This document shows, in pieces, positions 1 through 64,000 of a stretch of DNA of 64,000 nt. This DNA is from Minisyncoccota bacterium. GTDB lineage: Bacteria > Patescibacteriota > Minisyncoccia > Phycocordibacterales > UBA9973. The position numbers were made by a program, and so were the translations under genes. Where the stretch lies: contig JBAZVG010000001.1 of assembly GCA_041661005.1 (NCBI GenBank), forward strand, positions 543,515 through 607,514, written 5' to 3'. Position 1 is the first letter of the stretch. Every line of letters starts with the position of its first letter. The notes beneath the pieces were generated by a model, which was given only the letters and a program-made list of their open reading frames with translations, was not told where the DNA came from and searched no databases.

Positions 1-368
1 GAAGAAAGCGAAATCCCACGGAAATCTTTCGTTCGAGGGAGGGCGACATTGATAAGCTTTTCCAGAAAAGCATACATCCTTTTACCCCGCAATGTCACGA
101 TGACTCCGATCGGATCGCCCTGCCTAGTCTTAAAAGACGCGACTGATTGCTTGGCGCCTCTAGTCACCGGCTTCTGGCCAGTTATCTTTGCTAAACGCAG
201 AGCAATAGCTTCATTTTTATTCTTATCTTTTTTCATAGCTGTCCCTGTGCCCACATTCAGCACGATTTTTTGCATTTTTGGCGCAGCTATAGCGCTCTTG
301 TAATGAAAAGTTGTTTTCATTTTATCAAACACTTCTATTTCTTTTTCTTTAACAGTTAAATGTTTCAT
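1..368 (-). CDS. rplE: 50S ribosomal protein L5, N-terminal part (gene continues past window start)
   Basis: Minus-strand translation from ATG at 366-368 gives MKHLTVKEKEIEVFDKMKTTF...KIVLNVGTG...ITGQKPVTRGAKQSVASFKTRQGDPIGVIVTLRGKRMYAFLEKLINVALPR, typical L5. It follows rplX as in the spc operon. No stop inside the window. Confidence 0.8.
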   Translation of the reverse strand, partial: MKHLTVKEKEIEVFDKMKTTFHYKSAIAAPKMQKIVLNVGTGTAMKKDKNKNEAIALRLAKITGQKPVTRGAKQSVASFKTRQGDPIGVIVTLRGKRMYAFLEKLINVALPRTKDFRGISLS

Positions 369-375
369 TTGGTTT

Positions 376-594
376 TTAATCTAATTTTTTAACGTTCGAG
401 GCATGGATCGGCATTTCGATACTTTTCATGCTTCCTTTTTCGCCAGACTTTCTCGGACGCTGGTGTTTCTTCATCATATTCGCGCCTTCGACAATGACCT
501 TGTTCTCATTCACTAAAACTCGGACAATTTTTCCTTTTTTGCCTTTATCCTTGCCTGTTATTATTGTTACACTGTCTCCTTTCTTGATTTTCAT
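376..594 (-). CDS. rplX: 50S ribosomal protein L24
   Basis: 72-aa ORF MKIKKGDSVTIITGKDKGKKGKIVRV..., KOW-type L24 signature. Lies between rplN and rplE. Confidence 0.9.
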   Translation of the reverse strand: MKIKKGDSVTIITGKDKGKKGKIVRVLVNENKVIVEGANMMKKHQRPRKSGEKGSMKSIEMPIHASNVKKLD

Positions 595-603
595 ATTGTG
601 TTG

Positions 604-975
604 TTATATTACCTCTTGCGCTAATGAAATTATTTTCTGAAATCCTTTTTCGGCTAGCTCTCTCGGAATCGGACCGAATACGCGACCAGCTTTTGGATCC
701 AGCTTGCCTTTCTCGAGAAGCACGACAGCATTATCATCAAAACGAATATAAGATCCGTCACGCCTTCTGAAAGCATTTCTGGTGCGCACGATGACTGCTT
801 GATGCACATCTTTCTTTTTGACCCCCTTTCTAGGACTCGCCACTTTGACGGTAATAATGACCTGCTCACCCAAAGTAGCGTATCTTTTTTTAGAGGAACC
901 TAAAACCTTAAACACCTTTCCTATGGTGCCTCCAGCATTGTCTGTTATTTTTACCCATGTTCCTGCTTGAATCAT
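604..975 (-). CDS. rplN: 50S ribosomal protein L14
   Basis: 123-aa ORF MIQAGTWVKITDNAGG...AVIVRT...IRFDDNAVVL, canonical L14. Confidence 0.95.
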   Translation of the reverse strand: MIQAGTWVKITDNAGGTIGKVFKVLGSSKKRYATLGEQVIITVKVASPRKGVKKKDVHQAVIVRTRNAFRRRDGSYIRFDDNAVVLLEKGKLDPKAGRVFGPIPRELAEKGFQKIISLAQEVI

Positions 976-979
976 ATAT

Positions 980-1267
980 TTATTTGCTTAAAACTTTAAA
1001 GTGTTTATCCTTTGAAATCGGTTTCGTTTCTACTATTTGCACGTTGTCTCCGATTTTATATTTATTTTCCTCATCATGCGCTTTGTATTTTTTGCTTACT
1101 TGGTAAAATTTGCCATACAAAGGATGCTTGATAAACCTGAAAACGTTGACAGTCACAGTCTTGTCCATTTTATCGGAAACAACCACACCTTTTAAGACGT
1201 TGCCTGTCCTGAGCGAAGTCGAAGGACCTTTGTTTTCTTTATTTTCTTTTTGTATTTTCGTTTTCAT
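980..1267 (-). CDS. rpsQ: 30S ribosomal protein S17
   Basis: 95-aa ORF with the [14 protein letters not shown]...[16 protein letters not shown]17 pattern. Operon position fits. Confidence 0.9.
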
Positions 1268-1282
1268 TTTTTTTACAACTTT

Positions 1283-1474
1283 TTACTTTGCGCGATTTAT
1301 TTCCGTCAAAACCCGAGCGATCTCTTTCCTCAAAGTTGCAAACTCTTTCACATTCTTTGATTTTGACCCTTCAGCTTTGAACTTTATAAGTCTCGCATTT
1401 TCCTGTAAAACAGCAAGTTTCTTTTTCAGCTCGCTTTCTGTCATGTCTTTTAAATTATCTTTTTTCTTTGCCAT
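1283..1474 (-). CDS. rpmC: 50S ribosomal protein L29
   Basis: Internal start MAKKKDNLKDMTESELKKKLAVLQENARLIKFK... (L29 coiled-coil pattern). The ORF-track start at 1513 is probably upstream of the true start. Confidence 0.8.
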   Translation of the reverse strand: MAKKKDNLKDMTESELKKKLAVLQENARLIKFKAEGSKSKNVKEFATLRKEIARVLTEINRAK

Positions 1475-1487
1475 ATGATTATCTAAA

Positions 1488-1916
1488 TTATTGTTTGTGA
1501 ACTCTGGACACAATTCTTACTTTGATCGGAAGTTTACTACCAGCTTTTCTGAGAGCCTCCCCCGCAGTTTTTTCATCTACCCCGTCCACTTCAAAAATAA
1601 TACGGCCGGGAAAAACGTCAAAACAATATCCCTGTGGATCTCCTTTACCCTTTCCCATGCCCACTTCCGCCGCTTTGGCGGTATATGGACGATCCGGAAA
1701 AATGCGAATCCAATACTTTCCAGCCTTGGTGAGCGTTCTGGCTATCACCTTTCGAGCAGCTTCAATCTGGGCTGACCTCACACGCGCCTGAGATACAGAT
1801 TTGAGTCCATAAGAACCGAAAGACAGCTTGATGCCTCTAGTATCCGGCGATGTCGCCTTTGGATTACTTCGTCCCGTCTGCCATTTCCTAAATTTTACTT
1901 TTTTTGGAGTCAACAT
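1488..1916 (-). CDS. rplP: 50S ribosomal protein L16
   Basis: 142-aa ORF MLTPKKVKFRKWQTGR...GMGKGKG... canonical L16. Confidence 0.95.
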   Translation of the reverse strand: MLTPKKVKFRKWQTGRSNPKATSPDTRGIKLSFGSYGLKSVSQARVRSAQIEAARKVIARTLTKAGKYWIRIFPDRPYTAKAAEVGMGKGKGDPQGYCFDVFPGRIIFEVDGVDEKTAGEALRKAGSKLPIKVRIVSRVHKQ

Positions 1917-1920
1917 AAAA

Positions 1921-2625
1921 TTAATCAGACTTGGCTTTATTTTCTAATGATTCGTTCTTTTTTGTATTTTTGTCAGCAAAAATTTTACCGCGATAAATCC
2001 AGACTTTCACACCCACAACGCCATAAGACAAAGTCGCGCGCTCACGTTTGAAGTCTATGTCCGCGCGGAAAGTCTGAAGCGGGATACTTCCACGCTTGAG
2101 CTCTTCCGTGCGGGCAATGTCTGCCCCTCCTAACCTGCCTGATAACACCACTCTCGCTCCCTCTACCCCGCGCGCTGTCATAACCTTTTCGATAATTGTT
2201 TTGATGACCCGGCGATAAGGCATTCGTTTCTCCAATCCTTCAGCGATCATATATGCCACGATCGCGGCATCAGCTTCTGGATTTGTGACTTCAATGACTT
2301 CGAGTTTGAAATCTTCCGGTCGTGGAAGTTTCAGATTATCCATTTTTTTAAGAATTTCCTCTTTGAGCTTTGTCGCTCCTTCGCCATTTCTGCCGATAAT
2401 GAGACCGGGGCGAGAAGTTTTGATGATAAATCTGGTAGCTTTTCTGCTTCTCTCGATTTCAATTGTAGAAACATACATCCCACGCAATTTCTTTTCCAAA
2501 TATTGGCGCACGAGCACATCTCCTTTCAAATAAGAGACATACTTTTTCGGATCGGCAAACCAGCGACTTTTCCAGTCTCTGAGCATGATCAATCTATGTG
2601 CGTATGGATGAACTATTTTTGACAT
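1921..2625 (-). CDS. rpsC: 30S ribosomal protein S3
   Basis: 234-aa ORF with KH domain and S3 C-terminal domain (MSKIVHPYAHRLIMLRDWKSRWFA...). Confidence 0.95.
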   Translation of the reverse strand: MSKIVHPYAHRLIMLRDWKSRWFADPKKYVSYLKGDVLVRQYLEKKLRGMYVSTIEIERSRKATRFIIKTSRPGLIIGRNGEGATKLKEEILKKMDNLKLPRPEDFKLEVIEVTNPEADAAIVAYMIAEGLEKRMPYRRVIKTIIEKVMTARGVEGARVVLSGRLGGADIARTEELKRGSIPLQTFRADIDFKRERATLSYGVVGVKVWIYRGKIFADKNTKKNESLENKAKSD

Positions 2626-2629
2626 ATTA

Positions 2630-3013
2630 TTATTTCGTAACTTTTTTTGTTTTAATCGCCTTTGTCTTCTTTGTTTTTGTTACTTGCGCCACTTTCTCAC
2701 CCAAAAGGAGGCTGAGATGACTGGTGCGTTTGTTTATCCTGTGTCCTGTGCCCATGGCAGCCGGCATCATTCTTTTCATTGTTATACCTTTGTCTACTCG
2801 CAATTCTTTAACAAATAAATTTTCTGCGTCTATTCCCATAGACTTTGCATTCGCAACAGCAGAAAGTAAAAGCTTTTTTATCGGCAAGCCTGCTCGCTTT
2901 GCCAAAAAATCAAGTTCAGCTATGGCTTCATTCACACTCTTTCCCTTTACCAGTCCTGCAACTAAGCGAACTTTTCTCGGAGCCTGTCTGTAATTTTTTA
3001 AAAAAGCTTTCAT
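2630..3013 (-). CDS. rplV: 50S ribosomal protein L22
   Basis: 127-aa ORF MKAFLKNYRQAPRKVRLVAGLVKGKSVNEAIAELDF... L22 pattern. Lys-rich C-terminal tail. Confidence 0.9.
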   Translation of the reverse strand: MKAFLKNYRQAPRKVRLVAGLVKGKSVNEAIAELDFLAKRAGLPIKKLLLSAVANAKSMGIDAENLFVKELRVDKGITMKRMMPAAMGTGHRINKRTSHLSLLLGEKVAQVTKTKKTKAIKTKKVTK

Positions 3014-3030
3014 GTTTATCTTATTTTTTA

Positions 3031-3384
3031 TTATTTCTTAGCCCCCTTTGCGTCGAGAGCGGCGGCAGTCGCTCCTTTTGCCGCATTTATTTCAGCTTCC
3101 TGTTTCTTTTGTTCAAGTTCTTTCTGCATCTTTCCGCCATGCTTTGTGAATTTCTTTGTTGGAGAAAATTCTCCCAATCTATGACCCACCATGTCTTCGG
3201 TGACCAGGACATCCACATGCACTTTGCCATTGTAAACGCCAAAAGTGAAACCAAGCATCTCGGGAGAAATGACGCAAGCCCTCTTCCATGTCTTGATGGA
3301 AGGAGTATTGAGCGGATTTTTGCCGGCAATCTTTTTTAAGAGCCTTTCATCCACGTATATTCCTTTTTTGATTGATCTTGTCAT
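3031..3384 (-). CDS. rpsS: 30S ribosomal protein S19 (with Lys/Ala-rich C-terminal extension)
   Basis: Start at internal [19 protein letters not shown]...[18 protein letters not shown] (S19 core), followed by a ~30-aa K/A-rich tail. The upstream in-frame extension in the ORF track overlaps a structured leader and is unlikely to be coding. Confidence 0.9.
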
Positions 3385-3390
3385 GTGTTT

Positions 3391-3486
3391 ATTCCCCTCT
3401 TGAGGGGTGGCTCGCTTGCGAGACGGGGTGGAAAAATACATCCACCTCCCTCCGACCAAAGTCGGAGTACTCCTCAAGAGGAGAAT
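3391..3486. repeat. Structured intergenic repeat, family A copy 1 (in the rpsS 5' leader)
   Basis: ATTCCCCTCTTGAGGGGTGG...GGTGGA-N8-TCCACCTCCC...CCGAC-caaa-GTCGG...ACTCCTCAAGAGGAGAAT. This is about 85% identical to 37083-37169. The third hairpin differs by compensatory changes (CCGAC/GTCGG here versus CCC/GGG in copy 2). The ends are near-inverted repeats. Confidence 0.7.
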
Positions 3487-3529
3487 TAATTAAAAATAGC
3501 TCGTAACGAGCTTGGTTTTATATTAGCAA

Positions 3530-3557
3530 ATATGAATAAAATGTCAACAAACAAACA
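3530..3557 (-). promoter_or_regulatory. Candidate sigma70-type promoter driving the rpsS leader (internal promoter in the S10 operon)
   Basis: Minus strand reads TTGACA-16 nt-TAATAT: -35 at 3552-3557 and -10 at 3530-3535. It lies directly after the U-tract of the upstream terminator. Confidence 0.5.
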
Positions 3558-3590
3558 AAAATGGGGGCATCAGACTGCCGATGCCCCCAC
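3545..3590 (-). terminator. Intrinsic terminator
   Basis: Minus strand reads GGGGGCATCGGCAGTCTGATGCCCCC followed by ATTTTTGTTTGTTTG (GC stem 3563-3588 plus U-tract). Confidence 0.65.
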
Positions 3591-3601
3591 ATGCCTCATT
3601 G

Positions 3602-3664
3602 CTACCGCCGCCGATTTGCGAACTTCTTCAAGTGTCTTGGAGAGGGTTTTTTCTTCTCTGCCAT
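3602..3664 (-). CDS. Candidate 20-codon basic mini-ORF (MAEKKKPSPRHLKKFANRRR) with a canonical Shine-Dalgarno
   Basis: GGAAGGGAGGTGAGAACC precedes the ATG (GGAGGTG 6 nt upstream). TAG stop is followed directly by the 3563-3588 terminator. It lies inside the rplB-rpsS insert and was not in the ORF track because it is under 60 aa. Confidence 0.35.
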   Translation of the reverse strand: MAEKKKPSPRHLKKFANRRR

Positions 3665-3797
3665 GGTTCTCACCTCCCTTCCGTGATCAAAAGACCACAT
3701 TGTTCGTTGTTCACTTATATTTATACAACTTACAAAAAATAACACAATACAAAAAAGTGGATAAACACAACCTCCTGAATCCCCCTTGTCAGGGAGA

Positions 3798-3830
3798 CAC
3801 CAAAAACCCTCCCTTGATAAGGGGAGGGTT
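3798..3830 (-). terminator. Intrinsic terminator directly after the rplB stop
   Basis: Minus strand reads CCCTCCCCTTATCAAGGGAGGG followed by TTTTTG. Confidence 0.6.
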
Positions 3831-3847
3831 AGGGAGGGGTTGAATTT

Positions 3848-4687
3848 TTATTTTGATTTCCCAGTCTTCCTGCGAGAAACAATGAAAACATTTGAGTACC
3901 TCTTTGGACCACGAGTTTTTCTGCCACCTGTGACTTTACCCCACATGGTTTTCGGACGTTTGGTTCCTCTGCCCTGTCTACCTTCTCCACCTCCATATGG
4001 ATGGTCTACTGGGTTCATAGCAGTACCACGAACTGTTGGTCTGATTCCTTTCCAGCGACTTCGTCCAGCTTTTCCATAATTTTCAAGATGGTGCTCATCG
4101 TTTGAGACAGTTCCGACACATGCCCAACAATTTTCATTTATTTTTCTGACTTCCGTCGAAGGCATTTTGATGTTTGTGTATCCGTCGGCATTTGCCACCA
4201 CTTGCGCAAAAATCCCCGCCGAACGTCCGATCTTCGATCCACCATTTGGTTGTATTTCCACATTGTAAACGAAAGTTCCAACTGGAATATTTTTTAGCGG
4301 AAGTCTATTGGCAACGGTAAAAGGCGCCTTTTCTGACACGACAAAGGTATCGCCGGGCTTCACGGACTTTGGTAAAATAACATATCTTTTTTCTCCGTCT
4401 TTATAAACAGCGAGTCCGATAAAAGCCGAGCGGTTTGGATCATATTCAACGGATTTTATTGTAGCAGGAATTTCTTTTTTGTTATATAAAAAATCTACAT
4501 CTCGGTAGAGACGTTTGTGTCCGGCGCCTTTATGTCGCACAGTTATCCGCCCGGCGCTGTTTCTGCCCACCCTGCGATAAAAACCATGAGTCAAAGATTT
4601 AGTCGGCTCTGTGTGAGTCAAAAGCTCCCTATAAGGGATATGGGTCATTTGTCTTCTAGATTTGCTTGTGGGTTTGTATGTTTTCAT
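3848..4687 (-). CDS. rplB: 50S ribosomal protein L2
   Basis: 279-aa ORF with the conserved L2 C-terminal motif GTAMNPVDHPYGGGEGR. Confidence 0.95.
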   Translation of the reverse strand: MKTYKPTSKSRRQMTHIPYRELLTHTEPTKSLTHGFYRRVGRNSAGRITVRHKGAGHKRLYRDVDFLYNKKEIPATIKSVEYDPNRSAFIGLAVYKDGEKRYVILPKSVKPGDTFVVSEKAPFTVANRLPLKNIPVGTFVYNVEIQPNGGSKIGRSAGIFAQVVANADGYTNIKMPSTEVRKINENCWACVGTVSNDEHHLENYGKAGRSRWKGIRPTVRGTAMNPVDHPYGGGEGRQGRGTKRPKTMWGKVTGGRKTRGPKRYSNVFIVSRRKTGKSK

Positions 4688-4727
4688 CTGATTTACTTTA
4701 TGAACTTGATAACTTTCTACTTTATGA

Positions 4728-4997
4728 CTAAACGAACTCTATTTTATCTTCCTTTTTCAAATACACAAGAGCTTTTTTACCTCCGCCTTTCGTGCCCATG
4801 CGTCCTTTCGACATGATATTTTTCTTTGGCACGCTTAAAATATTTATTCGGATAGGTTTTACTTTATAAAGCGCAAAAATAGCCTTATTTATTTCTGTCT
4901 TGTTGGCATTATTTGAAACATCGAAAGTGTAGACATTTTGCTCTTGCGCCAATGATGCTTTTTCAGTAATTCTTGGGTTTTTAATTATGTTTGTCAT
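4728..4997 (-). CDS. rplW: 50S ribosomal protein L23
   Basis: 89-aa ORF in the conserved L4-L23-L2 position. ...NKAIFALYKVKPIRINIL... is L23-like. Confidence 0.85.
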   Translation of the reverse strand: MTNIIKNPRITEKASLAQEQNVYTFDVSNNANKTEINKAIFALYKVKPIRINILSVPKKNIMSKGRMGTKGGGKKALVYLKKEDKIEFV

Positions 4998-5002
4998 AAA
5001 AA

Positions 5003-5662
5003 TTATCCTCGAGACTCCAAGAATTTTACACTCTCGACCGGATTTTCTATTAAAAGATACTTGTAATTTAAAACATCAAACGGATTTAAATTTTTCAAAA
5101 AAGCTATCTCGAGTTGTGGTATATTTCTAAAACTTTTCTCTATCTTTTCATCACGTCCGAAAATCGTAGTCAAAACGCGAGGCTTCTTCGAAGCATCAAT
5201 GATTTTCCAACCTGAAACTTTTACCAAATTTTGCACTATCTTCACAGCATCTTTCGTTTTGATAGAAGACGTAGATAGTGAATCAACAAAAAGTATTTCT
5301 CCATCTTTTAATTTTTTTGAAAGAACGGAAAAGAGAGCTTGCGCGCGCATTTTCTTTGAGATTTTTCTCTTGTAATTCTTCTCAGCAAGAGGTCCGTGAG
5401 TCACACCTCCACCAACCCATATAGGGCTTCGAGATGATCCATGTCTAGCCTGTCCGGTTCCTTTTTGCTTCCAAGGCTTTCTACCTCCACCCCGAACTTC
5501 TCCTCGGTCTTTGGTATCGGCAGTTCCAGCTCTTTTGTTGCTCCTCATGCTCTGCACAACTTGGTGTACCAAATCACTGCGCCACTTAGCAGCAAAAACT
5601 TTTTCCGGAAGATCTATCTTCCCTGCCTCCGCCCCTTTTTGGTTGTATATTTTTGCTTCCAT
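5003..5662 (-). CDS. rplD: 50S ribosomal protein L4
   Basis: 219-aa ORF with ...RGGGRKPWKQKGTGQARHGS... L4 signature. Confidence 0.9.
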   Translation of the reverse strand: MEAKIYNQKGAEAGKIDLPEKVFAAKWRSDLVHQVVQSMRSNKRAGTADTKDRGEVRGGGRKPWKQKGTGQARHGSSRSPIWVGGGVTHGPLAEKNYKRKISKKMRAQALFSVLSKKLKDGEILFVDSLSTSSIKTKDAVKIVQNLVKVSGWKIIDASKKPRVLTTIFGRDEKIEKSFRNIPQLEIAFLKNLNPFDVLNYKYLLIENPVESVKFLESRG

Positions 5663-5673
5663 TTGCTTTTGCT

Positions 5674-6288
5674 TTATCTGCTGATTATTTCCACTAAACT
5701 CCCGCGTTTGCCGGCTACTGCTCCTTTGACAAGCATTATGTTATTTTCCTTATCAACAGAAACAACTTTTAAATTCTTTTGAGTAATGCGATCTCCACCC
5801 ATTCTGCCCGCCATTCTCATGCCCTTGGGGACGTGAGTTCGCAGTCCGCCACCGATACTTCCAGGCTCTCTTTCGGAATGTTTCTGACCGTGTGTTCGAG
5901 GACCGCCAGAAAAGCCATGGCGTTTCACAACACCCTGAAAGCCCTTGCCTTTTGACACGCTTGAAATCTGCAACTTATCATCCGGAGAAAAAACTGAAAC
6001 ATCAATACTAGCGCCTTCTTTAACATCTATCGTATCAGTGGGCTTGAGTCTAAATTCTTTAAGATATTTATAAAAAGCTCCTTTCATAGCCCCAGCCCTA
6101 CCCTTTGTAATTCTTTCTTTCTTTTGTGTTCCAAAACCAACTTGAACAGCATTGTAGCCATCCTTATCTTTTGAAAACACTCTCGTCACCGTGATCGGTC
6201 CAGCGGAGAGTATGGTAACTGGAACAACAACCCCCTCAGGTGAGAAGTATTCCGTCATGTTTTCTTTTGTTGCTAAAATGAATTTCAT
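5674..6288 (-). CDS. rplC: 50S ribosomal protein L3
   Basis: 204-aa ORF with ...KGKGFQGVVKRHGFSGGPRTHGQ... L3 signature. Confidence 0.95.
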   Translation of the reverse strand: MKFILATKENMTEYFSPEGVVVPVTILSAGPITVTRVFSKDKDGYNAVQVGFGTQKKERITKGRAGAMKGAFYKYLKEFRLKPTDTIDVKEGASIDVSVFSPDDKLQISSVSKGKGFQGVVKRHGFSGGPRTHGQKHSEREPGSIGGGLRTHVPKGMRMAGRMGGDRITQKNLKVVSVDKENNIMLVKGAVAGKRGSLVEIISR

Positions 6289-6300
6289 GGTTTTTTGTAA

Positions 6301-6335
6301 TAGCGCTTTAGGCGCTCAGAGCGCCTAAAGCGCTA
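6301..6335. promoter_or_regulatory. Perfect 16-bp inverted repeat (stem-loop) between rpsJ and rplC
   Basis: TAGCGCTTTAGGCGCT-cag-AGCGCCTAAAGCGCTA. GC-rich in an AT-rich genome. Possible attenuator, processing site or protein-binding site. Confidence 0.5.
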
Positions 6336-6346
6336 TCTCCTCGGTT

Positions 6347-6784
6347 CTACAACATTTTCACATCAATATCTACACCAGAAGGTAATGACAAATTGGTAAG
6401 GGCCTCAATGGTCTTTGCGTTTGGATTTATAATATCAATCAATCTTTTGTGCACTCGAATCTCAAACTGTTCCCTTGTATTTTTATAAATAAAAGGAGAA
6501 CGATTGACTGTATATTTCTTGATCTCAGTAGGTAGTGGCACAGGACCGACTATCGTCGCATCATGACGAACTGCAGTATCTATAATCTGCTTGACTGAGC
6601 TGTCGAGTATTTTACTCTCATAAGCTCGCACTCGTATGCGAAGTATAACCTCGCCATCTTCCTTTTTTTTCTTTAAAGAAACTTTAGAGACTTTTCCCGC
6701 TTTCTGCGGAACCCCAGAAGAGGTGGTGGTTTTTGCGTCTTTCACCATTTTAGGTTTTTTTATTTTTGTCTCTGTTGTTGTCAT
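6347..6784 (-). CDS. rpsJ: 30S ribosomal protein S10 with ~40-aa Lys-rich N-terminal extension
   Basis: C-terminal ~100 aa are canonical S10 (ILRIRVRAYES...GPVPLPT...EIRVHKRLIDI). The N-terminus is K/T-rich, and the start may be an internal Met. Confidence 0.88.
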   Translation of the reverse strand: MTTTETKIKKPKMVKDAKTTTSSGVPQKAGKVSKVSLKKKKEDGEVILRIRVRAYESKILDSSVKQIIDTAVRHDATIVGPVPLPTEIKKYTVNRSPFIYKNTREQFEIRVHKRLIDIINPNAKTIEALTNLSLPSGVDIDVKML

Positions 6785-6823
6785 GGTACTTTTACTTTAT
6801 AACTTTGTGAACCTTTGAAGCTC

Positions 6824-8017
6824 CTAGCCTAATATCTTAGTAACAACTCCGGCTCCGACAGTCTTGCCTCCTTCACGAATAGCGAATCTTTGAGATTCTT
6901 CGAGCGCAACTGGGGTAACCAATTTAACTGTAATCTTTACTGTGTCTCCCGGCATGACCATCTCTGTTCCTTCAGCTAGAGCGACATCACCAGTAACATC
7001 TGTGGTTCGAATGTAGAATTGAGGTTTGTAACCCTTAAAGAAAGGAGTATGACGTCCACCTTCCTCTTTCTTCAAAACGTAAATTTCAGCAGTGAAATTG
7101 TCATGTGGAGTAGTAGTGCCCGGCTTACAAAGAACTTGTCCGCGAGTGATATCTTCTTTCTTAAGACCACGAAGAAGAATACCAGCATTGTCGCCAGCCA
7201 TACCTTCTTTTAGGCTCTTGTTAAACATTTCTATACCTGTAACTGTTGATTTTTGAGTAGGCTTGATTCCAACTATTTCGACATCTTCATCGACTTTAAC
7301 GACACCTCTTTCAATCTTTCCTGTAACGACAGTTCCACGTCCTTCGATTGAGAATATGTCTTCAACTGGCATGAGAAAAGGCTTTGCTAGATCTCGAACT
7401 GGAATCGGAATATAAGTATCAAGAGCGTTTGCAAGCTCGAGAATTTTCTTTGCCCATTCATCATCAACTGACTTTGACTCGAGACCTTTTAGAGCTGAAC
7501 CACGGATAACCGGAGCTCCTGCGCCGTCAAACCCTTGCTTGGTTAGAAGCTCACGAATTTCTTCCTCGACTAGATCGATCATTTCCTTATCATCAACCAT
7601 ATCGCACTTGTTTAAGAATACGATAATCTTTGGAACACCAACTTGCTTTGCTAGGAGAACGTGTTCACGAGTCTGAGGCATGGCACCGTCAGTAGCGGCA
7701 ACCACCAAAATGGCGCCATCCATTTGCGCTGCGCCTGTGATCATGTTTTTAATATAATCGGCGTGTCCCGGAGCATCGATGTGCGCGTAGTGGCGAGCAT
7801 CCGTAGCATACTCATTGTGAGAAATGTTAATAGTGATTCCACGAGCTTTTTCCTCGGGAGCATTGTCGATCTGATCAACACCTCGAAGTCTGACTTGCTT
7901 TCCAGCCAAGTTTAAAACATGCAAGATCGCAGCGGTTAAAGTGGTCTTACCATGGTCAACGTGACCAATAGTTCCGACATTTACGTGCGGTTTATCTCTT
8001 TTAAATTCTTCTGCCAT
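6824..8017 (-). CDS. tuf: Elongation factor Tu
   Basis: [31 protein letters not shown]... throughout. Likely start at the internal Met (8017) rather than the ORF-track start at 8038. Confidence 0.95.
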
Positions 8018-8282
8018 ATTTTTATTCTTACCCCGCAAGAGCGAGGAGACGTTACTAACTAAAACTCAACATACAGGAGCCAGTTGCTGGGGCTTAGTTA
8101 CTAACTTGCCCCGCTATAAGCGTGGGCGATAATTAAACTTATAATAATGTGCCTCAAGAGCGTTTCCGCTATTAGGAGGCAAATTGGTAAATCAAAACAA
8201 AAACTGCAAAAAGTGCAGTTATTACCATACTAACAAATTAAAAAGTAATGTCAATATTATTTATACAAGTATAAAAACAAAA

Positions 8283-8325
8283 GAAAAAACTTCAAGGCCC
8301 TCCTCCTCGAAGTTTTTTTCTTTTG
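8283..8325. terminator. Bidirectional intrinsic terminator
   Basis: AAAAAACTTC...GAAGTTTTTTTCTTTTGTTTTTT: a hairpin flanked by A-tract and T-tract. Confidence 0.55.
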
Positions 8326-8337
8326 TTTTTTATAAGA

Positions 8338-8787
8338 TTAATTAACTTTTATTGGCTCACTAGATAGACTACATCCTGATTTAAAAACATAGCTATTTGA
8401 ACATGTAACTTGAATATACAAATCAGCTGAATTTTCTCCACTTAAAGGAACCCATGATTCTTGCTTATCGTTTGGAGTATTTGTCTCAATTGTTCTTACA
8501 AGCACAAATTGTCTTGGAGAATCTGAAACCTTTCTAATTAAATTTATATTAACTCCGGCATCAACTGGATAATTAGAAGTTTGCCAGTTAACAGTCTTTG
8601 TCCCAGCAAGTACAGCTACTGCCGGTGAAGTGACTAAAGTAACCGACTGGGTAGAAATTGTCGCTGGAGCAACTTCTTCAGGAGTTTTTTCAGTCTTGGA
8701 TGAAGTAAGAACCCAAAAAATAATACCTAAAACAATGATTACAAAAAGCGCGATATATTTATTTTTATTCATACTTTTATTATACAA
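8338..8787 (-). CDS. Hypothetical membrane-anchored or secreted protein
   Basis: 149-aa ORF with an N-terminal hydrophobic segment (IALFVIIVLGIIFWVL). No recognised domain. Confidence 0.5.
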   Translation of the reverse strand: MYNKSMNKNKYIALFVIIVLGIIFWVLTSSKTEKTPEEVAPATISTQSVTLVTSPAVAVLAGTKTVNWQTSNYPVDAGVNINLIRKVSDSPRQFVLVRTIETNTPNDKQESWVPLSGENSADLYIQVTCSNSYVFKSGCSLSSEPIKVN

Positions 8788-8885
8788 AGTTAATTAATAA
8801 ATTACCAACTCACTACCCCATAGTATATCACACTTATCATAAAAAGCAAGCTCCCCGTCCCCGAATTCTGACTCCAAGCGCAATG

Positions 8886-8912
8886 TATAGTTAAAAAAAG
8901 CCCCACAGACTG
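8886..8912 (-). terminator. Intrinsic terminator after pyrF
   Basis: Minus strand reads CCCCAGTCTGTGGGGC followed by TTTTTTT. Confidence 0.6.
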
Positions 8913-8914
8913 GG

Positions 8915-9733
8915 TTATTTATATTTATTTATCTCTTCCCAAAGTTTTCTTGCCTCATCTTTTGGATTTTCAGCAAAAATTATACTGCGAGCAGAATTTA
9001 TGATAAGTCCCAAACCCTCACTATTTAATCCAGCTTCAATAGCAGATCTTAAATCTCCCCCTTGAGCCCCGATTCCCGGGACAAGAAAAGTCATATCTGG
9101 AGCGAGATTGCGAATCTTTTTCATCTCTTCCGGATACGTCGCTCCCACTACCAGCATGCAATTTTTATTTTTATTCCATTCTTCCGAAACTTTCTCTGCG
9201 ACAATTTGCCAAAGCGGAACACTTTTGTTGGACACCGGGTGTCCAACATTTAGATCTTGAAACTCGGGAGCGCCCGGATTGGAAGTTCTACACAAAATAA
9301 TCGAACATTTGTCTTTTCTATCTAAAAACGGCTGTAAGGCCTCCTTCCCTAAATATGGATGCAAAGTGACAGCGTCAAAACCAAGCCAATCAAAAATCGA
9401 AGCTACATATCCGTTATTTGTATTTCCAATATCTGCCCGTTTGGCGTCTAAAATAGTGAAAATATCGGGATGATTGTCGATCAAATAATCCATTGTCATT
9501 TTCAATTCTTTTATCCCCTTGTCCCCACGAGCTTCATAAAAAGCGCTGTTTGGTTTATACGCAGATGCATATTCATGCGTTTCATTTATAATCCATTTAT
9601 TAAATTCAAACTGTGGGAATTCTAATTTCTTAAATTTTTCAGGAATTTTAGCAAAATCCGCATCCAACCCAACACAAAGAAGTGAATCAATTTTCTTGGC
9701 TCTTTCGTTGTATTTGTTTATTATCTGACTCAT
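8915..9733 (-). CDS. pyrF: Orotidine 5'-phosphate decarboxylase (long, type-2 form)
   Basis: 272 aa with LCVGLDAD...ILDAKRADIGNT... (the catalytic Asp-x-Lys-x-x-Asp motif of OMP decarboxylase). Last gene of the pyr operon. Confidence 0.85.
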   Translation of the reverse strand: MSQIINKYNERAKKIDSLLCVGLDADFAKIPEKFKKLEFPQFEFNKWIINETHEYASAYKPNSAFYEARGDKGIKELKMTMDYLIDNHPDIFTILDAKRADIGNTNNGYVASIFDWLGFDAVTLHPYLGKEALQPFLDRKDKCSIILCRTSNPGAPEFQDLNVGHPVSNKSVPLWQIVAEKVSEEWNKNKNCMLVVGATYPEEMKKIRNLAPDMTFLVPGIGAQGGDLRSAIEAGLNSEGLGLIINSARSIIFAENPKDEARKLWEEINKYK

Positions 9734-9734
9734 A

Positions 9735-10358
9735 TTATTTAATCACATGCTTCAAAATCCAATCTTCCACAATCTTTAATCCGTCTGTGTTCAAGATTTT
9801 TTGTCTTTTTGCTTCTTCCAAAATAACAGGAAAGGATGTGAGTGTATGCAAACGAACCTTGGCTTTTTCAAACCCTTCTCTTGCTTCATCAAAACCATAA
9901 CTTAGAATGACTAAACAGTCATCGACAATTGCACCTTCAGCCCTTAAAGCGGAAACACCCGCAAGAGAACTGCATCCAGCGCTAACGACATCCTCAATAA
10001 GCAAAACCCTTTTTCCAGCGACATCACCCCCTTCAATCTTTTTTTTAGTTCCATGATCCTTCACTTGTTTTCTCACAAAAACTGACGGCACTTTCAAAAA
10101 AAATCCCAACCCGGCGCTGTGTGGTATACCAGCCGCTTCCACTCCGGCAATAATATCAAAATTTATGTTATCTCTCTCGATAATTTCCGCAAAACTTCGG
10201 ATAACACTCTCCCACTCTTTAGGATGAAAGGGAAATTTTCTATTATCCACATAAACCGGAGATTTAATTCCCGACTTAAATGTTACCGGGTCGTTTACAA
10301 CAAAGCTCACTGCGCCAATTTTTATAAGCGCTTGGGCAATTTTTTGTTCTATATTCAT
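9735..10358 (-). CDS. pyrE: Orotate phosphoribosyltransferase
   Basis: 207 aa with the PRPP-binding motif KRVLLIEDVVSAG, type I PRTase. Confidence 0.9.
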   Translation of the reverse strand: MNIEQKIAQALIKIGAVSFVVNDPVTFKSGIKSPVYVDNRKFPFHPKEWESVIRSFAEIIERDNINFDIIAGVEAAGIPHSAGLGFFLKVPSVFVRKQVKDHGTKKKIEGGDVAGKRVLLIEDVVSAGCSSLAGVSALRAEGAIVDDCLVILSYGFDEAREGFEKAKVRLHTLTSFPVILEEAKRQKILNTDGLKIVEDWILKHVIK

Positions 10359-10390
10359 ATCTTTATCTTAGCTCTCCTTCGCTGAAAAAG

Positions 10391-11476
10391 CTACGAACGG
10401 GCAAGCCTTTCCTTTATCTCTCTTGCAAGATATGGATTCCACATTGCCCCTGTGGCAGACATTACAATATCCGCCCCAGCATTTCTGTATTCAAAAAAAT
10501 CTTCTGGCGTAGCGACTCCACCGACCCCAATAATAGTATAATTTAAACCCAATTCGTCGCGTAATTTTTTTAACCTTTTCGCCATATCAAGCCCCGCCCA
10601 TTTTATAGCATGCCCACAAACCCCGCTTCTTGATCTCGCATCGCCCGGCAGAGCCTGTTTGCCGTTTTCATCAACAATTTCCGCGGAAATCGTATTGATA
10701 GCGGAAATGCCTTGCACCAAAGATCCAACCTCTTTAATAAAACTTCGCAACTTTTCTTCATCTTGGAAGAATGAAATTTTAATAACAAGAGGGACGTCTT
10801 TTATTTCATCTTTTATAGCTCTTGCAACCTTGACGCTGCGCTCTGTATCGTAACAAAGTAAATTATTTGTTCCTTCGTTTGGGCAACTCAGATTTACCTC
10901 CATCACTTTTACGCCTGTATCCCTAAGCAATCGGGCCGTCAAAACAAAATCATTTATGTATTCTTCGGCGCTTTGTCCCTCCTTTTTTGTTCCCTGAAAA
11001 CTTCCTACCACGATCTGACCAAGGCGAGCATTTTTGACAACTCTTGCTAGATCTTTCTGCCAAAATTCTGGATCAGTTGACGGCACGCCAAAAGAATTGG
11101 TGATAGAAAGAGGTTCATGATAATTTCTGTTCGCCTCTAATTTACTTTCAGCTTTTTTAAAAGTTAAATCTCCATCAATCTTTACGGACAAAACATTCGG
11201 CCACTCGTGACAAGGATATTTACTGCTCCGCACCGTTTTATAAGTCACAATGTCAAAACCTTTATCTAACGCTGCCTGAACAAAGTTGCCATTGATAAGT
11301 GGACCAGCCGGAATGCCAAAAGGTGAATCTACTTTAAAACCAAAAAAATTATACTTGCCATTTTCAGTAAGGACTCCCCTTGCTGAAGTTGCTGAAATTG
11401 CAAAGGCGCCAAAAGGACCATCTTTAAAATTTTCCTCGTAGGATTTTTCTGGATCGTAAAATGGGAAGTGAGGCAT
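10391..11476 (-). CDS. pyrD: Dihydroorotate dehydrogenase
   Basis: 361 aa TIM-barrel flavoenzyme with FGIPAGPL and NLSCPN motifs. Confidence 0.85.
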   Translation of the reverse strand: MPHFPFYDPEKSYEENFKDGPFGAFAISATSARGVLTENGKYNFFGFKVDSPFGIPAGPLINGNFVQAALDKGFDIVTYKTVRSSKYPCHEWPNVLSVKIDGDLTFKKAESKLEANRNYHEPLSITNSFGVPSTDPEFWQKDLARVVKNARLGQIVVGSFQGTKKEGQSAEEYINDFVLTARLLRDTGVKVMEVNLSCPNEGTNNLLCYDTERSVKVARAIKDEIKDVPLVIKISFFQDEEKLRSFIKEVGSLVQGISAINTISAEIVDENGKQALPGDARSRSGVCGHAIKWAGLDMAKRLKKLRDELGLNYTIIGVGGVATPEDFFEYRNAGADIVMSATGAMWNPYLAREIKERLARS

Positions 11477-11481
11477 AGTTT

Positions 11482-12399
11482 CTATAAATTGAGACTAAAA
11501 AGTAATACCGCCATTCGAATGTATAAACCATTTTGTGCCTGACGAAAGTAGGCTGCGCGAGAATCTAGATCAATTGCTGAATCAACTTCATTTACCCTTG
11601 GTAAGGGATGCATGATGATCGCCTCTTTCTTTAATCTTTTTAAATGTTTTGTTTTTAGTAAAAAAGCATCTTTAACTTTATTGTAATCCTCAATATTTGA
11701 GAACCGTTCTTTCTGCACTCGTGTCATATACAAAACATCTATATCTGGTATTATTTTTTCTAGATTATCCATTTCTAAAAAAGAAACTTTTTTATTACGT
11801 AAATATTCTCGATATTCTTCTGGCAAAACTAATTCTTTCGGAGAAACAAAATAAAATTTATTGTCTGGATATAGCATCAAAAGCGGGACAAGCGAACGAA
11901 GCGTTCTGCTGTTTAACACATCACCCACAAAGGCAATGGAAATATTATCCAATCTTCCATGTTCTTTTTTTATAGTGTAAAGATCAAGAAATCCCTGGGT
12001 CGGATGCTGGTTAGCGCCGTCTCCAGCATTTATTATTGGCTTAGTTGAGACTTTCGAAGCAGTCTCCGCCGCTCCCATCTTCGGATGACGCATGACGATA
12101 AGGTCGGCGTAACAATTGAGCATTTTTGTCGTATCCTCAACCGTTTCACCTTTATAAGCAGAAGAACTGGAAGACGCGTTCTCAACAGAAATCACACTGG
12201 CTCCGAGTTTGATCGCCGCTGTTTCAAAAGACAATCGAGTGCGGGTGGATGGTTCAAAAAAAATAGAAGCTACAATTTTATTTTCTAGTTGTTTGCCATT
12301 TTTACCGCTTTTACAAAGCTTTTCCATCTTTGAAGCGACCGACAAAATCTTTTCAACATCTTTCTTCTCAAATTGTTTTGTATCCAAAATGTGTCGCAT
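11482..12399 (-). CDS. pyrB: Aspartate carbamoyltransferase catalytic subunit
   Basis: 305 aa with STRTR, HPTQ and HPLP motifs. Confidence 0.9.
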   Translation of the reverse strand: MRHILDTKQFEKKDVEKILSVASKMEKLCKSGKNGKQLENKIVASIFFEPSTRTRLSFETAAIKLGASVISVENASSSSSAYKGETVEDTTKMLNCYADLIVMRHPKMGAAETASKVSTKPIINAGDGANQHPTQGFLDLYTIKKEHGRLDNISIAFVGDVLNSRTLRSLVPLLMLYPDNKFYFVSPKELVLPEEYREYLRNKKVSFLEMDNLEKIIPDIDVLYMTRVQKERFSNIEDYNKVKDAFLLKTKHLKRLKKEAIIMHPLPRVNEVDSAIDLDSRAAYFRQAQNGLYIRMAVLLFSLNL

Positions 12400-12405
12400 A
12401 TAATT

Positions 12406-15400
12406 TTAATTATTGAGATACTCCCTATATGATTTAATTTCTAAATCCGAGATCACATAGCGCGCCAATGCTTTGATAAATGCTCGCGCCAGATGCAAAT
12501 CAGTAAATAAAGGAATTTGATTATCGACCGTAGCCCTTCTGATACGAAAACCATCCGTGATGGTTTTCGCCAAAATTCCACTTTCGTCCTCTTTATTTAA
12601 ATTTATCACAAAAGCCACTTGCTTGCTAAGAATTGCATCGAGAACATTCGGAGATTGCTCGGACGCTTTCCTGACAATTATACAATCTACATTCTTATTT
12701 TTCAAAAACTCTCCGGTCGTATCGGTAGCCAAAATCTTATAATCAAGTTCTATCAACATTCGCGTTGCTTCTAAAAATTTTGCCTTATTCAAGTCTCCTC
12801 CAAGGGAAAGAAGAACAGTTTTCCTATTGAAATCAAATTTGTTGGCGCTTAAAATCGACTTTAGCAAGGCTTCATCATAATCTTTGCCAAAACAAGCCAC
12901 TTCCCCAGTCGAAGACATTTCTACCCGCAAAATAGGATCCGCGCCTGAAAGTCTGGCAAATGAAAATTGTGGCGACTTCACTATTACATTCTCTGGATAT
13001 GTAAATTTATGCATCTTGGCCACGCCCAAAAATGCGTCCACTGCAACTTCAGAAAAATTAACATCCATAGCCTTTGATAACAATGGAAAAGTTCGACTAG
13101 CGCGTAGATTCACTTCGATCACAGATGGGTGATTATCTTTTACTAAAAATTGGATATTGAAAGGTCCGGTGATATTGAGTTCTTTGGCTATTTTTTTAGA
13201 AATTTCACGCAGTTGAAATTCAGTGGAAGCGTAGACGCGCTGAGTTGGAAAAACTATCGTAGCATCGCCTGAATGGACGCCAGCATTTTCCACATGTTCA
13301 GAAATTCCGTAAATCATAATTTCTCCCCCTTGCGCAACCGCATCAAATTCAAGCTCTTTGGCATGTTCTATATATTGAGAAATAGTAACTGGATATCCGG
13401 GAGAAAGTCTGGAGGCTTTCATAATAAAATCCCGCAATTGGCGCTTGTCATAACATACGCTCATAGCAGAACCGGAAAGCACATAAGAAGGTCGCACCAA
13501 AACCGGAAAACCTGTTTTGTCTGTAAATTTGAGAGCTTGAGACATGTTGGTAAAACTCTGCCATCTCGGCTGGGCAATTTGAAGCTTATCTAAAAGCGCT
13601 GAAAAAAGATTGCGATCCTCAGCTTGATTAATATCGAAAGCTTTAGTGCCTAGAATATGAAAACCTTCTTTGGAAAGTTTTTGAGCCAGATTGTTTGGAC
13701 GCTGTCCGCCCACGGAGATGACAAGCCCGTAAGCATTTTCAAATTCAAAAATATCAGCCACAGTTTCAAAAGACAAGTCTTCAAAGTAGAGACGGTCGGA
13801 CATGTCATAATCAGTGGAGACAGTTTCCGGATTGCAGTTTATGATTATAGATTTTTTCTGATGTCGTTTAAATGCCATCGCCGCGTGCACACAAGACCAG
13901 TCAAATTCAACGCTGGAACCTATATGATACGAACCGCTCCCGAGCACCAAAACGGCATCTTTGCCAAATGCGGAAACGTCATTATAATTTGCATGATAAG
14001 TGAGATAAAGATAATTAGTTTTCGCCGGAAATTCTCCAGCCAAAGTATCAATGGCCAGGACTCTTGGTAAAATATTCAGACTTTTTCTTAATTTTCTTAT
14101 TTCTAATTCCTCCTTTCCACAAAGCGCGCCTATTTTTTTGTCGGAAAAGCCGGCTTGCTTTAATTCTAAGACTTTTTCTCTATTTAATTTTTTATTTTTT
14201 GAAAAAGCTTTTTCCATACGAACTATGTTTTCCAATCTAAACAAGAACCACGGATCAATGCCTGTGATTTTATAGATCGAAGCCACAGATGCGCCTTTTT
14301 TCATGGTTTCAGCAATGGCAAATAATCTCTTTGGAGTCGGAATCGATAAAAATTTTTTTAATTCTTTTCCATTTTTGAAACCATTATCAGTCACCCCTCC
14401 CGCTAGTCCGGACTGCATGCGCACTGCTTTTTGGATAGCTTCTTCAAAACTTCGGCCAATAGCCATGACCTCTCCCACCGACTTCATTGCGCTACCAATT
14501 TTTTCTTCCGCGCCCTTAAATTTTTCCAAATCCCATCTGGGCATCTTTACGACTACATAATCGAGCGCCGGCTCAAAAAAACTCTGAGTAACTTTGGTTA
14601 TTTTATTTTTGATTTCTAGCAAGCTGTGTCCGAGCGCAAGTTTTGCCGCTACATACGCGAGCGGATAACCAGTTGCCTTTGAAGCTAGCGCGCTCGAACG
14701 GGAAAGCCGAGCGTTAACTTCGATAACAAAAAAATCTAGCCCCTCACCCCCTCCTCCCCCTCTCCCCGAAGGAGAGGGGGACGGATTTAAGGCATATTGC
14801 ACATTGCACTCTCCGACAATTTTTAGACTCTCAACTATTTTTATGCTTGCCTCTCGCAGTCCGTGATATTCACTATTTGATAAAGTCTGACTCGGTGCCA
14901 CCACAATAGAGTCACCAGTATGGATTCCCAGCGGATCAAAATTTTCCATGTTGCATACTGTAACAATATTTCCAAATCTGTCTCGGACTACTTCATACTC
15001 TATTTCCTTAAAATGATGCAAATATTTTTCTATTAGAACTTGGGGGCTGACAGCTAACGCTCCTTCTACTATTTCCCTTAGATCTCGTTCGTTTTTCGCA
15101 ACACCTGATTTCTGCCCACCCAATGTGAAAGCTGCCCGCACCATTAGCGGGAATCCGATTTCTTTCGCAATTTTTTTCGCCTCTTTCAAATTCGTGGCAG
15201 AGCCAGAAGGTGGCACCGGAATTCCGATTTTTTTTAAATGATCGGCGAAAAACTGACGATCTTCGGTCAATTCAATAGAAGAAATAGGAGAACCAAGAAC
15301 TTGCACATTATATTTTTTCAAAATTCCTTTCTTCTCCAAACTAAGTCCGCAATTTAGCGCTGTCTGTCCGCCAAAAGACAGCATGATTCCGTCCGGGTGT

Positions 15401-15648
15401 TCTTTGATTATGACTTTCTCAACAAAATAATCATTGATTGGCAAAAAATAAACTTCATCGGCTAAGGTTTTGGAAGTTTGAAAAGTTGCAATATTTGGAT
15501 TCACCAAAATGACTTTAATTTTTTCTTCTTTCAGGGCTTTGATGGCCTGACTGCCACTATAATCAAATTCCCCCGCTTCACCTATTTTCAACGCTCCGGA
15601 ACCCAAGACCAATATTTTTCTGAATTTATTTTTATTAATTTTTGTCAT
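12406..15648 (-). CDS. carB: Carbamoyl-phosphate synthase large subunit
   Basis: 1080 aa with duplicated ATP-grasp halves and an MGS-like C-terminus. Carries an in-frame low-complexity insertion (SPSPSPSGRGGGGGEG) encoded by a GC-rich palindrome at ~14748-14790. Confidence 0.95.
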   Translation of the reverse strand: MTKINKNKFRKILVLGSGALKIGEAGEFDYSGSQAIKALKEEKIKVILVNPNIATFQTSKTLADEVYFLPINDYFVEKVIIKEHPDGIMLSFGGQTALNCGLSLEKKGILKKYNVQVLGSPISSIELTEDRQFFADHLKKIGIPVPPSGSATNLKEAKKIAKEIGFPLMVRAAFTLGGQKSGVAKNERDLREIVEGALAVSPQVLIEKYLHHFKEIEYEVVRDRFGNIVTVCNMENFDPLGIHTGDSIVVAPSQTLSNSEYHGLREASIKIVESLKIVGECNVQYALNPSPSPSGRGGGGGEGLDFFVIEVNARLSRSSALASKATGYPLAYVAAKLALGHSLLEIKNKITKVTQSFFEPALDYVVVKMPRWDLEKFKGAEEKIGSAMKSVGEVMAIGRSFEEAIQKAVRMQSGLAGGVTDNGFKNGKELKKFLSIPTPKRLFAIAETMKKGASVASIYKITGIDPWFLFRLENIVRMEKAFSKNKKLNREKVLELKQAGFSDKKIGALCGKEELEIRKLRKSLNILPRVLAIDTLAGEFPAKTNYLYLTYHANYNDVSAFGKDAVLVLGSGSYHIGSSVEFDWSCVHAAMAFKRHQKKSIIINCNPETVSTDYDMSDRLYFEDLSFETVADIFEFENAYGLVISVGGQRPNNLAQKLSKEGFHILGTKAFDINQAEDRNLFSALLDKLQIAQPRWQSFTNMSQALKFTDKTGFPVLVRPSYVLSGSAMSVCYDKRQLRDFIMKASRLSPGYPVTISQYIEHAKELEFDAVAQGGEIMIYGISEHVENAGVHSGDATIVFPTQRVYASTEFQLREISKKIAKELNITGPFNIQFLVKDNHPSVIEVNLRASRTFPLLSKAMDVNFSEVAVDAFLGVAKMHKFTYPENVIVKSPQFSFARLSGADPILRVEMSSTGEVACFGKDYDEALLKSILSANKFDFNRKTVLLSLGGDLNKAKFLEATRMLIELDYKILATDTTGEFLKNKNVDCIIVRKASEQSPNVLDAILSKQVAFVINLNKEDESGILAKTITDGFRIRRATVDNQIPLFTDLHLARAFIKALARYVISDLEIKSYREYLNN

Positions 15649-16726
15649 ATTCTTTATTTGTTTTTATCCCCGCCTTTTTTAAGAAAAAATCAAATATCCA
15701 GCCCGTATCAAGGGGTCCCGGAGAACTCTCTGGATGAAATTGCACCGACATGAAAGGCAAGCTTTTGTGAATAATTCCTTCATTGGTGCCATCATTCGCA
15801 TTGTGAAACCATTCTTGGAAACCTTCTGGGATTTTCTTGATCGCAAAACCATGATTTTGAGTTGAAAGATATGCTCGCTTGGCGCCGATTTCCATAACTG
15901 GCTGATTTTGACTGCGATGCCCAAATTTAAGCTTGTAAGTGGTGCCACCAGACGCCAATGCCAAGATTTGATTGCCCAAGCAAATGCCAAAAATCGGAAT
16001 TTTTCTATCAATAATTTTCTTTACATTTTTTATAGTTGCCTGCGCCATAGTCGGGTCACCCGGACCGCTGGAAATAACTACAGCATCAAAAACGCTATCA
16101 AGTTTGGTGACATCTGTATCCCAAGGCACCACAACAACTTTCAATCCCCTCCAAACGAGACTGCGAATTATGTTTAGCTTCACTCCGCAATCTATCAATA
16201 CAATCGTATTTTCACCAACACCGCTCGTCCATATTTTTTTTGTGGAAACTTCAGCCACCAGATTTCTCAAGTTCGGATCTTCGAATGAGACAATCTCATT
16301 TTTATTTTTTTCCTGAAACTGAATTTTCCCTAGCATCACACCTTCGGTCCGCAGTTTCTTGGTCAATTCACGAGTATCTTTAACCTCTAGCGCTGGAATA
16401 TTTTGTTCCTTGAGCCATTTGGATAGAGTCATCGTCGAAGAATGATGAGACGGCGTATCAATATAATTACATACTATGAGACCAGATATTTGTATCTTGC
16501 CGGACTCCCACAATTCCTTTTTAGGAACACCATAATTCCCAATAAGCGGATAAGTCATTATCAAAATCTGACCAGCAAAAGAAGGATCGGTAATGGCCTC
16601 CGGATAACCCACCATGCCAGTCGCAAAAACAACTTCGCCAGAAATAGATTTTTCCGCACCAAAACTTTTACCCTCATAAGAGCTTCCGTCTTTTAATACT
16701 AATTGGGCTGTTTTATTTGTTTTCAT
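15635..16726 (-). CDS. carA: Carbamoyl-phosphate synthase small (glutaminase) subunit
   Basis: 363 aa, class I glutamine amidotransferase (GICLGNQ...HGFA). Overlaps carB by 14 nt. Confidence 0.9.
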   Translation of the reverse strand: MKTNKTAQLVLKDGSSYEGKSFGAEKSISGEVVFATGMVGYPEAITDPSFAGQILIMTYPLIGNYGVPKKELWESGKIQISGLIVCNYIDTPSHHSSTMTLSKWLKEQNIPALEVKDTRELTKKLRTEGVMLGKIQFQEKNKNEIVSFEDPNLRNLVAEVSTKKIWTSGVGENTIVLIDCGVKLNIIRSLVWRGLKVVVVPWDTDVTKLDSVFDAVVISSGPGDPTMAQATIKNVKKIIDRKIPIFGICLGNQILALASGGTTYKLKFGHRSQNQPVMEIGAKRAYLSTQNHGFAIKKIPEGFQEWFHNANDGTNEGIIHKSLPFMSVQFHPESSPGPLDTGWIFDFFLKKAGIKTNKEYDKN

Positions 16727-17942
16727 ATACTTTACCTTTAATAACAGTCATAACTACACTACCCGGAAAGGTCACATTTAAAAATGGCGACTGGCGCGAT
16801 TTGGTTTTTAGTTCTTTTTCCATTATTTTTACTTGCTTATCCATATCCAAGACAGTAAAAGAACCAACATATCCTTTTTCTATTCTGCCGTATTTATCTG
16901 GGGTAAATTTATTGATAAAATTCCCAGGATTGTAACTGCAAACCCTTGCGATGTTTTCGGGAATAAAATTGTGTTCTTTCATCAACCATGCAACAAATGG
17001 ACCGTAAGTATCGAGATGCGTGAGCCCAGAAATGCCTTTTTCTTTTTCCTCAATAGTGTGCGGAGCATGATCTGTCGCCAGATAATCTATGTCACCATTC
17101 TTAAGCGCGGCAATCATGCTGAGACGATTACTCTTTGTCTGACGTATAGGCGGATTCACTTGAAAGTTTCTCTTGTTCTTGGGAAGCATGGTCTCGTCAA
17201 AAAATAAGTGATGAGGCGTCACCTCGACAGTCACATTTATTCCACGTTTTTTTGCATTTATTATTTTATTTATCCCCTCTAAGGTAGAACAATGGCAAAT
17301 CTTCCCAGTGAGGTTATATTTTTCAATGAGTTTCAAGGCAAAATCCACGGCGGAAATTTCGGCCTCAGGTGGACGCCTTGCTTCATGCACATCTCTGTCT
17401 GCATTTTCTTTTAAAATTTCAGGATCTTCACAATGAAAACTTACGTGCTGATTTTTATATTTCTCTAAAGCCTTTTCCAACTCTTCATTCGAAGTAAAAA
17501 ATAAATCTCCAACAGATTGTCCCATAAAAACTTTGTAAGGAACTATTTTGGAGAGGGGTTTTGTGCTTGGCCCAATGCCAGCATAAAGAATTATGGTAAC
17601 AGGAGACTTTTCTGTTAAATCACTTTTTGTTTTAAAACTTGCATCATCTATCGGTGGCACCGGATTATTCGGCATCTCTGCAAAAGCGACCACTCCACCA
17701 TTTATCGCCGCCTCGCCTGCGCTCTTGAAATCTTCCTTATAATCCTGTGTATGACCTGCATCTTCCCTCGCATGCACATGCAAATCTATAAATCCCGGGA
17801 AAATTAATTCATCTTTAAAAATAAAATCCGCAGTCCCAGTAGGTTCGCTAACTTTTAAAATCAATCCGCTTGCTTCATCTATCTCGATTCTACCTCGCGA
17901 GACTTTATCCTTATCCACAATGTTGCCTTCAATGCTAATCAT
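16713..17942 (-). CDS. pyrC: Dihydroorotase
   Basis: 409 aa amidohydrolase with DLHVHAR... metal-binding motif. First gene of the pyr operon. Overlaps carA by 14 nt. Confidence 0.85.
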   Translation of the reverse strand: MISIEGNIVDKDKVSRGRIEIDEASGLILKVSEPTGTADFIFKDELIFPGFIDLHVHAREDAGHTQDYKEDFKSAGEAAINGGVVAFAEMPNNPVPPIDDASFKTKSDLTEKSPVTIILYAGIGPSTKPLSKIVPYKVFMGQSVGDLFFTSNEELEKALEKYKNQHVSFHCEDPEILKENADRDVHEARRPPEAEISAVDFALKLIEKYNLTGKICHCSTLEGINKIINAKKRGINVTVEVTPHHLFFDETMLPKNKRNFQVNPPIRQTKSNRLSMIAALKNGDIDYLATDHAPHTIEEKEKGISGLTHLDTYGPFVAWLMKEHNFIPENIARVCSYNPGNFINKFTPDKYGRIEKGYVGSFTVLDMDKQVKIMEKELKTKSRQSPFLNVTFPGSVVMTVIKGKVYENK

Positions 17943-18075
17943 ATATTTGGGCCAGCCTCGCCGCCCGCTTCACCGAATCGAGGCGAGAGTCTAGGCGGGC
18001 AAAAAAATAACCCCGTGATAGGGGCTTTTATAAAAGAAGAGGTGACAGAAATACAAAAAAGTTTTGGGGTATTGC
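17943..18075 (-). promoter_or_regulatory. GC-rich structured 5' leader of the pyr operon (candidate attenuator or translational switch)
   Basis: Minus strand reads AAAAGCCCCUAUCACGGGGUUAUUUUUUU (hairpin plus U-tract), then GCCCGCC..CUCGCC..GCGGGC..GGCGAGG. These are two mutually exclusive helices, and the second overlaps the presumed SD (GGCGAGG) 16 nt before the ATG. Confidence 0.4.
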
Positions 18076-18369
18076 AAGTATAAAAATTTTTTTTCATGTC
18101 ACGCATATTGAGAGAAATGATATCATCTCCTAGAAAAGAAGCAAGTTTCTCGACAGTGGAGTAAGTGGACAAACTTTTTTGTTTAATTTAGAAAAATAAG
18201 AAAGTGCGCCAAGCTCGGAAGCTCGACGCACGATGCTGGCTCGGGGTAATCTTACGGACGAACGCAAGATCACCTTGATATAGGAAAACCTCCTTAAAAG
18301 CCAGCACACAAAGTGTATCATATCCAATGACCTTATCAACTACTTCCTCGCCGTAATAATAGGAAACAT

Positions 18370-18627
18370 TTATTTATAAATATCATGACTGCCTATTGAA
18401 TGAAAATAGACAATATTGTTTTTCCCGAATTCGCATATTATTCTGTAGGAAAAAGAAATGGAAAAAGCGGAACAACCTTTTAGTTTGCCTGAAAGTTTAT
18501 GGGTTTTTAATTTAGCATCAGAAGGATTTCTTTTAAATAGTGCTTCCTTTTTTACAGCTTCTTTCTTAATGTCTAGTGGAAGTTTCTTGAAAAGACGAAT
18601 AAATTCAGCTGTATAAATAATATCCAT
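18370..18627 (-). CDS. Type II toxin, RelE/ParE superfamily
   Basis: 85 aa with ...CSAFSISFSYRIICEFGKNNIVYFHSIGSHDIYK, which matches the RelE/ParE C-terminal pattern. Sits immediately downstream of the RHH antitoxin gene. Confidence 0.75.
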   Translation of the reverse strand: MDIIYTAEFIRLFKKLPLDIKKEAVKKEALFKRNPSDAKLKTHKLSGKLKGCSAFSISFSYRIICEFGKNNIVYFHSIGSHDIYK

Positions 18628-18632
18628 GTTAA

Positions 18633-18848
18633 TTACATAAGATCTTTAAGAGATCGCAATCTTTTGAACTTTCCTTGAGCAAAATCTCTCTGACTTCTCA
18701 TGACAGATTGATACAGCTGTTCTTCTTCCCAGGCTCTCACAGCATCTCTAAAAAATTCAGAGACAGAAGCATAACTACCCTCTCTTACAGCCAAGTCCAC
18801 ACTGCGCTTGAGCGAAACTGGCATTGAAATGTTTAATGTTGTTCTCAT
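18633..18848 (-). CDS. Type II antitoxin, ribbon-helix-helix (ParD/CopG-like)
   Basis: Internal start MRTTLNISMPVSLKRSVDLAVREGSYASVSEFFRDAVRAWEE, an RHH fold signature. 5-nt spacing to the toxin gene. Confidence 0.7.
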   Translation of the reverse strand: MRTTLNISMPVSLKRSVDLAVREGSYASVSEFFRDAVRAWEEEQLYQSVMRSQRDFAQGKFKRLRSLKDLM

Positions 18849-18965
18849 TCGGGAAGTGTAGCACACTGTGCTACAGGGTGTCAAATATCTCGAATCCAGC
18901 AAGGACTCCCCTTGCTGAACATTACTGGGGCTTTTGCAAAAGAAGAGGTGGATAACTTTATTTAT

Positions 18966-19346
18966 CTAGTTTTTGATTCTTAACGTAAGAAAACCCCATG
19001 ATTCAAGTAATGCCCACAATATTGATATCACCCAAAAAACAATTAACGAAGAATGTACTGTGATTTCTGAAAAAAGTATATAAATTATAGTAAATCCAAA
19101 AACACCCGTAATCACATCCGTTACTTTATTCCATTTTTCTTCATGAAGACCATTGATAATTTCTATTATTTCCCATGCAAGCATGATCATGAAAGAAATA
19201 AAAAATCCAAAATAAAAATCAATGTTATAGAAATAAATAACTGCACCAAGGAGTCCACCCGCAAGGGTGTGGTTTACAGACCAGAGATCTAAGAATTTTC
19301 CATTTTTCCAAACTTTAACCGACCAGCGTTTAAAGTCCTGTTTCAT
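18966..19346 (-). CDS. Hypothetical integral membrane protein
   Basis: 126 aa with three or four hydrophobic helices. Begins 6 nt after the fusA stop. Confidence 0.5.
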   Translation of the reverse strand: MKQDFKRWSVKVWKNGKFLDLWSVNHTLAGGLLGAVIYFYNIDFYFGFFISFMIMLAWEIIEIINGLHEEKWNKVTDVITGVFGFTIIYILFSEITVHSSLIVFWVISILWALLESWGFLTLRIKN

Positions 19347-19351
19347 TTGAG

Positions 19352-21511
19352 TTATTTCCTCGCAGCAATGATAGTCTCCGCGACATTATTAGGCACAATG
19401 TCATAGCGGAAGAATTCCATAGTGAAAGATGCTCGGCCTTCGGTCATCGAACGCAGTCCTGTCATATAACCAAACATTTCGGAAAGAGGCACTATCGCTT
19501 TGATAACTTTATTCATTCCCCTGTCTTCCATGCCCTCAATCAACGCGCGTTTTGAAGAAAGATTGCCTGTTACGTCTCCCATAAATTTGTCTGGGGTGAC
19601 AACTTCCACTTTCATCATAGGCTCGAGAATAACGGGGTTCGCCCTTTTGCAGGCATCCTGCACCGCCATGCTTGAGGCAATCTTGAAAGCCATTTCGTTC
19701 GAGTCAACTTCATGATAACTTCCATCCCAAAGCTCCACCGACACGTTGACGATTTTAAATCCAGCCAAAACTCCGCGATCCAAGCCCTCTTTGAATCCTT
19801 TTTCACAAGGCGCAATATATTCCTGTGGAATTACTCCTCCTTTAATGGTGTTCACAAACTCAAAACCCGGAGACCTCTTGGTGTTTTTCGGCAAGTCTTC
19901 CAGCTCTTCTTTTGAAAGCATTTCCATGGGCTTCACTTTGATCTTGACATGTCCGTAGTTTCCACGTCCACCAGATTGTTTGATATATTTTCCTTCAGCT
20001 TCGGCCTGACCGTTGATTGTCTCACGATATGCTACCTGCGGTTTACCCACATTCGCTTCGACAGTAAATTCGCGTTTCATTCTATCCACAATAATTTCCA
20101 AATGCAATTCTCCCATGCCGGCGATGATAGTCTCCCCCGTTTCTTGATCAGTGCTAACTTTAAAAGTAGGATCTTCTTGAGCAAGACGATTAAGAGCCAT
20201 ACCCATTTTTTCCTGGTCAGCTTTTGTTTTTGGTTCAATGCGGAGTGAGATAACTGGTTCTGGAAAAACAATCCTATCTAAGATAATTGGATTTTCTTCA
20301 TCGCAAAGAGTATCTGAAGTAATAGTGTCTTTGAGTCCAACTGCTGCCGCGATTTCTCCAGCAAAAACTTGCTTCACTTCTTCTCGGTCATTCGCATGCA
20401 TTCGAAGAATTCGGCCGATACGTTCTTTGTTGCGCGTGCGTGGATTGTAAACATAACTGCCAGCCGAAAGAGTTCCAGAGTAAACACGGAAGAAGATAAG
20501 TTGACCGACGAATGGGTCAGTCGCAACCTTGAAAGCAAGAGCCGCAAAAGGTTCTGTGTCTGAAGCGTGTCTCTCAATAGCAACATCATCATTGTTTGGA
20601 TCAATACCACTGATTGCAGCGATGTCTGTAGGAGACGGCAAGTAGTCAATAACTGCATCCAGCACAAGCTGAACACCTTTGTTTTTTAAAGCTGAACCAG
20701 CAAATACTGGAAAGATCATATTAGCAATAACAGCCTTGCGCAGAGTCTTCTTCAAAACATCGAAATTCGGAATCACCCCCTCCAAGTATTCAGTCATCAT
20801 GACATCATCCGTCTCAACTATTTTTTCAATAAGATCTGAATGATATTTTTCCGCATCAGCTTTCAAATTCTCTGGCAAAGTGTCTAAGTCTTTTTCAATA
20901 ACTTTATTTCCCATTTCTCCTTCAAAGTAATAAGCCTTCATGCGGAGAAGATCGATAACTCCCTCAAATTTATCTTCGAGGCCAATAGGAATCTGCACTC
21001 GCACAGCTTTTTTACTCAACCTGTCTAAAATTGTTGAAAAGGAATGTTCAAAAGAAGCGCCTGTTCGGTCTAATTTGTTTATAAAACAAATACGAGGAAC
21101 TTTCGCTTCGTCAGCATAGCGCCAATTAGTCTCAGATTGAGGCTCTACACCAGCCACACCGTCGAAAACAACGACAGCGCCGTCTAGAACGCGAAGAGAA
21201 CGTTTTACTTCAACCGTAAAATCAATGTGTCCAGGAGTATCAATAATATTAAAACGATTTGTCTTTGTCTTGTCAGTGGGAGCATAGGTGGGCGTCCAGA
21301 AACATGTGACAGCCGCAGAAGTAATGGTGATTCCACGCTCTCGTTCTTGCTCCATCCAGTCAGTCGTGGTCTCACCTTCATGAACTTCACCGATCTTGTG
21401 TTTTTTTCCAGTATAATAAAGCACACGTTCTGTGGTCGTCGTTTTACCCGCATCAATGTGCGCGATAATTCCAAAATTTCTAACTTTTTCTAAAGGATAG
21501 TCTCGTTCCAT
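19352..21511 (-). CDS. fusA: Elongation factor G
   Basis: 719 aa with [18 protein letters not shown]..., full EF-G domain order. Confidence 0.95.
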
Positions 21512-21517
21512 AAATTT

Positions 21518-21988
21518 CTACCAAGCAAAGTGAGCAAAAGCTTTATTGGCTTCAGCCATTTTGTGTGTGTCTTCTTTCTTTTTGATAGCTGCGCCTTCGT
21601 TCTTAGAAGCGGCGATGAGTTCATCTGCAAGTTTCAAGTGCATTGGTTTGCCTTTGCCTCCGCGAGCCGCATCACGAATCCATCGCATAGCCAGAGCGAG
21701 CTTTCTCTCCGGTCGGACTTCGATAGGTATTTGATAGTTCGCGCCTCCGATACGCTTTGAGCGAACTTCGGTTGAAGGTCCAGCATTTTTCATCGCTAAA
21801 TCAAAAATCTCCAGCGGATTTGGATTGCCTGTCTTTTCTTTGATCATGTCAAAAGTGGCATACATCACCTTGCGAGCTGTTTCTTTTTTTCCAGACCACA
21901 TGATGTAATTAATAAACTTCTCTAGTTTTGTAGAGTTGTAGATAAAATCAGGAGCAACTATATTTCTATTTTTAACTTTTCGTCTCAT
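21518..21988 (-). CDS. rpsG: 30S ribosomal protein S7
   Basis: 156 aa, canonical S7 (MRRKVKNRNIVAPDFIYNS...). Confidence 0.95.
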   Translation of the reverse strand: MRRKVKNRNIVAPDFIYNSTKLEKFINYIMWSGKKETARKVMYATFDMIKEKTGNPNPLEIFDLAMKNAGPSTEVRSKRIGGANYQIPIEVRPERKLALAMRWIRDAARGGKGKPMHLKLADELIAASKNEGAAIKKKEDTHKMAEANKAFAHFAW

Positions 21989-22024
21989 TTTTTTACTTTA
22001 TAACCTTATGAACTTTATAACTTT

Positions 22025-22441
22025 CTACTTACCCTTTGGTTTCTTGTTTCCATAGAGCGACCGAGCCTGTCTCCTCTTTTCCACTCCTTGTGTATCTAAA
22101 ACTCCACGCACAATATGATATCGTACTCCGATCAAATCTTTCACACGACCTCCCCGAAGCATCACCACTGAGTGTTCTTGTAAATTATGTCCTTCACCTG
22201 GGATATAGGCCGTAACTTCCATGCCGTTAGTGAGACGCACTCTCGCGATCTTTCGAAGAGCTGAGTTTGGCTTCTTTGGGGTTGTTGTCGAAACCTTGGT
22301 GCAAACACCGCGCTTGAAAGGACTAGAGAAAAAAACCGGTCTATTTTTCAAGACATTAAATCCGCGCGTCAAAGCGACCGTCTTGTCTTTCGGATGAGCC
22401 TTGACTCTATTTTTCTTTATTAGTTGATTAATTGTTGGCAT
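22025..22441 (-). CDS. rpsL: 30S ribosomal protein S12
   Basis: Internal start [12 protein letters not shown]... with ...[12 protein letters not shown]...[17 protein letters not shown]. The ORF-track N-terminal extension is unlikely to be coding. Confidence 0.9.
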
Positions 22442-22519
22442 ACAAGTATGTCTTTTGTAAAATAAAAGAGTCCGAAGACTCAGCCCATAATTTACTATAA
22501 ACAACTCTAAAATGCAAGC

Positions 22520-22587
22520 CCCGTAGTGAAACTTTGCGACGCATTAACAAATGCATGCTTCGCATATCGCAAAGTTCTACTACAGGG
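22520..22587. repeat. Structured intergenic repeat, family B copy 1 (in the rpsL leader, overlapping the M50 protease stop)
   Basis: CCCCGTAGTGAAACTTTGCGA...TCGCAAAGTTCTACTACAGGG: an imperfect long palindrome. It shares both termini with copies at 56281-56355 and 59882-59953. The interior differs but stays base-paired. Confidence 0.7.
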
Positions 22588-23203
22588 CAAGACCGGTAAA
22601 TAAATGAAAAAGAAACGACAATATGGGCGCTAAATAATCAGAAAAGAAAACAATAAAAACTAGCAACAAAATCAAAGAATATTGCTCATAGGCAAAGATA
22701 AAAGAAGAAGCCTTAGCGGGTAAAAAAGAAAAAAGTATTTTAGAACCATCAAGCGGGGGGATCGGAACTAGATTAAATATACCTAAGGCTAGATTTACTA
22801 TGACAATCACCGAAGTTATAAAATAAAAACCTACTGGTAGCGCTAAACCAGAAGTGAGGCGAATGATAACTCCAAATATAATTGCAATAGAAAAGTTCGC
22901 CAGAACTCCTGCAATGGCAACCCAGAAAGTTCCCCATTTTTTATTACTCAAATTGTCTGGATTGTATGGCACCGGCTTCGCCCAACCAATTAAAAAAGGT
23001 GAATGGGATAAAACTAACAATGTTGGCAAAATAATTGAACCAAAAAGATCTAGATGTTTAAGTGGATTCAAGGTCAACCTTCCGGCAAAGCGCGCAGTCT
23101 TGTCGCCAAAATATTCCGCCATGAAACCATGAGATACTTCGTGGATCACTACAGACATGATGAGTATAGCTACATAAAAAATTGCGTTGGTGCTATTGGC
23201 CAT
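22580..23203 (-). CDS. Site-2 protease family (peptidase M50) zinc metalloprotease
   Basis: 207 aa polytopic membrane protein with HEVSHG (HExxH) and a downstream LDG motif. Confidence 0.8.
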   Translation of the reverse strand: MANSTNAIFYVAILIMSVVIHEVSHGFMAEYFGDKTARFAGRLTLNPLKHLDLFGSIILPTLLVLSHSPFLIGWAKPVPYNPDNLSNKKWGTFWVAIAGVLANFSIAIIFGVIIRLTSGLALPVGFYFITSVIVIVNLALGIFNLVPIPPLDGSKILFSFLPAKASSFIFAYEQYSLILLLVFIVFFSDYLAPILSFLFHLFTGLAL

Positions 23204-23269
23204 TTGTATATTATTCTCTTCGTTTAAGTGTTTGCATTATAATAACTTTAATGATAACATAAAAAAACC

Positions 23270-23521
23270 ATGGCGAAAATATGCGTTATAACAAAAAAGG
23301 GCTCAATTATGGGAGGTGGATACTCAAACAGAACTCGTGCCACCAAATTCAACCCGACTGGTAAAGTGCGTAAATTCTTAAATCTTCAAAAGAAGAGGAT
23401 TTTTGTTCCCGAATTAAATAAATCTATAAATATAAAAGTGTCCACTCAAGGCATGCGCACAATGAAAAAAAATGGCACTTACGCCACCCTCCTCAAAGCT
23501 GGGTTGATAACATCTAGATAG
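23270..23521 (+). CDS. rpmB: 50S ribosomal protein L28
   Basis: MAKICVITKKGSIMGG...RKFLNLQKKRIFVPELNKSINIKVSTQGMRTMKKNG aligns with the L28 pattern (MxxxCxxTGK..., RRFLPNL...RV...SAKGMR...KKG). Confidence 0.85.
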   Translation: MAKICVITKKGSIMGGGYSNRTRATKFNPTGKVRKFLNLQKKRIFVPELNKSINIKVSTQGMRTMKKNGTYATLLKAGLITSR

Positions 23522-23540
23522 AAAACAAGAAGGAAATTTT

Positions 23541-23612
23541 TGCCGGTACGGATTTTTTGAAGCTTAAAAAATCCTGAAGTTTTCGGCTCGTCAGCCTCAA
23601 AACCCCTTAAAA
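23541..23612 (-). repeat. Structured repeat, family C copy a (inverted orientation; rpmB / helicase convergent 3' region)
   Basis: Reverse complement reads GGGGTTTTGAG-GCTGACGAGCC-GAAAACTTCAGGATTTTTTAAGCTTCAAAAAATCCGTACCGG. Matches 27389-27455 and 37694-37787 with compensatory changes in the first hairpin. Confidence 0.7.
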
Positions 23613-23642
23613 ACTTCCTTCTTATTTTCTATCTACGGAAAT

Positions 23643-25028
23643 CTACACTGGCACGAAAGTCAGCGCTGTGCCAGCTTTGCCACTTCGGCCGGTTCGGCCG
23701 ATACGATGCACATAGGTGTCGTAAGTTTGAGGCACATCATAGTTTATAACGTGTGTAACATCTGGAATATCAAGCCCCCTAGCGGCAACATCAGTCGCAA
23801 TCAAAATATTAATTTTATCTTGTTTAAATGAATCCAAAATGCGAATACGTTCACGACTTCTTTTGTCACCATGAATTCCGCCCACTTTGAATCCCATTGT
23901 GTGTAATTCTTTGGCGAGCGTATCCACGCTATGTTTCATCTCGCGGAAAATTAAAACCTTTTGGGTCGGACCGCTTGCCCCGCCGTGGCGTGGGTCTTTT
24001 TTCAAGACTTCATGCAACTTTTCTAACTTTTCTTCTTTGGTACGCACGCGAATTACGTCTTGATCAATATTTTTCGCCGTCTCGCCAGAGACGACAGAAA
24101 TAAAAGCTGGATCTTTCAAATATTGCTCAGTCATTTTTCTAATTTCTGGAGAAAGAGTCGCTGAAAAGAAAAGGGTTTGGCGTTCCTTTGCTGTCTTCCC
24201 TATTATAAACACCATATCATCTCGGAATCCCATATCAAGCATTCTGTCAGCTTCATCTAGCACGACACTGTGGCAAGTCGACAAGTCTAAAACTTTTTTC
24301 TCAATCAAGTCTCGCAAACGTCCGGGTGTGCCGATGACAAACGAAACTCCGAGCTTTATTTCCCTAATTTGTTTCATTATCGGCAATCCACCCACACATG
24401 CGACGGAAAACATCCCAAATCCAAAAGCTAGAGTTTTAAAATCACTTTCTATCTGAAGCGCGAGTTCACGAGTCGGCGCCATTATTAAAACTGTCTCTCT
24501 TTTATTTTGTCCTTTTGTTTTAGAAATTTTCTCAATTAAGGGAAGCAAGAAAGCTGCAGTTTTTCCTGTGCCAGTATTTGCCATACCAAAGACATCTTTG
24601 CCGGCTAAAATCGTCGGTATTGCTTGATCTTGAATTGGCCTAGGATTTTCAAAACCAGCTCCTTTTATATTTTTATGAAGTTGTGGATTAAAAGGAAAAT
24701 CGAGAAATGTGTGTCGGGAAACATAAGGTTTTTCCTCCACTCGAACACCTTTTTTAATGAAACGCGAAAAATCTATCCGTTCACCACGAGATCTCTTATT
24801 GCTTGAACGTCTAAAATTGCCCCCGCCTGCAACGCTATGCGTAGCATTGCGGGCAGGTCCAAAACGAGGACGAGAATTATTAAACCTGCCTCGACTTGCG
24901 CTGGACAAGGCGGGTTTTCCACTGCTTGAGTTGTATTTTGCTTTGTGAGCAAAAGTATGACTGCTAAATTTTTTCGGGTTAGCCGAATGGCTCGCCCGTA
25001 GGGCTATGCCCGAGGGATGTTTATACAT
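23643..25028 (-). CDS. DEAD-box ATP-dependent RNA helicase with ~110-aa R/S/G-rich N-terminal region
   Basis: Q motif (FENPRPIQ), motif I (GMANTGTGKT), DEAD (VLDEADRM), SAT, HRIGRTGR. The first ~20 codons overlap a family D mini-palindrome, so the true start is uncertain. Confidence 0.85.
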   Translation of the reverse strand: MYKHPSGIALRASHSANPKKFSSHTFAHKAKYNSSSGKPALSSASRGRFNNSRPRFGPARNATHSVAGGGNFRRSSNKRSRGERIDFSRFIKKGVRVEEKPYVSRHTFLDFPFNPQLHKNIKGAGFENPRPIQDQAIPTILAGKDVFGMANTGTGKTAAFLLPLIEKISKTKGQNKRETVLIMAPTRELALQIESDFKTLAFGFGMFSVACVGGLPIMKQIREIKLGVSFVIGTPGRLRDLIEKKVLDLSTCHSVVLDEADRMLDMGFRDDMVFIIGKTAKERQTLFFSATLSPEIRKMTEQYLKDPAFISVVSGETAKNIDQDVIRVRTKEEKLEKLHEVLKKDPRHGGASGPTQKVLIFREMKHSVDTLAKELHTMGFKVGGIHGDKRSRERIRILDSFKQDKINILIATDVAARGLDIPDVTHVINYDVPQTYDTYVHRIGRTGRSGKAGTALTFVPV

Positions 25029-25137
25029 AATGGGTCACTCCCAAAATGTAAAAGATGAGAATGATGTTTTAAGAGTAGCATTTTATCATTAATTTGTCAA
25101 CGTTTCATTAAACTATTGGAAAAGTTACAATAAAAAT

Positions 25138-26487
25138 ATGCCAAACATAGATAATTTAAAACATAGTCAAGTACAAATCAAAGGAGGTGGAAAAGTTATT
25201 GTTTTAGATACTGGATCAGTTATTGGTCCTGAAGCTGACGCTATGCTTCAGGCGCTCCATTCCAGATCTGTCGGAGGATTGGAAAGCCATCTCAAAATAC
25301 TTTCCGAAAAAGGACCGAATAATTTTATGAAAAATTTCTATGTCGGATATGGACATAAGTCTATAGGCGACTGTGGGAGTACTTCCCTTTTTATTGAGGG
25401 AATATCAATGCTCACAGCTAAGGCAATCCAAGATTGGGCACTTTATTCAGGACAAGAATCTTCGACTAGATACATTGATTTTCAAACTCAGCCTTTTAAA
25501 AATATACTAGGTACAAAAGAAGGAGAAGATATTCTTGAATCATATAGAAAATTTTATGTCGAAGCACTTCAACCGACAAAAGAATATTTAAAATCACAAT
25601 TCCCCCTTGATGCAGGTGAAAAGGAAAATATTTATATTAAAGCAATTGATGCCAGAGCCTTTGACATATTGAGAGGATTCTTACCAGCAGGATCAGCAAC
25701 TAACGTAGCTTGGCATACAAACCTGAGACAAGCAGCAGACAAAATAATGCTTCTTCGTCATCATCCGTTAGAAGAAGTAAGAAATGTTGCAAAAGCCATA
25801 GAGGAAGCTTTGCGCATGGCATTCCCAAATTCATTCGGACATGAACGTTATGAAAATACGGAAAATTACAATAAAGAATGGATGGAAAAAGATTATTATT
25901 ACCACGATAAAAACTGTCCGGATTTCAAAATGGTTAATAACTCTATAAACACTGATTTACTGCCAAGAAAAATTTTACAAAGCAGGCCAATAAAAACTGA
26001 ATTGCCAAAATATCTGGCTGAAGCTGGAAATTTACAATTTGAATTTTTACTTGATTTCGGGTCTTTTCGTGATTTACAAAGACATCGTGCGGTAATTCAA
26101 AGAATGCCACTCCTAACTACAGAAATTGGTTTTGAAAAATGGTATCTAGGTGAACTTCCTAAAGAATTAAAAAATAAAGCGGAATTATTTCTTAAAAAAC
26201 AAGAACAAAAAGTAAATAATTTAAAAATTTCAAAGGAAGAAAAGCAGTACTACACAGCCATGGGTTATCTTACTTCAAATAGGTTAACAGGAAATATCCC
26301 CGCTTTAGTTTATTTAGCAGAACTACGAGCTACAAGATTCGTGCATCCGACATTAAGAAAAAGGGCAAAAATGATAGCTGATACATTGTCGGAACTTTTA
26401 GGCAAATTTGGATTAGTAATGCATTTAGATAAAGAAATAGATAGATTTGATATTAAGCGCGGAGAACATGATATTGTTTTAAAATGA
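25138..26487 (+). CDS. Tandem-domain ThyX-like (flavin-dependent thymidylate synthase-like) protein
   Basis: 449 aa, two ThyX-like halves. Half 1 has ...YSGQESSTRYIDF and ...ATNVAWHTNLRQAADKIMLLRHHPLEEVRNVAKAIEEAL. Half 2 has ...FRDLQRHRAVIQ (the RHR motif) and ...ALVYLAELRATRFVHPTLRKRAKMIADTL. Each half lacks part of the canonical RHRxxxxxS...SQRY signature that the other retains. Confidence 0.5.
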   Translation: MPNIDNLKHSQVQIKGGGKVIVLDTGSVIGPEADAMLQALHSRSVGGLESHLKILSEKGPNNFMKNFYVGYGHKSIGDCGSTSLFIEGISMLTAKAIQDWALYSGQESSTRYIDFQTQPFKNILGTKEGEDILESYRKFYVEALQPTKEYLKSQFPLDAGEKENIYIKAIDARAFDILRGFLPAGSATNVAWHTNLRQAADKIMLLRHHPLEEVRNVAKAIEEALRMAFPNSFGHERYENTENYNKEWMEKDYYYHDKNCPDFKMVNNSINTDLLPRKILQSRPIKTELPKYLAEAGNLQFEFLLDFGSFRDLQRHRAVIQRMPLLTTEIGFEKWYLGELPKELKNKAELFLKKQEQKVNNLKISKEEKQYYTAMGYLTSNRLTGNIPALVYLAELRATRFVHPTLRKRAKMIADTLSELLGKFGLVMHLDKEIDRFDIKRGEHDIVLK

Positions 26488-26488
26488 T

Positions 26489-26821
26489 TTAGGGATCCTC
26501 GGGAGTTTTTATTCGAATAAAAATGTCTTCGCCCTCAGGTGATTTTTCTTTTCTATATTTTCTCTTCTTATTTTTTTCTATTTTGGCAATTAATTCTTTT
26601 TCCATATCAAAACCCATCGCTTCGCACATCCCAAGAATAAAAATCATTACATCCGCAAATTCCTCCGCCACACCGGGCTGATTCTTATTATGTTTAGAAA
26701 ATGCTTCAGAGAGCTCTTCATGCGCTCGACAGAATTCAAGCGCAACATTAGTTGTATTAAAACCTTTCTCCAACTTATTTCTCATTACCTCTTTTTGTAA
26801 TTCTTTTAAATTTATAGACAT
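26489..26821 (-). CDS. Small MazG-like all-alpha nucleoside triphosphate pyrophosphohydrolase
   Basis: 110 aa with EELSEA...EEFADVMIFILGM (the EExxE/D metal-binding helices of the MazG/HisE superfamily). Confidence 0.6.
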   Translation of the reverse strand: MSINLKELQKEVMRNKLEKGFNTTNVALEFCRAHEELSEAFSKHNKNQPGVAEEFADVMIFILGMCEAMGFDMEKELIAKIEKNKKRKYRKEKSPEGEDIFIRIKTPEDP

Positions 26822-26826
26822 TTTAT

Positions 26827-27360
26827 TTATTGATCTTTATATGATTCTATTTCTTTATTCACAATTTCCAATTTTACTCCCGATTTTTTAAAAACATTTT
26901 TTGACTGCTCAGTTAGATGATAATTTTTAAAAGCAACAACACGTTTAATCCCCGCATTGATAATTGTTTTCGCACAAGTATAACAAGGAACCATTTTGCA
27001 ATATAGTGTTGCCCCATCAATCACAACACCGTGCCGGGCGGCATTCGCGATAGCGTTCAATTCTGCATGAGCTGTCCTGAGACAATGACGAGAAACTGTT
27101 CCATCTTCATTCGTGAGAGTATGCATCTCATGACCCACCTCGTCACAATGAGGAAGTCCAACCGGAGAACCCACGTAGCCAGTAGCAAGAATTCTTTTAT
27201 CTTTTACCAAGATTGCGCCTGAGCGTCCACGATCACAAGTTCCACGTGAACCGACAAGTTCTATCATTTGTAAGAAATACTCGTCCCAGGATGGACGTTT
27301 GTGTTTTGTAACTTTTTCGACAGTCTTTTTCATATCTCTAATATACTCCAAAAATATCAA
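26827..27360 (-). CDS. dCMP deaminase (CMP/dCMP-type zinc deaminase)
   Basis: 177 aa with HAELNAI...PCYTCAKTII (the H-A-E and PC-x-x-C zinc motifs). Confidence 0.8.
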   Translation of the reverse strand: MIFLEYIRDMKKTVEKVTKHKRPSWDEYFLQMIELVGSRGTCDRGRSGAILVKDKRILATGYVGSPVGLPHCDEVGHEMHTLTNEDGTVSRHCLRTAHAELNAIANAARHGVVIDGATLYCKMVPCYTCAKTIINAGIKRVVAFKNYHLTEQSKNVFKKSGVKLEIVNKEIESYKDQ

Positions 27361-27388
27361 AAAACAAAATTTTTAAAATATAACTTTT

Positions 27389-27455
27389 GGAGGGGTTTTG
27401 AGCGCGACGGCGCGAAAACTTCAGGATTTTTTAAGCTTCAAAAAATCCGTACCGG
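27389..27455 (+). repeat. Structured repeat, family C copy b
   Basis: GGAGGGGTTTTGAG-CGCGACGGCGCG-AAAACTTCAGGATTTTTTAAGCTTCAAAAAATCCGTACCGG. Confidence 0.7.
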
Positions 27456-27482
27456 AAAAAGTTCATATTTTAAAAATTTTGT

Positions 27483-28511
27483 CTAATCTTTTTTTCCAAG
27501 CGCTTTTAACACTTTTAAATACATGGCTTCAACTATCTTTTTCTGTTTTTTACCAGTTGTAACATAGTGATCCAACCCCGGAGCGGCGTTAATCTCGATA
27601 ATATAATAACTACAATCTTTAGGATTTTGGGTTATATTTCCCTTTGTGACCATGATGTCCACCCCTGCAATACGTAGCCCCATTTTTTTTGTAAGTTCTA
27701 TGGCAATTTTCTGAAACTTTTTATGAATTACGTCAGTAACATCAACAGAATCTCCACCAGTGGACAGATTTGCGTTATCCAGTAGAAATATTTGCTGGTT
27801 TTTTTTGAGGATACTTTTAAAACTTAAAGTTTGTCTTGCCAATTTGTTTTTAATTCTTTCGTCAGAAAAATTTATTTTTGTATCTCGCTTATCAAAAATA
27901 AAATTCCTTTGTTTTTGTTTCAAAAGTGAAAGTACCGAACTTTTTCCATCTCCAGTAACAGAAAGTGGTATTCGTTCATAAGCAGAAATTATTTTTTCAT
28001 CGAGAACCACGATGCGATAATCGAGCCCCGGTAAATATCGCTCAATAATCGCTATTTTATCTGTCTTGAAAATTTCCAGCAGTACTCGCTTCAACTCTTT
28101 ATCATTCCAAACAAGAGCCACACCGGAACCTTGGCTCTGGCTATTTGGCTTTGCTATAACTGGATATCCTAAATGTTTCGCATATTTTATCCCTGACAAA
28201 ATTGTGCGATTGCTTTTTATGGCTTTAGCCCAGGAATCTTTAAAAAAAGTCCGTCCTTTCGCTACCGGATACCCGAGCTTTTTCATGAAAAATTTGGCGT
28301 AATCTTTATCTTTAGCAATATCCGCTGAAGCGACATGATTCAAGTCCAAAGAATAAAAACGCAATGACCTAGTGATGCCATTTGGATAAATTATTTGAGC
28401 TACGACTCCCCATTCCGGCTCGATCACAATCTTTGCGCCAATTTTCGGCGCAAGTTTTTTTAGAAGATTAGTCAAATACGGAAAAGATGGTTTTTTATTT
28501 CTTTTTTTCAT
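27483..28511 (-). CDS. ATP-grasp ligase, RimK/CofF/cyanophycin-synthetase-like
   Basis: 342 aa with ...NLSTGGDSVDVT...GVDIMV...YIIEINAAPGLD, which is comparable to RimK SNLHRGG...VDIL...MEVNASPGL. Overlaps the upstream cofE-like gene by 17 nt. Confidence 0.55.
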   Translation of the reverse strand: MKKRNKKPSFPYLTNLLKKLAPKIGAKIVIEPEWGVVAQIIYPNGITRSLRFYSLDLNHVASADIAKDKDYAKFFMKKLGYPVAKGRTFFKDSWAKAIKSNRTILSGIKYAKHLGYPVIAKPNSQSQGSGVALVWNDKELKRVLLEIFKTDKIAIIERYLPGLDYRIVVLDEKIISAYERIPLSVTGDGKSSVLSLLKQKQRNFIFDKRDTKINFSDERIKNKLARQTLSFKSILKKNQQIFLLDNANLSTGGDSVDVTDVIHKKFQKIAIELTKKMGLRIAGVDIMVTKGNITQNPKDCSYYIIEINAAPGLDHYVTTGKKQKKIVEAMYLKVLKALGKKD

Positions 28512-29217
28512 CTTTTATGATTTTTAAATTGGAAAAAAGCGGGGCATAAATATCTTTACTTGGATTAATGACAAGCTCTCCTCGTTTTATCTTATTAGTA
28601 AAAGTCACTGGCGCATTAGAAATGACCGCGAGGGGTTGCTTTTCTTTTCCCTCACCCATGCAAAGCACCGCAGATGTGGCCAAGCTATCTGCGATATCAG
28701 TCTTAGACATTTTCAAAACCCTGCCAAAAATATCTTTAGCGCCTACATAGTTTCGAATACCCTCAAATCCAGCGTAACTCAACGCCACACCCACAACCCC
28801 TGCGCGAAGTGGCATAAGTCTTGAGTCTGTTATTAAAACTCCTAGATTTTTTAAGTGAAAATGTCGCATTAATTTTCGACGTAAAACCTCTGCGCTTTTA
28901 AAACTATTTTTAGGCAAAAGAATTAGCTTCCCATCGGCATTAGACTCATCAATGCCAGCATTCGCCATCACTATGCCATTTTTAATGGAAAGCCAGACAA
29001 GTTTAGTCTTTAAGGCAAAATCACTTTCTTGTTTTATTAGAGCGACTTTTTGCTTTTCATTTTTATAGTCTACAGTCCTTCCCTCGGCAAGCGCAACAAT
29101 TTTAGAAGTCACGACTAAAACAGATTTCTCAGGAATTTTTTTAACGTATTTTAAAATAAATTGGAGCAAGTTTTCGTCTTTCCGAAATATTCTAGTTTTG
29201 ATTGCTTTGATTTGCAT
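28495..29217 (-). CDS. CofE-family gamma-glutamyl ligase-like protein (F420-0:gamma-glutamyl ligase family)
   Basis: 240 aa with VLVVTSKIVALAEGR and IVMANAGIDESN, the two hallmark CofE/FbiB-N motifs. No other F420 genes in the window. Confidence 0.6.
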   Translation of the reverse strand: MQIKAIKTRIFRKDENLLQFILKYVKKIPEKSVLVVTSKIVALAEGRTVDYKNEKQKVALIKQESDFALKTKLVWLSIKNGIVMANAGIDESNADGKLILLPKNSFKSAEVLRRKLMRHFHLKNLGVLITDSRLMPLRAGVVGVALSYAGFEGIRNYVGAKDIFGRVLKMSKTDIADSLATSAVLCMGEGKEKQPLAVISNAPVTFTNKIKRGELVINPSKDIYAPLFSNLKIIKDEKKK

Positions 29218-29854
29218 TTGGATTACCTCTAAGGAGTTTAATACCTAAATATGAGAGCGGAGTGTAAAACAAGCCCATCAAAACTTTATACAGCCACCAA
29301 GTAATAATGATACTGATTAAGGTTTTTGTCTCATAAATCCCGGCGAAAGCAATTAACATAAACAAGGCACTGTCGAGCAGCTGCGACCAAAGATTTGATA
29401 AGAGTGAGCGCAACCAGAAAAATTTAGGTCCTAATTTTTCTCGAACAAAGAAGAAAGTAAACACATCTTGATATTCAGCCACGATAAATGCTACGAGAGA
29501 TGCTAAAGCCATTCGGCCAGAAATACCAAAAATAAGGTTGTAACCTTCTTTTGCCCAAAGTCCCTGCTCTGCCCAAGGCAACCATAATGACAATAAAGAA
29601 TACAGAATAAATAAAGCGGTGCTGATAAAACCGGCCCTCACGAATAACTTTGCTAAACGCTTGCCGTAAACTTCTCCGATTACGTCAGTCATCAAAAATA
29701 CTATCGGGAATGAAAACACGGCCACGGACAAATGCGATCCAAACAGAAAAGGCATAATTTTTAAGCCTAAAGTATTCGCCGCAAAAAGAGAAGTAAGATA
29801 AAGGGTCAAACAAATAAGGATTTTCTTATAATCTCTTTCAGTAAGTGTTTGCAT
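29192..29854 (-). CDS. VUT/DUF165-family transporter (YhhQ-like putative queuosine-precursor or vitamin transporter)
   Basis: 220 aa with six predicted TM helices. Length and topology resemble YhhQ-type proteins. Assignment is from memory of the family and is moderate. Confidence 0.45.
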   Translation of the reverse strand: MQTLTERDYKKILICLTLYLTSLFAANTLGLKIMPFLFGSHLSVAVFSFPIVFLMTDVIGEVYGKRLAKLFVRAGFISTALFILYSLLSLWLPWAEQGLWAKEGYNLIFGISGRMALASLVAFIVAEYQDVFTFFFVREKLGPKFFWLRSLLSNLWSQLLDSALFMLIAFAGIYETKTLISIIITWWLYKVLMGLFYTPLSYLGIKLLRGNPNANQSNQN

Positions 29855-29869
29855 ATTTTATCGTAAAAA

Positions 29870-30295
29870 TTATCCCTTTACCTCAATGCCCATTGAGCGA
29901 GCCGAGCCAGCGATGATATTTATAGCACCCTCATCATCTTTGGCATTCAAGTCGCCTCTTTTTTTATTCGCAATTTCCAGAGCTTGCGCGCGGGTAATCT
30001 TTCCAGCTTTTGTGGCAACATTTTTACCTGATCCCTTTTCCACTCCGGCAGCTTTCAAAATAAGCCCAGTTGCAGGCGGAGTCTTTACTACGAAATCATA
30101 GCTACGATCTTCATAAACAGTAATAGAAACACCGACTTTATCCCCCGCCATTTTAGCAGTAGCCGCATTGAATTTAGTAACGAAGTCGCCGATGTTTATC
30201 CCCGCTTGTCCAAGAGCCGGCCCTAGTGGTGGCGCCGGAGTAGCTTTGGCAGCCTGAATTTGTAATTTTATTTTTTTTGTAATTTTCTTCGCCAT
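29870..30295 (-). CDS. rplK: 50S ribosomal protein L11
   Basis: 141 aa with [35 protein letters not shown]..., canonical L11. Not followed by rplA. Confidence 0.95.
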
Positions 30296-30317
30296 ATGTT
30301 TATTAGGTTAGATTAGC

Positions 30318-30860
30318 TTATATTTTCTTAACTTGCAAGAAATCCAGTTCGACCGGGGTTTCGCGACCAAACATTGAAACAAGCACCTTGACCTTCCCGC
30401 GTTCCTCGTCGACAGAATTCACTTTTCCTTCAAGATCTTTGAACGGACCATCGGTAATCAAAATACTTTCGCCAATAACCATATCGATATTGTGTCTTGT
30501 CGTACCGGCATCCATTTTCTTGAAAAGATAATCAACTTCTTCTTTTTTGAGAGGCACCGGATTCACTCCTGCGCCAACAAAACCAGTAACTCTGGGGGTA
30601 TTCCTAACAACATACCAAGAATCATCCGTCACGATCATATCAACTAATACGTAACCCGGATAAATCTTTTCTTCCACTTCCACTCTCTTGCCTCCCTTTA
30701 TTTTTATCTTCTTTTCAATAGGAACGATGACATTAAAAATCTTGTCATGCATACCCAAAGAATCTATGCGTTGTTTTAAGTTACGCAGAACAACGTTTTC
30801 ATATCCGGCATAAGTATGGATAGCATACCAATTTCTAGATCCTTGTTCTTCTTGTTTCAT
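30318..30860 (-). CDS. nusG: Transcription termination/antitermination factor NusG
   Basis: 180 aa with NGN domain (WYAIHTYAGYENVV) and C-terminal KOW. Confidence 0.9.
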   Translation of the reverse strand: MKQEEQGSRNWYAIHTYAGYENVVLRNLKQRIDSLGMHDKIFNVIVPIEKKIKIKGGKRVEVEEKIYPGYVLVDMIVTDDSWYVVRNTPRVTGFVGAGVNPVPLKKEEVDYLFKKMDAGTTRHNIDMVIGESILITDGPFKDLEGKVNSVDEERGKVKVLVSMFGRETPVELDFLQVKKI

Positions 30861-30876
30861 GGTAAATTTTTAAAAA

Positions 30877-31062
30877 TTACAGCAAAATTATTTTTTCCAA
30901 ACCTTTTGAAAAAATAAAATCGAAAATACCCAAATAATACGCTACGATGACAGACAAGACTATGACAATCAAAGTATAATAAAAGGTTTGGCTCCTGTTT
31001 GGCCAAATCACGTGCTTCAATTCTGTCTTTGTTTCTTTAAAATATTCAGTAATTTTTGACAT
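30877..31062 (-). CDS. secE: Preprotein translocase subunit SecE
   Basis: 61 aa, single TM helix, located upstream of nusG. Confidence 0.75.
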   Translation of the reverse strand: MSKITEYFKETKTELKHVIWPNRSQTFYYTLIVIVLSVIVAYYLGIFDFIFSKGLEKIILL

Positions 31063-31140
31063 CCCATTAGAAAATTAAAATAATAAACTTCAACTTTTTT
31101 ACAAGTTCCCTGATTTTCTAACGGGACAAGTAAATTCTTT
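31063..31140 (-). promoter_or_regulatory. Conserved ~75-nt promoter/5'UTR block shared by secE and ruvX
   Basis: Minus strand reads TACTTGTCCCGTTAGAAAATCAGGGAACTTGTAAAAAA...TTATTATTTTAATTTTCTAATGGG-ATG. The ruvX upstream reads TACTTGTCCCGTTAAAAAATCAGCGGACATGTGGAAAG...TTATTATTTTAATTTTTTAATAGG-ATG. Confidence 0.5.
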
Positions 31141-31274
31141 TAAAAAAGCCCCTCGGAGGGCTATTTCAATAATACTCCTTTTCTCTGAAATAGTCAAACA
31201 ATCAAAAAAGATGCCAGCCATGGAGATTCCTGCGACATCTTTTTTGATTTATATAGATTATAAATTATTTCGTA

Positions 31275-31991
31275 TTATTCTCTGTGAGAAATCTCTTCGC
31301 TGACTTTCGCAATAAACTTCGCAGCCGCATCGCGTCCACCCAAGCCAAAAGCGAGAGCGCCACCGATCGAAAGCATCGCTATAATTCCAGTGAAAAGCAC
31401 ATTCATGTAGTAATCAGCAACTCCGAGCTGACCTAGAGCTATGATGAATGCAAAGATCCAGACAGCATACTTAGCTATAGTAGCAAATAGGTTTGCTGTA
31501 GAAAGACCCATACCCATTGCTCCAGCTTTGACTGTCTTTGAAATACCTTCTGATACAAAAGCCGCAATGATCAAGATAAGCGCAGCAATAACAACTTTGA
31601 CCAAGTATACGAGCACAGCATCCTTCAAGAAAGAAGTGACTGCATTAGTACCTATATTTGGATCGACTGGTAAAACCAAACTAAGTGAAGCAATAAGGAA
31701 AACGATAATTACAAACCATTTGACCACTTCACCAATGAAATACCCAGAATTTAGATTCATTCCAGCTCTTCTAAAAAAACCTTCCACTCCGACAGATTTC
31801 AAAAGGTTATCTATCTTCAGAGTACTGAAAACTTGCGCTAGGGCCTTAGCGATAATATTGCCCAAAACCCAACCTATCACAAAAAACACGATTGCAATTA
31901 CAAGCTTCGGGGCAAATTGAATAAAACCCCACCACAACTCTTGAAGCGATGAATTAAAAACATCACCCCATGTAAGCCAAATATTACTCAT
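31275..31991 (-). CDS. Hypothetical polytopic membrane protein
   Basis: 238 aa with five or six hydrophobic helices. No confident family assignment. Confidence 0.5.
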   Translation of the reverse strand: MSNIWLTWGDVFNSSLQELWWGFIQFAPKLVIAIVFFVIGWVLGNIIAKALAQVFSTLKIDNLLKSVGVEGFFRRAGMNLNSGYFIGEVVKWFVIIVFLIASLSLVLPVDPNIGTNAVTSFLKDAVLVYLVKVVIAALILIIAAFVSEGISKTVKAGAMGMGLSTANLFATIAKYAVWIFAFIIALGQLGVADYYMNVLFTGIIAMLSIGGALAFGLGGRDAAAKFIAKVSEEISHRE

Positions 31992-32083
31992 AGTAAATTA
32001 CTAATATTAATAATAAAAACACTTTTTTAAGTTTCGACCTTATTAAAGTTCCTACTCTTATTATACCAAACTCTAATCGCTTT

Positions 32084-32674
32084 CTAGTATTTTTTTAACA
32101 CCTGTGTGGATAACTCTCGAACCTGCAAAAGAACCTCGTGCGGATAATCGAGAATATCTCGAACAAGTTTATCATACATATTTAATCTATAAACAAATTC
32201 CTTTGTATCGAAGACAGCGTAAGTGAGCTCCGCGCCGATTTCGGCTTCAAGCCTTTTAACACCTTCTTCGATCTTGCTTCGTTTCATTTTATCTCCAACG
32301 ATCAACAAATCAACTCTGGAGTCGTTGTTTTTTATAAATACGCCAGAAACAACGAGGAACTTCACTCGTCCAACTCTTTTGAAATTATCCAGAAGCTTTT
32401 GTTTGTTCAAATTATCAGACCGCACTAATAAATCCTCAAATTCTCCCGCATATTTAAAAAGAGAATTAAAATACCATTCCAAAGATGTCCTCGAGTGTTT
32501 TCTGACGAAATTAACAGATTCCAATAGTCTGAGTTCTCGGCGGACAATATCGAGACTGACCCGGCTTCTTTTGGCTATATCCTTGCTTTTAAAACTTTTC
32601 CCTCTATTCAACAAAAACAGTCGCATTATTTTCACTCGCGCTGAGTTACCCAATATTTTCTCTAGAATTTCCAT
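32084..32674 (-). CDS. Hypothetical protein, probable winged-helix regulator N-terminus
   Basis: 196 aa. The N-terminal ~60 aa look like a wHTH (ARVKIMRLFLLNRGKSFKSKDIAKRSRVSLDIVRRELRLLESVNFV). The remainder is unassigned. Confidence 0.4.
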   Translation of the reverse strand: MEILEKILGNSARVKIMRLFLLNRGKSFKSKDIAKRSRVSLDIVRRELRLLESVNFVRKHSRTSLEWYFNSLFKYAGEFEDLLVRSDNLNKQKLLDNFKRVGRVKFLVVSGVFIKNNDSRVDLLIVGDKMKRSKIEEGVKRLEAEIGAELTYAVFDTKEFVYRLNMYDKLVRDILDYPHEVLLQVRELSTQVLKKY

Positions 32675-32719
32675 CCCCTTATTCTATCCCTTTTCCGATA
32701 AAAATCAAGAAAAAACCAC

Positions 32720-32757
32720 TCCAGCACAACGCCAAAGTGGTTTTTTCATTAACAATA
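32720..32757. terminator. Bidirectional intrinsic terminator
   Basis: AAAAAACCACTCCAGCACAACGCCAAAGTGGTTTTTTC. Confidence 0.6.
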
Positions 32758-32766
32758 AAAACAACT

Positions 32767-35700
32767 TTATCTATTTAACAAACTTCTCACCTCGTATCCG
32801 ACAATTCCATCGCTTTTTAATCCATTGTCAGTTTGGAATTTGATGACAGCCTCTTTGACTTTGGCACCGAAGTTTCCATCGACATTTCCAGCGTCATATC
32901 CTGCTCCATTCAAGAATTTCTGAAGCTCTCTGACTTCATTTCCATAAGAACCTTCTTCTAGAAATTGAGTGAAGTGAAAGGAACCTGCGTTAGAAACATT
33001 TCCATCTGTATTCGCCGTTCCGTTTATCGCGGTAGCAACTAGAGACGATGATAGATTGCGAGTGGTCGAACCTGAAGAACAAGTATATAATCTCGGATAA
33101 TCGCCAACGCCTACATTCACCCATTGAGATCCATCGAAACGATAATGATCTCCAGTCGTGGGATTATCACCCTGAACCTTCGAAGTTCCACTGGTATATA
33201 CTTTTCCCGGCACGGCTTGGCACCATTTTGTGGCCGTTCCGGTGTCATTGAAAGGCAAGAGGTCGCCATTTCCAAAATTCACTCGTGGATTGTAATAAAT
33301 ATCTCCTGAAGAGATACTAGTCATCCAACTAATGGACTTTAGATCAAGTGAATTAGTTACCGTCTTGTTAGCACATGCGCCATTTACTGAATACTCTGTA
33401 GAACAGGACATGAGAATGTTTGAAACTTTGCCGTCATCTGCACAGTAACCTTCAGCAACAGAAGTGCAAGAATCTCCGGAACATACTCCTCCATTCGAAG
33501 CAACAGATACATCCCTAAAATATGAACCTAACCCATTAACACGCCCGTCGGCAAGCCCCGCCACGTTTGGATTTCTTCCATCGTCAGAATCGGTGCAGGA
33601 CGATACAGTGGTTGGAGAGGTGATGGTGAAATAATTATTACTTAATCCGATTGCGAGTACGCCGCTTCCCGTCACAGTATCAAAAGCTTCGATACGGAGT
33701 TTGTAATGATTCCCGGCAGGAATCAGGTGTGGCATCGGCGTAGCCAGGGTGATTCTACTTGTTGAGAGCTGAATTGCGGTTGAGACCTGATAATTTAAGT
33801 TTGTATCGGTATTCAAGAGAAAAACGTTGGCTTGTTTGCCGACCAAACCGCTTGGTGTGAAATCAATTCCAATCACATCCGTCGAGCTGAATGTTCCCCC
33901 ATTTGGACTTGTAACGGTGATGGAAGGTTGAGTGGTAGAAACTGGACTAAAACTCACTCCAATAATATGACTCCCTGTAACATTGTAAAACGTATAGGAG
34001 GAGGCGACTGGAACAGTACTGTTATTATCAAGAGTAATAGTACTAACTTTGTAACCAACATTAGGAGTAAAAGTGAAAGTCTTGTTACTTCCAGCCGGAA
34101 CAGTAATATGTCCAGATGGAGAAATCGTTCCACCTTCGCTAGTAGAAGTAATAATCGTGGGTTGCGTTGCTCCAACAGAACAAAGAACATTACTACTTGC
34201 ATTAACATTGTTTAAAGTACAATCATTCCTAGCATTATTTGTACATCCCTGATAAACGCCACTCTTACTGAAACAAACGTTTTCAAACCCTTGATTTTTG
34301 CAAGAATTGTAATAACCTTGCTGGGTCTGTTGAAGGGTAGAACAACTTAGGGTTGAAGTCGTTGGAGAAGTGATGGTGAAAACACCACTTCGAGAAACAA
34401 TTCCATGTGGAATATCACTAATGATAATTTGTGTGTTTGTCATTGCAGTATCTGGTGTCCATGAGTATCGACAAGCATACGTGGCATCACATCTGCTTCC
34501 TGTTCCTTGAAGTTGGCCTGCAGAAATACTTGATACAATTGTCCTGTTACCACCGCTTGTTACATAAGCTATTGAGAATGAATCGTTTATATTACTGATA
34601 TTTGGGTCCAGCCATGTAATTTGATACGGTTGACCAACTACCAAATTTTCTCCACTTGTTGGACTAACGACAGTGATGGAAGGGCTAGTAGAAACAGTTC
34701 CCCTTGGTACTATATTTGATGCTGGAATGCTTATTCTTGCACTAGTGTTATCGGTGAAATTTAACAAGAGATAACCTCCGGCAAATCTCTGACTGCCGGG
34801 ATAACCATAAGCATAGAAACTAAGTCCACCATAAGCGGGAATTTGCCAGCCAATGTTGTCAGTTTGAGTGGCATTGGGTTCACAATTGACTCCGCAGGAT
34901 TGGCTTGTGGTCCATCCTAAAATGTAAAGATATTTACCAACAGGATTGTTGGATGAAGCATCAGTCGCCCAGCCTTCTCCGGAAGTGTTGTGCACAAGTA
35001 CCATTCTCTTGATGGTCTTCGCGCTAGAGCCCGAATTATTTATTTTAACTGCCCATTTCCAATCAGGACCATGAATTCTGCCCCCGATTGAAGTATTCCA
35101 TTTAATCGGATGGTCTTCACTGGCGCTTACTAATTCTGCGGAGCCGGTGATGTAGGGAGTTTGAGTATTAGTACCAGAAGTGATAGTGATAGTTGAATTG
35201 CTTAAACCACAAGTGTCGGAAGAACTTTGGCAAACTTTAACAGTATAAACTCCATCCGGAACAATCCCACTCAAATAATTACCTACTGTCCAATTGTAAG
35301 AAGAACCTTGAGTATTAGCAATGACATATACAGATCCAGTTGAAATTAGTTCTACTTCATGAGTAGAAATATTGTTTGTATCATTCCAACTAAGAGTTTT
35401 TGTTGTACCTCTCACCCACGTCACTCTCTCATTTGGGCTTGTGACAGTGATAGAAGGTTGGGTTGATGGTGTACCGATAGTAAACGAAATCGAGTTTTGT
35501 GTATTGAACGCAAGAGAGCCGTTTGAATTACGACCTTGTGCAGTTAGTGAATATAGTCCAGGAGGGAAATTGGGAACTGTAAAACTTAAATAAGTACCAA
35601 CTATGGATGCATCTGTATCACCAGATAAAGTTTTTCCAGCAAAGGTGACGGTGTAAGAATATGCACTATGTAAATCAAACATGTACATTGCGACTTTTTC

Positions 35701-36489
35701 ACCTGGCAGAGCATTATTTGTGCCTAAAGAAGTGATAGAAGGTTGAGTGGTATTCCCCACATTCACGCTCAAACTCGTCTGCGCAGTTTGACCAACTGCA
35801 TTTTGAACTGTAAACCTCGGAGTGAATATTCCTGATTTTACATAGCTATGTTGAAAGGTTGCAGACTGTGTCGGAATGTTAAGAACTTGCGAGTTAGAAC
35901 CTGCTTGTATATTAGTAGCTTCATCTCCCCAAAGCACAGAATACATGAGTTCTCCTCCATTTGGACTAGAAGCACGGACACTCCAAGTCCCTTGCTGATT
36001 GACATTCAATGTTTGTGGTCCACTTACTCCGCTGATAACTGGATTATTATTGGTTCCTTCTTCGCAAGACCTGCCGGTAGTAGAACTAAAACCTGTGTTT
36101 GAAGCACAACCTGGCGGAAAATTCGATGAGTTACCGCAAGGTAGACCCGTGGTTATGCTGTATCCGGAATTAGATGTACATCCCGCTGGAAAATTTGTGG
36201 AAACAAGACTATCGCATTTTACCCCAGTGAGCGGACTGTAGCCGGCAGTTGAAGTACAACCTGAGGGAAGCGATGAGTTAATTACTGTATCGCACTTTAC
36301 TCCGGTAAGTGGACTATACCCACGAGTTGAAGTACAACCTGCTGGCAAAGATCTGGTGGACGAAGATCCACTACCTCCACCGGAAGATCCTCTATTTATA
36401 GCTGCCATCTGCGCACTTGCAGAATTAGTAAAACCTAGTAAAGAAAATACTAAAGTAAAAATAAACAAAAACAATATGTATTTTTTCAT
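32767..36489 (-). CDS. Giant cell-surface protein with Cys-motif repeats and a C-terminal peptidoglycan-binding domain
   Basis: Likely start at MKKYILFLFIF (signal/TM). Four ~20-aa repeats xPxGC[TA]S[TN]xG[YF]SxxTGxxC, long beta-rich Thr/Ser-rich regions, and a C-terminal PG_binding_1-like segment (LQKFLNGAGYDAGNVDGNFGAKVKEAVIKFQTDNGLKSDGIVG). Confidence 0.7.
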   Translation of the reverse strand: MKKYILFLFIFTLVFSLLGFTNSASAQMAAINRGSSGGGSGSSSTRSLPAGCTSTRGYSPLTGVKCDTVINSSLPSGCTSTAGYSPLTGVKCDSLVSTNFPAGCTSNSGYSITTGLPCGNSSNFPPGCASNTGFSSTTGRSCEEGTNNNPVISGVSGPQTLNVNQQGTWSVRASSPNGGELMYSVLWGDEATNIQAGSNSQVLNIPTQSATFQHSYVKSGIFTPRFTVQNAVGQTAQTSLSVNVGNTTQPSITSLGTNNALPGEKVAMYMFDLHSAYSYTVTFAGKTLSGDTDASIVGTYLSFTVPNFPPGLYSLTAQGRNSNGSLAFNTQNSISFTIGTPSTQPSITVTSPNERVTWVRGTTKTLSWNDTNNISTHEVELISTGSVYVIANTQGSSYNWTVGNYLSGIVPDGVYTVKVCQSSSDTCGLSNSTITITSGTNTQTPYITGSAELVSASEDHPIKWNTSIGGRIHGPDWKWAVKINNSGSSAKTIKRMVLVHNTSGEGWATDASSNNPVGKYLYILGWTTSQSCGVNCEPNATQTDNIGWQIPAYGGLSFYAYGYPGSQRFAGGYLLLNFTDNTSARISIPASNIVPRGTVSTSPSITVVSPTSGENLVVGQPYQITWLDPNISNINDSFSIAYVTSGGNRTIVSSISAGQLQGTGSRCDATYACRYSWTPDTAMTNTQIIISDIPHGIVSRSGVFTITSPTTSTLSCSTLQQTQQGYYNSCKNQGFENVCFSKSGVYQGCTNNARNDCTLNNVNASSNVLCSVGATQPTIITSTSEGGTISPSGHITVPAGSNKTFTFTPNVGYKVSTITLDNNSTVPVASSYTFYNVTGSHIIGVSFSPVSTTQPSITVTSPNGGTFSSTDVIGIDFTPSGLVGKQANVFLLNTDTNLNYQVSTAIQLSTSRITLATPMPHLIPAGNHYKLRIEAFDTVTGSGVLAIGLSNNYFTITSPTTVSSCTDSDDGRNPNVAGLADGRVNGLGSYFRDVSVASNGGVCSGDSCTSVAEGYCADDGKVSNILMSCSTEYSVNGACANKTVTNSLDLKSISWMTSISSGDIYYNPRVNFGNGDLLPFNDTGTATKWCQAVPGKVYTSGTSKVQGDNPTTGDHYRFDGSQWVNVGVGDYPRLYTCSSGSTTRNLSSSLVATAINGTANTDGNVSNAGSFHFTQFLEEGSYGNEVRELQKFLNGAGYDAGNVDGNFGAKVKEAVIKFQTDNGLKSDGIVGYEVRSLLNR

Positions 36490-36540
36490 ATACCTAAGTA
36501 TACCCACCCCGGGCGAATTTGTTAAATAAGTTATCCACAC

Positions 36541-36577
36541 TAAAAAAACATCAAGGAGTATCTTTGATGTTTTTTTA
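36541..36577. terminator. Bidirectional intrinsic terminator
   Basis: AAAAAAACATCAAGGAGTATCTTTGATGTTTTTTTAG. Confidence 0.6.
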
Positions 36578-36696
36578 GTGCTTCCGGTCGAAAAGTCGAG
36601 TATTTTATTTTAGCTCGACTCTTGCACATAAAATTCTGCTGAATTTTTGTACAAGCCGGCCCTCGATGCCGACGCATCTGTGGACCGAAAATTGAG

Positions 36697-37062
36697 CTAT
36701 TTAAGCTCAATTTTCCCTCCTGCTGCTTCGATTTTTTTCTTTAAATCGTTCGCTTCTTCTTTCTTCATTCCCTCTTTCAAGGTTCCCGGAGCGGCATCAA
36801 CCAAGTCCTTGGCATCTTTCAAACCAAGACCAAGAGTTTCTTTTACGACTTTCATCACAGCTATCTTTTGGTCGCCAGCGGACGCCAAAACAACAGTGTA
36901 AGTGCTTTGTTCTTCGGCTACAGGAGCTGCTCCAGCGCCTCCACCGATAGCGACAGCTGCGGCAGACACTCCAAATTTCTCCTCAATGGCTTTTACAAGC
37001 TCATTGAGCTCCAAAACTGAAGCGCTTTCTAAATCTTTCATAAACCCATCGAATTTTGACAT
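36697..37062 (-). CDS. rplL: 50S ribosomal protein L7/L12
   Basis: Internal start [38 protein letters not shown]...[22 protein letters not shown]...[21 protein letters not shown]. The ORF-track upstream extension overlaps repeat A2. Confidence 0.9.
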
Positions 37063-37082
37063 AATATTTTTGTTTAAAAATA

Positions 37083-37169
37083 ATTTTAATAATTCCCCTC
37101 TTGAGGGGTGGCGTTTATGCCGGGGTGGATATAATTCGTCCACCTCCCCCCTAAAGGGTACTCCTCAAA
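37083..37169. repeat. Structured intergenic repeat, family A copy 2 (between rplJ and rplL)
   Basis: ATTCCCCTCTTGAGGGGTGG...GGTGGA-N8-TCCACCTCCCC-CCTAAAGGG-TACTCCTCAAAGAGGAGAAT. See copy 1 at 3391-3486. Confidence 0.7.
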
Positions 37170-37178
37170 GAGGAGAAT

Positions 37179-37658
37179 CTATTTCCCTTTCGCTACTTCA
37201 CCAACCGCGATAGCTAAACGTTGCATCGGACTCTTGAGTAAGAATGCAAGTTTCGAAAGCAAAACTTCTTTCGAAGGTATCATCGCTAGCTCCATCATTT
37301 TTGCGCCGGTGATAAATTTCCCTTCAAAAATCCCTCCTAAAATATTCAGCATCCCCTTGTGGGTTTTCTGAAAATTATAGATTTCACGCGGTCCCGCTAT
37401 TTCATCCTTTGAATACGCGATAGCAACTTCTCCTTCAAGATCCGGAATTTCGCCTTCCGCTTTTCCTTTCAATGCTCGAGCAAGAAGGGTTTTTCTGGAA
37501 ACTTTATAGCCTACTCCACCTGAACGAAGGTCCCGACGAAGTATAGTCTCATCGCTGACTTTCAAACCATGAAAATTCACGAAAACTAAAGACTCAGATT
37601 CTTTGATCACTCCCTCAAGATCTTTTACTATTTCTTCTTTTTTTGATTTTTGTAACAT
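37179..37658 (-). CDS. rplJ: 50S ribosomal protein L10
   Basis: 159 aa in the rplJ-rplL arrangement. The L10 fold is recognisable (MLQKSKKEEIVKDLEGVIKESESLVFVNFHGLKV...). Confidence 0.85.
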   Translation of the reverse strand: MLQKSKKEEIVKDLEGVIKESESLVFVNFHGLKVSDETILRRDLRSGGVGYKVSRKTLLARALKGKAEGEIPDLEGEVAIAYSKDEIAGPREIYNFQKTHKGMLNILGGIFEGKFITGAKMMELAMIPSKEVLLSKLAFLLKSPMQRLAIAVGEVAKGK

Positions 37659-37693
37659 GTTTGATTTTTAAAAACTTTTGAAACATAATTTTT

Positions 37694-37787
37694 TGAAGGG
37701 GTTTCGAGGCTGTCGAGCCGAGAACTTCCCTTGGCCGTCCCGGCACGGGCGAGGCAGGATTTTTTAAGCTTAAAAAAATCCGTACCG
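37694..37787 (+). repeat. Structured repeat, family C copy c (with a 27-nt internal insertion)
   Basis: GAAGGGGTTTCGAG-GCTGTCGAGCC-GAGAACTTCC[insert CTTGGCCGTCCCGGCACGGGCGAGGC]AGGATTTTTTAAGCTTAAAAAAATCCGTACCG. Confidence 0.65.
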
Positions 37788-37799
37788 AAAAAAAATTGA

Positions 37800-37990
37800 T
37801 GTTGATAAAGTTTTAACTAAAAAAACGGCTTTCGCCGTCAAAGATATCGACCCCGCCTTGACTCGCATAGGCGAGGCAGGCCACTAAATAGGCTATAACA
37901 AAGATTTATCTTTGTTCGCCCGTTCCGACTATGTCGGAATTAGGGACTTATTAAGACCTTACGGTCGCCTATCTTCTTTGCGGTATTTAC
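37800..37990. other. GC-rich multi-hairpin non-coding region (candidate structured RNA)
   Basis: Successive hairpins ACGGC-TTTC-GCCGT, GCCT..CTCGC-ATAG-GCGAG..AGGC and TTCCGAC-TAT-GTCGGAA. No ORF. GC-rich relative to surroundings. The motif GGCGAGGCAGG recurs at 37748 and 37869. Confidence 0.3.
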
Positions 37991-38008
37991 AATATAACAC
38001 AAGACGCT

Positions 38009-38278
38009 CTATTTTGCAAAATAGTTCACCAAGAAAACACTGCCAAGCCCTAAAACTATGATCGTGGTAAAAAGAAGTAATGTTTTTAAAAAGTGTTTTG
38101 TAACCATATAAATTAACGATATCCCCTCAACCACAATACAACCAACAGAAAAACTAGAACAACAATAAAAGAATGCCAGACATCCCAATCCGAATATATG
38201 TTTTTTTTCTTCAAAAAGTTTGAGAACTTTTTGTCCCCTTCCAGAAAAAGAATATATGGCAAAACAGCAATCATCCAC
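38009..38278 (-). CDS. Small hypothetical membrane protein (uncertain; overlapping alternative ORF at 38113-38304)
   Basis: 89 aa, hydrophobic. No homology recognised. Confidence 0.25.
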   Translation of the reverse strand: MDDCCFAIYSFSGRGQKVLKLFEEKKHIFGLGCLAFFYCCSSFSVGCIVVEGISLIYMVTKHFLKTLLLFTTIIVLGLGSVFLVNYFAK

Positions 38279-38349
38279 CAGACTTTAAAAAGGAATTCAA
38301 ACATAAACCTATTTTAACAAAATCTTGTTACAAACACTAGACGACCAAT

Positions 38350-39168
38350 TTACCGTATTTCGTAGGTTATCGTCACATCCGAGCTAATCGTATTTTCACC
38401 TTTAGGAATCACAGCTGGAGCTGGAGCTCTGCCTGCGCCATCTTTCATCATTGCCGACTCAGCATACATCATGACGGGATAATTCCCAGATTCGCTGAAG
38501 TTTGCAACCCTGCCCAACCTTACACCCAAATCATCTGCCAAGACTTTGGCTTTTTCCCTAGCATCTTCGATAGCCTCCTTTCTGGCTTGCGCTTTCAGAG
38601 CATCCTCGTCATCTATCGCAAAGTTTGGTCCGCTTAAATTCAAGACACCTGTCGTGCCCAACCCCTGCATAACTGCACCGGCCTCATCTGTGTTGCGAAT
38701 TTTTACAGTAATACTTTCACTTGCCTCATAACCAGTAAGAACTTGCTTGCCAGTACCGCAATCATAAGACGATCCAGAGACACCGCCCGTCTCAACCTGC
38801 GGACATAAAGCGCGAACATACTCGTATTTTGGATAAAAAGATGCGTTCGTGGTTTTTATATCTTTATCGGCAATATCTTTTGTTTTTAGAAAATCGAGAG
38901 CCTTTTTCTCTATCCCAGCAACGCCATTTTGAGCTTCCTTGACCGTCTTTGCAGTTTTGCTGATTGTAAAGTATACACTCGCAATATCTGGCACTGCTTG
39001 AACTTCTCCATGACCAGACAAAGTAATAGTGTTGGTATCTGAACTACCCATCTTGCCATAAGATCTGAATTCAGATAATAGTCTAACTACGAAGAACAAA
39101 GAAAGAACAACCAAAAAAACAAGTGAGACTTTGTATAAATTTTTTACGTATTGCTGTGGTATTTCCAT
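38350..39168 (-). CDS. SIMPL-domain (DUF541 / BP26-like) protein
   Basis: 272 aa with an N-terminal TM, then ...ITLSGHGEVQAVPDIASVYFTISKTAKTVKEAQ...GYEASESITVKIRNTDEAGAVMQ...AKVLADDLGVRLGRV, matching the SIMPL family pattern. Confidence 0.7.
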   Translation of the reverse strand: MEIPQQYVKNLYKVSLVFLVVLSLFFVVRLLSEFRSYGKMGSSDTNTITLSGHGEVQAVPDIASVYFTISKTAKTVKEAQNGVAGIEKKALDFLKTKDIADKDIKTTNASFYPKYEYVRALCPQVETGGVSGSSYDCGTGKQVLTGYEASESITVKIRNTDEAGAVMQGLGTTGVLNLSGPNFAIDDEDALKAQARKEAIEDAREKAKVLADDLGVRLGRVANFSESGNYPVMMYAESAMMKDGAGRAPAPAVIPKGENTISSDVTITYEIR

Positions 39169-39232
39169 ATATTTTTACCTTATTTATTCTTAATAATTTG
39201 ATTATAACATAAAATAATATTAATCAAAAATT

Positions 39233-40213
39233 TTAATACGGATCAGTGCCTTGAATAAGTCGTGGGGAACCTGGCTGAACTATTATGCCTTGTCTGGTAT
39301 TGGGAATATTTCGTGGAACCTCAGGATTATTAGTATTATTTCCATTATTTGTATTTTGATTTTCTGGATTAGGATTTGTGGTAACAGGAGGAGTGGTGGG
39401 AGAAGTGGGAGTCGGAGGTGGTGGATTGGGAGTAGATTGCTGTATCTCTTGTTCCACCTGTGTCAATTTTTCTTTTATACTATCTACTTCATCTTCTACT
39501 TGTTCCACGACTTCTTGTTGATTACCGACATCTTCCGGTGTGACTGATGGTATATTCGAAGGAGAAGTTGGAGGGGTTTGTGGATTATTAGAATTTTCAA
39601 TAGCAGTTTCGAGAGAGACCAATACTTCTTCGATGGCTTCTACGGGTGGAAGTTGTGATAAATAAATATCTATTTGCAATTGAGAAAGTCCAGAATCTGC
39701 CGGCGTTAAGCTTTCTATTATTTCAGAAAGATCTTCCAGAAATTCTTTAATCGTTTGCATTTCTTTCTGTATTTTCTCCCTCTCGTTTACATCTATTGTC
39801 TTGATTAACAGAATGTCAGTTTTTTTCCGCCATTCTTCAAGTAATAAATTTATATTTTTTCTTTCATCATTTATGAGAATATTTTTCAGAGGATTTTTAA
39901 CTATGAGTTCTGGATTTGATCCAGATGCGTCTTTAAACATAAAATCGGTCTCCTCGACTATCCCAGAAGCTTTCCTCATTTGATCTTGGAAAGTTGCAGC
40001 AAGATAAAATTCACTCTCGAGGTCGTCCGTCATCGTATCTAGAGTTTCTTTTTCTTTATTTAATTTATTTTTCGCTATCGCTAAATCGCTTTGTAACATA
40101 TTTTTTTGAGTGACCAAATCGTTGTATTTATCTCCATGCATAAAAAAATACACTCCAAAAGCAAGAACGAGTGCAAACACTACCCCTCCGCCAATAAGGC
40201 TTAATTTATTCAT
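39233..40213 (-). CDS. Hypothetical membrane-anchored coiled-coil protein with Pro/Thr/Asn-rich C-terminus
   Basis: 326 aa with an N-terminal TM, a long coiled-coil, and a low-complexity PTSP-rich tail. Confidence 0.5.
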   Translation of the reverse strand: MNKLSLIGGGVVFALVLAFGVYFFMHGDKYNDLVTQKNMLQSDLAIAKNKLNKEKETLDTMTDDLESEFYLAATFQDQMRKASGIVEETDFMFKDASGSNPELIVKNPLKNILINDERKNINLLLEEWRKKTDILLIKTIDVNEREKIQKEMQTIKEFLEDLSEIIESLTPADSGLSQLQIDIYLSQLPPVEAIEEVLVSLETAIENSNNPQTPPTSPSNIPSVTPEDVGNQQEVVEQVEDEVDSIKEKLTQVEQEIQQSTPNPPPPTPTSPTTPPVTTNPNPENQNTNNGNNTNNPEVPRNIPNTRQGIIVQPGSPRLIQGTDPY

Positions 40214-40239
40214 CTATTTATTATAATTTTTTATACCAA

Positions 40240-41280
40240 CTAAATCAAATTAACTTCTGAGGTAAGTTCAAGACCAAATTTTTCTTTTACATCAACGATG
40301 ATTTTATTTGCCAGAGCCAACACTTCTTCTCCTTTTGCTTTACCATAATTTACCAAAACTAACGCTTGTTTTTCATGGACGCCAACATTTCCAAGCCTTT
40401 GTCCTTTCCACCCACATTGTTCGATCAACCATCCAGCTGGGATTTTGACAAGATTATCTTCTTCAAAATACGGCATTTCCGGATATGCTTTTTGCAGTTT
40501 TTTTAATTCCTCCGGTTGTACAAAAATATTTTTAAAAAAACTACCTGCGTTAGGAATGCTAACCGGATCTGGAAGTTTACTCCTGCGTATAGCAGAAACC
40601 GCATTGCTTATATCCCTCGGCCGTAGCCCTACGGGCGAGTCCTTTAAACTTCTGACTTCAATTTTATTTTTCTCTAAATAATCCTGTAAAATTTTATAAG
40701 TTACATTTTTATTTTCTTTTTTACTTAATCGAAGAGTTGTCGCGATAATAAAATATTTTTCCTTTAATTCATTTTTAAAAATACTATCTCGGTAGCCAAG
40801 TTTGCATTCTTCTTTGCTGAAAACCATCTTTTCTCCAGTAATAATATTAATCGTCTCGACATTTTCTAATACATTTTTGAGCTCGACTCCATACGCTCCG
40901 ATATTTTGCATCGGCGCTGCGCCGACTGTCCCCGGGATAAGCGCCAAATTCTCGATGCCCCACAAATCACGTTCCACTGCAAAAGTCACAAGATCGTGCC
41001 AAATCTCTCCGCCCATGGCGCGAACCATAACGGTTTCAGAATTTTCTGATAGAATCTCAATACCTTTCAATTTATTTAAAACAACTAAACCATCGAAATC
41101 TTTAGTAAACAAAACATTGCTCCCTCCGCCGAGAAATAATTTATTGCTGTTTTGAAACTCTTTCGTAGTCAAAAGTTCTTTTAAATCGGCCTCATTCGCG
41201 ATTTCTACAAAAAATTTAGCATTCACCGAAATGCTAAAAGTGTTTAACTTTGACAAATTGTAGTTGTGCTCTATTTTCAC
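40240..41280 (-). CDS. murB: UDP-N-acetylenolpyruvoylglucosamine reductase
   Basis: 346 aa with an FAD-binding PCMH domain (LFLGGGSNVLF) and the MurB C-terminal KLPDP...GSFFKN motif. Contains an in-frame copy of the family D mini-palindrome at 40614-40639 encoding DSPVGLRPRD. Confidence 0.85.
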   Translation of the reverse strand: MKIEHNYNLSKLNTFSISVNAKFFVEIANEADLKELLTTKEFQNSNKLFLGGGSNVLFTKDFDGLVVLNKLKGIEILSENSETVMVRAMGGEIWHDLVTFAVERDLWGIENLALIPGTVGAAPMQNIGAYGVELKNVLENVETINIITGEKMVFSKEECKLGYRDSIFKNELKEKYFIIATTLRLSKKENKNVTYKILQDYLEKNKIEVRSLKDSPVGLRPRDISNAVSAIRRSKLPDPVSIPNAGSFFKNIFVQPEELKKLQKAYPEMPYFEEDNLVKIPAGWLIEQCGWKGQRLGNVGVHEKQALVLVNYGKAKGEEVLALANKIIVDVKEKFGLELTSEVNLI

Positions 41281-41891
41281 TCTCTAAGTATATAGACAGA
41301 CCCATCTTTCTGCAATTTAATTACTTTGGATGCTTTTCCTTTGATCTCTCCCCCGTCTATATATAAATCCACTAAATTTCCAAAATATTTTCTAGCTTCA
41401 GAAATATTCTCACTCGGAGACAAGCCCTCTGGGTTAGCCGAGGGCGCAATGAGCGGACCTGTTTCCTTCAATAAATCTCGTAAACTTTCTTCCGCAGGCA
41501 AACGAAATGCCAAAGTCTGCGTTCCTCGATGCAGATATGCGAATTTTTCATCTGAACATTCAAAAACAATACTAACTGGAAGAGATCCTCCGACTGTGAT
41601 CAGAGCAGACCAATATTCTTGAACTATAGCTTTTTGTTTTTCAGAAAGAACAATAGAAAATTTTTCAAGCTCGTCAATATCACCAATTAATATTACACAA
41701 GGTTTTTTGGGATCTCTTTTTCTTATACTATAAATTCGATTTACCGCAGAGACGTCCAGAGCACTACCGACAATGCCATAAATAGTGTCTGTGGGTATGA
41801 CAGCGACGCCATTTCCTTTCAAAGTTTTTATCAAACTTTCATTATTCCAAATGTTTTGCTGTGACAACATAAAATGTATTATAATATACAA
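41277..41891 (-). CDS. tsaC: L-threonylcarbamoyladenylate synthase (Sua5/YrdC family)
   Basis: 204 aa with ...VAVIPTDTIYGIVGSALDVSAVNRIYSIRKR...PCVILIGD..., the YrdC fold signature. Confidence 0.8.
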   Translation of the reverse strand: MYIIIHFMLSQQNIWNNESLIKTLKGNGVAVIPTDTIYGIVGSALDVSAVNRIYSIRKRDPKKPCVILIGDIDELEKFSIVLSEKQKAIVQEYWSALITVGGSLPVSIVFECSDEKFAYLHRGTQTLAFRLPAEESLRDLLKETGPLIAPSANPEGLSPSENISEARKYFGNLVDLYIDGGEIKGKASKVIKLQKDGSVYILRE

Positions 41892-42281
41892 ATGATAAAA
41901 AACATCGTAAAATTTTTCGATAAACTAGAAGATCGCATGCGAGGTAAATTAAGCCACTACCCTATTGTTTACGCTTTCATTGGAGGTATTGGAATCGTAT
42001 TATTTTGGCGCGGAGTTTGGTACACGGCAGACGATACGAACATCGGAAGCATTGATTCATTTGTCATCGGATCTATCATCCTCCTCATAACCGGAGTGTT
42101 TGTTTCCGCTTTCATTGGAAGCCGGCTCATTATTTCCGGCTTAATTGGAGGGAAAAAACTAGCCGAAAAAGAACAAAGTGAAATAGAAACTGAAGAAACC
42201 CAACTTGTAAATCTGCAAAACACCATGAACAGAGTGGAGGAGAAGATAGATAATCTCAAAAAAGAAACAGAAAAAAAATAG
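41874..42281 (+). CDS. Hypothetical membrane protein with C-terminal coiled coil
   Basis: 135 aa, two TM segments then a charged helical tail. Plus strand. Starts at a divergent junction with tsaC. Confidence 0.45.
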   Translation: MYYNIQMIKNIVKFFDKLEDRMRGKLSHYPIVYAFIGGIGIVLFWRGVWYTADDTNIGSIDSFVIGSIILLITGVFVSAFIGSRLIISGLIGGKKLAEKEQSEIETEETQLVNLQNTMNRVEEKIDNLKKETEKK

Positions 42282-42298
42282 TTTTATACGGCTATGGA

Positions 42299-42829
42299 TT
42301 AGAAAATTTCTTCTTCTAATTTTCTTTCTATTTCCTCTTCACTGATAGGTTTGAGCAACTTCCTCAGTTCTGGATCTTCCGACAAATCCACTCCTTGCCT
42401 TTCCAGCACTATGGCCAACATTTGCATAAGTTTAGTAATTTCCTTCTCGGAAATAAGATTGACTTGCAAATGAGTTTCTTCACGCAGATCATCTATCTTT
42501 GAGTTGCGATTCTGGGAGATGAGCACAAAAATTGCAAGAAAAATAGCTTCGAGGGAGACAACCATCGTCAGAAGGTTGAAGGGAAAAGGATCAAACGGAG
42601 GTATCCACTTTATCTGATTGGTATTGATGAGTATCCACCCAGTAAACAAAAATATATTCAATAATAAAAAAGCCATACTACCAAAACTCGAAGTCATCCA
42701 ATCGGCAATTCTCTCTGTCACCGTTCTTTTAGAATCAAAAGTGGCTTTAATGCTCTTAAATATTTTTCTTCTCGACCCCTTGCTTTCTCCAAACAATGAG
42801 CTCAAAAATGAAACGTGGTTTTTTGACAT
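42299..42829 (-). CDS. DUF1003-family membrane protein
   Basis: 176 aa with ...WILINTNQIKWIPPFDPFPFNLLTMVVSLEAIFLAIFVLISQNR...HLQVNL..., the characteristic DUF1003 pattern. Confidence 0.65.
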   Translation of the reverse strand: MSKNHVSFLSSLFGESKGSRRKIFKSIKATFDSKRTVTERIADWMTSSFGSMAFLLLNIFLFTGWILINTNQIKWIPPFDPFPFNLLTMVVSLEAIFLAIFVLISQNRNSKIDDLREETHLQVNLISEKEITKLMQMLAIVLERQGVDLSEDPELRKLLKPISEEEIERKLEEEIF

Positions 42830-42849
42830 ACATCTTTATTATACACTAA

Positions 42850-42935
42850 AATTGGGTGCCTATTCGGTTATGCTCCGAATCTAAGAGCTCCACAAGCTCT
42901 TGTGCTACTATTACACCATAGGCACCATGTATTGA
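42850..42935. other. Nested multi-hairpin element between the P-type ATPase and the DUF1003 gene
   Basis: GGTGCCTAT[TTCGG..CCGAA][TAAGAGCT-ccaca-AGCTCTT]...ATAGGCACC: a 9-bp outer stem enclosing two inner hairpins. Confidence 0.3.
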
Positions 42936-43052
42936 TATTTATAACAATAAAAGAGGAACATATGCAAGTTTATTTGCATAACGTCCGAGAGTAATTGGTA
43001 TATGGTAATCCATATAACAAAAAATATACGTAAATGCTACTTTTTTTATCTT

Positions 43053-45716
43053 TTATTTTATTCTAAATAATTTTAGATAATGTTCTTTGGTGAATAAATG
43101 ATTCTTGTTGTGAAGAAGATATTTTGCACCCTCAACCATAGCAATATTAAAAATAAGCCAAAATACGATTAAGGGCGTCCAAGCGAGAGGTAATGGCGCA
43201 ATTTCGAAAATATTTCTAATCGCCGGTATGGTCATCGTAGCGACTAAAATGACAACTGCAATCAAAATACTTATGTTGAGTTTTTTGTTGGCAAATATAG
43301 GATATGAAAAAAGCGGACGATGCAAACTTCTGAAAGAAAAGGAAATAGCAAGGATGTAAGAAGAGAAACAAACGAAAAATATGGAACGAGTGACATCTAA
43401 ATCCAGGCCGATTTGCAATAGAAAATAATACAAAAAGAAAAGAAACAATGAACTTAAAACTCCAACGCCAAAAATAAACACTTTAACATTCTTTGTAAAA
43501 ATAAGATGCGTACTTTCCATCTTTTTGCTTTTTCTTTTTTCTTTATCTATGTCTTCTTCAAATGCAAAAGCGAGCGCAGGCAGACTTCCGGTAAAAAGAT
43601 TCACCCAGATGATTTGGAGCGCGGTAATGGGCAGAGGAAGCCCCATCAAGAGACTCCCCCCAATTACAAACACTTCATCAAGAGAATTAGACATTAGATA
43701 TGTGAATGCTTTTTTGATATTGGAAAGAATTCGGCGTCCTTCATCTATGGCCAGAGAAATAGTTTGAAAATTGTCATCAAGCAATACTAAATCTGCCGCG
43801 CTTTTTGCCACATCACTTCCTGAGCCGAGCGATATGCCTATATCCATCGCCTTGAGCGCCGGAGCATCATTGACACCATCCCCCGTCATAGCCACTACCT
43901 CTCCAAGACTTTGATACAGCCGTCCTATGCGAAGTTTGTCTTCTGGTGTCACTCGGGCGAATATTTTTATTTTAGGAATGATGACAAGTAATTCTTTATC
44001 AGAAAGACTCTTGAGGTCATTGCCGGTAAGTATTTCATCTTCACGCGCTTCCCAATCCAAACTTTTTACCACAGAAAGCGCGGTTCCCATGAGATCTCCT
44101 GTGACTAAAACCATTTTTATGCCATGAGACTCAATATTTTTAATTGCAGCCGGAACTTCTACTCTTATGGGATCATAAAAAACAAACATTCCGAGAAAAT
44201 CAAGTCCCTCCATGTCTTGAATAGAAAAACTTTTTGGATGTTTTTTGGAGATTGTCGCAATACCGATAAGTCTTTTGCCCTCTCTGCTCGTAACATCTAT
44301 CCATTCTTCTAATTTAATATATTCTTCTTTCGAAATATTTGATTTCTTGAGTAAAATATCCGGCGCGCCCATCACCACATACAATCCATTTTTCTCGGCT
44401 ACAGAAAATTTGTTGGTTGAATTAAATGGCAAAACCAAAAAGGAAGAACTGAAAACAATGTCATCAAAAGAAACATTATGCAAGAGGCTTGCTTTGGCGA
44501 TATTGACTTCAAACGGTCGCCCCCGAAAAGTCCATTCTGCCTTGTCTTTATCTCTGTTTTCAATAGAAACGTCAATATTGAGTAATGCCAATTCTAATAA
44601 TTTTTTTTGATCATCAGAAAAAACTTTATGCAATACTTCGTGTTCATCTTTTTTAATTGGATTAGAGAGAAGCGCTGTTCTGGTGTGTATTCCAACGAGT
44701 TGCATATCTGCTAGCGTCAACGTCCCCGTTTTGTCTGTCATTATGAGGGTTGCAGAGCCGAGTGTCTCCGCCGCGGTAAGCTTTCTGACGATTCCCTTCT
44801 TGTTTGCAATACGCTCGGAACCGATCGCTAAAATAACAGTGAGTGCGATAGGCAATGCCTCGGGCACGGCCCCCACAGCAACAGCCGCGGAAAGGACGAG
44901 CATTGGAATCAATGACTCTCCACGCATTATTCCCAAAATTAAAATTCCTATGACAATAATAGAAACTATAAAAAAAATGAACCAAGCCAAACGTCCGATA
45001 CCTCTCTGTAGTGGAGTTTGAGTTCTTTTAGTGGTGGAGACTATCCCGGCAATTTTACCGATTTCAGTTTCATTGCCCGTAGCATAGACAACCGCGGTAG
45101 CATATCCCTGCACCACCAAACTCCCAGCATGAGCAATATTTTTACGTTCCGAAACCGCCGAAGTTATATTGATAGTTATATTATTTTTTTCCACTGGCAG
45201 AGATTCTCCAGTAAGTATTGCTTCGTCTACATTGAGATCAATTTCACTGAGAATGCGCGCATCAGCAGGCACTCTCGAACCGTAAAATAATTTTATTATA
45301 TCCCCGGGCACCAAAAGAGAAGAATCAATTTCTTGTTCTTTTCCGTTACGAATAACTTTAGCCCTATCTTTTATATATGTTTTTAATTTCTCAAGGGTAT
45401 TTTCAGCATGATATTCATGATAAAACCCCAGCACCACATTGAGCAATACCGCAAAGACAATCACAGCTGTGTTCATCCACTCGGCAAGTATGCTGGTGAG
45501 AACAGCCGCGCCAATAAGTAAAAATATAAGCGGACTTAAAAATTGTTTCAAAAAAAGAGAAGGAATATGGATCTTTTCTTTGCTGTGAAAAGTATTATTT
45601 CCGTATTTTTGCAAACGAACTTCTGCCTCTTTGTCAGTTATGCCAACTTGCGTCGAATGTAATTGTTCGACGGTTTCTTTGTCCGATAGTCCCCATGGTT
45701 GCATAGTATTCTGCAT
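43053..45716 (-). CDS. P-type cation-transporting ATPase (P2-type, Ca2+/Mg2+-ATPase-like)
   Basis: 887 aa with TGES, the phosphorylation motif DKTGTLT, MTGDGVNDAPAL, and ten TM helices. Confidence 0.85.
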   Translation of the reverse strand: MQNTMQPWGLSDKETVEQLHSTQVGITDKEAEVRLQKYGNNTFHSKEKIHIPSLFLKQFLSPLIFLLIGAAVLTSILAEWMNTAVIVFAVLLNVVLGFYHEYHAENTLEKLKTYIKDRAKVIRNGKEQEIDSSLLVPGDIIKLFYGSRVPADARILSEIDLNVDEAILTGESLPVEKNNITINITSAVSERKNIAHAGSLVVQGYATAVVYATGNETEIGKIAGIVSTTKRTQTPLQRGIGRLAWFIFFIVSIIVIGILILGIMRGESLIPMLVLSAAVAVGAVPEALPIALTVILAIGSERIANKKGIVRKLTAAETLGSATLIMTDKTGTLTLADMQLVGIHTRTALLSNPIKKDEHEVLHKVFSDDQKKLLELALLNIDVSIENRDKDKAEWTFRGRPFEVNIAKASLLHNVSFDDIVFSSSFLVLPFNSTNKFSVAEKNGLYVVMGAPDILLKKSNISKEEYIKLEEWIDVTSREGKRLIGIATISKKHPKSFSIQDMEGLDFLGMFVFYDPIRVEVPAAIKNIESHGIKMVLVTGDLMGTALSVVKSLDWEAREDEILTGNDLKSLSDKELLVIIPKIKIFARVTPEDKLRIGRLYQSLGEVVAMTGDGVNDAPALKAMDIGISLGSGSDVAKSAADLVLLDDNFQTISLAIDEGRRILSNIKKAFTYLMSNSLDEVFVIGGSLLMGLPLPITALQIIWVNLFTGSLPALAFAFEEDIDKEKRKSKKMESTHLIFTKNVKVFIFGVGVLSSLFLFFLYYFLLQIGLDLDVTRSIFFVCFSSYILAISFSFRSLHRPLFSYPIFANKKLNISILIAVVILVATMTIPAIRNIFEIAPLPLAWTPLIVFWLIFNIAMVEGAKYLLHNKNHLFTKEHYLKLFRIK

Positions 45717-45745
45717 TTTAAATAAATATTCTAGGAATTACTCCA

Positions 45746-46378
45746 TTAGAATTCTTTAAAACAATATTCTTTATCGGGTTCACTTTTTATTAAATTACAA
45801 ATTTGCGAATCATTTTTATTTTTAGCTATTTGCATATAACAACTGGTAATATACACTTGTGCAACTACCTTTTCACATATTCCAGCGTCTCCTTTTTTAA
45901 TCGCGATACCGACATAGCATAAATCTTTCGAAGATAATCCTACTATATTTTCACAAGCTTGTTCGTCACCAGATTCAATAGCGCTTTTCTTTTGAATTTG
46001 AGTTTCACAACTAAATCTATAGTCATCTGATTTTAATGTTTTACAAAGACTTAAATCTTTTATCTTAACTGCAATACCCATAATACATACCTGATTATCA
46101 AATTCAGGCAAGCCATTGCAGGCATTTAAATCTTCTTTCTCTTTAGCAAAATTAGTTATACATGAATATTTAGTTCCATTTGTACTAGTTGTATTGCAAA
46201 TTTCTATATTATTTTCTTGGACAGCGGCTTTATATAAACAATAATTGTACTCAGCAAACGGTAAGTTTTTACTACATCCTGATTTTTTATTATAAACATA
46301 CATACCACCTCCAATTACTAATAATGCGATAATCACTATTAATAGTGGTGCAACGAAACCTTTTTGTGAGTTTTCCAT
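45746..46378 (-). CDS. Hypothetical Cys-rich secreted or membrane-anchored protein
   Basis: 210 aa with an N-terminal TM and repeated ~35-aa Cys-containing units (C..N/D..C..G). Confidence 0.5.
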   Translation of the reverse strand: MENSQKGFVAPLLIVIIALLVIGGGMYVYNKKSGCSKNLPFAEYNYCLYKAAVQENNIEICNTTSTNGTKYSCITNFAKEKEDLNACNGLPEFDNQVCIMGIAVKIKDLSLCKTLKSDDYRFSCETQIQKKSAIESGDEQACENIVGLSSKDLCYVGIAIKKGDAGICEKVVAQVYITSCYMQIAKNKNDSQICNLIKSEPDKEYCFKEF

Positions 46379-46427
46379 AATTGCTATTTTAACATTTTAT
46401 CAACGAAACCCCCAAACGCCTACACTA

Positions 46428-46513
46428 TGGTGCGCGGGAGAGGAATCGCACCTCCACGCCCTTGCGGGCACTACCACCTCAAGGTAGCTCGGCTACTGTT
46501 ACGACACCCGCGC
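46428..46513 (-). tRNA. tRNA-Leu(GAG)-like, class II, atypical D and T loops
   Basis: Minus strand reads GCGCGGG-UG-UCG-UAACAGUAGC-CGA-G-CUACC-UUGAGGU-GGUAG-[UGCCCGCAAGGGCGUG]-GGAGG-UGCGAUU-CCUCU-CCCGCGC-A-CCA. Perfect 7-bp acceptor, encoded CCA, long variable arm. The D-loop lacks GG and the T-loop is UGCGAUU, so it may be a variant or a pseudo-tRNA. Confidence 0.5.
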
Positions 46514-46522
46514 ATGTTTTTG

Positions 46523-47200
46523 TCAATAGTATGTTTGTTGTTGCTTGTAGTTAATTTTTAAAGCCTTCTCTATCTTTAACCTCTTGCGCGACAGACACAT
46601 GACTTTTTTATCATAGTACATTCTTTTAATAATTTCCAGCGCTTCCTTTTTCGCATATTTAAGTTGAAAAGTGCTCCCTTTACCATCTTTAGTTATGTGA
46701 CCATAAATATTTAATCTACACTTGAGTTCTTCTCTTAACCAATCAATGTGTTTTTTGCTGGCAGAAATAAATTCTAAGTAAAACATAAAACTAGATCTCC
46801 ATCTTTTGTCCCAATAGGAATAGAAAGTTCCGTCTCCGTCAAAACACCCTCTTAGAAAATCAAAGAAATATTTAGGTGGCATTAAAACTTTACCAATTGT
46901 TTTAGACTTTTTAGCATACAATCCTATCGACTCTAAAAATCTATATAAAAGCACATCACCAAATTGTACTTTGTGTGATAAATTACCATCATAACCAGAA
47001 ATCGCCTTACCTATTTTAACATCAAGATTAAAACACTTCATGAAGTTATTAATCTGCTCAATTTCTTTAGAAACAAAAGCTATATGGCGATTATCGGGTG
47101 AAAGATTCCCATCCGTAGTTAAAAGTCCAATTGCATACGCAAAATTTTCTGACCATTTTATTTTTACTTTACCTTTTGGCTTTGGTCCCCTCTTCCCCAT
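46523..47200 (-). mobile_element. LAGLIDADG homing endonuclease (double-motif), free-standing
   Basis: 225 aa with two dodecapeptide motifs: FAYAIGLLTTDGNL and FLRGCFDGDGTF. Sits 9 nt upstream of the tRNA-Leu-like gene. The 12-mer TACCTTGAGGTG from the tRNA anticodon arm is repeated just upstream of its start codon (47215-47226), next to an extended -10 TGATATAAT. Confidence 0.8.
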
Positions 47201-47282
47201 TTGTATATTATATCACCTCAAGGTAATAGCGTCTACCAATTATTAGATAAACAAAAAACCACTTTCGTGGGATTATGTTTAT

Positions 47283-47756
47283 TTATTCTGCAACCTTAAC
47301 TTCTTCGGCTGGAGCTTCTTCCTCAACATCTACCTGATTAGTGATAGAACGCATTTTACTGCGAACATCTTTCACCGCCTTGGTGCGGATATAATAAAGC
47401 TTTGATCTGCGAGCGCGAGATCTTTTAGTTATTTCAATTTTATCTATCATCGGAGAATAAAGTGGAAAAATTCTCTCGACTCCGACGCCGGAAGCTACTT
47501 TTCTTACCGTAAAAGTTGCGCCTATTTCTGTCCCATGTTTCCTCCCAAGCACGATACCTTCAAAAGCCTGAAGTCTAAATTTGCCAGCTTCGCCCTTTTT
47601 AGCGTCTCCTTTTTTCTTTTCACCCTTTTTTTCAGTTTTTTCCTCTAAAATCTTGGACCAAATGTTTACAGTATCTCCAGCCTTAAAACTAAGGCTCTTG
47701 CGAGCTTCCATATCCACTGGGCTAAATTTAATATTGGTAACTTTATTTCCTGTCAT
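47283..47756 (-). CDS. rplS: 50S ribosomal protein L19 (with Lys-rich internal insertion and acidic C-terminal tail)
   Basis: 157 aa with ...GKFRLQAFEGIVLGRKHGTEIGATFTVRKVASGVGVERIFPLYSPMIDKIEI..., matching the L19 core. Confidence 0.85.
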   Translation of the reverse strand: MTGNKVTNIKFSPVDMEARKSLSFKAGDTVNIWSKILEEKTEKKGEKKKGDAKKGEAGKFRLQAFEGIVLGRKHGTEIGATFTVRKVASGVGVERIFPLYSPMIDKIEITKRSRARRSKLYYIRTKAVKDVRSKMRSITNQVDVEEEAPAEEVKVAE

Positions 47757-47812
47757 AGTAGAAGCACTTTAGCATAAAAGATTTTACAAATCAAATGCAT
47801 ACGCTGTGTGCT

Positions 47813-49516
47813 TTAGATAAATTCCTGCTGATAGCATTTCTCACAATAAATTATTTCTGGTCTTTCCGGCGCGTAAGAAGTCCTTATCATCTTGTCGCAT
47901 TTTGCGCATGTACGATTGTAGAGTTTCGGCATCTGCAGTTTATCAAAACGAGATTTCTCTCTACATTTCAAACACCGATCAGGAAGAGGTATATTCATTT
48001 TTCTTAGAAGATCAAACTCTAAACCGGCAATCTTATATCTCCTGTCGCAAGTAGTGCAAGAAATAACTTCCTTTAACATCGATTCATCCACTTCGCTTAT
48101 AGTTTCAGGTAAGTCATTGCCAGAAATAGTTGCTTTGCTTTGTTGTTCTACCTCATCATTCCAAAAATATCCGTCTCTTAATGCTTCCTCTTTTGTCTTT
48201 GGACAAAATTTATAAGCCGTAGAATTATTATAAGCAAATTTACCAAAAACTATTTGAGGAAATTCTCCATATGTCCATATTCTACCTTTTTCATCAACAT
48301 ATGGATTTATTTTCATATCTTCAATTATTTTTTCACGTAAAATTTCATACTCTTCCTTTGAATATTCCTTGTTTAGGATGCAATGTTTTTTTCTCTTTAA
48401 ACTCACACAACCGAAATCATTTTTACCAGATCTATTCCAAAGACAGTACTCAACATCTACAACATCTTCGACGCAATATGCAGAGAATTTAACGTTACTG
48501 ACATTTTCACCAACTGTAACAGATTCATAAATAAGTTCAGCATTATTACCCCAACCCGAATAATCCATACAATCTTTTATTGGAGAGACAGTAATAAACT
48601 GGCACCATTTACTATTTTCTGCTTTACTTGCAATATAAATTTCTTTAGAATTTTTAGAATTAAATAAATATTCTCCAGTAACATTTAAATTTAAAGTGTT
48701 GCCTGTATAAAACCTGTAAGGATGTTTTTGCCAAAATTTTTCGGCTTCTTTTTGAACTTTTTTAATTCCAGAACGCGTGTCTAACTTAAATTCTTTTAAT
48801 TTTTCAAAATATTCTTCTTTAGAATACTGAACATTAAAGATCTGGTAGGATGCGCCCCGTAAATTTACACAACCAACACAATACATAGAACTATAGCAAT
48901 TTCTAGAAAACCAAACATCTGTACAGGCGTCGCATTCTTTGGAATAAAAAACGCGATAAGAATCATTCTGACCTATAGATTCGTAACACAATTCTGATTT
49001 AAATATTCTAAATGAATCAGCTGTATCTTTGGCATTATTTAAGAAGGAAGAAAAGTAAACATTTTCACAATAATCAGCCCAGATGGCAAGGGTGCAATTT
49101 TTAGAAAAACCGATAGAATTACTGTAGTCACAATTTTTCAAATTTAAATAACCCGATTCTAATGACGGAAAAGGAACTTTTTCTGAAAGTTGTTTTAATT
49201 GTTCTAAAAAAGAACGGCTAGAATCATAATCCATACCATACTCTGTTCCATCCCAAGAATCTTCCCACCAACATGGCTGGCAATATACCGTAATTTTTTG
49301 TTCTGGTGGATACATTGAAAGAGCACGCTTGCCACACTTGTCGCAATCACGATAAAAAAGATACCAGCCATTGTGACAAGACATGCGTCTGATCATTCGA
49401 CACTCCGGACACCAAGTCGGCGCTGGAACTTTTATTTTCTCGTAAAAATTAAAGTCTTCGGATTCTATTGTGAAATCTTTTTTGCAATTCTGGCATATTT
49501 TATCTTCTGCTTCCAT
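47813..49516 (-). CDS. Hypothetical large multi-zinc-ribbon (Cys-rich) protein
   Basis: 567 aa with at least ten CxxC pairs clustered at both termini (CQNCKK...CPEC; CDKCGK; CTTCDRR...CLKCREK...CAKCDK...CEKC), internal repeats, and no TM. Confidence 0.5.
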   Translation of the reverse strand: MEAEDKICQNCKKDFTIESEDFNFYEKIKVPAPTWCPECRMIRRMSCHNGWYLFYRDCDKCGKRALSMYPPEQKITVYCQPCWWEDSWDGTEYGMDYDSSRSFLEQLKQLSEKVPFPSLESGYLNLKNCDYSNSIGFSKNCTLAIWADYCENVYFSSFLNNAKDTADSFRIFKSELCYESIGQNDSYRVFYSKECDACTDVWFSRNCYSSMYCVGCVNLRGASYQIFNVQYSKEEYFEKLKEFKLDTRSGIKKVQKEAEKFWQKHPYRFYTGNTLNLNVTGEYLFNSKNSKEIYIASKAENSKWCQFITVSPIKDCMDYSGWGNNAELIYESVTVGENVSNVKFSAYCVEDVVDVEYCLWNRSGKNDFGCVSLKRKKHCILNKEYSKEEYEILREKIIEDMKINPYVDEKGRIWTYGEFPQIVFGKFAYNNSTAYKFCPKTKEEALRDGYFWNDEVEQQSKATISGNDLPETISEVDESMLKEVISCTTCDRRYKIAGLEFDLLRKMNIPLPDRCLKCREKSRFDKLQMPKLYNRTCAKCDKMIRTSYAPERPEIIYCEKCYQQEFI

Positions 49517-49520
49517 AAGT

Positions 49521-50321
49521 TTATTTTATCACCTTTCCGAACTCTTTAGGCACTGTTGATTCAACTTTTACAGTCTTGCCCTTTAAATTTTCAAATTCAA
49601 TAGATTTTGCATGAAGTGCCATGCGAGAAATGCCTTTCGGGCAAAAACCGTCTGGATTATAAAGCAAATCACAAACCACTGGATGATTCAAGAATTTCAT
49701 GTGCACACGGATCTGATGCGTTCGGCCGGTTTTAGGCTTAACTTCAAGATAAGTAAAAGGCAATTGATCTAGCACATCAAAATTTTTCCTCCTGCGCCCT
49801 TCCCCGAGTACGGGGCGGGACCCTCGGAGATAAAAATTTTGATACGCTTTCGCTTTGAATCGCTTTAAAACTTTGTATTCAGTAATTGCTTCACGCATTT
49901 CTCCTCTTGCTCCTCTGCCAGCCAAATGACGACGGAAATCTTTTGGACTCCTACCAATTGGTTTATTTATAATTCCTCTATCATTTTTTACCCAACCAGA
50001 AACTATTGTGTAATAAGTTTTTTTTATTGTTCTATCTTGAAATTGTTTTTTGAGAAATTCATGCGCTTTTTTATTTTTTGCTAAAAGCATAACACCGGAA
50101 GTGTCACGATCTAAACGGTGTACAACTTCGAGTTTGGGATATTTTTTCAAAAAAATACTAAGAATTGTACTTTTGTCCGAGCCTGCCCCGTGCCGAACTC
50201 TTTGTCCCGTAGTGAGCTTTGCTCTACTACTGGGATGTTCTGGTGCAGGGTGCACCAAAATACCCGACGGTTTATCGATGGCTAGAATATTTGTATCTTC
50301 GTATAAAACTTTTATTTTCAT
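49521..50321 (-). CDS. RluA-family pseudouridine synthase
   Basis: 266 aa with the catalytic motif HRLDRDTSGVML and ...THQIRVH... Confidence 0.8.
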   Translation of the reverse strand: MKIKVLYEDTNILAIDKPSGILVHPAPEHPSSRAKLTTGQRVRHGAGSDKSTILSIFLKKYPKLEVVHRLDRDTSGVMLLAKNKKAHEFLKKQFQDRTIKKTYYTIVSGWVKNDRGIINKPIGRSPKDFRRHLAGRGARGEMREAITEYKVLKRFKAKAYQNFYLRGSRPVLGEGRRRKNFDVLDQLPFTYLEVKPKTGRTHQIRVHMKFLNHPVVCDLLYNPDGFCPKGISRMALHAKSIEFENLKGKTVKVESTVPKEFGKVIK

Positions 50322-50432
50322 AAATTGATATTTTTGTTGATTCTATCATATCATTTTTATTTTTTTGAACAGATATGAATCAAAACACTCTGCTGGCTTT
50401 CACCTGCAGAGTGCGCGATTGAAATGTCCCCA

Positions 50433-51152
50433 TCACCTTGGGACAGACCGATAAAACACGTTCGGTGATGAGTAACTGTCGCGAAACGTATTTGTGAAAC
50501 CGGACCGCACCCGCCAATCAATGATGGGCACCCAGTCGACGAGATTGGTTGACCTCTCTAAGCCAGCCAAGACCCCCTCCGTATCTACTGGAGGTTGTCC
50601 GACTGACCAAGATAGATTCGGAATTCCTGCTTCGTCAACAGGCATTCCTAAGTCCTGAAAACTGACAGGTTTAAGATCTGTATCCTTCTCAAAGAGAAGC
50701 GCAAGAGCAACTCGCCCTGTCTCATTGAGAGTCGCATACACGACCGGGGAAATGATTGCAACTGCCTGAGTCTGGGTCTGAGCCATAATAGGAGTAAAAC
50801 TCGTCGACCTCAAACCCTGACCTGAACTTGAAGAAGAAACAATCGAAACCGCCGGTGGTAAATTACTCTCATCCACCCACTCAAACCAGATGCGCTGATC
50901 TTGCCAACTTGCCGAAGTGATATTTGTGACACCACCACCCGGAATAAAAATCCGGACTTCGTTTGTTTCCTGTCCAACTGGTGGCGGACGGTTCAACCGT
51001 TGGGCAAGTTTGTAAATGTTGTAGGCGACATAGCCGCCTCCAACAATGACTAGCGTTGCCACAGCAAACGCCATGAGAACACTGAGAGCGGATGCTTGTT
51101 TTGTCAGCACCATAATCAGCATGCCGACAATGCTCGGGCTCTTGGTTTTCAT
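50433..51152 (-). CDS. Hypothetical membrane-anchored protein (island gene 2)
   Basis: Start at internal MKTKSPSIVGMLIMVLTKQ... giving an ATGA overlap (translational coupling) with the upstream 77-aa ORF. N-terminal TM then a Ser/Thr/Pro-rich extracytoplasmic domain. GC-rich codons. Confidence 0.45.
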   Translation of the reverse strand: MKTKSPSIVGMLIMVLTKQASALSVLMAFAVATLVIVGGGYVAYNIYKLAQRLNRPPPVGQETNEVRIFIPGGGVTNITSASWQDQRIWFEWVDESNLPPAVSIVSSSSSGQGLRSTSFTPIMAQTQTQAVAIISPVVYATLNETGRVALALLFEKDTDLKPVSFQDLGMPVDEAGIPNLSWSVGQPPVDTEGVLAGLERSTNLVDWVPIIDWRVRSGFTNTFRDSYSSPNVFYRSVPR

Positions 51153-51382
51153 GGCAACAGCCCTCCCGATTTGATGTCGTTCAGGATGTAATAAACCAAC
51201 CACACAATCCCCGAGACTAAAACCAGCGTCCCGAGAACGTACTGCACCGGTCGTGACAACCACCGGTTTGTAAACCTGGACTCCGCCTCGCAGAGTCTTG
51301 TGAATATCGTCATAAGACTTCTCCAGCTTTGTCTTTGTCCGTCATCGTAGTTGATGAAGTTAACAAAGATCAATTTTTCCAT
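51149..51382 (-). CDS. Hypothetical small membrane protein (island gene 1)
   Basis: 77 aa with a C-terminal TM (YVLGTLVLVSGIVWLVYYIL). Its stop overlaps the start of the downstream gene. Confidence 0.4.
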   Translation of the reverse strand: MEKLIFVNFINYDDGQRQSWRSLMTIFTRLCEAESRFTNRWLSRPVQYVLGTLVLVSGIVWLVYYILNDIKSGGLLP

Positions 51383-51610
51383 TTTAGAATACTACTTGGT
51401 CGTCAATTTGTCAAATAATCTAAGACACTCTTGATCATGATATTTCTTGATTTTGTATCTGTATTATGACAAGCTCTTAAACGGAATCCCAAAACAGTTT
51501 GTCCATTTTTAGACGAGAAGCACAGTATTAGGTTGTCATCTAAAAAAACAAATGCGCATGAGCGCGATCAATGAGATTTTGTTTTGGGATAGTTTACGGG
51601 AGAAAATCGT

Positions 51611-52168
51611 ATGGAAACCTACACGTTTGGGTTTGGTAGTGATAGGAAACCAGCCTTGGTACCTGGTTTCAAAGTCGACACCTGTGGACAAGTCTTCAAA
51701 GAAGAAAAGGTGGTCGGGTTGGGCGCTGAAGGATCACACCACTACTGGGAAGTACCTTTAAAGATCTACAGGGATAAATACCCTAAAACAGTCGTAACCA
51801 ACCAGATTGAAGCTATTTTTCATGCCCATCCCATCAGAGAAGGACACAATCCCAAATTCTATCTTGTCTATGCAGGCCCTGAACGTCCGTCCGACAGGGT
51901 CCTGATACGAGTTAGAACAATGGCAGGAGACGATGCAGGTTGTGAACCTGGCAGAATCATATTCTGCCACCCTGGGCGGGCATTCAAGATCGCTCATGGA
52001 CATTCGATTAGTTCTGATGGAATTCGGTCTGTGGACATGATCCTCGATGTGCACCCAATGACCTTCTTCATAGTTGTCGCTGGAAGCGATCAACTGCATC
52101 GTCGATTCAAGATAGCTTATTCCGGAGGATGTCCCCCGACTTTCACGGAAATCAAACCCCATCCATAA
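51611..52168 (+). CDS. Hypothetical protein (island gene 3)
   Basis: 185 aa with a GGGAG SD 10 nt upstream, followed by the plus-strand terminator CGGGAGAAATCCCACG-TCTTTTTTATTTT. An overlapping antisense ORF (51758-52225) is the less likely alternative. Confidence 0.45.
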   Translation: METYTFGFGSDRKPALVPGFKVDTCGQVFKEEKVVGLGAEGSHHYWEVPLKIYRDKYPKTVVTNQIEAIFHAHPIREGHNPKFYLVYAGPERPSDRVLIRVRTMAGDDAGCEPGRIIFCHPGRAFKIAHGHSISSDGIRSVDMILDVHPMTFFIVVAGSDQLHRRFKIAYSGGCPPTFTEIKPHP

Positions 52169-52298
52169 TGGGTGAATTAAGCATCGTTGGCTACAAGCCA
52201 AGTTAGCACCAATCAATCTCATCAAAGGCGCGGGAGAAATCCCACGTCTTTTTTATTTTCCAGTTTTCTGGCTTTTAAAAAGACGTTGATTTCTGTGT

Positions 52299-52373
52299 TG
52301 GTGCCCCCGGCAGGAATCGAACCTACATCAAGGCCTTAGAAGAGCCTTGTTCTATCCATTGAACTACGAGGGC
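52299..52373 (-). tRNA. tRNA-Arg(TCT)
   Basis: Minus strand reads GCCCTCG-UA-GUUC-AAUGGAUA-GAAC-A-AGGCU-CUUCUAA-GGCCU-UGAUG-UAGGU-UCGAUUC-CUGCC-GGGGGC-A-CCA. Canonical cloverleaf with anticodon UCU. Confidence 0.85.
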
Positions 52374-52399
52374 TACTTGCCCCGCCCTAGGCGTGGGGG

Positions 52400-52472
52400 T
52401 GCGCGGTGAGGGACTTGAACCCCCGACCTTCTCAGTGTAAATGAGTTGCTCTACCAACTGAGCTAACCGCGC
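52400..52472 (-). tRNA. tRNA-Val(TAC)
   Basis: Minus strand reads GCGCGGU-UA-GCUC-AGUUGGUA-GAGC-A-ACUCA-UUUACAC-UGAGA-AGGUC-GGGGG-UUCAAGU-CCCUC-ACCGCGC-A. Anticodon UAC. CCA not encoded. Confidence 0.85.
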
Positions 52473-52498
52473 ATAAACACCCTTTTAAATTAACATTT

Positions 52499-52813
52499 TT
52501 ACAGCGACGGGTCAATGACCGGCGCAGGAGAGTTCAATATTTTATCTGATTTTTGTTCTCGTCGAGAGAAATATTCCAACACTTTTTCAATCCTTTCTTT
52601 TTTTACTGTCTCAACTTCGGGGATAACATCGACGGTTGATAAAACGAGTTCTTTATTGGTTTGTGTAAAAAGATAATAACCAAAAAAAGAAGATAGCAGA
52701 ATAACCACAAATATGAAAAGAACAGCCAATTGCCAATAAAAATTAATGTTTAATAATAAATTTTCTTTCTTCTTCTTGAAACTTTTTTCTTTTTTGAGAA
52801 ATTTTATTTTCAT
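52499..52813 (-). CDS. Small membrane protein, last gene of the pilMNO cluster (PilP-like position)
   Basis: 104 aa with a single TM. Sits downstream of the pilO-like gene in the same operon. Confidence 0.4.
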   Translation of the reverse strand: MKIKFLKKEKSFKKKKENLLLNINFYWQLAVLFIFVVILLSSFFGYYLFTQTNKELVLSTVDVIPEVETVKKERIEKVLEYFSRREQKSDKILNSPAPVIDPSL

Positions 52814-52828
52814 AACATTATTTGAAAT

Positions 52829-53374
52829 TTATTTTATAAAACTCAAAAGCCTTATCTTGAAAATCGCTTCCCATTCCGAAACTTGAATATTTTTACTCTT
52901 TGTGTCTGGAATGGTTTTCCTGTCAATGTCCATACCAATAAATTCAAGTTCATATGGAGAATTTTCTAAAAGCATCAAAAATTTATAGAGACTATAGAAG
53001 GTTCCAGAAGCTTTCATTCCAACCATGAGCCCGACATCGTCAGCTAAAATACTGACAGAAGTAACCTCAGCTTTGGCGTTCACCTTCTTTGCTAACCCTT
53101 CAATCGTATCCAAGAACGGCACAACATCGGAACTTTTAGCAAAATGGGTTTCTAACTGAGCTCTTTCCCCCTCGATCATTTCGATTGAACGATCGAGCGC
53201 CCTTATTCCATCCCGTCTGAGTGTTTCATTTTGCCATTTTTCTTCTTTGGTTTGCAATTCTCTGTTGTTGGTATTTACCGTCCAATATAAAAAAAAGAAT
53301 GCTAGAAGGGAAATACAAAAAAATGCTGTAAAAAAAAGTAATGGAGTTTTTGGAAAATTGCTTTGCATGTTCAT
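52829..53374 (-). CDS. pilO: Type IV pilus assembly protein PilO-like
   Basis: 181 aa with an N-terminal TM, a coiled-coil, then a ferredoxin-like periplasmic domain. Operon position after pilN. Confidence 0.55.
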   Translation of the reverse strand: MNMQSNFPKTPLLFFTAFFCISLLAFFFLYWTVNTNNRELQTKEEKWQNETLRRDGIRALDRSIEMIEGERAQLETHFAKSSDVVPFLDTIEGLAKKVNAKAEVTSVSILADDVGLMVGMKASGTFYSLYKFLMLLENSPYELEFIGMDIDRKTIPDTKSKNIQVSEWEAIFKIRLLSFIK

Positions 53375-53384
53375 GTTACATTTA

Positions 53385-53936
53385 CTACGGAATTAAACTC
53401 AAATAAAATTTAATATCGGATCCCTTTACAAAATTCGAGATCGGCAAATCGACCTGCTTAAAAATGGCCCCATCTTCGAGTGCTTGACGAAATGAAAGTA
53501 AAACTTCTCGAGAAGGCGCGTTACCTTGAATACCAACCTTTTTGTCGGTTTTTCCACTATTGGGCAGATCGCCTTCATAGGCAATGCTGGTAATTTCGAT
53601 ACCGGGTATTTTTTTAGAAATAATAGCATTTATTATTTTTTCAGATATAGTAAATTTGTTTTTTTCAGCATTTTCAATCAGATCAAGCTTGTAATTCAAG
53701 TCTTTGATCACTATAAGAGTTTTCTGGTCGATTGAAGGCACTGGCTCGCTTTTTTGTATCTCCAGTTTGCTATTTATGATGCTATTCTTCACAGAAGAAA
53801 GAAAGTAAGACGGTAGAATCGCGACAAAAGCAATAAAGACAGACACCCCGCCCACAGCCAAAAACAAAACAACAAGTTTATAATAAAAAACTCTGACCAT
53901 TTTTTTCTTTTCTTCTTTTGGAATTAAATTGATCAC
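53385..53936 (-). CDS. pilN: Type IV pilus assembly protein PilN-like
   Basis: 183 aa with the N-terminal INLIPKEEKKK...TM pattern typical of PilN. Confidence 0.6.
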   Translation of the reverse strand: MINLIPKEEKKKMVRVFYYKLVVLFLAVGGVSVFIAFVAILPSYFLSSVKNSIINSKLEIQKSEPVPSIDQKTLIVIKDLNYKLDLIENAEKNKFTISEKIINAIISKKIPGIEITSIAYEGDLPNSGKTDKKVGIQGNAPSREVLLSFRQALEDGAIFKQVDLPISNFVKGSDIKFYLSLIP

Positions 53937-53942
53937 AAAAAA

Positions 53943-55055
53943 TTAATTGTTATTATAATTCCTCAGGGCTAGTCCTAATGCGGTGGCAAACGAAAGCGCT
54001 TGTTTAAAATTCATGTCTGGAACATGATTTTCTGTATCAACTATATTGACCCAGACATTGGCCATCTCTACCGGACTTTTCATGCTAACAGAAAAGTAAT
54101 CAACAAGTCCTGTCAAATTAGAATCTCCGCCACAAAGAATTATTTTTTTAATCGGCATATTATTTTTTCCTTCCACGTCTTTGTGTGTATGCCAATATAA
54201 AAAGTGCTTCACTATCTCGTCACGCAGAATAGAAACGCTGTTCAAGAGAACAGAAAACAGTTCCTTGTTGGGAGCATTGCGCTCCAGCCCGTATTTGCGC
54301 TTCATTTTTTCCGCTTCGTCGAAATTTATTTTGAAATTTTTGGCAATCATGTCGGTGAGCATAACTCCACCCACGTCAAGCGTCGAGGTAAACATCACAA
54401 TGCCACGAGATACGATGAAGATACCTGTGCGTTTTTCTCCAAAATCCACGATCATGTAAGTATCTAAGTCTCCCTTTTTAACGACAGCTCGAGAAATCGC
54501 TTGCGCTTCGAGCTCAAACGACTGGACTAATATTTGAGAATTCCGAAATATAGCAAGATAATTTTCAATAACATTTCTTGATATAGTCGCGACTTGAAGC
54601 TCTATGCTTTGCATATCTTCGGAGATAATTTCATAGTCAAAGATAGCATCCTGAGCTGAGATTGGCACATGTTCTTCGAGAGCAAGCTCAATACTCTCTT
54701 TAATATTCACTAATCCATCCTTCTCCAATCGAAGTTTAAAAAGATACACTTGTTCTTCCGGCAGAGAAGCGCGCACAGATTTCAATCCGATCTCTTTTTT
54801 AAGCGAGATAAGAATTTCTTCTATCCGTTTTGGATTTTTAATCTTACCCGAATCAATGATCCCAGGAGGAATGGCGCGCTCCCCGTGCCGTCCGACTCTT
54901 ATACCATTTTTGGTGCTGACAAGCTCCATAAATTTTATTGATTCATCGCCGATATCTAACCCAAAAGAAGAATCTGAAAGAAAAGAAGGAACCGGAAAAA
55001 ATCTGCTGAAGAATGTGTCGAACAAATTGAAAGACATGCGCATATTATACAACAC
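53943..55055 (-). CDS. pilM: Type IV pilus assembly ATPase-fold protein PilM
   Basis: 370 aa actin-like fold (LGLDIGDESIKFMEL...IVDFGEKRTGIFIV...ILCGGDSNLTGL). Confidence 0.75.
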   Translation of the reverse strand: MLYNMRMSFNLFDTFFSRFFPVPSFLSDSSFGLDIGDESIKFMELVSTKNGIRVGRHGERAIPPGIIDSGKIKNPKRIEEILISLKKEIGLKSVRASLPEEQVYLFKLRLEKDGLVNIKESIELALEEHVPISAQDAIFDYEIISEDMQSIELQVATISRNVIENYLAIFRNSQILVQSFELEAQAISRAVVKKGDLDTYMIVDFGEKRTGIFIVSRGIVMFTSTLDVGGVMLTDMIAKNFKINFDEAEKMKRKYGLERNAPNKELFSVLLNSVSILRDEIVKHFLYWHTHKDVEGKNNMPIKKIILCGGDSNLTGLVDYFSVSMKSPVEMANVWVNIVDTENHVPDMNFKQALSFATALGLALRNYNNN

Positions 55056-55203
55056 ATCCCATCATCTCGCTATCATTTTCTCCTACTTTTGTGGATTAAA
55101 AAAAATGTTCTTGAAGAAGATGTCATTGACATAGAGAGGTAAATTTCATAATCTTGACTAGAATCAACAGCATCTTGAAACAATAGAACCAAGTAAAGAA
55201 ACT

Positions 55204-55701
55204 ATGGAAAAATTACCAAAAAAACCTCACTCCATCATTCGATCCTGCGACTTTCTCGTAGATTACGAGCCGGATGCTATAGCACAAGCAATAAGGTCGG
55301 TTCGTTTTCACGAAAAGGATCTCAAGCTCGATCTGGAAGAAATTCCGGTTTTGAGTCACGTCAGAGCTTGGCGGCGTGTCTTTGGGGTCTGCCTATATAA
55401 CCAAACATACGGTTACGAAGTCCCAGAGGCACTAAGCAAAGTGCCTTGCGCGAACAGACCTCTGGTGTTAGCGGATCCGCTGACATCGATACTCTTCATC
55501 GCACTAAATGCTAAAATGATGCGCAGGCATTATTTTGTCAGCATTTTTACCGATACCCACGGACAACAATGGGTCATCAATATGGAAGCCCTCGTTAGGG
55601 AGCCCATTATCCAAATCCACCCGACCTGCCCTGAGGCAATTTACCGGGATGCCGCTATCCACTTGGCCACCCCTAGCAGGCCTCTTGCTTGGGCATCCTA
55701 G
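55204..55701 (+). CDS. Hypothetical protein, GC-richer orphan (candidate horizontally acquired singleton)
   Basis: 165 aa, ~50% GC. Has its own strong promoter (TTGACA-17-TAATCT at ~55120-55150) and a terminator at 55722-55752. Confidence 0.5.
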   Translation: MEKLPKKPHSIIRSCDFLVDYEPDAIAQAIRSVRFHEKDLKLDLEEIPVLSHVRAWRRVFGVCLYNQTYGYEVPEALSKVPCANRPLVLADPLTSILFIALNAKMMRRHYFVSIFTDTHGQQWVINMEALVREPIIQIHPTCPEAIYRDAAIHLATPSRPLAWAS

Positions 55702-55721
55702 GCCTATCTCATCATCACCCC

Positions 55722-55752
55722 CCCGCAGGGTCTAACTCTGCGGGTCTTTTTT
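55722..55752 (+). terminator. Intrinsic terminator
   Basis: CCCGCAGGGTCTAACTCTGCGGG followed by TCTTTTTTTATC. Confidence 0.7.
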
Positions 55753-55754
55753 TA

Positions 55755-56195
55755 TCAAATTTTTTGATTCTTTCTATCCAAATATCTTTGTAAGATTATT
55801 GCAGCTGCCTGCGCGTCAATCCGTCCGCTTTTTATTTGCTTTACTTTACTGTGCGCTTGGGACGGATTTAATCCCGCCTTGCTATCTTTCCCTCGCCTAG
55901 CTTCGACTGAAGTCAAAAATTCTTTTTGTTTATGAATGGGCAGTTTAAATTTCTCCTCAAGTTCTAAAATAAAGACTTCTATCCTCCCCGACAGCGCATT
56001 TAATTTTCCAGAAAAATCTACCGACTCCCCTATTATTATTTCTCCAATATTTTCTTGTTCTATGATCTCGCAGAATTTTTTCATGACATTCGAATAATTC
56101 AATATTATTTCTTTCGGAAAAGCAAAAACTCCATTTTCGTCCGAAATAGCCACCCCTATCCTTTTTGTTCCATAATCAATGCCCAGAAATTTCAT
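55755..56195 (-). CDS. ruvX: Holliday-junction resolvase-like protein RuvX/YqgF
   Basis: 146 aa with MKFLGIDYGTKRIGVAISD..., RNase H-like fold. Confidence 0.85.
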   Translation of the reverse strand: MKFLGIDYGTKRIGVAISDENGVFAFPKEIILNYSNVMKKFCEIIEQENIGEIIIGESVDFSGKLNALSGRIEVFILELEEKFKLPIHKQKEFLTSVEARRGKDSKAGLNPSQAHSKVKQIKSGRIDAQAAAIILQRYLDRKNQKI

Positions 56196-56280
56196 CCTAT
56201 TAAAAAATTAAAATAATAATGCTTACTCTTTCCACATGTCCGCTGATTTTTTAACGGGACAAGTATTTTAGATACTAGCA

Positions 56281-56355
56281 CCCCGTAGTGAATTTTGGAA
56301 ATGCGCGGAGCGTGCTCCGACGCAAGTCGGAACTTTTCCAAAATCTACTACTGGG
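56281..56355. repeat. Structured intergenic repeat, family B copy 2
   Basis: CCCCGTAGTGAATTTTGGAAA-[TGCGCGGAGCGTGCTCCGACGCAAGTCGGAAC]-TTTTCCAAAATCTACTACTGGG. Confidence 0.7.
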
Positions 56356-56390
56356 TAGCATAAAACCTATTTTTCTGATATGATTTTATT

Positions 56391-56630
56391 ATGGAACAAT
56401 TGCCAACTTCTTTCAATATACTCATAGTAGTAATCACCCTTTGGACTATTCCTTGGAAAATTTATGCCGTGTGGACGGCGGTAAAGCACAACCACAAGAA
56501 ATGGTTTGTGGTGTTGCTCATATTAAACACAGTGAGTATTTTAGAGATTTTTTACATCTTCAAAATTGTCAAGAAAAGTTGGGCTGAAGTAAAAAGAGAT
56601 TTCAGAAAAGCATTTTCGTCTTTTAAATAA
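56391..56630 (+). CDS. Small hypothetical membrane protein
   Basis: 79 aa, two TM helices. Confidence 0.45.
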   Translation: MEQLPTSFNILIVVITLWTIPWKIYAVWTAVKHNHKKWFVVLLILNTVSILEIFYIFKIVKKSWAEVKRDFRKAFSSFK

Positions 56631-56682
56631 ATCAGCTTGAGAAAAAACTCAAAATAGATATACTGAATTAGTTATTCAGTAA

Positions 56683-56758
56683 GGGATGGGTGCCTGAGTG
56701 GTCTAAAGGAACAGTCTTGCCACCGCCTTTGGCGGGGTCCCGCAGTAAGCGGGAAAAA
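56683..56758 (+). other. tRNA-like 5' fragment fused to a conserved hairpin element (pseudo-tRNA / element 1)
   Basis: GGGATGG-GU-GCCUGAGUGGUCUAAAGG-A-ACAGU-CUUG looks like acceptor, D arm and the anticodon stem up to the loop of a class II tRNA. It then diverges into CCGCC-TTT-GGCGG and GTCCCGCAGTAAGCGGGAAAAAC. The latter motif recurs at 57200-57225. Confidence 0.35.
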
Positions 56759-56759
56759 C

Positions 56760-57014
56760 ATGTATATGTTTAAGGTTTATATTTTAAAAAGCTTAAATTA
56801 TAACCGTTACTACATCGGTCATAGTGCAGATGTTGAAAAAAGATTAAGGGAACATAATATTGGAAAGGTTCATTCGACTAAAGCATACAAATCTTGGAAA
56901 ATAGTGTATATTGAGAATAAACCAAGTAAGAAAGAAGCGTACGCTAGGGAAATGCAAATAAAATCTTTCAAACATGGCGAAGCTTTTAAAAAATTAATTG
57001 AAAATAAAATTTAA
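56760..57014 (+). mobile_element. GIY-YIG nuclease family protein (small URI-domain homing-endonuclease-like)
   Basis: 84 aa with MYMFKVYILKSLNYNRYYIGHSADVEKRLREHN...WKIVYIE...EAYAREMQIKS, the GIY-x10-YIG core plus R and E catalytic residues. Confidence 0.75.
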
Positions 57015-57033
57015 AATTATTTGGTGTTCTAGC

Positions 57034-57122
57034 GGAGGCGTCGCATAGTTGGTCTAGTGCGCTTGTCTTGAAAACAAGTACGCCGCAAGGCGTCGTGAGT
57101 TCGAATCTCACCGCCTCCGCCA
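57034..57122 (+). tRNA. tRNA-Ser(TGA)
   Basis: GGAGGCG-UC-GCAU-AGUUGGUCUA-GUGC-G-CUUGU-CUUGAAA-ACAAG-[UACGCCGCAAGGCGUC]-GUGAG-UUCGAAU-CUCAC-CGCCUCC-G-CCA. Long variable arm, anticodon UGA, encoded CCA. Confidence 0.9.
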
Positions 57123-57300
57123 GAATACCAAGTCTTGTCATCGCCTTCCACGACCCGCCGAAGGCGGAGTCTCGCCTACGGCGGGACGAGTCGGCGAGAT
57201 CCCGCAGTAAAGCGGGAAAAACTATCGGGAGAAATCCCTTAGAGGTTCTCATTCCCTAGGCAGATCCGCCTTGGGCGGAGACTCCTCTGTCATCCGCAAA
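57123..57300 (+). other. Hairpin-rich element 2 following tRNA-Ser (paralogous to element 1)
   Basis: Begins AAGTCTTGTCATCGCC (compare element 1 CAGTCTTGCCACCGCC). Contains CCGCC-GAA-GGCGG, CCGCC-TTG-GGCGG and GATCCCGCAGTAAAGCGGGAAAAAC. Bounded by TGTCATC(G/C) at both ends. Confidence 0.35.
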
Positions 57301-57341
57301 TTTTCAAACTGCCAAAATAAAATATAAGCTATAATAGTATT

Positions 57342-57926
57342 ATGCAGAAAAAATTCGAAAAACTCCTAGATTTTGTAAGATTCATGCACGAGTTTAGAGA
57401 GATCGTTAGATATGAGGGTTCAAAACTCGGCAAAAAAGTTGAAACTGATTCGGAACATAGTTATCAAGTTGCAATGGTTGCTTGGTTTTTGATTGATGAG
57501 AATAATTTAAAATTGAACAAGGAACTTTGCTTAATGTATTCACTAACTCATGATTTAGTGGAAGTTTACGCCGGAGACACGTTTGTCTTTGACAAAAAAA
57601 GGTTATCCTCACAACATGAAAGAGAGAAAGGGGCATTAATAAAAATCAAAAAAAGATTTCCCTATTTTAATAATCTGATCAAAATAATAGAAAATTATGA
57701 AAAAAAAGAAGATGGAGAAAGTAAATTCATCTATGCGGTAGATAAAATAATCTCACCACTTCAAATATACATAGAAGGAGGAAAATTATGGCATGAAAAG
57801 AAGGTTTCTTTTTTAGATGCGTTCGAAAACAAGGATAAAAAGATTGCTGTATCTTCGGATGTATATAAATATTGGCAAGAACTTCTGAAAGAATTCAAAA
57901 AAAACAAAAAGATGTTTTACAATTAG
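57342..57926 (+). CDS. HD-domain phosphohydrolase (YfbR-like 5'-deoxynucleotidase family)
   Basis: 194 aa with ...SEHSYQVAMVAW...LTHDLVEVYAGD..., the HD motif arrangement of the YfbR family. Confidence 0.7.
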   Translation: MQKKFEKLLDFVRFMHEFREIVRYEGSKLGKKVETDSEHSYQVAMVAWFLIDENNLKLNKELCLMYSLTHDLVEVYAGDTFVFDKKRLSSQHEREKGALIKIKKRFPYFNNLIKIIENYEKKEDGESKFIYAVDKIISPLQIYIEGGKLWHEKKVSFLDAFENKDKKIAVSSDVYKYWQELLKEFKKNKKMFYN

Positions 57927-58283
57927 TTTAACGTCTGATTAAGCCTTATTCCTCAACAACCAGTTCCAACAGCGTACCCCTCGGTCGTAGCCCTACGGGT
58001 GAGACAAACTGCCTTCGCCTGCCAAAAGGTTTGTAAAGACCACATATATTGTTACACTGTAAAAAAAATAGACAAAAGATATCTAATCTGTTATACTAGC
58101 GGAGTTGAATTTTAGAAATTTATTTTAATTCGGTTTAGGGGAATATTCCATATATTATGAAGTGTTTAAAGCAAAATTTTCCACGCCACGGCGAGGTAAA
58201 TAAAATCTTTTTTAACGTACGCTTTGGGCTAGGGACAAATCCATAAATATAGGGACATGTTCTTGTAAGCTGACATAAAGCTT

Positions 58284-59816
58284 ATGAGCATAACACTGAT
58301 AACAATTTTTATAAGCGCAGGAGCGCTCCTTTTGGGTGTCGGCATCGGATACTATCTCCGCTTGATTATTGCATTGGGGAAAAGACGGTCAATTGAAATC
58401 GATATCAAGCAGATGATGGTGAGCGCAAAAGAGGAAGCACAAAAAATAACAGATGAGGCAAAAAAGACATCAGAGTCCAAACTTGCAGAGTTGAAAGAAG
58501 AAGAAAAAAAGAAAGAGCAGGAGTTTCGAGAGAGGGATATGAGGCTCATTAAAAAAGATGAGTTTCTTGATGCTCGACAGATCGAAATAGACAAAGAGGT
58601 TGAAAATATCAAAACGAGAGTAGAAGAAGTAAAAAAGATTCAAGAAAAAGTAGTAAAGGTAGAGGAAGAAAAAAGGACAGAATTGGAAAGAGTGTCAAAA
58701 TTAACACAAGAAGAAGCGAAGGAAGAACTCTTGCGAGATATCGAAAAGAAATATGAGGAAGACATCTTGACCAGAATTCAAAAACTTGAAAATAGCAACC
58801 AAGAAAAACTGGATCGTAGAGCAAAAGACATATTGGCCACAAGCATCCAACGCTTGGCTTCAAGCACAGCCTCGGAACTCATGACAACTGTGGTTTCTAT
58901 TCCCAACAACGAAATCAAAGGAAAGATAATCGGAAAAGAAGGCAGAAACATCAGAGCCTTTGAAAGGGCATCTGGGGTGGAACTCATTGTGGATGATACT
59001 CCCGGCTCCATTGTCATATCTTCATTCGATCCAATCAGAAGGCAGGTGGCAAGGCTTGCGCTAGAAAATTTGATTTTAGACGGACGTATTCAACCGGCAA
59101 AGATAGAGGAGTTAGTGGAAAAAGCAAAAGAGGAGATAAATAAAATCATTAAAGAAAAAGGTGAACAAGCGGTTTATGAATGTGGAATATTAAATTTCGA
59201 TCCACGCATCATTGCAATCATTGGACGATTGTATTTCCGTACAAGTTATGGACAAAATGTTCTTCAACATTCCATCGAGATGGCGCACATCGCCGGAATG
59301 CTCGCTGAAGAACTCGGCGCAGATGTGGCTATTGCCAAAGCCGGCGCGCTTGTTCACGACATCGGTAAGGCTCTCGATCATGAAGTACAAGGCACGCACA
59401 TCGAGATAGGTATTAGAATCCTGCAGAAATTCGGCGCTGATGAACGCATTATCACTGCAATGAAAAGTCACCATGAAGACTACCCCTATGAGACTATCGA
59501 GTCCATTATCGTTCAAACTGCCGACTCTATCTCCGGCGGACGACCTGGAGCTCGCCGAGATTCAGTAGAAAATTACCTAAAGAGACTCCAAGAATTGGAA
59601 GCATTAGTAAACACCTTCCCTGCAGTAGAGAAATCATATGCTTTGCAAGCTGGCCGTGAAATCCGCATCTTTGTTACCCCAGAAAAGATCTCTGATGCCG
59701 AAGCTAAGATCATGGCTCGCGATATAGCGTTAAAAATAGAGCAAGAACTAAAATACCCAGGTGAAATCAAGGTCACAATGATCCGTGAACTCAGGGTTAT
59801 AGAATACGCGAGGTAG
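58284..59816 (+). CDS. rny: Ribonuclease Y
   Basis: 510 aa with an N-terminal TM, coiled-coil, KH domain (IGKEGRNIRAFE), and HD domain (HSIEMAHIAG...VHDIGKA). Confidence 0.9.
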   Translation: MSITLITIFISAGALLLGVGIGYYLRLIIALGKRRSIEIDIKQMMVSAKEEAQKITDEAKKTSESKLAELKEEEKKKEQEFRERDMRLIKKDEFLDARQIEIDKEVENIKTRVEEVKKIQEKVVKVEEEKRTELERVSKLTQEEAKEELLRDIEKKYEEDILTRIQKLENSNQEKLDRRAKDILATSIQRLASSTASELMTTVVSIPNNEIKGKIIGKEGRNIRAFERASGVELIVDDTPGSIVISSFDPIRRQVARLALENLILDGRIQPAKIEELVEKAKEEINKIIKEKGEQAVYECGILNFDPRIIAIIGRLYFRTSYGQNVLQHSIEMAHIAGMLAEELGADVAIAKAGALVHDIGKALDHEVQGTHIEIGIRILQKFGADERIITAMKSHHEDYPYETIESIIVQTADSISGGRPGARRDSVENYLKRLQELEALVNTFPAVEKSYALQAGREIRIFVTPEKISDAEAKIMARDIALKIEQELKYPGEIKVTMIRELRVIEYAR

Positions 59817-59881
59817 AAAATATTGGAAATATAATTTTTGTCAAATTGCACAGCCTCTTGCCTTAAAAAACCCTTGATATA

Positions 59882-59953
59882 TCCCGGTAGTGAATTTTGG
59901 CAAAGCATTAAATGCGCTCGCTTTGCGAGCATTGCCAAAATCTACTAACCGGG
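59882..59953. repeat. Structured intergenic repeat, family B copy 3
   Basis: TCCCGGTAGTGAATTTTGGCAAAGCATTAAATGCGCTCGCTTTGCGAGCATTGCCAAAATCTACTAACCGGG. Confidence 0.7.
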
Positions 59954-60048
59954 TATAATGTATGGGTATTAAAAATAAGGGTAAAAGTCCCGCCTGCGCA
60001 CAAAGCTTCGGCGTGGCAAGGTCGAAAGAATTATTAATAGTTAGTTAA

Positions 60049-60090
60049 CTAGGTTCTAGCTTCTAGATTTTACTAGCAACTAGTCACTAG
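60049..60090. promoter_or_regulatory. Array of six CTAG tetranucleotides in 42 bp upstream of hup
   Basis: aaCTAGgttCTAGcttCTAGattttaCTAGcaaCTAGtcaCTAGcat, located 20-60 nt upstream of the hup ATG. Confidence 0.4.
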
Positions 60091-60109
60091 CATCTAAAAC
60101 CTAATCTAT

Positions 60110-60382
60110 ATGAATAAACAAGCATTAGCAGAATTTGTACACGGAAAGCTGGGTGGCACAAAAGTGCAAGCAGAAGAGATCGTAGACGGATTGTTTGGAG
60201 TTATCATCGACACTTTAAAGAAGGGCGGTGAGGTTTCAATCGCCGGCTTTGGTATCTTTTCCGTAAAACAAAGAGCTGCTCGAATGGCTCGCAATCCAAA
60301 GACTGGAGAGCAAGTCAAAGTGGAGGCAAAGAAAGTGCCAAAATTCCGAGCTGCAAAAGGTTTGAAGGACACAATTGCATAA
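60110..60382 (+). CDS. hup: DNA-binding protein HU
   Basis: 90 aa with MNKQALAEFVH...GGEVSIAGFGIFSVKQRAARMARNPKTGEQVKV..., canonical HU. Confidence 0.9.
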   Translation: MNKQALAEFVHGKLGGTKVQAEEIVDGLFGVIIDTLKKGGEVSIAGFGIFSVKQRAARMARNPKTGEQVKVEAKKVPKFRAAKGLKDTIA

Positions 60383-60404
60383 ATTCTTTTCGCGCGAAAA
60401 GAAT

Positions 60405-60440
60405 GAACATAAAAAACACCCGATGAGGGTGTTTTTTATG
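60405..60440. terminator. Bidirectional terminator between convergent hup and lexA
   Basis: AAAAAACACCCGATGAGGGTGTTTTTTATG. Confidence 0.7.
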
Positions 60441-60454
60441 TATTTGAGTAATTT

Positions 60455-61033
60455 CTAGTATTTCCTTATCACCGCCTTTAAAACTGCATTGATATTCAAA
60501 CTACGTTCTGGATATATCGGCTTATAATTTTTATTGGCTGGCTCGAGCCAAACTTTGTCTCCAACTTTTCTGAAATATTTTAGAGTGAATTCCCCATCTA
60601 TTTCGGCAATAACTATCTGCCCATCGCGGGCTACGTTCGCCCTTTCTACCAACACCATGTCTCCCTTTTCTATATGCGCATCTATCATTGAGTCGCCATC
60701 TACCTCAAGCATATAAGTTAGCGGTTTATTTTTTATCAAAAGATCATCCAGGTTCACAGTATCAGCTAATTCTTCCTCAACAGTAGCCGGAAAACCAGCA
60801 GTAACAAAACCAAGCATTGGGACACTGACAGTATTTTCTGCAAAAGTTTTGGTAGGTATTAGCCTACCTAAGTGATCTTTCGCCACAAGTCCTGCTTCTA
60901 GCAACTTCTCTACCACCTTGAACACTGCATTCTTTGACTTAAAACTGAAAAGTTTCATCATCTCTGAATACGTGGGCATTCTTTTATTTTCTGAATAAAA
61001 AGACTCAATCTTTGTCTGGTGTTCGTTACGCAT
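60455..61033 (-). CDS. lexA: LexA repressor
   Basis: 192 aa with an N-terminal wHTH and a C-terminal S24 peptidase domain (GDSM catalytic Ser, downstream Lys, cleavage-site region VTAGFPA). Confidence 0.85.
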   Translation of the reverse strand: MRNEHQTKIESFYSENKRMPTYSEMMKLFSFKSKNAVFKVVEKLLEAGLVAKDHLGRLIPTKTFAENTVSVPMLGFVTAGFPATVEEELADTVNLDDLLIKNKPLTYMLEVDGDSMIDAHIEKGDMVLVERANVARDGQIVIAEIDGEFTLKYFRKVGDKVWLEPANKNYKPIYPERSLNINAVLKAVIRKY

Positions 61034-61232
61034 GAATAGGAGTTCTAAAGAATAAATTTATAAATCTATTCATCCAACCCCTACGAGTGTGATAGCGAAC
61101 CTTTTGTAATAGCAACTTATGATCTCTCGCCTCCTTTAGATACGTCTCTCCTTGAAGTATCTTCAAATCAATCTTCTTATTAATCCTATTTATTTCTCGC
61201 TCTAACATTTTTAAATATTGTGTTTGTGACAT
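61026..61232 (-). CDS. Small hypothetical protein co-transcribed with lexA
   Basis: 68 aa. Overlaps the lexA start by 8 nt. The LexA box lies ~65 nt upstream. Confidence 0.4.
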   Translation of the reverse strand: MSQTQYLKMLEREINRINKKIDLKILQGETYLKEARDHKLLLQKVRYHTRRGWMNRFINLFFRTPIHA

Positions 61233-61297
61233 ACTTGTCTCGCCGAAGCTTATTAAGCGAAGGCGGATGTTTATATTTCTAATACTCGACTATATGT

Positions 61298-61311
61298 TTA
61301 GTATAAGTGAA
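61298..61311. promoter_or_regulatory. Cheo-type LexA operator (GAAC-N4-GTTC)
   Basis: TGAACGCTCGTTCA, a perfect palindrome upstream of the small-ORF/lexA unit. This points to autoregulation. Confidence 0.6.
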
Positions 61312-61504
61312 CGCTCGTTCACTGTCAACAAACGACCTGTGGATAACTAAGGAAAACTAAAATCTAGCGAACTTGAAGCCCGCTAGAATTACTCGTCTTT
61401 CCGAGTTGCCAAGATGTTTCACCTTCCCTTCTTCCCTCTTTTACGATAGGGGAATCGACGATGTCCGCGCACTGCCTTAACGACCACCCCGCCAAAGCGA
61501 ATTT

Positions 61505-61753
61505 TCATAGGCTTAGGCGATGAGTGAATTCGGGTGGGGAAGTTTGTAGCACCACCCCCGACTGTTCAAGTGCATGCCTTTCGGCACACATGGTTGAGCA
61601 AAAGAAAAAATACTGCACTTCCTTTGCTCCGTTTTCCCCAGTGAGTACCCAATTGAATGGGAATTTGCCGTTGCACTGGGAGCAAGTAACCGTCTCCAAA
61701 TCCCAATCTTTGCCAGTGAGCATAGAACAATTCCTTTCAAATATATTATACAT
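61505..61753 (-). CDS. Small Cys-containing hypothetical protein (uncertain)
   Basis: 82 aa with CSQC...C..MC spacing suggestive of a zinc ribbon. The region has overlapping ORFs in other frames, so coding status is uncertain. Confidence 0.25.
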   Translation of the reverse strand: MYNIFERNCSMLTGKDWDLETVTCSQCNGKFPFNWVLTGENGAKEVQYFFFCSTMCAERHALEQSGVVLQTSPPEFTHRLSL

Positions 61754-61857
61754 CTAGTAAAACACCACAATACCCCATGCAGTGCATAACTTACCTTAGA
61801 AATTCCAAGCTAGAGGAAAGCCCAGCCCAAGACACATTTAAAATAAATAAATTTTAT

Positions 61858-62601
61858 TTACTCAAATTCTAACAACAATGGCAAATGGTCAGAAACTTCA
61901 TCTGTAAGAACTTCAAAATTTTTTACCTCAACCTCAGGAGAAACTATTATATAGTCTACAACCTCAGATCTATTTTTAAGAGAACTTCTTGTGGTGATTA
62001 TTCCATATTCCTCAACCAGATTTCTATTACCATCTTTTAAAATTGCTAAACTCTGGGTATCTGGAGACACATTCAAGTCGGCACATAAAATTCGAGCGCC
62101 TTTTGATTCGTCAAAAATTTTCTTTACTTTTTCCGATTGCAAAATACGTTTCTCGGTATCTGCTTTGCCTCTTGCTATCCACATCCCATGAAAATTAAAA
62201 ATTTTGTATGTTTTTCCTGAAAAAGAAAATTCTACAATTTGCAAATTTCTACCCATCGAAAAATAACTATCATCGTTTTCATCTTCTGTGTTATTTAATT
62301 CTGGAAAAAGGATTAAATTCTCAGTCTTCTTCACAACCCAATCTTTTTTAATAAATATCACCAGACCTCCTACGTCAATTTCAACTGGAGCGGCATAATA
62401 TCCATTAAAATCCGGGAGAATATTCTGCAGTTCGGAGAAAAGTTTTGGCTGAACATTCCCCAAAAGCGGTCTCGTTTTTTTTGCATCATGAAAAACTTCT
62501 TGGAAAGAAAAGATATCTGTGCTCAACGAATGATTTTTAATAAACTCCATCATGGGTTCATAAACAACACCACCTTGAAGATTTAAGTTAATTAATTTCA
62601 T
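61858..62601 (-). CDS. Endonuclease/exonuclease/phosphatase (EEP) family protein
   Basis: 247 aa with the C-terminal SDHLPL motif and N-terminal ...FQEV... typical of the EEP superfamily. Confidence 0.7.
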   Translation of the reverse strand: MKLINLNLQGGVVYEPMMEFIKNHSLSTDIFSFQEVFHDAKKTRPLLGNVQPKLFSELQNILPDFNGYYAAPVEIDVGGLVIFIKKDWVVKKTENLILFPELNNTEDENDDSYFSMGRNLQIVEFSFSGKTYKIFNFHGMWIARGKADTEKRILQSEKVKKIFDESKGARILCADLNVSPDTQSLAILKDGNRNLVEEYGIITTRSSLKNRSEVVDYIIVSPEVEVKNFEVLTDEVSDHLPLLLEFE

Positions 62602-62610
62602 TAAAAATGA

Positions 62611-62859
62611 TTAAAGAAACCAATAATTAATAACACCAAAAAGTATAACAGCTGTAAGTATCAGCGTACTTATAAAAGCGCCAATCTGGTCTGCATTTTT
62701 CCATGATTTATAGGAACTATACAACCAAAAAGGTTGCGATACTAAATTACTGATTAACCCCCATTCAGGTAATTTTAAAGCTGTAAGTAAAAATCCCAAC
62801 AAAGTAAAAAAAACAATAGAAACTTGCACGAAGCCATTAAAATTTAAATAGTTTCTCAT
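62611..62859 (-). CDS. Small hypothetical membrane protein
   Basis: 82 aa, three hydrophobic helices. Confidence 0.4.
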   Translation of the reverse strand: MRNYLNFNGFVQVSIVFFTLLGFLLTALKLPEWGLISNLVSQPFWLYSSYKSWKNADQIGAFISTLILTAVILFGVINYWFL

Positions 62860-62868
62860 ATTTCTATA

Positions 62869-63471
62869 TTATAATTTATTTTCCAAAGGCTTGAATAATT
62901 CTTTTAATTCTTGCATCTTATCCGAGTTAAGTTTGGCTTCAAAAAATTTTACAATAACCTCTTTTTCATAAAAATCTTGATGACCATTGGTGGCTATATC
63001 AATAAGCTTATCAAGTGTCACAGGTAATAATTTTATTTTTTCTCCCGCATCAAGGTGGAGATCAGAAACTTTTTTTAAACCTTTCGCAATAAAAGTATAT
63101 ACCACCCAATCAATTTTACTTATTGGATGTTGTGAATCCCATAAAATAAACTCTTCAGCCTCATACCCACTTTCTTCTAAAAGTTCTCTCTTGGCAGCAG
63201 AAAGTATATCTTCTCCTTCATCCACTCTGCCTCCTGTCGCTCCGACGAAAGGAGCTTTTCCGGGCTGTTCTTGTTCTGTCAAAATAATTTTTCCATCAGG
63301 AAGCACAGGGAAAACAACAACTGTGTCTGGCCGTTTTAATTTCTCAAATGTTTCTTTTGTTCCGTCAAACATTTCTTGCTCCCATTGATATACATCAAAA
63401 ATAACCCCCTTAAAAACTTTCTTGGCATTTTCGGGAATGGGTTGTTTTGATTTTGGACGATCTATATTCAT
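62869..63471 (-). CDS. Nudix hydrolase
   Basis: 200 aa with Nudix box GGRVDEGEDILSAAKRELLEESG. Confidence 0.8.
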   Translation of the reverse strand: MNIDRPKSKQPIPENAKKVFKGVIFDVYQWEQEMFDGTKETFEKLKRPDTVVVFPVLPDGKIILTEQEQPGKAPFVGATGGRVDEGEDILSAAKRELLEESGYEAEEFILWDSQHPISKIDWVVYTFIAKGLKKVSDLHLDAGEKIKLLPVTLDKLIDIATNGHQDFYEKEVIVKFFEAKLNSDKMQELKELFKPLENKL

Positions 63472-63508
63472 TTATATATTATAGCAAAATTCCAGATTAC
63501 TGAATAAA

Positions 63509-63991
63509 TTAGATGCCCGTGTTGCCATAATAAGGACAATATAAAGATCCTGAAGAATGAAACATACCGCATCTGGGACAACTACCTAAGGATACACCTG
63601 ATGCAGTTGTGGTATTAACTCCAGTAACTGTTAGTGGAGACGTCCCAGTTATACTGGAATAAAAACCAGGTTGATAAATTGGGGTAGATATAGTATATGC
63701 TCCAATTGTAGCTTCGTCTTTTTTGAGACTATCTATGGCTTTTTGTATTTCTTTTTTATTGGCTGCTGTAGCTGAACTTAAAGCTTTTTCCTGTTCAATA
63801 ATAAGAATTTGTAATTTCTTTTTAGCCTCGTCTCGTCCCTTTTTAGAAAGTTCTTCGAACCTAGTTATACTTTCTTTGGAAATTTTTTCTTGTGACTCTA
63901 AAAATTCCCTAAATTTTTTCTTCTGTTCATCGCTGTTTTTCCAGAGTGCGTAACCTACAAGAATTGCAACTATGGCAATAATTACTGACAA
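63509..63991 (-). CDS. Hypothetical membrane-anchored protein
   Basis: 160 aa with an N-terminal TM and a coiled-coil. A C-terminal CPRCG...CPYYG Cys pair could bind metal. Confidence 0.45.
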   Translation of the reverse strand: MSVIIAIVAILVGYALWKNSDEQKKKFREFLESQEKISKESITRFEELSKKGRDEAKKKLQILIIEQEKALSSATAANKKEIQKAIDSLKKDEATIGAYTISTPIYQPGFYSSITGTSPLTVTGVNTTTASGVSLGSCPRCGMFHSSGSLYCPYYGNTGI

Positions 63992-64000
63992 AATACCAAC

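What the first reader, a model, noticed from the sequence alone, without database searches (positions are those of the whole stretch)
50340..52298. GC-richer orphan-gene island inserted beside tRNA-Arg/tRNA-Val
About 2 kb has visibly higher GC content (roughly 50%, against ~37% in the flanks). It holds a translationally coupled pair on the minus strand (a 77-aa membrane protein and a 239-aa membrane-anchored protein, sharing an ATGA overlap) and a divergent 185-aa plus-strand ORF. Each unit ends at a strong terminator located exactly at an island edge (50352-50395 and 52228-52262). It directly abuts two tRNA genes. tRNA-adjacent integration of foreign DNA is classical, but no integrase or direct repeats of the tRNA 3' end are evident, so the mechanism is unclear. 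None of the proteins resembles known families.
Basis: partly seen in the sequence, partly recalled or inferred. Interest (0 to 1): 0.55.

Follow-up and report, generated by a model that had tools for sequence, protein, structure and literature searches.

The report
Phage-derived membrane gene cassette beside tRNA-Arg
A 2-kb GC-rich insert between tRNA-Arg and rluA in a tiny groundwater bacterium is real foreign DNA: a self-contained two-gene membrane-protein cassette whose relatives sit mostly in phage genomes, plus one orphan gene, kept by selection since before two species split.

Summary
Window 50340-52298 is the GC-richest 2 kb of the 64 kb (45.8% against 38.8%), and its main gene has the most atypical codon usage of 62 genes. 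The host is a Nomurabacteria-like Paceibacterota (CPR) genome.

In 32 of 38 related genomes with the same tRNA orientation, rluA starts 0-144 bp after tRNA-Arg(tct). Only this genome and one sister lineage (about 80% nucleotide identity) carry the insert. They inherited it from a common ancestor, and all three genes are under purifying selection (dN/dS 0.19-0.26).

The genes are not true orphans. The membrane pair (more likely 54 aa than 77, plus 239 aa, overlapping by ATGA) belongs to an undescribed family of about 30 sequence clusters. Most members with readable context lie in phage or phage-like contigs of 50-60% GC, one with portal, Mu-F, capsid and tail genes.

In four chromosomal contexts the pair is preceded by the same promoter motif. 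A matching terminator follows it in the three contexts where the downstream DNA is available. That is the anatomy of a phage "moron".

No integrase or tRNA repeat is present, so the entry mechanism is unknown. Function is inferred only: an envelope module useful to the host, possibly superinfection exclusion. The 185-aa gene remains unexplained. This is a new member of a known kind, of moderate interest.

The parts
52397..52473 (-). tRNA-Val(tac), the upstream member of the tRNA pair. It is context, not part of the insert.
   Evidence: ARAGORN; Rfam tRNA, 70 bits. It holds the same position in relatives.
52299..52373 (-). tRNA-Arg(tct). Its 3' end is one boundary of the insert.
   Evidence: In 32 of 38 relatives with the same tRNA orientation, rluA begins 0-144 bp after this tRNA.
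52224..52260 (+). Intrinsic terminator of the 185-aa gene: hairpin GGCGCGGGA-GAAA-UCCCACGUC followed by a U-tract.
   Evidence: The fold of 52169-52270 has z -3.2. The segment 52197-52255 is 97% identical to L001, against about 80% on average.
51611..52168 (+). 185-aa soluble protein of unknown function (NCBI locus tag WC735_03330). The conserved core starts at about residue 43 (HYWE...).
   Evidence: ORF. The only relative is the sister-lineage copy (63-67% identity). dN/dS is 0.26, with third-position changes dominant. No hydrophobic segment. No family hit.
51483..51685 (.). A 203-bp segment present here but absent from the sister lineage. It supplies the first 25 codons and the upstream region of the 185-aa gene.
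   Evidence: Pairwise alignment gap. It is not repeated elsewhere in the window or the fetched loci. An 11-bp perfect inverted repeat lies at 51486-51496 / 51580-51590.
51360..51414 (-). Promoter of the gene pair: TTGACA (51414-51409), 17 nt, TATTCT (51391-51386), then TCTTTGTTAA (51369-51360). The last element is nearly the inverse of the -35 region TTGACAAA.
   Evidence: Promoter scan, 10 of 12 matches. The motif TTGACA-N(30-48)-TCTTTGTYAA occurs once in the window (0 in 100 shuffles). Among 96 loci it occurs only upstream of the pair, in L001-3/L086, L004 and L096.
51149..51313 (-). Small membrane protein, 54 aa, with conserved cytoplasmic motif ESxFTNRWLS followed by one transmembrane segment. 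The stretch 51301-51379 is 95-97% conserved, probably as a 5' leader.
   Evidence: dN/dS 0.25. Homologous small ORFs precede the large gene in L004, L087, L091, L093, L095, L096 and L097.
50433..51152 (-). 239-aa membrane-anchored protein (NCBI locus tag WC735_03325, annotated there as 209 aa). It has an N-terminal transmembrane helix, a low-confidence linker and a C-terminal beta-sandwich ending in the motifs LERSTNLVDW...FYRSVPR.
   Evidence: dN/dS 0.19. The profile search found 28 distant relatives (alignment). The AF2 model has pLDDT 74, with residues 131-239 at 76-96. No significant fold match.
50378..50414 (-). Intrinsic terminator of the pair: stem GCACUCUGC...GCAGAGUG followed by UUUUGAUU.
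   Evidence: The fold has z -3.8. An equivalent hairpin with compensatory changes follows the homologous gene in L001 and L004.
50340..50369 (-). Promoter-like site (TTCAAA, 18 nt, TG-TAGAAT) just upstream of rluA. This is the AT-rich junction on the rluA side.
   Evidence: The equivalent sequence is conserved in L001. In relatives with the empty site, rluA follows the tRNA directly.
49521..50321 (-). rluA-type pseudouridine synthase, the conserved flanking gene.
   Evidence: Pfam PseudoU_synth_2, 1e-31. It served as the anchor for 80 related loci.

Best explanation
The island is horizontally acquired DNA. It entered the short spacer between the 3' end of tRNA-Arg(tct) and rluA in the common ancestor of this genome and a sister Hainich-groundwater lineage, and has been inherited vertically and kept by selection since.

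Its core is a self-contained transcription unit: a sigma-70-type promoter with an inverted-repeat element, a 54-aa single-pass membrane protein, a translationally coupled 239-aa membrane-anchored protein with a C-terminal beta-sandwich, and an intrinsic terminator. The pair belongs to an undescribed family whose members lie mostly in phage or phage-like contigs of 50-60% GC, at varying positions among early or accessory genes. The chromosomal copy therefore looks like a phage 'moron' left in, or delivered to, the host chromosome. A 185-aa soluble protein gene, known only from this lineage, lies divergently beside it.

Shown:
- atypical composition;
- the empty site in relatives;
- shared descent with the sister lineage;
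- purifying selection on all three genes;
- family membership and phage contexts;
- conserved promoter and terminator.

Inferred:
- The two membrane proteins act together in the cell envelope.
- They are retained because they benefit the host. The function I think most likely is superinfection exclusion or surface conversion, meaning blocking phage adsorption or DNA entry. I give that specific function about 0.3.
- The route of entry was a prophage or other element at the tRNA that later decayed, or illegitimate or homology-assisted insertion at a locus that is variable in this group.
For: - Composition: GC and codon usage are atypical.
- Empty site: rluA lies 0-144 bp after tRNA-Arg in 32 of 38 same-orientation relatives, and none of 80 GTDB-representative loci holds the island genes.
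- Shared descent: the sister lineage (L001-L003) has the whole island at 79.6-79.9% nucleotide identity against 76-83% for the flanks. dS is 0.58-0.95 for the island and 0.73-1.30 for the flanks. dN/dS is 0.19-0.26.
- Family: a profile search of 1.84 billion representatives gave 29 hits (E <= 1e-3), 16 of them at <= 1e-10.
- Phage contexts:
  - L097 carries portal, Mu-F, an HK97-type capsid protein and a tail terminator.
  - L091/92 carry RecT, exonuclease VIII, VRR-NUC, HNH and a methylase.
  - L087-89 carry a phage primase/helicase.
  - L095 carries SLT, VRR-NUC and Lar.
  - L093 and L098 and L090 have similarly phage-like gene content.
- Conserved pairing: the small partner and its tight coupling (a 4-nt overlap in most) are conserved.
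- GC3 gradient: 0.52-0.72 in phage copies, 0.63 in L004 and L096, 0.56 in L001 and 0.48 in the window, against a host background of 0.35. This fits partial amelioration.
- Self-contained unit: the promoter motif is conserved upstream of the pair in four chromosomal contexts and nowhere else in the held DNA. The terminator is conserved with compensatory changes. Own promoter and terminator plus deviant GC is the published description of a moron (PMC3594210).
- Hotspot: other relatives hold different cargo in the same p104-tRNA-rluA interval. Examples are a GC-rich PEP-CTERM gene in L061, a GC-rich ABC transporter operon in L030, and glycosyltransferase or membrane genes in L073 and L012.
Against: - No other phage gene, integrase or att-type repeat lies in or next to the island, so a prophage origin is inferred from relatives only.
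- The family has no hit in GenBank phages or IMG/VR. The phage label for most contigs rests on gene content in 7-20 kb excerpts.
- Direction of transfer is not proven. Phages could have picked the pair up from bacteria.
- In the phage contigs the pair sits inside operons, without the promoter or terminator.
- Polarised third-position changes do not show a clear GC-to-AT bias (18:12 and 14:14).
- The phage contigs have far higher GC than this host, so they probably infect other organisms.
- Nothing ties the proteins to any known exclusion, lysis or defence family.
- The 185-aa gene has no relatives outside the lineage, and its link to the cassette is only positional.
Confidence: 0.6

Rival explanations
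1. This is a generic genomic islet acquired from another bacterium, for instance another CPR lineage or the CPR cell's host, by transformation and recombination at a variable locus. Phages play no part. On this reading the pair is simply a cell-surface or membrane protein module, for example for attachment, that phages also sometimes carry.
For: Chromosomal copies with the same promoter lie in non-phage contexts: L004 next to MBG- and cohesin-domain surface proteins and recG, and L096 next to an M16 peptidase in a Taylorbacteria MAG. The locus holds unrelated non-phage cargo in other relatives. Type IV pilus genes are adjacent. HGT among Patescibacteria is reported to be common (PMC12455944).
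Against: Seven of the nine distinct contexts outside this lineage are phage-like, one with structural genes. The cassette has moron anatomy. Its GC3 is closest to that of the phage copies.
Confidence: 0.25
2. The pair is a remnant lysis module: a holin-like small membrane protein plus a class-III-holin-like, antiholin-like or spanin-like type II membrane protein.
For: The pair combines a small single-pass membrane protein with a coupled protein of about 210 aa that has one transmembrane segment and a large C-terminal domain. From my own knowledge, that architecture resembles the T4 holin T. The family is phage-borne.
Against: - There is no hit to holin, spanin or endolysin families.
- The small protein has no lipobox, and the large protein's ectodomain is predicted to be beta-rich rather than coiled-coil.
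- No endolysin is adjacent in any context. An SLT gene in L095 lies 7.5 kb away.
- The position in phage genomes varies and is mostly among early genes.
- Long-term purifying selection in hosts lacking every other phage gene is hard to reconcile with a lysis function.
Confidence: 0.07
3. This is a native, lineage-specific region whose GC richness reflects amino-acid or RNA-structure constraints, or an assembly chimera, and not foreign DNA.
For: GC1 and GC2 of the genes are also high. Metagenome-assembled genomes can contain chimeric joins.
Against: - The same island with the same junctions was assembled independently in the window genome, two NCBI MAGs and an ENA contig.
- GC3 and codon usage are also atypical.
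- The site is empty in dozens of relatives.
- Homologues with the same promoter and terminator occur in unrelated contexts.
- Rfam finds nothing, and substitutions show coding periodicity.
Confidence: 0.03

Closest known systems
Phage morons (for example the HK97 gene 15 moron; Juhala et al. 2000; reviewed in PMC3594210)
   Same: It is an independent transcription unit with its own promoter and terminator. Its GC differs from that of its neighbours. It is inserted between genes that are adjacent in related genomes. It encodes small membrane proteins. Relatives of the cassette are scattered at different places in phage genomes.
   Different: This copy lies in a bacterial chromosome with no surrounding prophage. 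The phage-borne relatives seen here lack the promoter and terminator. There is no sequence or fold similarity to any described moron product.
tRNA-associated genomic islands and integrative elements
   Same: The insert starts at the 3' end of a tRNA gene, has atypical composition and carries cargo of unknown function. The surrounding interval holds varied cargo in other relatives.
   Different: It has no integrase, no direct repeat of the tRNA 3' end and no mobility genes, and it is only 2 kb long. Other copies of the cassette (L004, L096) are not next to tRNAs.
Membrane-anchored superinfection-exclusion proteins (lactococcal Sie2009, T4 Sp/Imm, HK97 gp15, TP-J34 Ltp); these family names are recalled from my own knowledge
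   Same: It encodes small, membrane-anchored proteins of phage ancestry, apparently expressed from their own promoter and retained in the host.
   Different: There is no homology (Pfam, PHROGs and PADLOC are all negative), the two-protein arrangement is unlike those systems, and no phenotype is known. The resemblance is architectural only.
T4-type class III holin T with antiholin, and spanins
   Same: It has a single transmembrane segment with a large C-terminal domain of about 200 aa, a small membrane partner and a phage origin.
   Different: There is no family hit, no lipobox, no coiled-coil and no adjacent endolysin, and the pair is retained in hosts without other lysis genes.

Membership tests
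Phage moron | Own promoter | tested here: met
   TTGACA-17-TATTCT at 51414-51386. The motif is conserved upstream of the pair in four chromosomal contexts and is absent from the other 90 loci. Activity was not measured.
Phage moron | Own terminator | tested here: met
   Hairpin plus U-tract at 50378-50414 (-), z -3.8, conserved with compensatory changes in L001 and L004.
Phage moron | GC content different from neighbouring genes | tested here: met
   The pair is 50-52% GC against 31-39% for the flanking genes. The same contrast appears in L001 and L096.
Phage moron | Inserted between genes that are adjacent in related genomes | tested here: met
   tRNA-Arg and rluA are 0-144 bp apart in 32 of 38 relatives with the same tRNA orientation.
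Phage moron | Located within a phage or prophage genome | tested here: not met
   No phage gene lies within or beside the island. Only distant relatives of the pair are found in phage genomes.
tRNA-targeted integrative island | Insertion at the 3' end of a tRNA gene | tested here: met
   The island starts at the 3' end of tRNA-Arg(tct) at 52299.
tRNA-targeted integrative island | Integrase or recombinase gene | tested here: not met
   The island holds only three ORFs and none matches a recombinase.
tRNA-targeted integrative island | Direct repeat of the tRNA 3' end at the far boundary | tested here: not met
   The 24-nt 3' segment has no second copy with up to 3 mismatches. The only repeats are chance-level matches of 10-16 nt.
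Superinfection-exclusion proteins | Sequence or fold similarity to a described exclusion or defence family | tested here: not met
   No hit in Pfam, NCBIfam, PHROGs or PADLOC. Foldseek against PDB and BFVD gave no match at E < 0.1.
Superinfection-exclusion proteins | Blocks infection by other phages when expressed | not testable with these tools
   This needs an experiment.
Two-component spanin | Small partner is an outer-membrane lipoprotein (lipobox Cys), and the large partner has a coiled-coil periplasmic domain | tested here: not met
   The small protein has no conserved Cys or lipobox. The large protein's C-terminal part is predicted to be a beta-sandwich.
Holin / lysis cassette | Match to a holin family and adjacency to an endolysin | tested here: not met
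   No holin hit. No endolysin neighbour in any of ten contexts.
Structured non-coding RNA (a GC-rich patch in an AT-rich genome) | Match to an RNA family, or non-coding substitution pattern | tested here: not met
   Rfam shows only the tRNAs. Substitutions concentrate at third codon positions, with dN/dS 0.19-0.26.

The most novel reading that the evidence does not exclude
The 54-aa and 239-aa pair is a previously undescribed two-protein envelope module of phage origin. Several CPR lineages have independently domesticated it as a phage-exclusion or surface-conversion device. It moves as a complete promoter-operator-genes-terminator unit. Its conserved promoter element marks a shared regulator, and the family gives a sequence handle for linking uncultivated tailed phages to CPR or neighbouring hosts.
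Probability: 0.2. Interest if true: 0.6.

Novelty: new member of a known kind. Interest (0 to 1): 0.4.

Why it matters
CPR/Patescibacteria have tiny, streamlined genomes. Any gene they gain and then keep under selection is a clue to what limits their fitness, and little is known about how they interact with phages.

This case shows a clean, datable gene gain with the empty site preserved in relatives. It identifies an uncatalogued two-gene membrane family shared between tailed phages and at least two or three CPR chromosomal contexts. It also shows that the tRNA-Val/Arg-rluA interval is a recurrent landing site for foreign genes in Nomurabacteria.

If the pair proves to be an exclusion or surface module, it would add a new family to the moron and defence repertoire. 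As it stands, this is a well-documented example of a familiar process, not a new one.

Tried and rejected
- Family and RNA searches: Pfam, NCBIfam, PHROGs and PADLOC scans of all three proteins gave nothing above noise. Rfam at gathering and at E <= 1 gave only the tRNAs.
- tRNA 3'-end repeat: none found at the far boundary. The held phage excerpts contain no attP-like tRNA fragment.
- Public phage collections: IMG/VR scans with the 3-sequence profile, an 8-sequence profile, the 185-aa protein and the promoter motif all found nothing. The 29-sequence alignment was too divergent to seed a scan. GenBank phages gave no tblastn hit.
- Metagenome scan: it only re-found L003.
- Word-indexed search with the family profile: it was capped at 8000 candidates and returned only 5 proteins.
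- Solved structures: PDB sequence searches gave nothing.
- Is the 185-aa protein a divergent DUF7694 (phrog_7839), a neighbour of the pair in three phage contigs? hhalign probability was 0.1%, so this was rejected.
- Conserved RNA structure in the 95-97% conserved leader: not supported.
- Is the window-specific 203-bp segment a repeated mobile element? No other copies were found.
- Direction of third-position changes, using L004 as outgroup: inconclusive.
Full report
**What is there**

The window comes from a Candidatus Paceibacterota (Nomurabacteria-like, CPR) MAG. The two larger island proteins match NCBI entries WC735_03325 and WC735_03330 on an 813-kb contig.

- Composition: interval 50340-52298 is 45.8% GC against 38.8% for the rest, and is the GC-richest 2-kb stretch of the window. 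The coding parts reach 47-51%. The central intergenic region falls to 40%.
- Codon usage: GC3 of the two larger genes is 0.45-0.48 against 0.35 +/- 0.06 for 62 window genes. The 239-aa gene has the most atypical synonymous codon usage of the 62 (z -2.8). The 185-aa gene ranks fourth (z -1.5).
- ORFs, tRNAs and terminators: the three ORFs, the ATGA overlap, the two tRNAs and terminators at both edges are all present. One terminator is at 52224-52260 (+).
- Negative searches: nothing in Rfam apart from the tRNAs. No hit for any of the three proteins in Pfam, NCBIfam, PHROGs or PADLOC.

**Is it an insertion?**

Yes. A scan of one genome per GTDB species with the flanking RluA protein returned 80 Nomurabacteria-type loci. 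Most keep the order pilM-pilN-pilO-104-aa gene-tRNA-Val(tac)-tRNA-Arg(tct)-rluA.

In 32 of the 38 loci whose tRNAs have the same orientation as here, rluA starts 0-144 bp after the tRNA-Arg 3' end, and often within 5 bp. None of the 80 loci encodes a relative of any island protein. In the window the distance is 1,977 bp. The insert begins at the tRNA 3' end.

**Age**

Three independent assemblies from Hainich groundwater (two NCBI MAGs and an ENA contig; L001-L003) carry the whole island at the same junctions.

- Nucleotide identity to the window is 79.6-79.9% across the island and 76-83% in the flanks.
- dS is 0.58-0.95 for the island genes and 0.73-1.30 for the flanking genes.
- All three island genes show coding-type substitution patterns, with dN/dS 0.19, 0.25 and 0.26.

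The island therefore predates the split of these two lineages, postdates their split from the other sampled Nomurabacteria, and has been maintained by selection. It is neither an assembly artefact nor a structured RNA.

**Corrections to the gene models**

- The ATG at 51382 that opens the 77-aa ORF is ATA in the sister lineage.
- Homologues elsewhere begin at the Met equivalent to residue 24.
- The promoter-like site TTGACA-17-TATTCT (51414-51386) would start transcription at about 51379.
- A 54-aa product from 51313, preceded by GGAG, is therefore more likely.
- The stretch 51301-51379 is 95-97% identical between the two lineages, against about 80% overall. This probably reflects a leader or regulatory function. 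A conserved RNA fold was not supported.
- The first 25 codons of the 185-aa gene lie in a 203-bp segment (51483-51685) absent from the sister lineage. There the ORF is open from the equivalent of residue 26 but has a start codon only at residue 50.

**The pair is not orphan**

A profile of the three close sequences, searched against 1.84 billion cluster representatives, found 29 proteins at E <= 1e-3, of which 16 were at <= 1e-10. They are 176-326 aa long. They share:

- an N-terminal basic stretch and a transmembrane helix;
- a K-W-A-K-R-like stop-transfer segment;
- the motifs TN, W-x-E-W and LG-x-PVDE-x-G-x-P;
- a C-terminal LERSTNL-x-D-W ... FYR-A motif.

With this 29-sequence alignment AlphaFold2 gives a usable model (pLDDT 74). 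It has a long helix at residues 9-54, a poorly defined linker, and a confident beta-sandwich at 131-239. Foldseek against PDB and BFVD found nothing significant, only generic FN3- or CBM-like sandwiches at E > 0.1.

**Contexts of the relatives**

- L097 (NCBI GCA_040961015.1, a 71.5-kb contig) has a portal, Mu-F, an HK97-type capsid protein and a tail terminator. The family member lies between a block of glycosyl- and methyltransferases and the capsid genes.
- L091/L092 (53.6 kb) have RecT, an exonuclease VIII-like nuclease, VRR-NUC, an HNH endonuclease, a DNA methylase and a PAPS-reductase-like gene.
- L087-L089 have a phage-type primase/helicase and a methyltransferase.
- L095 has SLT, VRR-NUC and Lar.
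- L093/L094, L098 and L090 are similar runs of small same-strand genes.
- In L087, L091, L093, L095 and L097 a 49-59-aa ORF with the motif E-[ST]-x-F-T-[ND]-R-[WHFY]-L followed by one transmembrane segment directly precedes the large gene, usually overlapping it by 4 nt. The two genes are thus a conserved unit.
- These contigs are 50-60% GC.
- The position within the phage genomes varies, as expected of accessory genes.
- The family is absent from GenBank phages and IMG/VR.

**Chromosomal copies and the self-contained unit**

Two further copies lie among ordinary cellular genes.

- L004 (a Logan contig of about 48% GC) has the pair between surface proteins with MBG and cohesin domains and recG. 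Its large protein is 55% identical to the window's.
- L096 (a contig binned to a Taylorbacteria MAG) has the pair after an M16 peptidase gene. The pair is 52% GC and the peptidase gene 42%.

Upstream of the pair in the window, L001-3, L004 and L096 lies the same element: TTGACA, then a -10 box 17 nt downstream, then TCTTTGT(C/T)AA about 20 nt further on. That last element is the inverse of the -35 region TTGACAAA. The motif occurs once in the window (0 in 100 shuffles) and in no other of the 96 held loci.

Downstream, the terminator hairpin is conserved with compensatory changes in the window, L001 and L004.

The cassette thus moves as promoter-genes-terminator with deviant GC. That is the published description of a moron (PMC3594210), except that here it sits in a chromosome without a prophage.

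GC3 of the large gene falls from 0.52-0.72 in phage copies, through 0.63 (L004, L096) and 0.56 (L001), to 0.48 in the window. The host background is 0.35. This is consistent with partial amelioration. A polarised count of third-position changes was inconclusive.

**How it got there**

This is not resolved. There is no integrase, no repeat of the tRNA 3' end and no tRNA-like fragment in the held phage excerpts. The other cassette copies are not next to tRNAs.

The locus itself is variable in the group:

- a GC-rich PEP-CTERM protein gene at the same tRNA-Arg/rluA junction in L061;
- a GC-rich amino-acid ABC transporter operon in L030;
- PAP2, glycosidase and GT4 genes in L073;
- two membrane proteins in L012.

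Either a prophage or element integrated at the tRNA and decayed to its selectively useful remnant, or the DNA entered by illegitimate or flank-assisted recombination at a permissive spacer. Before the insertion rluA probably rode on the tRNA transcript. It now has its own promoter-like site at 50340-50369. This step is inferred.

**What it does**

This is inference.

- Both proteins have one hydrophobic segment, and the 185-aa protein has none.
- No catalytic-looking invariant residues exist in the family. Only a Pro and a Trp are invariant.
- The pair is accessory in phages, and in three phage contexts it lies near surface-modifying glycosyltransferases.
- Hosts keep the pair under purifying selection without any other phage gene.

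That combination argues against a lysis role. It favours a host-beneficial envelope function, of which superinfection exclusion or surface conversion is the commonest for morons (PMC3594210). I put that specific function at about 0.3. I put the general claim, a horizontally acquired cassette of phage affinity retained by selection, at about 0.75-0.8. The 185-aa gene is unexplained.

**Verdict**

This is a new, uncatalogued gene family in a familiar kind of event. Interest is moderate (0.4).

Noticed in passing
L009:5311-5985, L015:5311-5985, L029, L050, L052, L043, L042, L061:3234-3905: A protein of about 224 aa with an N-terminal helix-turn-helix (weak resolvase-HTH and DNA-invertase-like hits) sits at the tRNA-Val/Arg locus in 8 relatives. 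It is 75-82% identical among five of them (L009, L015, L029, L050, L061), whose RluA proteins are each only about 52-68% identical to the window's; identity falls to 58-61% in L043/L052 and about 37% in L042. In 7 of the 8 the tRNA pair is inverted relative to rluA. It looks like a selfish or mobile gene tied to this site and could help explain why the locus is variable. It is absent from the window.
   Followed up: partly
L061:5081-6000: At the same tRNA-Arg/rluA junction another Nomurabacteria MAG holds a 920-bp insert of 51% GC (locus 41%). It encodes a 236-aa secreted protein with a PEP-CTERM sorting signal (TIGR02595, 23 bits, cutoff 16), which is unexpected in a CPR genome.
   Followed up: partly
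L030:1960-5797: A 3.8-kb stretch of 48% GC (locus 42%) between the 104-aa gene and the tRNA pair carries an amino-acid ABC transporter operon (SBP_bac_3, permease, ATPase). It is another likely acquisition at this locus.
   Followed up: partly
L013:3596-3737, L014:5861-6000, L016:5413-5545, L018:5917-6000, L033:5916-6000: Several relatives have a conserved, GC-rich element of 85-140 nt between tRNA-Arg and rluA (for example ...GAGTCCGCAGCGCGACGGCGCGAGGAGCGGGGTGCGAAA...). It has no Rfam match and could be a small RNA or a processing or terminator element.
   Followed up: partly
window 55204-55701 (+): A 165-aa ORF between pilM and a ruvX-like gene is 49% GC with GC3 0.52, the second most atypical codon usage in the window (z -2.4). 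It has no family hit. A 29%-identical homologue lies beside pilM in L009. The sister lineage L001 has recO at this position instead. It may be a second foreign or fast-evolving gene about 3 kb from the island.
   Followed up: partly
window 51301-51379 and 52197-52255: Two non-coding or leader segments of the island are 95-97% identical to the sister lineage, while the genes are about 80% identical. This points to regulatory constraint. An RNA fold for the leader was not supported.
   Followed up: partly
window 47813-49516; L001:11556-16820: A Cys-rich protein of about 570 aa with treble-clef zinc-finger-like repeats follows rluA. It is present as three tandem paralogues in the sister lineage but only one in the window, so copy number varies.
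   Followed up: no
L087:5191-5823, L091:9251-9619, L095:3504-3965: DUF7694 (phrog_7839, unknown function) recurs near the membrane pair in three phage-like contigs, directly upstream in L087. No paper mentions it, and it is unrelated to the window's 185-aa protein.
   Followed up: partly
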